A stretch of DNA of 42,412 bases from a bacterium. Lineage in GTDB: Bacteria; Patescibacteriota; Patescibacteriia; SG8-24. The stretch is taken from the NCBI GenBank assembly GCA_043825985.1, contig JBDRRB010000004.1, forward strand, positions 1-42,412, written 5' to 3'. Shown here in pieces: positions 1-42,412 of this stretch. The number at the start of each line of letters is the position of its first letter. The first letter of the stretch is position 1. The translations under genes and the position numbers were made by a program. The notes beneath the pieces are model-generated. The model was not told the origin of the DNA and searched no databases. It saw only the letters and a list, made by a program, of their open reading frames with translations.

Positions 1-8
1 AAATCGCC

Positions 9-263
9 ATGGATAAGGCGTACGGGGACAAGAAGACGCGCGGAAGCGTCAAAAGAAAAGGCGGCATTCCCGTTGTGCCACCGAAATCCAACGCGAAACG
101 ACCGTGGAGATATGACAAGAAGATCTACAAGAAACGTAATGAGATCGAGCGACTCTTCCACCATCTCAAAAACTTCAGAAGAGTCGCTACGCGTTATGAC
201 AAACTCGACATCATGTTCCGTGCATTCGTTGGATTCGGTCTTACGATGCTTGCACTTAGGTAA
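9..263 (+). mobile_element. IS5-family transposase, C-terminal part (5' end outside window)
   Basis: DKAYG, PPKSN and YKKRNEIERLFHHLKNFRRVATRYDK match the IS5 DDE C-terminus. AT-richer than flanking genes. The stop is followed by TGTGAACAGTACC-TAG, a typical IS5 right end with a CTAG target (276-279). Confidence 0.9.
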
Positions 264-389
264 TGTGAACAGTACCTAGCTTTATGGCCGGCAAGAGGAA
301 GCTTTTGATTGGTTTGGTTGTTGTGGCGGTGGTCATCTCTGCCGCCCTCATTCTGCCTTACGTCATGTCGGAGACGGCGGGACAAGTCG

Positions 390-884
390 ATGGAATCTGG
401 CCATGAACAGGTTCCGACTCTAAGTTACGACGATTACATGAGGGAACGGGGTGAGCTCGATCTGCTGGCGCAACGCGAGACGAATCCCGAAGGAAGGATC
501 GTCACCAGGGAATTTGTCGGTCGGTTCTCGGACAAAGAAATCGCCGAAAATGGGCTCGACGAGACGTTCGTCGATACGGTGCTCACCCGCGGACCTGATG
601 CCGTGATCACCATGAAGGCAGTCGCTGACCCTAATGAGCGGTCTCCGATAGCTGCCTCGTCTCCGGGGGAGGTCGGCGGTTACGTCCTTTTTGCCGGGGA
701 GAATCCGGAGGGCGTGATGATCATGACGAAGGACCGGTCTCTGGCTAGGAAAATCTACGACCGGCTCGTCGATTACCTGCAGGATGAAGAAGACGGGTTA
801 GCGATGGAGAAAGCCATGTGGGATTTTGAGGACAAGGACAGCGAAGATTATCCCGGCGTGAAATTGATCCGACGGCTGGCTTGA
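390..884 (+). CDS. hypothetical acidic protein
   Basis: ORF 309..884; ATG at 390 (MESGHEQ) is the more plausible start. No motif recognised. Confidence 0.65.
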   Translation: MESGHEQVPTLSYDDYMRERGELDLLAQRETNPEGRIVTREFVGRFSDKEIAENGLDETFVDTVLTRGPDAVITMKAVADPNERSPIAASSPGEVGGYVLFAGENPEGVMIMTKDRSLARKIYDRLVDYLQDEEDGLAMEKAMWDFEDKDSEDYPGVKLIRRLA

Positions 885-904
885 GGGTCGCAGGTGAATC
901 AATT

Positions 905-1699
905 ATGCGAGAACAATTCGGTTATCAGCCTCCAGAAGCAGAGAATTGGTCAGCGGAGGGGCAGCGAGAATCGGCCGAGGAACGTGGTCCGGAAAGGATC
1001 GAGGGATTTGATGTCGGACTGAAGAGGATTGAGGCCAAGGTACGGCAGTTGCTTGCGGAAAAAGATAGGCTCTTGCTTGCGGTGAGCGGGAAGTCCGGTT
1101 CCGGAAAAACTGAGTTGGCGAGACAGCTCGGCGAACGTCTTCGCGGACAGGGAGTTGAGACGACCGTGATCAGCACCGACGACTTCTACGAAAATGACGA
1201 CCCGGACAATCCGCAGAAAAAGGAATTGAATCTGGGAAGGCTCCATGACGTCATCGCCAAGCTTCAGGACGGCCATCCGGTCGATCGTTACGAGCCGGCA
1301 CCGGCGATAATAGTCGAGGGGCTGCAGACCATAGACGACGGGGTCGTCGGACAAGCGCCGGACCTTCGGGCCTATGTCGAGACCGGTTTTGGCCAGAGAA
1401 TGGGGCGGCGTCTCGTGCGCGACGACCGGAACGGCCACCGCGATCCGAAGAAGTCCCTGGAAGTATTCGTGAGTGTCGCAGTCAACCATCCCGAACTGGT
1501 TCAGAAATTCGAAGGCACGCCGGACACGAGTGGGTGCGATTTCCTGATAGAGAACGACTACAGGGAGGAGGGCGATCCGGGTATCGCGGTCCGCGGCGAA
1601 GAGTTGGTCTTTACCCTCGGGGGTGAGGTCAGGGAATCGCGGAAGCTAAGTAAGGAAGAGAAAAAGGCGGTGCTCGCGTTGGGCGTGGAGGAAGGGTGA
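905..1699 (+). CDS. uridine kinase/phosphoribulokinase-like P-loop NTPase
   Basis: Walker A GKSGSGKT, plus STDDFY, IIVEG and RRLVRD motifs of the uridine kinase family. Acidic N-terminal extension. Confidence 0.75.
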   Translation: MREQFGYQPPEAENWSAEGQRESAEERGPERIEGFDVGLKRIEAKVRQLLAEKDRLLLAVSGKSGSGKTELARQLGERLRGQGVETTVISTDDFYENDDPDNPQKKELNLGRLHDVIAKLQDGHPVDRYEPAPAIIVEGLQTIDDGVVGQAPDLRAYVETGFGQRMGRRLVRDDRNGHRDPKKSLEVFVSVAVNHPELVQKFEGTPDTSGCDFLIENDYREEGDPGIAVRGEELVFTLGGEVRESRKLSKEEKKAVLALGVEEG

Positions 1700-1793
1700 C
1701 ACCACTGTAGCGGTTATGGTCTTGATAACCCGGGCCGAAAGGCTCGGATTTTGGTATGTTTAATCTGTTTTTAACCGTCAGCTGCAGTCAACT

Positions 1794-2801
1794 ATGGCTT
1801 GGGGAGACATTCCGAGAATGGGTTCAAATTCGGAGGGGTTGGGAAGGGACGAGCAGCGGGATGACAGGTATCCGCGAGGGAGTCAGGGAGATTCCGCGAA
1901 ACGGCGGGCCCATGATCTGAACAGGGCAATGGAAGAACGCTACGGCGGTGGACAGAAGTCGCCGTCGAAGGGTGCGAAGCGGGGGGCCGTTCCCGCCAAC
2001 GAGACAGCGGCCGGAAAGTCTAAGGAAAAGGCTGAAGGGGTTCAGCCTTGGTTGAATCTGGAGCGGGAGAAGTCGTTTGAGGTGCTGCGGGCGGCCTTTC
2101 GTGGGCTTGAGGGCAGCGGCAGCCGTGAACAGCGGGAAAGGAAGTTCAGGGAATGGTTTCTGGATTTCATCAACGCCGCGCTTGAGGCCGGGGACAGGGA
2201 ACCGTTAGAGCCAGCCGACGTGAGTTCCGTATTCTTGGGTGAGTTTCGGTCCGCGTCTGCCTCCGAGATTGCCGGGACCGACATAATTCGTTCGGTCGTC
2301 TGCTTTGAGGACATTTTGCAGTATCAGAGATTGGCGGCACGGATGGACGGCAGGTGTGTGGCGGACGATGGTGGAACATTCATTCCGGGCAAGGCATTTA
2401 GCGACGATCACATCATGCACCAGATCGGGCTGATCATATCGGCGGCCGACGACTATTTCATCCAGCACGAGATCCGTCACTCCATCGATCCGCATCTCGA
2501 CAGTCGATCGGGCGAGGGGCTGGTGCTGACCGAGGCGTTCGCTCTTTATCGGCAGGTCATAGTCGAGTCGGACAGTACGGAGAAAGAACTGTTCGGCGCT
2601 CTGGCTAGAGTCCTGAAGAATTACTATGACGACTATTTGGACGAATCTGACCTGCCGATGAGCCAGTCCGAATTCGACCTGGTCTGCGAGAAAGTAGTCG
2701 AGACGCTGCGGCAGTCGCGGCAAAAGCATGGCGACCTGGAGACGCAGCGGATGCTGGCCCAGTCCAGAACGATGGCTGACCTGTTTCGGCTGTCTAGGTG
2801 A
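1794..2801 (+). CDS. hypothetical protein with HExxH zincin-like motif
   Basis: QHEIRH followed by LTEAFA (possible third zinc ligand). Low-complexity N-terminus. Confidence 0.6.
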   Translation: MAWGDIPRMGSNSEGLGRDEQRDDRYPRGSQGDSAKRRAHDLNRAMEERYGGGQKSPSKGAKRGAVPANETAAGKSKEKAEGVQPWLNLEREKSFEVLRAAFRGLEGSGSREQRERKFREWFLDFINAALEAGDREPLEPADVSSVFLGEFRSASASEIAGTDIIRSVVCFEDILQYQRLAARMDGRCVADDGGTFIPGKAFSDDHIMHQIGLIISAADDYFIQHEIRHSIDPHLDSRSGEGLVLTEAFALYRQVIVESDSTEKELFGALARVLKNYYDDYLDESDLPMSQSEFDLVCEKVVETLRQSRQKHGDLETQRMLAQSRTMADLFRLSR

Positions 2802-2857
2802 TCTGTCGTTTTTGGTCGATCAGAATGAAGCGAGCTGAAATTTAACCGCTAACCATC

Positions 2858-4013
2858 ATGCGTATGGAGATTGAGCACCGGCGACATGAGCCGACTCCGG
2901 AAGAGGAGGCCCGAGCTGAGGCCATCATGACCCCGGAACAGCGGCGAATGTCCGAGGAACGAGCCGAGTTTCACTTGCAGGAGCTACCTCCCTGGGACGA
3001 CTTCGAGGTCAATTCAGTCGACGAGAACTACGAGCGTCGTCAGCCGACACCCGAACAGAGGGAACAGATGATCCGTACCCTAGAAGAGTTAGGTGACCTA
3101 ATGGCTGGGACGGACGCGCGATGGCAGCTGGATGGTGCGATGAACATATCTCTATACGGCGGCGATTTCATCGGCGTACATAAGGACACCGACATTTCGG
3201 TCGAGCCGGAAGACCTGCCGTCCCTCGAGGGCCATCTGCTGCGGCGCGGCTTTGCCCTGTTCGAGAGCCAGACGCGCGACGACGTCAATGGTCCACGTCG
3301 TCTGAAGCGGGTCTCGGCCGACCAGGTCCGCCGGTCGGGCGGCGAAAATGTCGCCGTCAACAGGGTTGACGAACGGGGCAAGATAATACCGGGCGGGGAC
3401 CTTAATTCCATTGACCTGCACCTGATCAGGCGTGATGCCGAAGGTCGTGGCGTGGGTAATAAGGGAACGCCCCTGCCCGAACGGTGGATGTTCCCCAGCC
3501 AGCGCGGCATGTCCGGCGGGCCGGAGATCAGCACTAGTCATCCGGCTCGGACTCTCTATTACAAGCTTTACCAGGGACGCAATTACGATTTTACGGACCT
3601 GGATCGTTTGGCCGAAACCGGCGTGCTGACGGAGCAGGACATAGATGAGGTCGAACAGGTGCTGGGGGGACGAGCGGGAGGTCAGCCGCGAGAATGTCCA
3701 TGCGGCCCTGGCTCCAATCGCCGATCGTCTGGCCGGCGCCACTGATCCCGCTGCCACATTTGAGATATTCAAGGACTCTCCGGTGTTTGCTGAGCATATG
3801 ACTCCGGAGAAGGAAAGTACGTTTAGGCAATTGGCCGGAAGCCTGGCCTCTGCCAAGGACAGGTCTCTCGACGGACTGACCGAAAAGTTGCTGGACGTTT
3901 CCGGCGCGGAACAGTGGTATGCCGTTCGGAAAAAGATTATCGATCGCCTGCGGGGCAAGCTGGACGATGAACGGAATGTCCGACGGACTCGGGAGGCTAT
4001 TGGCAATAATTAA
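2858..4013 (+). pseudogene. nucleotidyltransferase (ANT(2'')/Lnu-like fold), frameshifted at a G6 run
   Basis: WQLDGAMNISLYGGDFIGVHKDTDISV resembles the GG..DxD NTase motif. ORFs 2858..3745 and 3645..4013 join if one G is removed from GGGGGG at 3664-3669. Confidence 0.65.
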
Positions 4014-4028
4014 ACTTCGTCACGTCAT

Positions 4029-4520
4029 ATGAGACTAGCCATCATGACGGTTGTCCTGTCGTTGGTCCTGCTCGGGGCGGGCTGCCTGGAGAATCCGCCG
4101 CAGTTTTGGTCGTTGGGTCAGGAACTGGCCGACCAGAAGCCCGCTGAAGAGGCCGAGGTCGACTTGAGTGGGCGCGGGTTGCGAGAACTGCCAACTGGGC
4201 TGCTGCAGCGGGAAGGTATAACTTCACTCGACCTGTCCGACAATGCCCTAGGCTCCCTGCCGGCTGAGATCTGGCGCCTGCGGTCCTTGCGAACGTTGGA
4301 CCTGAGCGGAAACCAGCTGACCGGACTGCCGGCCGAGCTCGGACAGTTGGGTGAGCTGCGAACGCTCGACGTGTCCGGCAACCAGCTGACCGGCTTGCCT
4401 TACGAATTAGGTCAGCTGCAGAATCTGAAAACGTTCGACCTGTCCGGAAACGACTACAGCGAGGCTGACCTGGATATTATCGAGGTGATGCTGCCGCCGA
4501 CGGTCGAAATTAGGCGCTGA
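4029..4520 (+). CDS. leucine-rich repeat lipoprotein
   Basis: LLGAGC lipobox. Repeated LRTLDLSGNQLTGLPAELGQL LRR units. Confidence 0.9.
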   Translation: MRLAIMTVVLSLVLLGAGCLENPPQFWSLGQELADQKPAEEAEVDLSGRGLRELPTGLLQREGITSLDLSDNALGSLPAEIWRLRSLRTLDLSGNQLTGLPAELGQLGELRTLDVSGNQLTGLPYELGQLQNLKTFDLSGNDYSEADLDIIEVMLPPTVEIRR

Positions 4521-4560
4521 TTCTTTCGACATGAGTTTGTCTTTTCTAACCAAGAAAGAA

Positions 4561-6213
4561 ATGAAGAACACCTTAACCTTAGTTCTCCTGCTGGCGCTGG
4601 TCGTGGCGCCGTCGCTGGTGCCGGTCCGGGCCGCGGCCTCGGTCGCCGAGCGGACCCGGGGCCAGATCCTGCTGCAGGTCCAGCAGCACGGCGAGTCCTA
4701 CTACATATATCCGGACGACCTGCGGCGGTACTACTTGGGGCGTCCGGCTGACGCCTTCAATGTCATGCGGTCGCTGGGGCTAGGCATCACCGACGCCGAC
4801 CTGGCCAAGATTCCGCGCTCGACCGACTCCTGGGTCGGCGAGGCCGGCCTGCTGAACCGGGTGCGCGGGCGGATCCTGCTGCAGGTTCAGCAGCACGGCG
4901 AGGCCTGGTACGTCTATCCGGGCAACAGCCGACGCTACTATCTCGGCCGTCCCAGCGATGCGTTCAACATCATGCGGAGCTTGGGGCTGGGCGTCACGGA
5001 CAGCGACCTGTCGACTGTTGCTGTCGGTTCGTTGGGAGCGGGTAGCGGCGGCTCCGGCAGCAGTGACACGTCCGGCAGTTCGGGCAGCGATGGCGGCGGT
5101 GCGACAAGCGGCGGCACGGTCACCGAGGACCCGAACTCGATCACCGTCAGCAGCGCGGCTGCGCTCGCGAATGCCATCGAGAGCGCCAACGGCGGCGGCC
5201 CCAAGACCATCCTGGTCGAGAACGGGACATACACCCTCGGCGGCATGCTCTGGGTTTCGGCCAGCGGCGTGACCGTGCGCAGCCGTTCGGGCGTCCGTGA
5301 TGCCGTCGTCCTGCAGGGCGACGGCATGGCCGGCAACGTCTCGCATGTCTTTAACGTCACCGGAGACAATTTCACCGTCCGTGACCTGACCATGAGGCGG
5401 GTCGCCAACCACGCCCTCCAGCTGCAGGTCGACGTCGACGGGCTGACCGTCAGCAACGTCCACTTCCTGGACACCGGCGAGCAGATGCTCAAGGTGGCCT
5501 ACGACGCCGGGAACATGGCGGCCGCCTCGGACGACGGTTTGGTCGAGAACAGCCTGTTCGAGTACAGCGCCGGACACGGTCCGCAGTACTACATCGGCGG
5601 GATCGACGCGCACAACGCCCGGAACTGGGTCGTCCGCGGCAACACCTTCTGGAACATCAAGAGTCCGAGCGAGGATATCGCAGAGTTTGCGATTCACTTC
5701 TGGTCCGAATCGGAGAACACGCTGGTCGAGAGGAACACGATCGTCAGCTGCGACCGGGGGATCGGTTTCGGCCTGGGCGACCGCGGGCACGTCGGCGGGA
5801 TCATCCGCAACAACATGATCTACCACGACAGCTCGGAGGGCTTCGCCGACGTGGCGATCGGCCTGGAGGACGCCCGCAATTCGCAGGTCTACAACAATAC
5901 CGTCCTCATGGCCAACAGCTACCCGAACGCCATCGAGTACCGCTTCGGCAGCACGACCGGCGCCCAAATATACAATAACCTGACCAACAAGGCGATCACC
6001 GCCCGCGACGGGGCTTCGGGAACGGCGGCGAACAACGTCACCGACGCACAGTCGAGCTGGTTCGTCGCTCCGGCGTCCGGCAACCTGCACTTGGTCAGTT
6101 CGGTCGCAGCCGTGGTCGATCGGGGACGGAGCGTCTCCGGCCTGACCGACGACTTCGACGGGCAGTCGCGCCCGCGCGGCGGCAGCATCGACGTCGGTGC
6201 GGACGAGCTGTAG
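4561..6213 (+). CDS. secreted right-handed parallel beta-helix protein with two CPR-type N-terminal repeats
   Basis: Signal peptide, two GxILLQVQQHGExxYxYP..RRYYLGRPxDAFNxMRSLGLG units, Gly/Ser linker, beta-helix repeats (IIRNNMIY, VYNNTV), and C-terminal DFDGQSRPRGGSIDVGADE. Confidence 0.85.
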   Translation: MKNTLTLVLLLALVVAPSLVPVRAAASVAERTRGQILLQVQQHGESYYIYPDDLRRYYLGRPADAFNVMRSLGLGITDADLAKIPRSTDSWVGEAGLLNRVRGRILLQVQQHGEAWYVYPGNSRRYYLGRPSDAFNIMRSLGLGVTDSDLSTVAVGSLGAGSGGSGSSDTSGSSGSDGGGATSGGTVTEDPNSITVSSAAALANAIESANGGGPKTILVENGTYTLGGMLWVSASGVTVRSRSGVRDAVVLQGDGMAGNVSHVFNVTGDNFTVRDLTMRRVANHALQLQVDVDGLTVSNVHFLDTGEQMLKVAYDAGNMAAASDDGLVENSLFEYSAGHGPQYYIGGIDAHNARNWVVRGNTFWNIKSPSEDIAEFAIHFWSESENTLVERNTIVSCDRGIGFGLGDRGHVGGIIRNNMIYHDSSEGFADVAIGLEDARNSQVYNNTVLMANSYPNAIEYRFGSTTGAQIYNNLTNKAITARDGASGTAANNVTDAQSSWFVAPASGNLHLVSSVAAVVDRGRSVSGLTDDFDGQSRPRGGSIDVGADEL

Positions 6214-6229
6214 GTTGATCCACTCGTCT

Positions 6230-6267
6230 AAAAAAAGCCGCCCTCAGGCCGGGGGCGGCTTATTTTT
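6230..6267. terminator. bidirectional intrinsic terminator
   Basis: A-run, AAGCCGCCC/GGGCGGCTT stem and T-run between convergent genes. Confidence 0.8.
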
Positions 6268-6300
6268 CGGGTGAAGCTGGTCGGTGCGTCAAAGTCAATC

Positions 6301-7203
6301 TCAGCCCATGTCGAGGCCGAGCAGTCGAGCAGCCGCGAACGCGTCTTCGGGCTCTGTGCCCATGCCGGTCAGCACCCGGACCGAACCGGGACATCTTTCC
6401 CTCAGCCGGCGGAGCAGGGTGGAGGTGCCGGTGAAGTAGTCCAGGAGCGAAGCGGGAATGATTCCCGCATCGTCGTCTCTCGCCAGCCCAAGGACGTGCT
6501 CCGCCAGTCTTATCTGGGATCCGTAGGTCACGGTCTCTAACAGCCAGTCCGCCTCGTCGGCCGTCAATAGATTCGGAGCTTCCCTTATCAGCTCGAATCT
6601 GAGATGTCGGGCGACCAATTCGGTGATGGCCTCGTTGAGTCCGACGAAAATCGGGACGTCCGCGCCGCTTGTGTTTTCGGCCACGTTCATTCTGACACGG
6701 CTGGACATCCCGGATCGTTCCGGGGCGATATGGACCAGCTCGCGGCCGTTGTCCTCCCGGCGGGTGACGCGGATTCGCTGGAATGAGGCCAGATGGGCTA
6801 TCTCATGGCTGGCGTCGTGGGCGAATTCCTTGTTGCTGCCGCGGATGAGATAGGCCCAGCCGCCACGAATCATCCCTCCTGCGGCTGGATCGATCTTTTC
6901 TCGGAATTCGTCCCCGTCGAGAACGAGAATCCGTTCGGCGGACAGGTGTTTACTCTGGACCAGCCCAAGAGAGTCCACGAACTGTCCGGCTGCCGTCAGC
7001 AGCAGTTCGATCGTCTGAATTTCGAAGGCCGTCGGCTTAAGCGGGACGACATCGGAAAGTTCCGGACTGTAGCTCCAGTAACGCTGCCATAGTCTTTCGA
7101 CCTGAGACGGATCGTCGCTGATGACCGTCACCTCGTCAAAGAACCGGCGGCACATGGAGTTCCTCCTCTCGCTTGAGTGCCTCATGGCGTCCGAATCGGA
7201 CAA
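6301..7203 (-). CDS. gluzincin-like metalloprotease-domain hypothetical protein
   Basis: SHEIAH plus downstream GLNEAITE. Confidence 0.7.
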   Translation of the reverse strand: MSDSDAMRHSSERRNSMCRRFFDEVTVISDDPSQVERLWQRYWSYSPELSDVVPLKPTAFEIQTIELLLTAAGQFVDSLGLVQSKHLSAERILVLDGDEFREKIDPAAGGMIRGGWAYLIRGSNKEFAHDASHEIAHLASFQRIRVTRREDNGRELVHIAPERSGMSSRVRMNVAENTSGADVPIFVGLNEAITELVARHLRFELIREAPNLLTADEADWLLETVTYGSQIRLAEHVLGLARDDDAGIIPASLLDYFTGTSTLLRRLRERCPGSVRVLTGMGTEPEDAFAAARLLGLDMG

Positions 7204-7336
7204 ATCATGTCGCCACGGGTCGTTCGGCCTGTCAATGTCCTGCCATCCTTTCGTCCCGCCGTCCGTCTTTATGCCCAGTCCGGCAGGTGCTACTCTGCAG
7301 TCAGATTACTTTTCACTTATTTTTATCCGTTTAACT

Positions 7337-8512
7337 ATGCGTAAACCTATAGTTCTTGCCCTGGCGCTTGCCCTGGCGCTTGCCCTGCCCGGCGTGTCCT
7401 GGGCGGCGGAGATGCAGAGCGGCGAGACGGTCACGATCGGGACCAGTCAGGTCATAGATGAGAACCTCTATGCGGCCGGCGGCATGGTCTCGCTGGATGG
7501 CGAGGTCCGGGGCGACGCCCACGTGGTCGGCGGCAACCTGACCGTGACTGGTTCGGTGGCCGATGACCTGACCGCGGCCGGCGGATCGCTGGTGCTGCTC
7601 GGTCCGGTCGGCGGCGACCTGCGCTTCGCCGGCGGGGACATCACCTTCGGCAGTCCGGTCGGTGGCGAGCTGGTCGCAGCCGGCGGAAACATCACCACCA
7701 CTCCGTCCGTGACGGTCGGCGGTGACGCGGTGATCGCCGGCGGCAACGTCGTCGTCAAGGGCCACTATGCCGGTGACCTGGCCGTCTACGCCGGCGAGGT
7801 CCGGATCGACGGTACGGTCGAGGGCAACCTGCTGACCAAGGCCGAGACGGTCACGCTCGCTTCCGGGGCGGTCGTCCGCGGGTCATACCTGCACGAGGGG
7901 CCCAAGGAGGCGACGGTCGAGGACGGGGCGACGGTCGACGGCGAGCGCGCCTACAACTTCCGCCAGTTCGAGAGAGACGCGTCGAAGGATGCCGACCGGA
8001 TGTCCTGGTCCGTGTTCGGCCGGGCCTTCGGCGCGATGTTCCTGTTCTTCGTCCTGATCAAGTTCCTGGCCTACCTGCTGGTCTCGCTGCTCCTGACCTG
8101 GCAACTGCCGGGCATCTCCCGCGCGGTCGTCAGCCGCACGCTCGGCAATTTCGGAACCGACCTGCTGACCGGCTTCCTGATCATGGTCGTCGCCCCGTTC
8201 GCCCTGCTGCTGGCCGGAATGACGGTGGTCGGCTGGGCGGTCGCCTGCATCGTGTGCACCGCCCTGGTCCTGGCCGGAATGGTCGGTGCGGCCTACTCGA
8301 CGGTGTCGTTCGGCGCCCTGATCAGGAAGATGGGCGCTCGAGGCAGGAAGGACTATCCGGCCGACTGGAAGAGCGCGCTTCTGGGAACGGTCCTGCTCAC
8401 CCTGGTCATGCTGATCCCGGTGTTCGGCTGGGCGGTCGGTCTCCTGTTCTGCCTGGCCAGCTTCGGCACGGTGGTCAGGCTGGCGTACGGTGCCCTGATC
8501 AGCCGTCGCTAG
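7337..8512 (+). CDS. polymer-forming cytoskeletal (bactofilin-like) repeat membrane protein
   Basis: Signal peptide, repeated V.GD...AGG beta-solenoid units and about 5-6 C-terminal TM helices. Start ACTATG at 7337. Confidence 0.8.
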   Translation: MRKPIVLALALALALALPGVSWAAEMQSGETVTIGTSQVIDENLYAAGGMVSLDGEVRGDAHVVGGNLTVTGSVADDLTAAGGSLVLLGPVGGDLRFAGGDITFGSPVGGELVAAGGNITTTPSVTVGGDAVIAGGNVVVKGHYAGDLAVYAGEVRIDGTVEGNLLTKAETVTLASGAVVRGSYLHEGPKEATVEDGATVDGERAYNFRQFERDASKDADRMSWSVFGRAFGAMFLFFVLIKFLAYLLVSLLLTWQLPGISRAVVSRTLGNFGTDLLTGFLIMVVAPFALLLAGMTVVGWAVACIVCTALVLAGMVGAAYSTVSFGALIRKMGARGRKDYPADWKSALLGTVLLTLVMLIPVFGWAVGLLFCLASFGTVVRLAYGALISRR

Positions 8513-8671
8513 CCGCACGTCACGTCAGCGGGAACAGGCCGTCCGTCGCGCCCGGCGGATGGCCTTTCCGTCTAGCCGTTCGGTTCGGACGGCGTTGACA
8601 TCAGGGCCGGCGTGTGGTACTGATTCAGGTTAGTCATTCGTATTTCCCCAACAATAACAAAACCTATACCT

Positions 8672-9433
8672 ATGAACCCAATCAACGCAAAGAGGTACCT
8701 GACGATCGCGATCGTCCTGGCCGTGGTGGCCCTGGGCAGCCTGGCCATTGGGCTGGCGGTGACCGGCGGCTTCCAGAACGGCGGGGGAATGGACAAGATC
8801 GGCAAGTCGGAACTCGACCTGGCCGAAGTCGAACGTCTCCTGGACCGGGTCGACGTGCTGCGGGAGGAGATCTCCAGCGAGGAGGCCGAGACCGGTGAGG
8901 ACGTTCCGGCCGACGACCCTCGGGTCGAGGAGATCGACCGGCTGCTGGAGGAGGTTTCCGATCTTCGTGATGAGATCGCCAGCCTGTCCGGTGCGGCTTC
9001 GGAAGGCGGCCTGTCCGACGAGGCATCGGATTCCGGCGATGACGGTTCGGCCGACGCGGTCGTGACCGGATCTTCGCTCATGGACGGGCCGGTGACCGAT
9101 CCGTCTGCGGACGCTTCGTCTTCGCTGTCGATCAGCCCTGACCTGCCGGACTCCGGTCTCGAGGTGTTCGATCCGGACGCCTACGCGGACGATCCGGTTT
9201 GGTACGGCACCGAACCAGGTCCATACTACGATCCGGTCGCGGACGGCGGATACGCCGAGGACGAATACGCGGACGATCCGGCGCTGTACGGAGATCTCGT
9301 CTTGCCGGTCGTCAGCACTCCGGTTCTGACTCCGGTCGAGACGTCTCCGGCGGCCGACGAGACCGACACCAGCTCGGACCTCGGTTCGATCCTGCTGCCG
9401 TCTCCTCTGAGCCCTCCAGCCAAGAAGTTCTAG
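8672..9433 (+). CDS. membrane-anchored acidic hypothetical protein
   Basis: One N-terminal TM helix, a duplicated coiled-coil segment and a D/P-rich tail with YADDP repeats. Confidence 0.7.
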   Translation: MNPINAKRYLTIAIVLAVVALGSLAIGLAVTGGFQNGGGMDKIGKSELDLAEVERLLDRVDVLREEISSEEAETGEDVPADDPRVEEIDRLLEEVSDLRDEIASLSGAASEGGLSDEASDSGDDGSADAVVTGSSLMDGPVTDPSADASSSLSISPDLPDSGLEVFDPDAYADDPVWYGTEPGPYYDPVADGGYAEDEYADDPALYGDLVLPVVSTPVLTPVETSPAADETDTSSDLGSILLPSPLSPPAKKF

Positions 9434-9468
9434 GTTCGTTTTCGATTGTTTTCGTCAGTTCCCACCAG

Positions 9469-9501
9469 AAGGGGCGGTCCGAATAGGGCCGTCCCTTTTT
9501 G
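9469..9501 (+). terminator. intrinsic terminator
   Basis: AAGGGGCGGTCC/GGGCCGTCCCTT stem followed by a T-run. Confidence 0.7.
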
Positions 9502-9619
9502 TCGGTCAGGATTCAGGCGCTTTTCTGATTTTTGTGACGGCATCGCAACCGCACAGAAAGAATTTTTCGGAGTTGGTTTGGATTTTGGCCATGGTTAAGC
9601 ATTTTTTGACTCGTTAGGG

Positions 9620-9648
9620 TTGACAAAAACGACTTTTTGTGGTAAGTT
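9620..9648 (+). promoter_or_regulatory. sigma70-type promoter
   Basis: TTGACA-17 nt-TAAGTT with extended TG. Confidence 0.6.
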
Positions 9649-9756
9649 TTGTGGTCGTCTTTGCGACTCTTTCTGTCCTCGGATGCGCGCTTCGGACCGT
9701 TTCGGAGCTCGTTTTCGAGGAGGGATCGGCACGGTGCCGACCCAGAAGGAGGAGAG

Positions 9757-10536
9757 ATGGGAAATCAGATCAATGTGGCGGCATTCGCCACCCTCGTGTT
9801 CTTGGCCGTTGTTTTTGTCGCCGGCTGCGGCGACGAAATCAACTATTATTATGTCACCGCGCCCGAGGCGGGCGAGGGAGATGATGGGGAGTCTTCGGAC
9901 GGCCCCGCCGACGACGGCCCCGCCGACGACGGCCCCGCCGACGACGGCCCCGACGACGACGGCCCCGCCGACGAAGAGCCCGCCGACGAAGAGCCCGCCC
10001 CCGAGCCCGAGGACTGTTCGATCTACATGGTCGGCAACGTCTTCGGGCCCGACCAGCCGGTCTACCAAGAACTCGAGGTGGAGTTCGTCCGGAGCCGATT
10101 CGTGACTCCGACGGACATCATCGTCGAGTGGCGGCTGACCGCCCCGAGCGGCTGCTCGGACGTCATCGTCGATTACGTCGAGTTCGCAATCGATGATGAC
10201 TTCGGGGTGCGCTGGTCGATCGGCGTGCCGCAGGTCGTCTCGATTGGCTTCGACGGCAGTTGGTTCGAGGATGAGGCGTTTACGCTTATCCCCGAATCCG
10301 GGAACCAGCTGTTTTCGGCCTGGAGCCGGGACGGATCGGCCGGGTCGACCTCGATCGATCTGGTGGTCCCCGGCGGGACGTCCACCGTGGTGGCGTTCCG
10401 CTGGTCCTTCCGGGACCTGCCCCGGAGCCATTCCGCCGCCCTCAACGTCAGTGCCGTGTCGTACACCGACGCGGCGACCGGCGGTCGTGTCTGGCGGGAC
10501 TATCCCGCCGACATGGGGGTCACGATCATGAACTGA
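9757..10536 (+). CDS. lipoprotein with acidic DGPAD tandem repeats
   Basis: SD AAGGAGG before ATG 9757, VFVAGC lipobox, repeat linker, then a beta-rich domain. Confidence 0.75.
   Translation: MGNQINVAAFATLVFLAVVFVAGCGDEINYYYVTAPEAGEGDDGESSDGPADDGPADDGPADDGPDDDGPADEEPADEEPAPEPEDCSIYMVGNVFGPDQPVYQELEVEFVRSRFVTPTDIIVEWRLTAPSGCSDVIVDYVEFAIDDDFGVRWSIGVPQVVSIGFDGSWFEDEAFTLIPESGNQLFSAWSRDGSAGSTSIDLVVPGGTSTVVAFRWSFRDLPRSHSAALNVSAVSYTDAATGGRVWRDYPADMGVTIMN
9898..10002 (+). repeat. 15-bp coding tandem repeat, 7 units
   Basis: GACGGCCCCGCCGAC x5 (one variant) followed by GAAGAGCCCGCCGAC and GAAGAGCCCGCCCCC. Confidence 0.95.
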
Positions 10537-10758
10537 GCGTGACCCCCGGGGGGAGCTCAAAAACTTTCGAAACGCCGGCGGCTTATCCGTCGGCGTTTTG
10601 AATTCTGTCTCGACGTTCGTCTCTTCGGTCGGCCTGATGTCTGGATCGTATGCGGTCGATCCGGGCCCAGTTCAAGACCGCCGTTAAATTCTAAAGCGTC
10701 CGCAGATGATATATAGTTAACGCATTCGTCTACCGATATTCACCCTAACTCGACCGAC

Positions 10759-11100
10759 ATGAAGATCATACTTAGCTGGATCGTCGCCGCACTGTCCGTG
10801 CTGGCCGCAGCGTATGTCCTGCCCGGTGTCTCGGTGTCCGGCTTCGGCCTGGCGCTGGTGGTGGCCCTGGTGCTCGGGGTGGTCAACGCCTTCGTCCGTC
10901 CGTTGCTCCTGCTCCTGACCCTGCCGCTCAACCTGCTTACCTTCGGACTGCTCACTTTTGTTATCAACGCCCTGCTGGTGCTGCTGGTCTCGGCATTGGT
11001 GCCGGGCTTCGAGGTGGGCGGATTCTGGATGGCGCTGCTGTTCAGCCTGGTGCTGTCGGTCGTGTCGACCCTGCTGCACGGACTAATCGACCGGAGATGA
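10759..11100 (+). CDS. phage holin family (YvlD/DUF360-like) 4-TM membrane protein
   Basis: VNAFVRPLLLLLTLPLNLLTFGLLTFVINA signature. Confidence 0.88.
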   Translation: MKIILSWIVAALSVLAAAYVLPGVSVSGFGLALVVALVLGVVNAFVRPLLLLLTLPLNLLTFGLLTFVINALLVLLVSALVPGFEVGGFWMALLFSLVLSVVSTLLHGLIDRR

Positions 11101-11543
11101 ACGCCGCTCCGTCAGGATTGGTCGTCCGGAAGGCCGGAGCGGTGGTGCTTTCGGCTGACGATCCGGGACTGGTCGCGCTGCTCCATCGCGCCAAGGAGGG
11201 GGACTGGTCGTTCCCCAAGGGGCACGTCGAGGCGGGCGAGGACGCCGCCGCGGCCGTCATCCGTGAGGTCGCCGAGGAGACCGGGCTGTCCGTGCGGTTC
11301 GTCGATCGGCCCCTGCCGCCCATGGAGTATCTCGACTCGCTCGGCCGTCGCGTGATCCTCGAGATGTTCCTGACCCGGTCCGAGGACGACTCGGCCCTCG
11401 AGGTCGAGCATGACGGCGACGAGGTGGCCTGGTTTGGCCTGGCGGAGGTGGCGGGACGGCTCAGCCACGAGAACGTCAGGCAGTACTACTCCGGCGTTCG
11501 GGCTCAGATCAAGGCTGTGACCGACCGGCTGCGAATCTCATAG
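11097..11543 (+). CDS. NUDIX hydrolase
   Basis: Nudix box PKGHVEAGEDAAAAVIREVAEETG. ATGA overlap with the upstream gene. Confidence 0.9.
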   Translation: MNAAPSGLVVRKAGAVVLSADDPGLVALLHRAKEGDWSFPKGHVEAGEDAAAAVIREVAEETGLSVRFVDRPLPPMEYLDSLGRRVILEMFLTRSEDDSALEVEHDGDEVAWFGLAEVAGRLSHENVRQYYSGVRAQIKAVTDRLRIS

Positions 11544-11600
11544 TCAAATCGGCTGCTGGTGGTTTGCCGGGGAGTGCCTTCCCCGTTTTTTTGTTGAATA

Positions 11601-11629
11601 AAAACGGGGTCGTCCTTATGGGACGACCC
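11601..11629 (-). terminator. intrinsic terminator of the small minus-strand ORF
   Basis: GGGTCGTCC/GGACGACCC stem with a T-run on the minus strand. Confidence 0.65.
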
Positions 11630-11683
11630 GCTGAGAGATCTACGGGGATGCTTGCAGCGTCGCCGGACGGAGACTCGAGTCGA

Positions 11684-11791
11684 TTACGAGTTGCCTGTCC
11701 TGCTCCACTGGGCATCCCGGCCCGCGCTCTCGACCATCTTGGCGTCCTGCCTCTGATGATCGCGACCTTCGACATGTTTCATAACTTCCAT
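11684..11791 (-). CDS. 35-aa small orphan ORF (not in ORF track)
   Basis: SD AAGGAG, MEVMKHVEGRDHQRQDAKMVESAGRDAQWSRTGNS, and its own terminator. Confidence 0.45.
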   Translation of the reverse strand: MEVMKHVEGRDHQRQDAKMVESAGRDAQWSRTGNS

Positions 11792-12012
11792 GGGTTTTTC
11801 TCCTTCCCGTTGAGGGGCCCATATGTCACATGTCCTCGGCAAGAGGAGCAGCCGTAACATTTGTTGGCAACCCGCAGATCGGTGGCGGTTGTGGATAGAG
11901 GCACATTGTTGTCGGGTTTCGGCGGTCAGTCGATGGTCGCTGTTTTCCGACTGACATGAGGAATATCCGTCCGGCGATGGCTTATGCGGCCGGAGCCTGT
12001 CATAATTTCGGC

Positions 12013-12699
12013 ATGTGCTTTTCTGCCACAGCTAGCCTGACGGCCGCGTTCGGCCTGGGCGCCATGGGTGCGGTGACCCTGCGGGAGGCCCGGACCTGGG
12101 ACCGGATTCCGCTGGCGGCCATGCCGCTGCTTTTCGGTCTGCAGCAGGCGGTGGAGGGGGTGGTCTGGCTGTCGTTCGGTCTGCCCTGGCTGCATTCCGC
12201 GGCGGCGTTCGTCTACGTCATGTTTTCGCACGTCCTGTGGCCGTTCTACGTTCCTTTGGCGGTCGGTGCCCTCGAGTCGCCGGGGCGGAGGAAGACTGCA
12301 CTTCGGATATTCTTGCTGATGGGCATCGCGCTCAGCCTGTGGCTTCTGACCTACGTGCTGCGCGGGCCGGTCACAGCGTCCTGCGACACCGGCAGCGTCG
12401 TCTATCAGATGACCTTGCCGCCCATTCCCTACGGTCTGGCCGTCTATGTGCTGGTGACCTGCTGTTCCTGCCTGATCTCGAGCCACAAGTTCATTCGCGT
12501 GCTCGGCTTGGCCCTCGTCGGTGCGCTGGCGATCTCGCTTTGGGCTTACCTGGCGGCTTTCTATTCGGTCTGGTGCTTTTTCTCGGCGCTCCTGAGCGCC
12601 ATCATCTACGTTCACCTGCGGCACGGGGAGCGGCTCTCGGCGCTGGTCGGAAAGTACGGCCAGGCCGCGCGCGCCCGGCTCGGCCGCGGCCGGAAATAA
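12013..12699 (+). CDS. multi-TM membrane protein (MCFSATAS-type, DUF6629-like)
   Basis: MCFSATAS start, PLLFGLQQAVEG and SVWCFFSA. Confidence 0.8.
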   Translation: MCFSATASLTAAFGLGAMGAVTLREARTWDRIPLAAMPLLFGLQQAVEGVVWLSFGLPWLHSAAAFVYVMFSHVLWPFYVPLAVGALESPGRRKTALRIFLLMGIALSLWLLTYVLRGPVTASCDTGSVVYQMTLPPIPYGLAVYVLVTCCSCLISSHKFIRVLGLALVGALAISLWAYLAAFYSVWCFFSALLSAIIYVHLRHGERLSALVGKYGQAARARLGRGRK

Positions 12700-12718
12700 T
12701 CGAACGGTCATAATATAT

Positions 12719-12916
12719 ATGAAGGACGGAACGAAACGGGCGGACATTTTTTCCGGACTGGCAGTAGCCATCACCTTGAAGAAGGACCAGGGCACGAACG
12801 TCCTGACGCAGGGGTTCGTTCAGGACATCCTGACCAGCTCTGCCGTACATCCGCGGGGCATCAAGGTCCGCCTGACTACCGGCGAGGTCGGTCGGGTGCA
12901 GGTGATCGTGGATTAG
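12719..12916 (+). CDS. YwbE family protein
   Basis: LKKDQ..GxVQDILTSS..HPRGIKVRL..GEVGRV. Confidence 0.9.
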   Translation: MKDGTKRADIFSGLAVAITLKKDQGTNVLTQGFVQDILTSSAVHPRGIKVRLTTGEVGRVQVIVD

Positions 12917-12994
12917 TTTTGCTTGGCCGGTCCGGTATCGGTTTGGTATCGTGGCCTCAGCTAATTCAGGGAAAGAAATCTTAAGTGCGTGCCT

Positions 12995-13666
12995 ATGAGC
13001 ATCGAGGGAAGTCGAGACATGGGACAAGAGGGAGAACCGCAGCCGTCCTTTTTGACGCCGGAACAGGTTGCCAGATTCGAGCAGCTTTCCGCCGAGGTCT
13101 ATGAACGACGGGAGGGGCTGATGGTCGATGTCAACTTCGGCGAGCTCAGCCCCGAACAGCAGAAACAGATTGTCGCCTTGGAGGAGGAATACAACGACAG
13201 TCAGCTGTCCATCCGCGAGAGCTCGGCTAAGAAGAAGCTGGAGTGGCTGGGCCGGGCCGTAAAGCGGGTGGCGGAGTTTCTCGATCTGGACACCAAGGAA
13301 AAGATAATGGCCGCGGCCCTCGAGGTGGTTCCTTATGTCGGATTGGCCTATGCCGTCTGCGGCAAACGGGTAGAGTTCTTCAAGGATGAGGTCACCGGTA
13401 AGCGCAGCGTTAGCTTTGAGGACATCGATCTGATTGACCGGATACTCTATCTGGCCGGAGAGGTTCTGGTCAGTGGTCATGCCTTGCGCGGTGCCTTCCA
13501 CAGCGTCAAGCGGGAGGGACTCAAGAAGATACTGGGGCTGGCGGTGAAAGAAGTTGGTAAGAATGCCACGACCTTGTTGGTCAAACGAGCCAAAGAAGGT
13601 GCTGCCCGTGATTTTGGTTTGCTGCCCGGCAAGGGCGAGACGGGCGGCCAGGAGGAGGAAAAGTAA
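12995..13666 (+). CDS. hypothetical protein with a pre-toxin-TG-like segment
   Basis: EVVPYVG...G...DEVTGK...DRILYL after a helical acidic N-terminus. Confidence 0.6.
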   Translation: MSIEGSRDMGQEGEPQPSFLTPEQVARFEQLSAEVYERREGLMVDVNFGELSPEQQKQIVALEEEYNDSQLSIRESSAKKKLEWLGRAVKRVAEFLDLDTKEKIMAAALEVVPYVGLAYAVCGKRVEFFKDEVTGKRSVSFEDIDLIDRILYLAGEVLVSGHALRGAFHSVKREGLKKILGLAVKEVGKNATTLLVKRAKEGAARDFGLLPGKGETGGQEEEK

Positions 13667-13683
13667 TCTGAGCCATCATCAAT

Positions 13684-13893
13684 ATGATTGACGTCGAAAA
13701 GCTGGTGGCGCTGGTGAACGCCACCGCCACGTCCGAGGGCGAACGTAAGGCCTGGATTAAGCTGATTACGCTTCTGCCGGTCGAACAGATCGAGGAGCTG
13801 ATGGGCCTGCTGCAGTCCGAGCAGGACCAGCTGACCGCGCTGCGTCAGGAATACCTGGCCAAGGCCCAGAAGATAGTCGCCGACGAGGCCTGA
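13684..13893 (+). CDS. small helical hypothetical protein
   Basis: 69-aa ORF with host-like codon use, directly downstream of 12995..13666. Confidence 0.7.
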   Translation: MIDVEKLVALVNATATSEGERKAWIKLITLLPVEQIEELMGLLQSEQDQLTALRQEYLAKAQKIVADEA

Positions 13894-14042
13894 AGTCAGT
13901 TGGCTGTCTTAAGTTTTTGCTGGGTCTGTAGAGATGCCGTCTCGGTTTTGGCCGAGGCGGCTTTCGGTTCGGTCCGGCCGGCCGGGCATCACGGGGCCGG
14001 CCCATTGCCAAACCTCCCGAAATCTGGTACCTTCTTCGCCAT

Positions 14043-15518
14043 ATGCAGAACGACAGCGTCGTCCTTCGCTTCGACGAGGTGACCTACAAGCATGGTGAGA
14101 GCAAGACCATCCTGGACGAGGTCGGATTTTCCGTCCGCAACGGGTCGAAGATCGCGCTCATGGGCCAGAACGGCGCCGGCAAGACGACCCTTTTCCGGCT
14201 GATCCTCGGCGAGTTCAGGCCAAACGGGGGGAAGATATTCCTGACGCCCGAGGACGCCACGGTCGGCATCGCCAAGCAGGTGATACCGCCGGACTGCCTC
14301 GACATGACCGTCCGCGATTGGTTTGCCGGGACGTTCTCCGAGGTGCCGTACAACCTGGACCGGCAGATCGCCGACGCGTTTTCGGCGGTCAACTTCAGCA
14401 CCGACCTCGAGAAGAGGCTGAAGGAGCATTCCGGCGGACAGCAGGCGCGGCTGCTCCTGGCCTACGCGCTCGTCCAGAGTCCGGACATCCTGCTGCTCGA
14501 CGAGCCGACGAACAACCTGGACCAGGACGGCATCGACCATCTGACCGGCTTCCTGATGATGTACGAGAAGACCGTCATCGTCATCTCCCACGACGCCGAA
14601 TTCCTGAACGCGTTCACCGACGGCGTGCTCTACCTCGACGTGTTCAACCACAAGATCGAGCAGTACCGCGGCAACTACCTGAACGTGGTCGAGGAGATCG
14701 AGGGCCGGATCGAGCGCGAGCGCATGCTCAACGCCCGAGCCGAGGCCGAGATCAAGCGGAAGATGGACCAGTCCGGAAAGTTCGCGCACAAGGGCGGCAA
14801 GCTGCGCAGCGTGGCTAAGACCATGCGGGAGCGCGCCGAGGAGATGCGCGAGTCCATGGTCGAGGTCCGGCGCGAGGACAAGACCATCCGCGAGTTCGAG
14901 ATCCCGGCGCAGGAGTTCAGCTTCGAGTTCAGCGGCAAGGTCCTGGAGATGACCAGGCTCGGTGCGGTCCGGGACGGGCAGTACGTGTCCAAGGACGTCG
15001 ACATCGTCCTGCGCCGCGGCACGCACTGCCTGCTGGCCGGACCGAACGGCATCGGCAAGAGCACGCTCCTGAGGCGGATCTTCAGCCGGACCGCGGAGGG
15101 GGTGGCGGTCGGCGACGAGGTGCGCATGGGCTACTACTCGCAGGACTTCTCGACGCTCGACTACGGACGCACGGCCTACGACACGCTGCTCGAGGTGATG
15201 AGGGAGCAGGACGAGCAGGTGCTGCGCTCGACCGCGGCCGGGTTCCTGCTCGACGGCAAGGCCCTGGCGAGCGAGGTGGGCAGCCTGTCCGAGGGACAAA
15301 AGGGCCTGCTGTCAATCGCCCGGCTGGTACTGCTCGAGCCGGGACTGCTGATCCTCGACGAGCCGACCAACCACATCAATTTCCGTCACCTGCCGGTGCT
15401 GGCCAAGGCGTTCAATTCGTATCAGGGGGCGATGATCATGGTCAGCCACATCCCGGATTTCGTCAGCCAGGTCCGCATCGACGAGACCATCGACTTGGGG
15501 AAGGCGTTTTCCGGCTGA
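14043..15518 (+). CDS. ABC-F family ATP-binding protein
   Basis: Two NBDs (GQNGAGKT, SGGQ, LLLDEPTNNLD; GPNGIGKS, LSEGQ, ILDEPTNH), no TM segments. Confidence 0.93.
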   Translation: MQNDSVVLRFDEVTYKHGESKTILDEVGFSVRNGSKIALMGQNGAGKTTLFRLILGEFRPNGGKIFLTPEDATVGIAKQVIPPDCLDMTVRDWFAGTFSEVPYNLDRQIADAFSAVNFSTDLEKRLKEHSGGQQARLLLAYALVQSPDILLLDEPTNNLDQDGIDHLTGFLMMYEKTVIVISHDAEFLNAFTDGVLYLDVFNHKIEQYRGNYLNVVEEIEGRIERERMLNARAEAEIKRKMDQSGKFAHKGGKLRSVAKTMRERAEEMRESMVEVRREDKTIREFEIPAQEFSFEFSGKVLEMTRLGAVRDGQYVSKDVDIVLRRGTHCLLAGPNGIGKSTLLRRIFSRTAEGVAVGDEVRMGYYSQDFSTLDYGRTAYDTLLEVMREQDEQVLRSTAAGFLLDGKALASEVGSLSEGQKGLLSIARLVLLEPGLLILDEPTNHINFRHLPVLAKAFNSYQGAMIMVSHIPDFVSQVRIDETIDLGKAFSG

Positions 15519-15735
15519 CCCTCCGCTGATGAGGCCCAGTTCGAGTCCCGTTCGATACGGGGCTTTTTGGTTTCGTGTGGGCCGCACGGTCCGGGCACGC
15601 CGGACCGCAGGGCCGTTTTGCTGCGGGTCGGGGCGGGCTGCGGCCGTCGGATCGGCCGCGATTCCTGGTTGCAGCCGTTTTTGCTAGTATCGTACTAGCG
15701 AAGTCGAGCCCTTCCTAACGATTTAGACCATCCTC

Positions 15736-16452
15736 ATGACCACCCTGTTCACCAGCCTGACCGAGAGCGACAAGAGAGGCGCCGTCGAGCGGCTGATCGC
15801 CGACAGCACGCCGCGCGACGACTTCTTCCTGATGATCGTCCTGTCCGTCGTCATGGCCACCTTCGGGTTGCTCATGGGGAGCGGCAGCATCATCATCGGC
15901 AGCATGCTGATTGCACCGCTGCTGTCGCCCATACTCGGGTTCTCCATGGGTATCGTCATGGCTGACCGGGCGCTGATCGTTCGGTCCGCACTGACGGTCC
16001 TCAAGTCGATGGCCTTCGCCCTGCCCGCCTCGATCGTCGTGGCGCTGTTCTTCTCGCGCCTGGCCGGACTGGGACCGGAACTCAACCTGGAGATAGTGGC
16101 CCGGCTCGAGCCGGATGTCATCTCCGCCTTCGTCGCCCTGGTTGCCGGTCTGGCCGCGTCGTACGCCATCGTCCGGCCGCAGCTGTCGGCCAGCCTGCCC
16201 GGCGTCGTGGTGTCGGTCGCCCTGATCCCGCCGCTGGCGGTGACCGGCATCGGGATCGCCCGGTTCGACTGGGCGATCATCGCCGACTCGTTCGTGCTGT
16301 TCCTGATCAACGTGGCACTGATCGTCTTCGCCAGCTCGGTCGTGTTCTCGCTGACCAGGCTCTACACCAAGCAGCCCCTTGCCGAGCAGGCCCTGAAGAA
16401 GGAGGACGAGAAGATGCGCCGCGAGGTCGAGAGGTCGAACGGACACCGCTAA
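15736..16452 (+). CDS. DUF389/TIGR00341 membrane protein
   Basis: IIGSMLIAPLLSP and LPGVVVSVALIPPL. Confidence 0.88.
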   Translation: MTTLFTSLTESDKRGAVERLIADSTPRDDFFLMIVLSVVMATFGLLMGSGSIIIGSMLIAPLLSPILGFSMGIVMADRALIVRSALTVLKSMAFALPASIVVALFFSRLAGLGPELNLEIVARLEPDVISAFVALVAGLAASYAIVRPQLSASLPGVVVSVALIPPLAVTGIGIARFDWAIIADSFVLFLINVALIVFASSVVFSLTRLYTKQPLAEQALKKEDEKMRREVERSNGHR

Positions 16453-16511
16453 AATTTCGTTCCGCGTCAATTAAGGCCAAAGAGGCCGGCTCAGACGGGC
16501 CGGCTTTGATT

Positions 16512-16558
16512 TTATCCACTGTTTGTTCTTTGACCCGGGTCAGGGGTCATGTTAATTT
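16512..16558 (+). promoter_or_regulatory. sigma70 promoter with upstream DnaA-box-like site
   Basis: TTATCCACT (16512-16520), then TTGACC (16530-16535)-17 nt-TAATTT (16553-16558) with extended TG. Confidence 0.55.
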
Positions 16559-16596
16559 CGCCTCGGTTCACGAGAAAGGAACCAGGGAGGTGTAAG

Positions 16597-18027
16597 TTGA
16601 CAACTAAAAGAAGAGGCAGATCACCGATTCGGGTCAAGTTGATTGACCATCCAACTAGGCGACCGGCGTCAATGGCCTGGCATAGGGCTAGGTCTTGCTA
16701 TCTCGACGAAGAAATAGGAATTCCAAGACAGATCGATGAGAGAAAACTTCAGCTCGTTCGGGGCGTTTTCGGTTCCGGTCACTTGACGCCGTTTGAGGGA
16801 GGGATGTTTGAGTTCAGGTTATGGAATATACCCGTTGGTGACGTGACCAACGGACTCCATCTGACTCATCCCTTCCACAACTCCACTCAGACCAGCGGTC
16901 GGTTCTGTCGGGGCATGTACAGCAATCCGGACCTTTCGGCGATTGCAGCTCACATCAGACATTTTTGGCCCGATGTATTGAGTGCATATCTGGATCGGGT
17001 GATGCGTTACGTAGATCAATGCAATCAGAAGTACTTGGGACTGCTGCCTAAGGCTGAGGAAGAAGCAAGACATTTGCTGTCTGTGGCTCGGCCTAATTTG
17101 AGAGGTGAGCGACTCGAGAAGATATCCAAAAAGGTGGCCCAGGAACAGTTGCGGATGTTGATTCCGGTCATCTTCCCGACCAGGCTCAACCACAGCCTCA
17201 GCCTGATCGCCCTGATTGCCATGTATCGAGTGGCCTGGACTCCGGCCCTGCGCGACATCACCGCTCAGATGAAGGATCAGGTGGTCAGTAAATGGCCCGA
17301 GCTTGAGGAGCTTTTTGGTCGGCCAGCCGGTCCGGAGGATGAGTGGTCATGTTCGCTTCCGGATGGTCTCCGTGAAGCGTCGGTCTACGATGAGCCGGAG
17401 GTAGTCGGTCCAGTTGCCGTCGATGGACTGGAACGTTTCGTACTGCCAGGCTCGGGCGACTTCGGACCGTTGGATCTGCTCCATTTTCGGCCGCAGTTGA
17501 TGGACGACAGGGTCGGCGGAATTAGGGTGCCGACCGTTCGCATGTCGTTGGCCACGTTAGGCCAGTTCCAGCGGCATCGGACCGTGCACCGCGGCACCCC
17601 TTCGTTTGTCGGAGGAATCTATGTGCCGCCGGCGGTCGAAGGATGCGGCGGTGCTGGAACCGCCAAGGAGGTCATGCAGACCTGGCTGGACCTCTCGAGT
17701 GAATTGCCGCCTACCCTGACCATGGCCATCGCCCCCTATGGGGCCGTCGTCGAACAGTCATATCAATCGTCGTTCTTGGCTCTGATCCACGAGTTTCAAG
17801 GGCGACTCTGCTGGGCCGCTCAGGAAGAGATTTCCAATCTGTCACGGAAGGTGCGGGAGGGGATAGTTGCCTCCACCGGTGTCTCAGCGGATCATGATTT
17901 GCTGCAGACATTGGCACCTCCATGCCACAAGGCCGGAAAATGCAGGGAAGGCAAGTCCCGCTACTGCGGACGCGACCGTTCGCCAGCGGCCCGGGCCGGC
18001 GACTACTTCCCGCGGCGGCTGGTCTGA
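16597..18027 (+). CDS. thyX: FAD-dependent thymidylate synthase-like protein, tandem ThyX domains
   Basis: GHLTPFE and HPFHNSTQTSGRF in the N-half; QFQRHRT, RLCWAAQEEI and PPCxxxGKCxEG..C in the C-half. SD GGGAGG before TTG 16597. Confidence 0.7.
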   Translation: MTTKRRGRSPIRVKLIDHPTRRPASMAWHRARSCYLDEEIGIPRQIDERKLQLVRGVFGSGHLTPFEGGMFEFRLWNIPVGDVTNGLHLTHPFHNSTQTSGRFCRGMYSNPDLSAIAAHIRHFWPDVLSAYLDRVMRYVDQCNQKYLGLLPKAEEEARHLLSVARPNLRGERLEKISKKVAQEQLRMLIPVIFPTRLNHSLSLIALIAMYRVAWTPALRDITAQMKDQVVSKWPELEELFGRPAGPEDEWSCSLPDGLREASVYDEPEVVGPVAVDGLERFVLPGSGDFGPLDLLHFRPQLMDDRVGGIRVPTVRMSLATLGQFQRHRTVHRGTPSFVGGIYVPPAVEGCGGAGTAKEVMQTWLDLSSELPPTLTMAIAPYGAVVEQSYQSSFLALIHEFQGRLCWAAQEEISNLSRKVREGIVASTGVSADHDLLQTLAPPCHKAGKCREGKSRYCGRDRSPAARAGDYFPRRLV

Positions 18028-18156
18028 TCGGACCGCATTGGCGCTCTCTCGTCTTCTCATTCGTTCATTCGCTCGGTCGTTCCCAGCTCGGGGGCGGCTT
18101 TTTTGTTCACCTGAACAGCATGCTGACTCGTCGGTCTCGGTTCCGTTTTTTCGCTG

Positions 18157-18165
18157 TGGTATAAT
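18157..18165 (+). promoter_or_regulatory. extended -10 promoter of the giant gene
   Basis: TG-G-TATAAT about 50 nt upstream of ATG 18215. Confidence 0.55.
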
Positions 18166-18214
18166 CGACCCAGAATTTTATTTCCACCGCGAGGTGGTAC
18201 GTAAAAGTTTTTCT

Positions 18215-21200
18215 ATGAAGAGAAGATCTTTGTTCAGACGCATGCTGCGTCGTCCGGGGCAGACCCTGCTGAGTCTGCTGCTCGTCCTGTCGAGCGGCCT
18301 CGGTTCGGTCCTGGTACCGTTGCCGGTTCGGGCGGCTTCGACCGTCACGGTCACGACCAGCGGGCTGATCAACGGCGAGTTCGCCGGATCGCCGGTGCCC
18401 GCCAGCTCGCCGGCAATTGCTGTCCTCAAGCTGTCGGTTACGGCTTCGTCTGCCTCGCAGTCGCTGAGCTCGGTGACCGTCAACTTCAGCGGCTCTGGCC
18501 TGGTACAGGGTGATTTCGAGGCCATCGCCACCGGCGCCAGCTCCGGCGTCGCTTTATATAATGATGGGGGAGGCACCGCCGGCAGCCTCGACGGGACCGA
18601 CTCCGTTGTCGTCCTGGCCGGCTCTCCGGGCTGGACCGGGGAGACGACCGGCATCACCCTCACTCCGGCCGCTCCGGTTTCCCTGGTCAGCGGCACGCCG
18701 GTCATCCTGTACGTCGTCATCAAGACCTCGGCCGCGTTGGTCGACGGCCATCGGATTGTCGCCTCGGTTCCGGCCAACGGGGTGGTGACCTCGGACGGAA
18801 ACGGTCCGGCCTCCACCTTCACCGCCTTTGACCTGCGGGCGGACACCGCTCCGGCCCAGATCACCCAAGTCAACGGCTTCGTCGGCAATGCGGTCATTGA
18901 TGTCCTGTTTAACAAGCCGGTGCAGAAGGTCGGCGGGGGCAACCTGCTCACGACCAGCTTCACCTACGTCGACGGCGGCGGTGCGGCCCAGACCATATCG
19001 TCCATCTCGCACACGGCCGGACAGAACTTCGCCCGGCTGACCATGAGCGCGGCCCTCGACGCCGAGGACCTGGACGGTACGCCGGCGACGGTCGCTGCCG
19101 CCTCTAATGCCGTCGCTGACATGGGCGGCAACGTCGTCGGCACTTCGGCGGTCGAGCTCGGAAGCCCCATCGACATCACCACTTCGACCATTCCGACGGC
19201 GATCGTCGGTACCGGCTACACGACCGGCAGCCCGCTGGTGGCCTTCGCTGCCGCCGGAGGTACCGCCCCATACACTTTCGCCGCAAACGCCGAGGCGGAC
19301 TCGACGGTCCTGTCGAACGCCGGACTGGCCATCGTGAACGACGGCGGCACCTACAAGATAACCGGAACCGTCCTGGACGTTCCGGGCAGCTATCCGCTCT
19401 ACGTCAAGGTGACCGACTCCTCCGGCACCCCGCAGGAGATGACCCGTCGCTTCACCCTGAACGTGGGGCAGGTCGGCGGTGTCGTGCCGGGAATCACGAG
19501 CGTCGTTCCCGGTGCCGCACCCGTCGGCGCATCGGCCATGACGGTCGGCATATCCGGATCGGCGACCAGCTTTTCTCCGTCCAGCACCGTCCAGTTCCTG
19601 AGCGGCGGCGCTCCGGACGCGGCCATGACCGCCACTGTTGTCGCGGCGTCGTCGACGACCCTGACCCTGTCGGTCAACGTCGGGGGCGGGGCCACCACCG
19701 GTCCGCATGACGTCCGGGTGACGACCGGCGGGGAGATCGTCGAGCTGCCGGGCGGCTTCGGAATCTTTCCGGTCGGCGACAGCGGACTGAACCTACAGAA
19801 TCCGACCGACACGGCGACCGGCATATCGATGCCGCCGAACTTCAACTTCAGCCCGAGCTCCAACGTCTCGGCGGCGACTTACCGCATCACCATTAAATCG
19901 ACCTCCAACTTTTCCGGCACGGCGCTCTGGGACTACGCCTTCCCTAAGCCGGCCGACGTCAACAACAGCAACGGCAGTCACTGCACCGCGACCGGCTGCG
20001 ACATCGGCTACGGTGCCGGCTCGTTCCGGATCATCACCCAGCCCACGCCGCTGTCGCCGAACACCACCTACTATTGGCAGGTGAGGACGTACAGCCAGTC
20101 GCCGGACGGCGTCAGTGATGCTGTATCGCCGCTCGAGGGAACTTCGGTCAGGAGCTTCACCACGATCACAGCGATGGCCGACATCATGCCGCCGAACATT
20201 CGGCACCGCCCGGTGTTCCAGGCTACGGCAAGCAGCGACCTGAACCTGTTCGCCCGGATCGACGACAACCTGGCTACGACCACTACCACGCCGGCCCTGT
20301 CCGCCACCATAAACTACTGCGCCGGTGCGGGGTGCGACCCGTCTTCCGGAACCCAGGCCGCCGGCACTTTCGTCGGCAACGGCTACTTCCGGTTTACGGT
20401 ACCGGGCGCGACGGTCGGCGTCGCCGGTACGGTGGTCAGGTACTACCTGAGCGCGTCCGACGGGACAAATACTGCCACTTTTTACGATTTCGGTAGCACT
20501 CCCTTCACCCTAACTTCGGTTGCCGCCGGCGCGAGCAGCATCGCCGGTACCGTCCATGACGGCTCCGACGCGTGTCCGGCCGGCGTGCAGGGCGCGACGG
20601 TCTTCGCCGAGGGTACGGGCTTCACCGCGACCACCGACGGGTCGTGCGCCTACACCCTGTCCGGCCTGTCGGCCGGCATCTACGACGTGGTGGCGCTGAA
20701 GTCCGGGTATTCCGACCGGGTGATGAACGGCATTCCGGCCGGATCGTCCGGCATCGCCTTCCGCCTGCCGGAGGGCTTCGGCGGCGGCTTCGGCGGCGAC
20801 GGCACCAAGCCGCACGTCATGTTCACCGGCCCGGGGGACAACATGTCGAACATTCCCGGCGGCGACCCGAACTTCCTGACGTTCCTGGTGTTCGACAAGC
20901 CGATGAGCCAGACGTCGATCACCACGACCGGCAACCTGACCGTCAATGAGATCAACCAGGCGACCGGCGAGTTGACCGACATAACGTCAAAGGGATCCTG
21001 GACCTACTATCCGACGACGGTCGGACTGGACCGCCTTCCTCCGGTCAGCTATGCGGCAGCGTTTTCCTTCTCGCAGAGCGGCTGCGGCGGCGCGCCCTGC
21101 TCCTACGGCGACGGCAAGACGATCGCCGTCATCGTCTCCGGGTCGGTCACCGACACGTCCGGCAATCCGGTCATGGGCAACCAGCCGGACGGTTCGTACT

Positions 21201-24200
21201 CGTTCACCTTCTCGACCGGCACCACCTATTCGGGCAGCTTCGCCGAAGGGGAGACCTTCGGCACCGGCGAGTTCATCCCGCCGCACGTCACCGGAATGAC
21301 TCCGCCGCCGGGCAGCCTGGACGTGCCGATCGACCGCAAGATAGTGGTCAGCTTCTCCGATGCCATGGCCGACGATACGGTCGGTACATATCTTCTTAAG
21401 AGCTTTATCAAGATCTACTCCGTTTCCGGCACGACTGAGACCGACGTCTCGTCGTCTCTCATCAGCTCGACATCGCTCGACGCGACCAAGCGAAACGCCA
21501 CCTTGACCCTGACCGGCAGCCTGACCGCCTCTACCCGCTACCGACTCAAGGTGTTGGCCGGTGCCAAGGCGGCGACGGGGCTGACCATCGGTCCGCCAAA
21601 TTCGGGCAGTACGGTGATGTTCACCGGGGAGTTTAAGACCGGTACCGGAACCGACGTCGGTGCGCCGACCGTGACCGGGACGTTCCCGGACGCCAGCGCG
21701 ACCAATGTCCCCGTCAACCTCAACGCCGTGAACGTCGGGTTCAGCAAGGACATGGACGCCTCGACCATTTCGACCAGCACCGTCTACCTGTCGATCGGAT
21801 CGACGTCGGTCAACGGCACTGTCGAGTACCGCCCGTTCGAGCGGACGGCCTTCTTCGTCCCGCGGTCGGCGCTCAACGCGAACACGACCTACACGCTCAA
21901 CGTGACGACCGGCGTCCAGGCTCTCAACGGAACGGCACTGGCGTCGTCCGAGTCACGGACCTTCACTACCGGATCGGCCGACTCGGCCGCCCCGTCCGTG
22001 CAGTTCGGCAACGCCGACGACTTCTCGTTGGCCGTCACCTTCTCCGAGCCGATGAACGCCGCTCGGGCCACCGACACCCTGAACTTCGCCGCGAGCGTGC
22101 TCAAGCCGGCCAACTGGACCCTGAAGTACGCGACAGTCGGCGAGGACTCCTCGGCCGGTACGGCGATCACCGTTCCGTCCTCCGCCACCTTCAACTACGA
22201 CCAGGTGACGAACACCGTCGAGATCGCCGGCTATCACGGGGATGACCTGACACCGGCTACCCTACGCGGCAAGGAGCTCTACGTAGTAGTGACCGGAGTC
22301 AAGGACCTGTCCGGAAATTCCATCGCGACCGATGGTGGGGCCAACACCGCCAAGATGGTGATCCTGAACAGCGCCGACACTCAAGGCGCCCTCGGTCCGA
22401 TGGGAATGTCCGGCGATGCCTTCTCCGGTCAGGGCGGGTTCGTTCCGGACAACTTCGACTCCGGCACGTTCGGCTTTGCCCCGCCGGTCGAGGTCCGTCC
22501 GTTCAACACGATGCCGGGTCAGATAACGACCTACGGCATACGTCTGCCGGTCTCGCAGCAGATCCCGTCCGGCGGCGCGATCGTAGTCACTTTCCCGGTC
22601 GGCTTCGACGTCTCGGCCGCACGCCAGGACGTGAACAGCCCGATGCGGCAGGACCTCAACGGTCCGGGTTCAGGCACCGTCACCTTCAAGTGCAATCCAG
22701 TCGGTGCGCCGACCGGCGCCTCCTGTTCCGGCACGGCCAATGCGGACGATACCGGTGCGGCCCAGGGCGGCCTGGCCGGCGACGGCGTGGTGGTCGATAC
22801 GGCCTCGCGCAGCGTCAAGGTCTACCTGTCCGCGGCGACCAACGTCGAGGGACATGACTTCCTCAGCATCGACATCGCGGGAATCAAGAACGCCACCGTC
22901 CCGAAGGACATGAACACCTCGGGCTACACGGCCGACGTCAAGACCAAGAACGGAACGACGCTGGTCGAGTCTCTGACCTCGATGCCGTTCTTCATCCAGT
23001 CCGGCGGCAGCGGCTCCTTCACCCTGAGCGGCACCATAACCGCCACCGGGAACGTCGCCAGCGGCACGATGAAGGTCTATCTCTTCTCTCCGCTCACCGG
23101 ACCGCTTGAGGCCACGACGGCCGACTTCTCCGGCGGGGAGACGGCAGCCTACAGCTTCTCCCTGCTGCCGGCGGGGGACTACATGATCTCGACCGACCAG
23201 ACGGTGCTGATCGACTCGGCCGAGTTCGTCGGCAAGTCCATGCCGGAACGCGTCGCCATCTCCGCGAACACCACCTACAACATGACCCTGGCCAGCGTGT
23301 CCGCCGGAGGCACGGCCGTCACGGTAAACGTGACCGGTCCGGCCAACGAGCCGCTGGATATCTTCGCCGGGTCGCCGACCGGGTTCCGCGTCCGGCAGAT
23401 TACGCTGAACGGCGGCGGCACCGGTACCACGACGCTCAACCTGCCGGACGGCGAGTGGAGCATCGGCGTCGGTCCGCAGATGCCGAAGGGCTTCACCGGA
23501 GCCCCGCCCGCGCCTTCCTACCTGCCGCCGCGCAACAAGCAGGCCAAGATCGCCAATCCGGCCTGCACCATAGACGGTAGCGTCACCTGCACCGCCGCCT
23601 TCACGCTGACTGCCTCGGACAAGACCATTCGCGGCCTGGTCAAGGACGGCTCCGGTCGGGTCATCGCCAACGCCGAGGTGTTCGCCTACTCGCCGAACGG
23701 CGGTTTCGGGACCCATGCGCAGAGCGCGACCGACGGCAGCTTCACCCTGAACGTGGTCGACGGAAGCTATGTTGTCGGCGCCTTCGTGCCGGGCATGCCA
23801 AACTCCAAGGAGGTTCCGGTAGTCGTGACCAGCCATGCCACCACCTACCTGCTGCTCGACGGCGCCACTACGGCGATCACTCCGGCCGCTGCCGCCACCT
23901 CGTTCATCCTGAAGGTCGCCAAGCCCGACTACACCATTTCCGGTCGGGTGACCGACGGCACGAGCGTGGTCAAGGGTGCCTCAGTCTATGCCTACAAGAC
24001 CAACGGTCCGGGCCATGCCGACGTGCTGACCGACAGCTCCGGCAACTACACCCTGTACGTCAGCGCCGGTACCTGGAACGTCGGGACCTTCCTGCCGCAG
24101 TACGGCCGCCTGGCCGAACAGTCGGTGACCGTCTCGACCGCCAACGTCACCAGCATCAACTTCTCGCCGTCGCAGACCGGCACCGGGACTTTCTATACCG

Positions 24201-27100
24201 TCTCCGGCTCGGTCACCTCGGGTGGATCGCCGGTCGTCGGGGCCTTCGTCCGGATCGCCGGGAACAGCACCAACAACGAGGTCACGACCGGCACCGACGG
24301 GGCCTACAGCATGCGCGTTCCGGCTTGCGCCACGGCCAGCTGCTACACGCTCAAGGCCTTCGCTCCCGGCATCGGCGAGCTTCCGCCGCTGACGCCGTTC
24401 AGCCTGACCTCCGACGCCTCCGGAAAGAACTTCGCCGTGGCCGCGCCGAGGACAGTCACCGTAACCTTCTCGTCGCCGGTCACCCGGGCCTTCATCGACA
24501 TGTTCGCCACGACCGGCTCCGGAGCGCATGTCGACGTGGTCAGTTCAGCGACCGGAACCCTGTCCCTGCCTGACGGCAGCTATCGGGTCCGGATCGACGC
24601 TCCGGGCATGTCGATCTCGCCGTCTGACATCAGCGGCGACGGCTACAACAGCTCGACCGGCGTCTTCACCGTATCGGCCGCGAACATCGCCCTGAGCGTG
24701 ACCCTGCCGACGCTCCGGACGATAACCGGAACGGTCACCGACGGCGCAGACAACATCGCCAACGCCTGGGTCGAGGTGGTCGACCCGACCAACGGCATCC
24801 ATTTCGGCGCCCAGACCGACTCCACCTCGGCTCCGGGCACAAACTTCAGCCTGACTCTGGCGGACGGAACCTACTTCATCAACGCCATGAAGCCCGGCTA
24901 CTTCCGCCAGCCGACGACCCTGGTGGTGAACGGCGCCACCCCGGCCCAGACCATCACCCTGTCGTCCGCCTCGACCACGATCTCCGGTCAGGTGCTCATC
25001 GGCAGTTCCGGTGCCTCCAACGCCTTCGTTCGCGGCGACAAGATCGGCGGCGGCTTCTCCGGCACTCAGGCCGACGCCAACGGCAACTACGTCCTGCCGG
25101 TCGACTCGGGCCTGTGGAAGGTCTATGCCGTGGCTGAGGGCTACCAGGAGGCCGGATACACCAGCAACCCGATCGACGTCACCGGCGGTTCGGTGATCGG
25201 CAAGAACATCACCTTGGCCACGGCCGTGAACGTCGCGCCGCCGCAGTCGAGGCCGATCACTCCCGCCTCGGGCGGAACGATCGAGGACGACACCGCCGGA
25301 CTGCGGATGACCATACCGGCCAACGCCCTCGGTACCTCCAGTTCGTCCGGAATGATCACCGCCCGGGAGACGAACAACGTCCGCTCGACCAACACCGCCA
25401 ACGTGGTCATGGTCTACGACGCCCAGACTAACTCCTACATTCCGGTCGCCAAGGACGTCTCGGCCACCGACGCCGACGGAAATCCGATCACCAACCTCGA
25501 CGACTCGATCAGCCTGGAGATGGACTACACGGTAGCCGAGCTGGCCGCCACCCGTTCGGCCACCGACTCGTCGATCGACACCCGTGCCGAGGCGGAGATG
25601 CTGACCATGGCCTACTGGGACGCCACCAACCAGAGCTGGACGGCCCTGCCGAGCACGGTGACCTTCCGCGACTCGGACCGCAGCATCGTCAACGAGCCGG
25701 CCGACAACCTGTCGAACGTCTCGATCGTGACGGTCTCGGCGACGACGGACCACTTCTCGCTCTACGCGCCGATCGTCTCGACCGACCCATCGGCCCCGTC
25801 CACCCCGTCCGGCCTGGCCGCCACTGCGGTCACGACCGCCCGCATCGACCTCAGCTGGACGCAGACCGCGGGGGCGACCGGCTACGACATCTACCGGAGC
25901 ACCTCGTCCGGCGGAACCTATACCCGCCTGGGCAGCGAGCCGACCGTCAGCTCCGGCTCGACCGTGTCCTATAGCGACACTGGGCTCAACTCCTCGACCA
26001 CCTACTACTACAAGATCTCGGCCGTGAACGGCAGCGGCGAGTCGGCCTCGTCGTCCGCGGTCAGCGACACCACTCAGTCTGGTGGCAGCTCGAATCAGGC
26101 CGCGACGGTCACCCTCTCCCTGCCGAACGGCGGCGAGGTCATCACCGCCGGCTCGACCTACCGCGTCATGTGGGGTACCGGCGGATCGAACATCCAGGGC
26201 GTCGACGTCCTGCTGTCGACCGACGGCGGGTCGACGTTCCAGACGACCGTCGCCTCGATGGTCGGCAACAACGGGTACTACGATTGGTCCGTCCCGTCCT
26301 CCCTCTCGTCGGCGACGGCCCGCATCAGGGTTGAGGCAGTCGTTGGCGGCAGCGTGGCCGCATCCGACTCGAGCGAGGAGAACTTCATCGTCCGGTCCTC
26401 CGGTTCCGGCTCCAACGGTGGAGGCGGAGGGGGCGGAGGAGGCGGCAGCACTCCGGCGTCGGATTCAAGCACGTCTTCCGCGGACGGCGATTCGTCCGAG
26501 GCGGAATCAGGGTCCGAATCGTTCGAGGACACCGAGTCCTCTTTCCCGACCGGTACGCATGAGCGCGTCGCTTACTCGGCCGACGAGATGGATGCCCCGT
26601 CCGCCGACCCGAACATGTCGGGCGCGTTTGACCGCAGCCTGGCCGTGATCTCGACGCCGACCATCGACGTCGACCTGGGAATCCTTCCTCCGCCGGTCGA
26701 GATCCGTCTGCCCTGCGTCGGCGGAAGCCTGTTCAAGACCGCGGGCAGCCCGGCCGTCTACTACTGCGGCAAGAACGGCCGGCGCTACGTCTTCCCCAAC
26801 CAGAACGTCTACTCGACCTGGTTCGAGGGGTTCGGCGGAGTGCTGACCGTCTCGCCCGACGACCTAGCGGCGGCACCGCTCGGCGGCAACGTCAACTACC
26901 GCCCCGGCGTCCGGATGATCAAGGTCCAGTCCGATCCCAAGGTCTACGCCGTCTCGAGGAACGGTCTCCTGCGCTGGGTGTCCAGCGAGGAGCAGGCCCG
27001 TTCGCTCTACGGCGACGACTGGAACCGTCAGATCGACGACCTGAACCCGGCGTTCTTCTTCTCCTACTCGATCGGTGATCCGATCGGCTCCGGAGAGTGA
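18215..27100 (+). CDS. giant (~2960 aa) secreted surface protein: Ig-like, carboxypeptidase-regulatory-like and FN3 domains with a CPR-type C-terminal module
   Basis: Signal peptide, T/S/G-rich beta repeats (ISGRVTDG..V.GA.VYA), Big_5-like units (V.FSxxM), FN3 (LSWTQ..GYDIYRS..TYYYKISA), poly-G/S linker, and terminal GSLFK..AVYY..GRRYVFPN..LYGDDW. Confidence 0.9.
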   Translation: MKRRSLFRRMLRRPGQTLLSLLLVLSSGLGSVLVPLPVRAASTVTVTTSGLINGEFAGSPVPASSPAIAVLKLSVTASSASQSLSSVTVNFSGSGLVQGDFEAIATGASSGVALYNDGGGTAGSLDGTDSVVVLAGSPGWTGETTGITLTPAAPVSLVSGTPVILYVVIKTSAALVDGHRIVASVPANGVVTSDGNGPASTFTAFDLRADTAPAQITQVNGFVGNAVIDVLFNKPVQKVGGGNLLTTSFTYVDGGGAAQTISSISHTAGQNFARLTMSAALDAEDLDGTPATVAAASNAVADMGGNVVGTSAVELGSPIDITTSTIPTAIVGTGYTTGSPLVAFAAAGGTAPYTFAANAEADSTVLSNAGLAIVNDGGTYKITGTVLDVPGSYPLYVKVTDSSGTPQEMTRRFTLNVGQVGGVVPGITSVVPGAAPVGASAMTVGISGSATSFSPSSTVQFLSGGAPDAAMTATVVAASSTTLTLSVNVGGGATTGPHDVRVTTGGEIVELPGGFGIFPVGDSGLNLQNPTDTATGISMPPNFNFSPSSNVSAATYRITIKSTSNFSGTALWDYAFPKPADVNNSNGSHCTATGCDIGYGAGSFRIITQPTPLSPNTTYYWQVRTYSQSPDGVSDAVSPLEGTSVRSFTTITAMADIMPPNIRHRPVFQATASSDLNLFARIDDNLATTTTTPALSATINYCAGAGCDPSSGTQAAGTFVGNGYFRFTVPGATVGVAGTVVRYYLSASDGTNTATFYDFGSTPFTLTSVAAGASSIAGTVHDGSDACPAGVQGATVFAEGTGFTATTDGSCAYTLSGLSAGIYDVVALKSGYSDRVMNGIPAGSSGIAFRLPEGFGGGFGGDGTKPHVMFTGPGDNMSNIPGGDPNFLTFLVFDKPMSQTSITTTGNLTVNEINQATGELTDITSKGSWTYYPTTVGLDRLPPVSYAAAFSFSQSGCGGAPCSYGDGKTIAVIVSGSVTDTSGNPVMGNQPDGSYSFTFSTGTTYSGSFAEGETFGTGEFIPPHVTGMTPPPGSLDVPIDRKIVVSFSDAMADDTVGTYLLKSFIKIYSVSGTTETDVSSSLISSTSLDATKRNATLTLTGSLTASTRYRLKVLAGAKAATGLTIGPPNSGSTVMFTGEFKTGTGTDVGAPTVTGTFPDASATNVPVNLNAVNVGFSKDMDASTISTSTVYLSIGSTSVNGTVEYRPFERTAFFVPRSALNANTTYTLNVTTGVQALNGTALASSESRTFTTGSADSAAPSVQFGNADDFSLAVTFSEPMNAARATDTLNFAASVLKPANWTLKYATVGEDSSAGTAITVPSSATFNYDQVTNTVEIAGYHGDDLTPATLRGKELYVVVTGVKDLSGNSIATDGGANTAKMVILNSADTQGALGPMGMSGDAFSGQGGFVPDNFDSGTFGFAPPVEVRPFNTMPGQITTYGIRLPVSQQIPSGGAIVVTFPVGFDVSAARQDVNSPMRQDLNGPGSGTVTFKCNPVGAPTGASCSGTANADDTGAAQGGLAGDGVVVDTASRSVKVYLSAATNVEGHDFLSIDIAGIKNATVPKDMNTSGYTADVKTKNGTTLVESLTSMPFFIQSGGSGSFTLSGTITATGNVASGTMKVYLFSPLTGPLEATTADFSGGETAAYSFSLLPAGDYMISTDQTVLIDSAEFVGKSMPERVAISANTTYNMTLASVSAGGTAVTVNVTGPANEPLDIFAGSPTGFRVRQITLNGGGTGTTTLNLPDGEWSIGVGPQMPKGFTGAPPAPSYLPPRNKQAKIANPACTIDGSVTCTAAFTLTASDKTIRGLVKDGSGRVIANAEVFAYSPNGGFGTHAQSATDGSFTLNVVDGSYVVGAFVPGMPNSKEVPVVVTSHATTYLLLDGATTAITPAAAATSFILKVAKPDYTISGRVTDGTSVVKGASVYAYKTNGPGHADVLTDSSGNYTLYVSAGTWNVGTFLPQYGRLAEQSVTVSTANVTSINFSPSQTGTGTFYTVSGSVTSGGSPVVGAFVRIAGNSTNNEVTTGTDGAYSMRVPACATASCYTLKAFAPGIGELPPLTPFSLTSDASGKNFAVAAPRTVTVTFSSPVTRAFIDMFATTGSGAHVDVVSSATGTLSLPDGSYRVRIDAPGMSISPSDISGDGYNSSTGVFTVSAANIALSVTLPTLRTITGTVTDGADNIANAWVEVVDPTNGIHFGAQTDSTSAPGTNFSLTLADGTYFINAMKPGYFRQPTTLVVNGATPAQTITLSSASTTISGQVLIGSSGASNAFVRGDKIGGGFSGTQADANGNYVLPVDSGLWKVYAVAEGYQEAGYTSNPIDVTGGSVIGKNITLATAVNVAPPQSRPITPASGGTIEDDTAGLRMTIPANALGTSSSSGMITARETNNVRSTNTANVVMVYDAQTNSYIPVAKDVSATDADGNPITNLDDSISLEMDYTVAELAATRSATDSSIDTRAEAEMLTMAYWDATNQSWTALPSTVTFRDSDRSIVNEPADNLSNVSIVTVSATTDHFSLYAPIVSTDPSAPSTPSGLAATAVTTARIDLSWTQTAGATGYDIYRSTSSGGTYTRLGSEPTVSSGSTVSYSDTGLNSSTTYYYKISAVNGSGESASSSAVSDTTQSGGSSNQAATVTLSLPNGGEVITAGSTYRVMWGTGGSNIQGVDVLLSTDGGSTFQTTVASMVGNNGYYDWSVPSSLSSATARIRVEAVVGGSVAASDSSEENFIVRSSGSGSNGGGGGGGGGGSTPASDSSTSSADGDSSEAESGSESFEDTESSFPTGTHERVAYSADEMDAPSADPNMSGAFDRSLAVISTPTIDVDLGILPPPVEIRLPCVGGSLFKTAGSPAVYYCGKNGRRYVFPNQNVYSTWFEGFGGVLTVSPDDLAAAPLGGNVNYRPGVRMIKVQSDPKVYAVSRNGLLRWVSSEEQARSLYGDDWNRQIDDLNPAFFFSYSIGDPIGSGE

Positions 27101-27116
27101 CGGTCGGCAGGAAGTA

Positions 27117-27152
27117 AGAGGGGCGGCCTCCCAGACGGGAGGTCGCCTCTTT
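27117..27152 (+). terminator. intrinsic terminator of the giant gene
   Basis: GGCGGCCTCCC/GGGAGGTCGCC stem followed by T residues. Confidence 0.7.
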
Positions 27153-27317
27153 GGTTCAAACCAAAAAGACGGTTCGACCGTCTCTGTCGCGTCACCTGCC
27201 GTCGTTATTGCCCACCCCCGCAAGGCACTGATCTCTTTTCTGGATAGAAAACGCAGGACCGGAGTATCCAGTCCTGCTAAGTCCCGTTGGCCACCGGTTC
27301 ACGGCGAGCGCGGCGTG

Positions 27318-27506
27318 TCAGGTTGCCTTCGGGTTCAGGGTCTGGCTGTCATTGGTGGAGCAAGAGCCGGTCATTTTGAGGTGACCCGGACCCTCGGTTG
27401 TCACGCCTTTGCCAACCGACGAGCTTCTCCCGGCGTCCGTATTCTCCGTTGGACTGCCACGAGCCTGCTCGGTCATCGAGGTTCTTTCTCGATTGATCGT
27501 TTCCAT
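27318..27506 (-). CDS. 62-aa small orphan ORF
   Basis: SD GGGAGG, a strong promoter, and a downstream hairpin GCAGGACTGGA/TCCGGTCCTGC with a T-run. Confidence 0.5.
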   Translation of the reverse strand: METINRERTSMTEQARGSPTENTDAGRSSSVGKGVTTEGPGHLKMTGSCSTNDSQTLNPKAT

Positions 27507-27535
27507 GATGGACCTCCCTGTCACATGGCATGGGT

Positions 27536-27590
27536 AAGATAGCAAAGCGTCCTCTTTGTGGCAATTCGATTTAGCCTTATTTGTGGATAA
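27536..27590 (-). promoter_or_regulatory. sigma70 promoter with perfect DnaA box
   Basis: Minus strand: TTATCCACA (27590-27582), then TTGCCA (27564-27559)-17 nt-TATCTT (27541-27536) with extended TG. Confidence 0.65.
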
Positions 27591-27624
27591 GTTTTTCTGT
27601 TTAGGTAGCGACAGCTGAATTTGT

Positions 27625-27653
27625 TTGATTTATTTTTTATCTCTTTGTAAGAT
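27625..27653 (+). promoter_or_regulatory. sigma70 promoter of the 328-nt RNA
   Basis: TTGATT-17 nt-TAAGAT; predicted start about 27660-27661. Confidence 0.6.
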
Positions 27654-27660
27654 AGCCCTT

Positions 27661-27988
27661 GCTTGGCGAGTGAGAGGAATAAGCATCTCGGGTACGCCCG
27701 TAGGAACCCCTGAAAGCGCCAACGGCGCGAGAAAAAGGTTCCGCTGCTTCCCGAGAAACTTTAAAGGGGGTGCGTAGACCTTGTCTGCGCATAGCCCAGA
27801 CGGTCGGCTAAGTCACCTCAGAAACACTCACTGCGTCGTAGTGGGGTGCGAGAGGCGGTCGATGCCTCCGGTGACCTCCGTTCGGCGGAAAACTGAGATA
27901 CGCTCTCAGTTTGCCGGTAAAAACGGTATCCCTGACCGTGAGGACAGGACATACCTCGGGTAGGGTCGCGGTACCCATTTCGCCAAGC
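27661..27988 (+). ncRNA. candidate large structured ncRNA of unknown class (~328 nt)
   Basis: 5' GCTTGGCGA pairs with 3' TCGCCAAGC. At least 8 internal helices, its own promoter and terminator, and no credible ORF. Confidence 0.65.
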
Positions 27989-27992
27989 GTCT

Positions 27993-28025
27993 TGAGCAGG
28001 TCGATCTTCGACCTGCTCATTTTTT
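27993..28025 (+). terminator. intrinsic terminator
   Basis: Perfect 12-bp stem TGAGCAGGTCGA/TCGACCTGCTCA followed by T6. Confidence 0.85.
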
Positions 28026-28077
28026 GTTCAAAGAGCCGACCGTGTTGGCGGTCGGCTTTTGGTTCGCATCCGGGGCT

Positions 28078-29340
<1,263 letters not shown>

Positions 29341-29494
29341 AGGGTGTCGGGTCAGTGATTTGTCGTTACATTATAGACCGACGTCTTGGCGGCGGCCAAC
29401 CGGCAGCCTTATCAGCCCGTTCGCCTTGGGCCGTGCCGTTCATAGGTGGTGCGTTGTCAGTAACGGCCCGTCTGGGCCGGTGTCGCCTGACCTT

Positions 29495-29878
29495 ATGAAC
29501 GACGAGCAGATGAAAAACGAATCGCCCGATCTCTATCGGGTGGCGCGCCAGGGCGGGACAGAAGCGCCGTTCAGCGGCGAGCATTGGAACCGGCATGAGA
29601 GGGGCGCATACAGCTGCCGAGTCTGCGGAGCTCGGCTGTTTGACTCCGAGACGAAGTTCGACAGCGGGACCGGCTGGCCCAGCTTCGATCGGGCCCTGCC
29701 CGGCGCCGTCGAGTACCGTCCTGACATGAGTCACGGCCTGGAGCGGACCGAAGTGGTCTGCGCCGGCTGCGGGGCTCATTTGGGGCATGTCTTCGACGAC
29801 GGTCCGGCCGAGACGACCGGCCGGCGGCACTGCATCAATTCGGTCTGCCTGGACTTTGCCCGGGACCAGGATTCGTGA
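29495..29878 (+). CDS. msrB: peptide-methionine (R)-S-oxide reductase
   Basis: GTEAPFSG, CxxC, SGTGWPSF, HLGHVFDDGP and RHCINS. Confidence 0.95.
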   Translation: MNDEQMKNESPDLYRVARQGGTEAPFSGEHWNRHERGAYSCRVCGARLFDSETKFDSGTGWPSFDRALPGAVEYRPDMSHGLERTEVVCAGCGAHLGHVFDDGPAETTGRRHCINSVCLDFARDQDS

Positions 29879-29915
29879 CCGCCTCGTCCACGTCGGAATT
29901 GAGGGGGAGCCGTTA

Positions 29916-29944
29916 TTGACAGCTTTCGACTGATGGTCTAAGGT
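29916..29944 (+). promoter_or_regulatory. sigma70 promoter of the 230-nt RNA
   Basis: TTGACA-17 nt-TAAGGT. Confidence 0.6.
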
Positions 29945-29953
29945 CCTTCTTGC

Positions 29954-30183
29954 CGATGGTTAAAGGGTCCTTCGCCTTCGCGGCAGCCGAAACGCCAGAA
30001 TGTCTTCGGCGGATTCGCGGAGCCCTCCGTCGAAGACGGCAGCCGAGCTGCCCTCATATCGGGGGACCCCAGGTCTTAGGTGGCCGCCGGTGGCGGTCAG
30101 TCTATGGGGCTGACGCGCGCCAGAACGGAGCGCCTGCCTAACGGTGGGATTCGACTCCGTTGGCCAGCCTGAAGTCACCATCG
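29954..30183 (+). ncRNA. candidate structured ncRNA of unknown class (~230 nt)
   Basis: Closing stem CGATGGT/ACCATCG, several internal helices, a promoter upstream and a terminator immediately downstream. Confidence 0.55.
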
Positions 30184-30187
30184 TCTT

Positions 30188-30225
30188 TGCGGGTCGGGAA
30201 GATTTTCCGGCCCGCATTTTTGTTT
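30188..30225 (+). terminator. intrinsic terminator
   Basis: TGCGGGTCGGGA/TTCCGGCCCGCA stem followed by TTTTTGTTT. Confidence 0.8.
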
Positions 30226-30425
30226 GCGAAGCCTAAACCACGGGCGTGAGCCCGGGGAGTGTCATTTTGTAACAGCTGCCCTTTAGTGCGGTGCCGCAGG
30301 CGGAGCAGCGATGGTACGGCAAGACGAAGAAGCTTTTAGGTGGTCGCATCTTGTTTGGAAAAAGGAAACCCCGCTTTTTTTCGAAATCAAAAGAGCCACC
30401 CCTTCAGGTGGCTCTCGTTTTCTGT

Positions 30426-32237
<1,812 letters not shown>

Positions 32238-32404
32238 TTCGGTGTTGTTTAGGCTCGCATAACGAGCGAATGCTACTCCTCTCGGGCCGGCCTGTCAATC
32301 GGCGGCGGTTCGGTTCGCCGGCCAGCCCGGGTCGCGTCCGGAGCGCATCGGTAAAAATAAGGCCGCGGTTTGGGGCCGCGGCCGTCATTTCGGTCCGTTC
32401 GGTC

Positions 32405-33127
32405 CTAGAAGTATGGGCGTTCCGGCGACTTGCTGACGATCTCGTAGGCCTCATTGGCGGTGTCCACCACCTGCACCAGGTCGAGGTCGTCGGGCGAGAT
32501 GTATCCCCTGGCCAGCAGGCTTTCCCTGACCCAACCGAACAGCCCTTCCCAGTACGGTCGGTTGACCAGCACGATCGGGATGGGCGACATCTTGCCGGTC
32601 TGGATCAGGGTGATCAGCTCGAACATCTCGTCCATCGTGCCGAACCCTCCCGGAAAGAAGATGTAGGCCTGCGACGAGGCGGACATCATTACCTTGCGGG
32701 TGAAGAAGTAGTAGAAGCCCTTGCCCCGACTGACGTAACGGTTGGTGCGCTGTTCCTTGGGCAGCTGGATGTTGAGTCCGATCGACTCTGCGCCGGCCTC
32801 GGCCGCGCCGCGGTTGGCCGCTTCCATGATTCCCGGACCGCCGCCGGTGATGATGGTGAACCCTTCCTTGCCGAGCGACCGGGCCAGTTCGCGGGCCGAC
32901 TCGTAGTCTGGATGGCCCTCGGCGACACGGGCCGATCCGAAGAACGTCACTTCCCGCTTGAGGTCGGCCAGGAGTTCGAATCCCTCCGTGAACTCGGACA
33001 TTATTCGAAATATCTTCCAGCTGGCGTCCTTGCGAAAGTCCGGCACCTGCGGCGGGGGAGTCTCGTCCGTTCCCGGTATTTTCCTTTCGCGATGCCCGCC
33101 ATCTCTCAGCTTTTGGTCTTCGTCCAT
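32405..33127 (-). CDS. LOG family (TIGR00730) Rossmann-fold protein
   Basis: FFGSAR, TGGGPGIMEAANRG and FPGGFGTMDE. Confidence 0.92.
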   Translation of the reverse strand: MDEDQKLRDGGHRERKIPGTDETPPPQVPDFRKDASWKIFRIMSEFTEGFELLADLKREVTFFGSARVAEGHPDYESARELARSLGKEGFTIITGGGPGIMEAANRGAAEAGAESIGLNIQLPKEQRTNRYVSRGKGFYYFFTRKVMMSASSQAYIFFPGGFGTMDEMFELITLIQTGKMSPIPIVLVNRPYWEGLFGWVRESLLARGYISPDDLDLVQVVDTANEAYEIVSKSPERPYF

Positions 33128-33188
33128 AGGGTTGACGTTGTTATTTCCCGGATTTCATCTTGATCGCGTCTCGTCTCGTCGCGTTCGG

Positions 33189-34061
33189 CTACTCGAACCT
33201 CTCCTGCCAGCGTTCCTCGACGCCGACGTCCAGGTCGACGAACACTTGGCGGCCGGTGACCGTCTCCAGCTCGTGCCGGACCGACTGGCCGATCGACTTG
33301 ATCATGTGTCCGCCCTGGCCGATCAGCATGCCGCGGTAGCGGTCGGCGTTGGTCAGGATCCGTGCCCGGACGTAGAGCGTGCCGTTGTCGCGGTCCGACA
33401 CCTCCTCGACCTCGACGGTGGTCGAGTACGGCACCTCCTCGTGCATGCGCAGGAAGACCTTCTCGCGGATCAGCTCGGCGATGCGGAAGTTGCGGTCCAG
33501 GTTGGTCAGCGTCTCGCCCGGATAGAACGGCTCGCCGACTGGCAGCAGCTCGATCATGGTGTCGATCAGCGCCTTGAGGTTGTGCCCCTTGCTGGCCGAT
33601 ATCTCGATCACCGCGTCGAACTCGTCGGACCAGGCCCGGTACTCGTCGGCGTAAGGGCCGCGCAGGTCCGACTTGTTGACGACCAGGATCTTCGGGCATT
33701 CCGCGGCCGACACCAGCCGGTGGACGATCTTCTCCTCGTCGCCGACGTGTCGGGTCGGGTCGACCACGTAGACCACCAGGTCGATTCCGCGGAGCGACTG
33801 CCGGGCCTTCTCGTTCAGGCGGGCGGTCAGGTTGTCCGGGACGTGGGTGAACACGCCGGGCGTATCCACGATGACCACCTGTCCGCGCGGGTCGTTCAGT
33901 ACGCCCTGGATGGCGTGGCGGGTGGTCTGCGGCTTGGGCGTGGTGATGGCCACCTTGGTCCCGACGAGCGCGTTAAGCAGCGTGGACTTGCCCACGTTGG
34001 AACGGCCGACCAGGACGGCGAAGCCGGATTTGCTTGCGTTTTGGCTGTTGTTTTCGGTCAT
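33189..34061 (-). CDS. era: GTPase Era
   Basis: GRSNVGKSTL, KPQTTR, DTPG, NKSD, EEVPY and a KH domain (IGQGG). Start MTENN at 34061. Confidence 0.96.
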   Translation of the reverse strand: MTENNSQNASKSGFAVLVGRSNVGKSTLLNALVGTKVAITTPKPQTTRHAIQGVLNDPRGQVVIVDTPGVFTHVPDNLTARLNEKARQSLRGIDLVVYVVDPTRHVGDEEKIVHRLVSAAECPKILVVNKSDLRGPYADEYRAWSDEFDAVIEISASKGHNLKALIDTMIELLPVGEPFYPGETLTNLDRNFRIAELIREKVFLRMHEEVPYSTTVEVEEVSDRDNGTLYVRARILTNADRYRGMLIGQGGHMIKSIGQSVRHELETVTGRQVFVDLDVGVEERWQERFE

Positions 34062-34207
34062 ATCTTTCTGATGCGTACGAAGCGTACAGCAGCGGTCGGC
34101 GTTTTTCCAGTCCGGCCGCCGATCGGTTTGCTTGACCGCATACGGCGCCGCGATTAGGCTCAGGCCAGGTTCTTTCGTTCGTGAACGCTGCCGAAGGGAA
34201 AAGGGGA

Positions 34208-34471
34208 ATGTCCGTTGATCGCTGCCGGCGGAAGAAGGACTTTTGGAGGCAGGAAATTCATGACGGCCTGGTCGAGTACTGGACCGAAGCGGAGGAGCGA
34301 CGACGAAGAGGGTTGGAAACGGTAGGGGTCGGAGGAAATTTGCGTCGGTCAGTCGGATGCCGACTGCTGTGCGTCTGGCTCTGCGGACCAGGATCCGGCC
34401 GGCTCGTCCTCGTCTTCCTGCTCTGCGACGGGAACAGTTGGCTGGTCTCGACGGTCGAGATTTCGTGGTGA
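34208..34471 (+). CDS. 87-aa orphan protein in its own transcription unit
   Basis: Promoter TTGACC(34132)-17 nt-TAGGCT, purine-rich AAGGGG before the ATG, and a terminator at 34497-34526. Confidence 0.45.
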   Translation: MSVDRCRRKKDFWRQEIHDGLVEYWTEAEERRRRGLETVGVGGNLRRSVGCRLLCVWLCGPGSGRLVLVFLLCDGNSWLVSTVEISW

Positions 34472-34496
34472 GACAGGTCGTCTTTCGTCTCTCGAC

Positions 34497-34526
34497 GACG
34501 GGTTCCGGTGGAGCCCGTCTTTTTTT
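34497..34526 (+). terminator. intrinsic terminator
   Basis: GACGGGTTCC/GGAGCCCGTC stem followed by T7. Confidence 0.8.
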
Positions 34527-34542
34527 GTCTCGGCCGACAGCC

Positions 34543-35865
34543 CTAGTCCGTCCGGGCGACCAGCTTGGCCACCAGCTCGACATGCGGCGAGTTGGGGAAC
34601 AGGTCGAGCGCGGTCAGGTCGGCCGTCCGGTAGCCGGCCTTCAGCGCCTGCCAATCCCGGGCGAAGCTGTCGTGGTTGCAGGAGACGTAGACCAGCGTCC
34701 GCGGCCGCAGCCTGAGCAGGGTCTCGATCACCTTCGGGTGCAGGCCCGAGCGCGGCGGGTCGATGATTGCGAGGTCGGGATGGCCGTCGCTCCAGGTGAG
34801 CGACTCGGCCTTGGCGTCGGTGAAGGTCAGGTTGGCGAGGCCGTTCAGCTCGGCGTTGCGGCGGGCGGCGGCGATGGCCTGGGCGTCGAGCTCCACGCCG
34901 TGCGCCTCTCGCACCAGGTCGGCCAGGCCGACGGCGAAGAAGCCCACGCCGCAGTACAGGTCGAGGAGGGTCTCGGCGCCGGACGCGGCGACGTGCCTGC
35001 GGACCTCCTCGAGCAGCCGGCCGGCCATGGCCGTGTTGGTCTGGAAGAACGAGTTTGGCGGGATCAGGAAGTCGCGCCCGCCGACGCGCTCGCGCAGCAG
35101 CTCGTTGCCGGAGAGCAGCTCCAGCCGCTCGGCGTAGGACAGGTCGGTCACGGTCGGGTTGATGCCGTGGTAGATCGTGGTGCAGTGCGGCGCGAGGCGG
35201 CGGAGCAGGTCCTCGCGTGCCGGCAGCTCGCCCTCGCCCGTGACTACGGTGACCATCCGCTCGCCGGTCTCCTTGCCCTCACGCACCACCAGGTAGCGGA
35301 CGAAGCCGTCGTGCCGGAAGGCGTTCCACGGTTCGGCTCCGCTGTCCCGCATCCAGTCCCGGAACTCGCGCAGCAGGTCGGCGGCCGCGGGTCCGAGTAG
35401 CGGGCATTCGTCCAGGTTGACGTAGGCGTTCCAGCGGCCGGGCCGCTTGAGGCCGACCTGGCCCTCCGGTCCGACGCAGAAGTCCATCCGGTTGCGGTAG
35501 CCCAGGGTGGCCGGAGCGGGTACGACCGCCTCGATCAGCGGCTCGATGCCGGCCGAGCGCAGCGACTCGTTGACCAGTCCGCGCTTCAGCTCCAGCTGAC
35601 GTTCATATCTTATATGCTGCCAGGCGCAGCCGCCGCAGGTGCCGGCATGGGGGCAGGTCGGCTCGACGCGGTCCGGCGACGCCTCGACCAGCCTCTCCGT
35701 CTCGAACTTCTTGACCCCCTTGCGCTTGCCGACGAACGAGGCCTCGACCCGTTCCCCGGGCACGACGAAATTGAGGCAGGCCGGCCGGCCGCCCACCAGT
35801 CCGCAGCCGCGCCCCTTGCGGTCGACATGGGTGATCTCGATTTCGTGCGTCTCGCCGTATTTCAT
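34543..35865 (-). CDS. rlmD: 23S rRNA (uracil-5)-methyltransferase, RlmD/RumA family
   Basis: TRAM-like N-terminus, CxxxxxCGGC Fe-S motif, FFQTN, LDLYCGVG, DPPRSG and YVSCN. Confidence 0.9.
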   Translation of the reverse strand: MKYGETHEIEITHVDRKGRGCGLVGGRPACLNFVVPGERVEASFVGKRKGVKKFETERLVEASPDRVEPTCPHAGTCGGCAWQHIRYERQLELKRGLVNESLRSAGIEPLIEAVVPAPATLGYRNRMDFCVGPEGQVGLKRPGRWNAYVNLDECPLLGPAAADLLREFRDWMRDSGAEPWNAFRHDGFVRYLVVREGKETGERMVTVVTGEGELPAREDLLRRLAPHCTTIYHGINPTVTDLSYAERLELLSGNELLRERVGGRDFLIPPNSFFQTNTAMAGRLLEEVRRHVAASGAETLLDLYCGVGFFAVGLADLVREAHGVELDAQAIAAARRNAELNGLANLTFTDAKAESLTWSDGHPDLAIIDPPRSGLHPKVIETLLRLRPRTLVYVSCNHDSFARDWQALKAGYRTADLTALDLFPNSPHVELVAKLVARTD

Positions 35866-36020
35866 GAGAGCAGGGTACTTTTTTTGTTCGGTTCGGTCCA
35901 GGGTTATCTCGGTACCTGGTACCAAAGGGACAGGTGAGATGTCAGCCCCGCTCTGGTAGGTTTGGTCCAGGGTTGACTTTTCGTTTATTAAATGGTTGCC
36001 TTAGCCGCAAGGAGGATATT

Positions 36021-36698
36021 TTGACAAAAAAGAAGTCCACGAATGGCATCGAAAGCCTGAAGTTCGGTCTTAAAACGGCGCTGGAGGAATTTGGTCTGAC
36101 TCCGAGAGAGTCTGGATTTCTTCTGGGCTGTCTCGGCAAGCTTCTTGCCTTCATGGACAATGAAGAGGTGCCATGTCTTTTGAAATCCGGCGACGAACTC
36201 GATCACCTGCAGTCCCAGCTGGTCCTCTCTGCTGCCCTGGGAACGGTGGTTCGGAGAATCCTGACGGTCTCGCTTCAGCAGCCACCCAAATTGCCTGAGT
36301 GGACCAAGCCTCCTCAGGAGAGACTGATCTTGATACTGATCGAAGGCGGAATCGACTTGTCAGGATCGCTAGCATGCAAGCTCGATCGGGTTCGTGATGA
36401 TTTCCAGCAGTATATTTCCGATGAGCTGAAAGCCGCTGCGGAAAAGGTTCTGCATTTCATGATGCCCCATGTCGAAATGCGGCTCGTAAATACGTTCGGC
36501 TATGAGCTGGGGCGGCAGGGCGGCTTGATTTGGAGCGGATACAGTTTAGTTCTGTTTGATTTGTTGGTTCATGCTCGGCTAGGGCATTGGCGAATAGTGA
36601 ATCGTCTGGTGGGCCTGATCGACCAGTGCATGATTAGCTGCTTTCCTCTCGGCGAGTCCGGTCAGGAGTCAGGAACTTATGTATTTCTGGTCGCCTAA
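36021..36698 (+). CDS. orphan hypothetical protein, AT-richer than neighbours
   Basis: SD AAGGAGG before TTG 36021. Terminator CCGCAC-TTCG-GTGCGG with a T-run at 36738-36763. Confidence 0.6.
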   Translation: MTKKKSTNGIESLKFGLKTALEEFGLTPRESGFLLGCLGKLLAFMDNEEVPCLLKSGDELDHLQSQLVLSAALGTVVRRILTVSLQQPPKLPEWTKPPQERLILILIEGGIDLSGSLACKLDRVRDDFQQYISDELKAAAEKVLHFMMPHVEMRLVNTFGYELGRQGGLIWSGYSLVLFDLLVHARLGHWRIVNRLVGLIDQCMISCFPLGESGQESGTYVFLVA

Positions 36699-36895
36699 AC
36701 CGACGATTTTCGTTTCTTCTTCTTCTTTCATCTCAGTCCGCACTTCGGTGCGGTTTTTCTTTTCGTAGTGTTCAGGGCCGAACGGGTCGAAGGCGAGACA
36801 GGATCTCCCCGCGTTTCTCAAAAAAGAAGGGTTTTGCGCTTGGGTCGTAGGACCGAAAGGCCGTTTTCGGCTTCTTTCTGCTATCATGGAGCCAT

Positions 36896-37645
36896 ATGCT
36901 TTCGATCGTCATTCCGACCTACAATGAGGAGAAGTACCTGCCGTTCCTGCTGCGTTCGATCAGCGCCCAGACTGCGGACGACTACGAGATCGTCGTGGCC
37001 GACAATGGTTCGACCGATCGAACGCGGAAGATCGCGGTCGAGTTCGGCGCGCGGATCACGGACGGCGGACTGCCGTCAGCCGGACGCAACCGCGGTGCGG
37101 CGGCGGCCAAGGGCGACCTGCTGCTGTTCCTCGACGCCGACGTGGTGCTGACCAGCCCTCGGTTCATCGAGGATACGGTGGCCGAATTCCGCGAGCGCGA
37201 ACTGGACGTGGCCACCTGTCGGGTCGAGCCGATCTCGGACCGCAAGGTCGACCGCTATCTGCATGAGGCCTTCAACTACTTCATGTGGGTCATGGCGGCG
37301 ATCCATCCGCATGCGCCGGGGTTCTGCATCTTCGCCCGCAAGGAAGTGCACGAGAAGATCGGCGGGTTCGACGAGGAGATCAAGCTGGGCGAGGACCACG
37401 ACTACGTGGACCGGGCCGGCAAGGTGGCCAAGTTCGGTCTGCTCAAGTCGCACAAGATTCCGGTTTCGGTGCGCCGGCTCGACCGGGACGGCCGGCTCAA
37501 GACCACGATCAAGTACCTGGCCGCCGAGCTGCACATCCGCACCAAGGGACCGATCAAGAACGACCTGTTCCGCTACGGCTGGGGCCATGACGGCAGCGTC
37601 GCGACGAAGGGTGCCGCCGGCGGAAGGAGGCGGCGCGGCAAGTAG
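36896..37645 (+). CDS. glycosyltransferase family 2
   Basis: SIVIPTYNEE, DNGSTD, LFLDAD, GGFDE and GED. Confidence 0.93.
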   Translation: MLSIVIPTYNEEKYLPFLLRSISAQTADDYEIVVADNGSTDRTRKIAVEFGARITDGGLPSAGRNRGAAAAKGDLLLFLDADVVLTSPRFIEDTVAEFRERELDVATCRVEPISDRKVDRYLHEAFNYFMWVMAAIHPHAPGFCIFARKEVHEKIGGFDEEIKLGEDHDYVDRAGKVAKFGLLKSHKIPVSVRRLDRDGRLKTTIKYLAAELHIRTKGPIKNDLFRYGWGHDGSVATKGAAGGRRRRGK

Positions 37646-37763
37646 GCCGTCGGCGTTCCGACCGAAGCGTTTTTTCGATCCGTACTATAATCAGTCCTGA
37701 CCTGTCGGCCGGTCGGGCCGGACACGGCAGTCGGCGCGTGGCGGCCGACCGTAACCATCACCT

Positions 37764-38897
37764 ATGTCAGAGAAGAAGTTCATCATGGGCAACGAGGCCG
37801 TCGGCATGGCGGCCCGCGCGGCCGGGGCCCGGGCCATGTACGGCTATCCGATCACGCCGGCCTCCGAGATCATGCACTACTGGGCGCGCGAGGCGGGCAG
37901 CGAGGCCGGGCGGCGCGACCGGCTGGTGTTCCAGCAGGCCGAGGACGAGATCGGCGCCGGCTTCATGCTGATCGGCGGCGTCCTGTCCGGGACGCGGTCC
38001 TTCACTGCGACCGCCGGTCCGGGCCATGTCCTGATGCAGGACGCCTTCGCCATGGCCGAGGCGATGCGCCTGCCGGTCGTGGCCTACGTCATGCAGCGCG
38101 GCGGACCGTCCACCTCGACCGTCATCTACTCGCAGCAGGAGGTGAACCTGGCCTGCTTCGGCGGCAACGGCAACGGCTTCCGCGTGGTCTACGCCCCGTC
38201 CTCGCTGCAGGAGATGTACGACTGCGCCATCCGCTCGTTCAACACGGCCTGGCGCTGGCGGTTTCCGACCTTCATGCTGGGCGACGGCTACCTGGCCAAG
38301 ATGATGGGCGAGGTCGAGGCCTACGATCCGGCCGAGCGCGGCATCGAGATGGTGCCGACCGAGGCCTACATGCTGGAGCGGGAGCGGCGGATCGACTTGG
38401 CCGAGGTAGTGCCCTCGCCGGAGATACAGGTCAGGCATGACGGCGGGGTGGAGTACGCCTGCCTAAGGAACTGCCTGAACCTCGAGGAGGAGACGCTCAC
38501 GGTGAACCGCGAGATCAAGGCCGCCTGGGACCGGATGGCCGTCGAGGTCACGGAGCACGAGCTGTACGGTTCGGACGGCGCCGGGACGCTGATCGTGGCC
38601 CACGGCATCGTGGCCGCGGCCGCCCGGACGACCGTCGACTCGCTGGGCGACGCCGGCGGTGTGGCGCTCTTCCGTCCGGTCACTCTGAACCCGTTTCCGG
38701 CCGAGGCCCTGCGGCGGGCGGCGGCGCAGGCCGAACGCGTCATCGTGGCCGAGTCGGCCTACAACCAGCTCGGTCGACTGGTCCGCGACGCCCTCTACGG
38801 TCATGCGACCGTGCCGATCGTCGACTACTTCCGTCCCTCGTTCGGCATCCTGCCCGAGGACCTGGCCGACCTGGTGACCGGTCGGGTCACCGCCTAA
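37764..38897 (+). CDS. 2-oxoacid:ferredoxin oxidoreductase alpha subunit
   Basis: GNEA, YGYPITPASE, QAEDE, TATAGPG and QRGGPST. Confidence 0.92.
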   Translation: MSEKKFIMGNEAVGMAARAAGARAMYGYPITPASEIMHYWAREAGSEAGRRDRLVFQQAEDEIGAGFMLIGGVLSGTRSFTATAGPGHVLMQDAFAMAEAMRLPVVAYVMQRGGPSTSTVIYSQQEVNLACFGGNGNGFRVVYAPSSLQEMYDCAIRSFNTAWRWRFPTFMLGDGYLAKMMGEVEAYDPAERGIEMVPTEAYMLERERRIDLAEVVPSPEIQVRHDGGVEYACLRNCLNLEEETLTVNREIKAAWDRMAVEVTEHELYGSDGAGTLIVAHGIVAAAARTTVDSLGDAGGVALFRPVTLNPFPAEALRRAAAQAERVIVAESAYNQLGRLVRDALYGHATVPIVDYFRPSFGILPEDLADLVTGRVTA

Positions 38898-38910
38898 AGC
38901 GACAGACACT

Positions 38911-39654
38911 ATGTTTGGAATCAAGAGAAAGCCGTCGGTCGAGTATCGCTCGCCGTTCCCCAAGTGCGTTCGCCTGGAGTCGAAGCCCCATACCTTCTGC
39001 GGCGGCTGCGGCCATCCGGAGGTGCTCAAGGCGTTCGGCTTCGCCGTCGACGAGCTGGAGCTGCAGGAACGCGTCGCCTTCGGCGTGGACATCGGCTGTT
39101 CGCTGCTAGCCTGGGACTTCTTCAACCTCGACACCATCGAGACCCATCACGGCCGGACGGTGCCGGTGATGGCCGGACTGCGGCGGGCGAATCCCGAGGC
39201 GGTCGCCGTGGCCTATGTCGGCGACGGCGGGGCCTACGCCATCGGCGCCGGCCACCTGCTGAACTCGGCCATCCGCAACGACAACATCCTGACCGTCGTG
39301 GTCAACAACGGCCTCTACGCCATGACCGGCGGGCAGGAGGCGCCGACCACCCATCCGGGCTGGAAGGTGACGACTGCCCCGTACGGCGCCGACGAGTACT
39401 ACATCAAGGCGCCGGAGATAGTCAGGAACGTCAATCCGACCGCCTTCGTGGCGCGCGGCATCGTCACCCGGCAGCTGGAGCTGCGGGCGCTGATGAGGGA
39501 CGCGCTGCGGCATGTGGCCGACAACAAGGGCTTCGCCTTCCTGGAGGTGCTGTCGCAGTGCCCGCTCAACTGGAAGACCATGGACGATCCGAAGGAGACG
39601 TTTCGGCGGCTGGAGGAGGATCATGCCGCTACCTTCCCACCCGGAAAATTTTAG
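38911..39654 (+). CDS. 2-oxoacid:ferredoxin oxidoreductase beta subunit (TPP-binding)
   Basis: FCGGCG, DIGC, HGR, GDGG..IG, NNGLYAMTGGQ and LSQCP. Confidence 0.93.
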   Translation: MFGIKRKPSVEYRSPFPKCVRLESKPHTFCGGCGHPEVLKAFGFAVDELELQERVAFGVDIGCSLLAWDFFNLDTIETHHGRTVPVMAGLRRANPEAVAVAYVGDGGAYAIGAGHLLNSAIRNDNILTVVVNNGLYAMTGGQEAPTTHPGWKVTTAPYGADEYYIKAPEIVRNVNPTAFVARGIVTRQLELRALMRDALRHVADNKGFAFLEVLSQCPLNWKTMDDPKETFRRLEEDHAATFPPGKF

Positions 39655-39662
39655 GCGGGCAT

Positions 39663-39784
39663 TCAGGCCTTGGTCCGGGCGCGCTGCACCCGACTTCGCG
39701 ATTCGTTTGCTCGGCGTACCCTCTAGTACGCCTCGCGGCACGAATCTCTCCAGTCGGGAACATCGCATCCCGTCCAAGACCTGA
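39663..39784. repeat. long imperfect palindrome (REP/MITE-like)
   Basis: Nested arms TCAGG/CCTGA, CTTGG/CCAAG, CCCGACT/AGTCGGG, GATTCGT/ACGAATC and GGCGTAC/GTACGCC. Confidence 0.7.
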
Positions 39785-39951
39785 CGAAGGCCTGTCTTTG
39801 ACAGGCACTTCGTCTCACTTGGAACTCACTGGCAGTCAGGCTGATCTCGCCTGATGCCTGCTGGGGATTCTCCAATCCAGACCGGCACACTTCGTCTCAC
39901 CAGGGACTTGCAGAGGATTTTCATAGATTCCCAAATCGTTTTTAGATGCCT

Positions 39952-40503
39952 ATGGCCGAATCAACCTACAACATCATCGTCTCCGGCGAGGGCGGACAGG
40001 GAGTGCTGTCGATCGCCGAGATCGTCGCCTACGCCGCCTGGCTGCAGGGGCGGCAGGCAGTCTGCGTGCCGTACTTCAGCACCGAGAAGCGCGGCGGCGT
40101 TTCGACTGCCTTCGCCCAGATCGGCGACCGGCCGATACCGTTCCCCAAGTTTCGGCAGGCCGACCTGGCGGTAGCCCTGTCGCAGCGGGCTGTCGAGCGG
40201 CTCCAGCCGTTCTTGGGCGACGCCACTCAGGTCATCGTCAACACTCATCTGGTCAAGGACATCGGGCCGTTCGGCCGGCGGCCGGTGCTGTCCATCGACG
40301 CCACCGCCCTGGCCAACGAGCGGCTGCACAAGCCGCGGACCTTCAACATGATCGTGCTCGGCGCGATGCTCAGGTTCGTGCCCGGGCTGTCCGAGGAGGG
40401 CTTCGCCGCCGCGCTCGACAAGCAGTTCGCGGTCAGGTACGAGCGCGATCCCGAGTTGCGCGCCCTGAACCGGCAGGCGATTGACTTGGGATACGGGCTG
40501 TAG
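39952..40503 (+). CDS. 2-oxoacid:ferredoxin oxidoreductase gamma subunit
   Basis: SGEGGQG, EKRGG, NMIVLGA and N.QAIDLG. Confidence 0.9.
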   Translation: MAESTYNIIVSGEGGQGVLSIAEIVAYAAWLQGRQAVCVPYFSTEKRGGVSTAFAQIGDRPIPFPKFRQADLAVALSQRAVERLQPFLGDATQVIVNTHLVKDIGPFGRRPVLSIDATALANERLHKPRTFNMIVLGAMLRFVPGLSEEGFAAALDKQFAVRYERDPELRALNRQAIDLGYGL

Positions 40504-40553
40504 GGCAATGTGAAGACGTCTGTGAATTCGTCTCGCTTGAACGGTAGACGTAA

Positions 40554-41912
40554 ATGACCAAAAACGATTTGGGGAAATTGACCGTTTCTTTCTGGCGACA
40601 CCTGCGCGGTGCCGTCTTTCGGCGCGAGAGCGGGGTGCTGGCCGAGCTGCTGCCGCAGGTCGGCGACGACCAGCTGGCCCACGCGGTCGATTCTTTCAGC
40701 CTGCGCGATAAGCTGGCGGTGATCCGAGCCCTGCCGGCCAGGCGTCGCGCTAAGGTGATCCTCGAGATGAGCGACTGGTCGGCCGATACCGTGCTGCCCA
40801 ATCTTCAGCTGGAGGAAGTCTGGAGCACGATCATGTCCGCCGAGTCGGACGATGCCGCCGACATCATCCAGTCCCTCGACGGTCCGGTGCGCGAGAAGGT
40901 CGTCGCCCGGCTGAGGGAAGACGATCCGAACGGGCTGCTGGCACTGTCCGTCTTCGCCGAGCAGACCGCGGGCGGACGCATGAAGACCGAGGTGCTGTCG
41001 TTCCGCGACGGATTGACCGTCGAGGAGGTGCGGCGCGAGATATCGTCCGATCCGGCCGCGCGGCATAAGTCCAACTACGTCTACGTCACCGGCGCCGGCG
41101 GCGAGCTGATCGGGCGCTTCTCGGTCATCCGGCTGCTGCAGGCCGACGCCAGGTCGCGACTGTCCGAGATCGTGGACGCCACGGCCATCGCCCTGCCGGC
41201 CGGGCTGGACCAGGAGGAGGTGGCCCTGGCGTTCGACGAGGCCGAGGCGATCGAACTGCCGGTCGTGAATCATCGCGGCCGTCTGCTGGGAGTGATCACC
41301 GCCGACGACGTGTTCGAGGTCATGGAGGAGGAGTACGGCGAGGACGTGACGCGGATGGCGGGCGTGCACGGGGACGCGCACATCAGCGATCCGCTCTGGC
41401 TGTCGTCCCGGCGGCGCCTGCCGTGGCTGGCGGTCAACCTGGTCACCGCCCTCATGGCCGCCTCGGTGGTCGGGCTGTTCCGGGGGACGATCGAGAGCGT
41501 GGTCATCCTGGCGGCGTTCATGCCGGTCATCGCCGGCATGGGCGGCAACGCGGCCCAGCAGTCCCTGGCCGTGACCGTGCGGGCGATCGCCCTGGGGGAC
41601 ATCAGGCACCTGTCGCTGCTGAAGGTGGTGGCCAAGGAGATCGGCGTCGGCGCGCTGAACGGGTTCATGGCCGGAGTGGTCGCGGGCGTCCTGGCCTCGG
41701 TCTGGACCGGCGACTGGGCCATCGGCTCGGTGATCGTGATGGCCATGACCGCGAACCTCCTGATGGCCGGACTGGCCGGCGTGTCCGTGCCCCTGGCCAT
41801 GCGGGCCTTGAAGGCCGATCCGGCCCTGGCCTCGACGGTTTTCGTTACTGCCGCGACCGACATTTTCGGCTTCTTCGCCTTCCTCGGCCTGGCGACGCTG
41901 CTGCTGGTGTGA
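40554..41912 (+). CDS. mgtE: magnesium transporter MgtE
   Basis: N-domain, CBS pair (LPVVN..LLGVITADD), RLPWL, MGGNA and DPALAS..TD. Confidence 0.93.
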   Translation: MTKNDLGKLTVSFWRHLRGAVFRRESGVLAELLPQVGDDQLAHAVDSFSLRDKLAVIRALPARRRAKVILEMSDWSADTVLPNLQLEEVWSTIMSAESDDAADIIQSLDGPVREKVVARLREDDPNGLLALSVFAEQTAGGRMKTEVLSFRDGLTVEEVRREISSDPAARHKSNYVYVTGAGGELIGRFSVIRLLQADARSRLSEIVDATAIALPAGLDQEEVALAFDEAEAIELPVVNHRGRLLGVITADDVFEVMEEEYGEDVTRMAGVHGDAHISDPLWLSSRRRLPWLAVNLVTALMAASVVGLFRGTIESVVILAAFMPVIAGMGGNAAQQSLAVTVRAIALGDIRHLSLLKVVAKEIGVGALNGFMAGVVAGVLASVWTGDWAIGSVIVMAMTANLLMAGLAGVSVPLAMRALKADPALASTVFVTAATDIFGFFAFLGLATLLLV

Positions 41913-41940
41913 AGTTTTAAGTTTTTGTCTGGATATTTTT

Positions 41941-42412
41941 ATGCCTTCCAATCTAACGCAAGTTTCGGTTGAGGTTTCGGCCCGTCATATTCACCTGTCG
42001 CAGGCGGATCAGGATGCGCTGTTCGGCGCGGGCTACGAGATGCCGGTCGCCAAGGACCTGTCCCAGCCCGGTCAGTGGGCCGGCGATGACAAGATCACGG
42101 TACGCGGGCCTAGGGGAGAGTTCGACTGTCGCGTGCTCGGCCCGTGTCGGGGGGCCACTCAGGTCGAGCTGTCGAAGACCGACTGCCTGAAGATCGGCAT
42201 CGAGCCGACGCTGCGCCTTTCCGGCGATCATGCCGGCACGCCCGGCTGCACGCTGGTCGGACCGAAGGGCGAGGTCGAGTTGAAGTCCGGCGTGATCGTC
42301 GCCCGGCGGCACATTCATCTATCGGACGAGCAGGCCACCGAACGAGGTCTCGTGAACGGCCAGACGGTCAGCGTCCGGGTCGGCGGCGAGCGCGGCCTGA
42401 CCTTTCACGAGG
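41941..42412 (+). CDS. pduL: phosphate propanoyltransferase PduL (truncated by window end)
   Basis: Manual translation: MPSNLTQVSVEVSARHIHLS..DLSQPGQW..RVLGP..TQVELSKTD..SG...TPG..VIVARRHIHL. Confidence 0.93.
   Translation, partial: MPSNLTQVSVEVSARHIHLSQADQDALFGAGYEMPVAKDLSQPGQWAGDDKITVRGPRGEFDCRVLGPCRGATQVELSKTDCLKIGIEPTLRLSGDHAGTPGCTLVGPKGEVELKSGVIVARRHIHLSDEQATERGLVNGQTVSVRVGGERGLTFHE

Follow-up and report, generated by a model that had tools for sequence, protein, structure and literature searches.

A candidate stand-alone structured RNA in a variable genomic island of a groundwater Patescibacteria species

Several structured non-coding RNAs of bacteria, among them the raiA motif RNA, OLE, ROOL, GOLLD and HEARO, are orphans whose function is unknown or has only recently begun to emerge. 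They are stand-alone, ORF-free, multi-helix molecules of several hundred nucleotides with a promoter and a terminator of their own, and they often reside in variable or mobile regions. The candidate RNA described here, which lies in a variable island of a bacterium from the patescibacterial lineage SG8-24, resembles them in all these respects. Unlike them, it has no Rfam match at any threshold tried, and whereas those families were delineated through conservation and covariation in numerous genomes, it has no known relative. A further point of reference is 6S RNA (RF00013), which is likewise non-coding and in which a closing stem joins the 5′ and 3′ ends, and whose abundance, stability and protein binding are proposed here for the candidate as well. 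In contrast to 6S RNA, the candidate is about twice as long, is predicted to be multi-branched instead of forming a rod with a central bubble, gives no RF00013 signal and is not conserved even within its genus. RNase P RNA (RF00010) and tmRNA (RF00023) are similar to it in size, in possessing a closing helix and multiple hairpins, and in what appears to be a high abundance. However, neither model matches it, and both RNAs are found elsewhere in the same genome with strong scores.

The host is a groundwater bacterium with a tiny genome, and its assembly (G000; 1.127 Mb in 82 contigs, 61.6% G+C) is rated 100% complete. The window analysed in this study is a stretch of 42,412 nucleotides from this assembly. 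Within it, the RNA unit occupies the right half of a long non-coding stretch. The features of the unit and its immediate surroundings, with helices and pair probabilities (P) taken from the predicted fold, are the following:

27100–28078: non-coding stretch of about 980 nt without coding periodicity, between the end of a 3077-aa ORF and a convergent protease gene
27625–27653, + strand: promoter-like site read from the sequence, with TTGATT (27625–27630), a 17-nt spacer and TAAGAT (27648–27653)
27661–27990, + strand: RNA body, enclosed by a 9-bp helix (27661–27669 with 27980–27988)
27686–27756, + strand: 5′ domain, a three-tier long hairpin of UCUCGGG/CCCGAGA (27686–27692 with 27750–27756), GGAACC/GGUUCC and GCGCC-AAC-GGCGC; P 0.69–0.92
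27770–27792, + strand: 10-bp hairpin with a CUU loop and two G-U wobble pairs on this strand; P at least 0.90
27812–27875, + strand: central domain, GUCACC/GGUGAC around hairpins 27827–27845 and 27852–27868, as in the minimum free energy (MFE) structure
27890–27912, + strand: hairpin AAACUGAGA-UACGC-UCUCAGUUU; P at least 0.86 for 8 pairs
27931–27948, + strand: hairpin CCUG-A-CC / GG-A-CAGG capped by GUGA (GNRA type); P 0.63–0.65
27993–28025, + strand: intrinsic terminator from the terminator scan, with a perfect 12-bp stem (27993–28019), a 3-nt loop and a T6 tract
28034–28061, no strand assigned: second G+C-rich hairpin read from the sequence, between the terminator of the RNA and the convergent protease gene

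The original prediction had described this region as a free-standing, helix-rich RNA gene of no recognisable class, and a terminator, the lack of an ORF and the lack of an Rfam family all agree with that description. Its promoter, TTGATT-17-TAAGAT, is present, albeit weaker than had been implied. By hand count it agrees with the sigma-70 consensus at 8 of 12 positions and is therefore absent from the output of our promoter scan, which had a threshold of 9 of 12, so that we regard it as a weak sigma-70-like promoter. No other part of the area is as AT-rich as the stretch in which it lies (GC 0.28–0.40 per codon position versus a genome mean of 0.62), and the site resembles a TTGACC-17-TATGTT element upstream of the RNase P gene in the source genome. 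The organism does, then, employ promoters of the sigma-70 type for stable RNAs. The pairing postulated between the two ends of the molecule was borne out: the 9-mer GCTTGGCGA at 27661 is complementary to TCGCCAAGC at 27980, and the corresponding RNA helix (GCUUGGCGA/UCGCCAAGC; 27661–27669 with 27980–27988) is predicted with a pair probability of at least 0.84. The terminator, which begins four bases past the 3′ arm of the closing helix, was recovered as a perfect 12-bp stem by the terminator scan, on the + strand only; 7 of its 12 pairs are G-C, and its tail reads TTTTTTGTTC. The hairpin downstream of it (28034–28061), which gave a partial terminator-like alignment with Hrs13, is probably the terminator of the protease gene or a back-up terminator.

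The 330-nt body has an MFE of −140.6 kcal/mol, compared with −118.6 ± 5.4 kcal/mol for dinucleotide shuffles (z = −4.10), and none of 100 shuffles was as stable. Among 16 control windows of 330 nt, 13 had z-scores from −1.72 to +2.19; the other three (27001, 28001 and 30001; z −2.7 to −4.6) all contain terminator hairpins or non-coding parts of the same island. As the minus strand of the body folds about equally well (z = −4.32), the fold energy does not assign the strand. The + strand was assigned because the T tract is found only there and because five G-U wobble pairs, distributed over three hairpins, would become A-C mismatches on the opposite strand. With a pair probability above 0.5 taken as support for a helix, nine of the helices proposed in the original prediction are supported. 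About ten helices in total lie inside the closing one. Two others fared less well: UAGCC/GGCUA is weaker, has a competing pairing and is missing from the MFE structure, and the outer GUCACC/GGUGAC helix of the central domain stays below 0.5 in the ensemble, where the two inner hairpins reach 0.61–0.78. The multi-helix architecture is a thermodynamic prediction from one sequence, no relatives having been found that could show covariation. Directly after the 5′ arm of the closing helix, a purine-rich segment of 16 nt (27670–27685) is left unpaired. A GGUCG loop motif occurs three times in the body, as do several other 5-mers.

The RNA unit shows no coding signal. It contains no credible ORF, as had been foreseen: on the + strand there is no ATG-start ORF of 20 or more codons within the transcript, Pfam gave no match for the three longest internal ORFs, and the GC3 of the internal ORFs is 0.45–0.63 versus 0.80–0.95 in the neighbouring S8, MsrB and BipA genes. 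That the unit is instead the mRNA of a small protein, either a 60-aa TTG-start ORF (27781–27963) or another small frame, is very improbable. The TTG at 27781 is preceded, at a distance of 11 nt, by an AGGGGG stretch that might serve its translation, but the GC3 of this frame (0.63) is below that of the neighbouring genes, it has no Pfam match, and its start codon would be buried within the predicted 10-bp hairpin. In metagenome contigs, only 3 of 303 pattern stretches for the translated ORF passed tblastn, with 47–50% identity over 32 aa, and we regard these three loci as chance-level matches; a covariance model of the RNA (R1, see below) found nothing at any of them. In viral contigs, none of 10 pattern matches was confirmed for the 60-aa ORF and none of 27 for a 51-aa ORF on the minus strand.

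Comparison with catalogued RNAs places the unit in an uncatalogued family, although a stand-alone non-coding RNA is in itself a known kind of thing. Rfam 15 gave no match at the gathering score across the whole window. In E-value mode (E ≤10), the region 27550–28100 yielded six weak matches, the best two on terminator hairpins and the others with E-values of 0.36–7; this check had been proposed with a divergent RNase P in mind, and it returned neither that nor any other significant match. Hrs13 (25.4 bits versus a gathering score of 52) and sbrA (25.3 versus 45) were dismissed as terminator look-alikes, and a ZMP-ZTP riboswitch match was dismissed as well, being on the minus strand and scoring 19 bits versus 39 (E 0.83). 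A riboswitch or other cis-regulatory leader does not fit, since the terminator is followed by a second hairpin and then, 3′ end first, by a convergent gene on the minus strand, and no riboswitch family reaches its threshold. Neither RNase P RNA type A nor tmRNA matches the region (E ≤10 for the former), and ARAGORN predicts no gene in the window; the genome's own copies are located on other contigs, namely RNase P RNA at C19:11120–11560 (179.9 bits) and tmRNA at C1:6048–6439 (108.2 bits). This confirms the earlier statement that the unit bears no RNase P, tmRNA or SRP signature, the SRP models RF00169 and RF01854 being absent from the six matches. Literature searches for catalogues of patescibacterial (CPR) non-coding RNAs turned up no description of such an RNA, although one may have been published.

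Classes defined by repetition were rejected too. The RNA is not a member of a hairpin-repeat family (REPIN- or MITE-like), as it is present in a single copy and blastn of the unit against its own genome (word size 7, both strands) returned, besides the self-match, only chance matches of 16–30 nt. It has no internal family of direct repeats. Guide arrays of the CRISPR or TIGR type were not found, the 27000–30500 interval holding no tandem repeat save two 9-nt doublets inside the protease gene. A CsrB-like sponge was rejected: about five GGA motifs were counted by eye, close to the estimated chance number, and most of them are in stems.

That the unit is a highly diverged form of a housekeeping RNA (6S or SRP RNA) appears extremely improbable. 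Models RF00013, RF00169 and RF01854 find nothing anywhere in the source genome, and the RNA appears to be abundant. Yet no SRP or 6S model matches the region even at E ≤10, the molecule is predicted to branch repeatedly where 6S RNA forms a rod with a central bubble, and for SRP RNA no Ffh or FtsY gene was found whose product it could bind. Furthermore, the RNA has no relative in 60 related genomes and is absent from genomes of the same genus in which tmRNA is readily found at 89–90% identity, an absence that speaks strongly against this reading.

The SRP machinery of the host deserves a remark in its own right. The models RF00169 and RF01854 find nothing in the source genome, and the former finds nothing in 26 related genomes either (the source genome counted). 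The Ffh M domain (PF02978) is without a match in the source genome, as is the SRP54 GTPase domain (PF00448). Across 41 genomes of the class, the latter gave only partial P-loop matches, over model positions 2–61, and at E ≤1e-10 a phylum-wide sample of 81 genomes yielded none; the control genomes were matched in 14 of 14 cases. A six-frame motif scan for SRP proteins produced junk frames only, and the best tblastn match of Arthrobacter FtsY and Ffh in the source genome had an E-value of 0.064. Ffh and FtsY do appear in public annotations of Patescibacteria. The failure to detect the machinery thus points either to a remarkable loss or to some property of the genome copies searched.

In our reading there is moderate, though indirect, support for a discrete, abundant transcript from the unit; by the rule of the alignment tool, contigs of this kind amount to a weak hint. 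A stretch of 901 nt (27400–28300) was looked up in public sequencing runs, and the contigs of four runs were aligned to it. An RNA library from sediment (X3) contains one contig of 325 nt that is identical to 27676–28000 (0 differences), and an RNA library from an estuary, generated in another study (X4), contains one of 216 nt that corresponds to 27674–27887 with 1 difference. Both contigs begin 13–15 nt inside the predicted start. The end at 28000 falls inside the palindromic stem of the terminator, where a word-based assembler would break. Neither library has anything over 27400–27673 or 28001–28236, uncovered parts of such libraries not being evidence of silence. It is this coverage of the unit and not of its flanks that points to a discrete and abundant RNA, on the basis of assembled contigs of a depth of about 4 that give no strand, ends or level and that might include DNA carry-over. 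In terms of the proposed metatranscriptome check, the RNA contigs of the two studies cover only 27674–28000. A contig from a DNA run (X2) extends from 27759 through both terminators into the protease gene, up to 28169. Another run (X5) contributed one contig of 151 nt with 2 differences, which shows presence only. A further run (X6), with 0.07 of the words of the stretch, carries no weight as evidence, and two RNA runs (X7 and X8) from the study behind the likely source sample contained next to none. Matches at 28237–28300, seen in all runs, stem from protease genes of other organisms and have loose ends on both sides. Altogether, the sequence of the RNA is unchanged (0–2 differences) in runs from five studies.

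Searches for relatives were negative throughout. BLASTN of 27625–28025 against 60 related genomes returned only matches of 38 and 22 nt, and the 38-nt match, in one of the same-genus genomes (G001), was rejected as a relative because it lies inside a 607-aa ORF. In a positive control, the same search with the 392-nt tmRNA identified the ortholog in four of five relatives, at 90% and 89% identity in the two genomes of the same genus and at 72% and 67% in two further genera. Given the success of this control, a conserved RNA of such size would have been detected. Covariance model R1 (330 positions, 99 pairs), whose reach is limited because it derives from one sequence and a predicted structure, was run on 37 genomes of the order, 151 of the class and 151 of the phylum, overlapping samples that each include the source genome, and it recovered the source genome only. 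The same model detected nothing beside 40 relatives of the adjacent protease. Phage and plasmid records gave no match to the RNA, and an exact 22-nt pattern was negative in metagenome and viral contigs, collections that may omit records of the source genome or of very near ones.

The corresponding place in sister species is informative. In both same-genus genomes (G001 and G002), the end of the giant 3077-aa gene and bipA are about 4.4 kb apart, and between them lie genes for an AAA ATPase, a 695-aa protein and QueH. This interval shares nothing with positions 27086–30450 of the window (blastn, word size 7), and R1 with filters off retrieved nothing better than 29-nt hairpins of about 10 bits. 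The source genome has only paralogs of these interval genes, of about 31–52% identity, elsewhere. The RNA, present in a single copy in the source genome, is therefore missing from the syntenic place in both species, which indicates that it is dispensable for the lineage, and it is probably a species-specific accessory gene known from one species. In this point the original prediction went too far: it had envisaged a large structured RNA of CPR bacteria in general, and the BLASTN and covariance searches across Patescibacteria that it had proposed produced no homolog.

The island (27100–30430) lies between the 3077-aa gene and bipA and comprises the RNA, the S8 protease gene, msrB, a second ORF-free unit and a repeat copy. 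Its features, including the upstream neighbour, are:

17867–27100, + strand: 3077-aa ORF, ending 560 nt upstream of the RNA
within 27250–27564, − strand: promoter-like site TTGCCA-17-TATCTT, TG-extended and matching 9 of 12 positions, pointing away from the RNA
27277–27253, − strand: terminator-like hairpin, about 275 nt past the minus-strand promoter-like site
28078–29340, − strand: secreted subtilisin-like protease (Peptidase_S8, 233 bits) with a signal-peptide-like N-terminus
29495–29878, + strand: msrB (SelR, 162.5 bits)
29917–30225, + strand: second ORF-free promoter-to-terminator unit, with TTGACA-17-TAAGGT (29917–29945), the unit proper at about 29950–30225 and about 270 nt closed by CGAUGGU/ACCAUCG
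about 30189–30225, + strand: terminator of the second unit, with a 13-bp stem and a T tract
30217–30270: dispersed repeat of about 50 nt, just past the terminator of the second unit, from blastn against the whole genome

The 3′ end of the 3077-aa ORF is conserved in both same-genus genomes (73–82% identity at the nucleotide level), and several paralog-like matches to it lie on further contigs. The protease has no relative from the host phylum among the 40 loci retrieved; the best of them is an Arthrobacter (Actinomycetota) protein with 55% identity, followed by proteins from Zixibacteria and Bacillales, a pattern that suggests horizontal acquisition of the gene. A 154-aa ORF on the minus strand (29366–29830) overlaps msrB on the + strand and was discarded as spurious. 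The second ORF-free unit folds with an MFE of −137.9 kcal/mol (z −3.56), has no Rfam match and has no match in five related genomes at E ≤1e-5; as it shares only hairpin-size matches with the first RNA, it was rejected as a paralog. The repeat next to it has at least seven copies with 80–97% identity, on contigs C69, C46, C25, C6, C1, C15 and C10, as well as copies on many contigs of both same-genus genomes, and is probably part of dispersed hairpin-repeat families. A possible minus-strand unit upstream of the RNA (27530 down to 27250) contains a doubtful 64-aa ORF with a GGGAGG ribosome-binding site. This ORF has no Pfam match and a weak codon periodicity (GC3 0.69, GC1 0.45), the unit folds with a z-score of −2.31, and no contig of the RNA libraries covers 27400–27530; the stretch between 27250 and 27564 may represent either a small gene or a further non-coding transcript. 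Integrases, transposases and boundary repeats were not seen in 26500–31000. Overall, the island looks like the product of gene replacement and horizontal transfer.

A rival reading is that the RNA has no function. It might be a transcribed but functionless remnant of an island rebuilt by gene replacement, for instance what is left of a leader whose operon was lost, or G+C-rich DNA in decay that folds well by chance, and we consider this a real possibility, albeit an unlikely one. It would agree with the occurrence in one species only, with the different genes between the giant gene and bipA in the two sister genomes, with the length of about 980 nt without coding periodicity (27100–28078) and with the fact that other non-coding windows of the island also fold well (z −2.7 to −4.6). 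On the other hand, the unit is organised, with a closing helix that opens precisely at the predicted start and a perfect terminator 4 nt after that helix, the sequence is unchanged (0–2 differences) in the runs of five studies, and the contigs of the RNA libraries fit the limits of the unit and not its flanks. Decidedly less probable is a horizontally transferred 'ornate' large RNA of a mobile or accessory element, similar to ROOL, GOLLD, raiA or OLE, which may self-assemble or serve the element. The location in a variable island, the protease next door with its closest relatives (among the 40 loci) outside the phylum, and a second ORF-free promoter-to-terminator unit in the same island would all suit an RNA of this kind. 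However, no integrases, transposases or repeat boundaries were seen in 26500–31000, and neither phage and plasmid records nor viral contigs nor the surroundings of the 40 protease relatives contain a match. Rfam holds models of ROOL, GOLLD, raiA and OLE-like RNAs, and it has no match to this one.

The RNA itself is probably real and expressed. Our preferred explanation, held tentatively and at somewhat less than an even chance, is that 27661 to about 28025 on the + strand constitutes a genuine stand-alone accessory gene, specific to the species, for a stable structured RNA of about 365 nt that would bind protein in trans. By analogy with 6S, Y and raiA-type RNAs, the molecule would act as a stable protein-binding scaffold or decoy. 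This role is suggested because the molecule is almost wholly helical within one closing stem, has no long complementarity in the genome and is apparently abundant. We think that an sRNA acting by seed pairing is less likely than such a scaffold or decoy. There is only a slim chance that the purine-rich single strand at 27670–27685 or the hairpin loops make it a base-pairing regulator: it resembles classical sRNAs in having its own promoter and a Rho-independent terminator, and the 16 nt past the closing helix are unpaired, but a length of about 365 nt with almost complete pairing is atypical for seed pairing, and blastn against its own genome (word size 7) found no match beyond chance length.

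A wider version of the scaffold reading, to which we give a small chance, is that the RNA represents one of many fast-evolving, lineage-specific RNAs of about 350–400 nt in Patescibacteria, which would have one architecture and one role and sequences too divergent for family models. The members of such a population would share the same layout: a promoter, then a core of numerous short hairpins within a single closing helix, then a terminator. They might, for instance, be abundant RNAs that bind protein or self-assemble, are linked to a symbiotic way of life and are exchanged along with accessory islands, and the variable island studied here may hold a second one.

The RNA would gain importance only if a partner or a function is found, or if the orphan RNAs of the phylum prove to be related. 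Genomes of Patescibacteria are tiny and leave little room for dispensable DNA. Should an abundant structured RNA of 365 nt differ from one species to the next within a genus, this would point to accessory RNAs as part of the way in which these organisms adapt.
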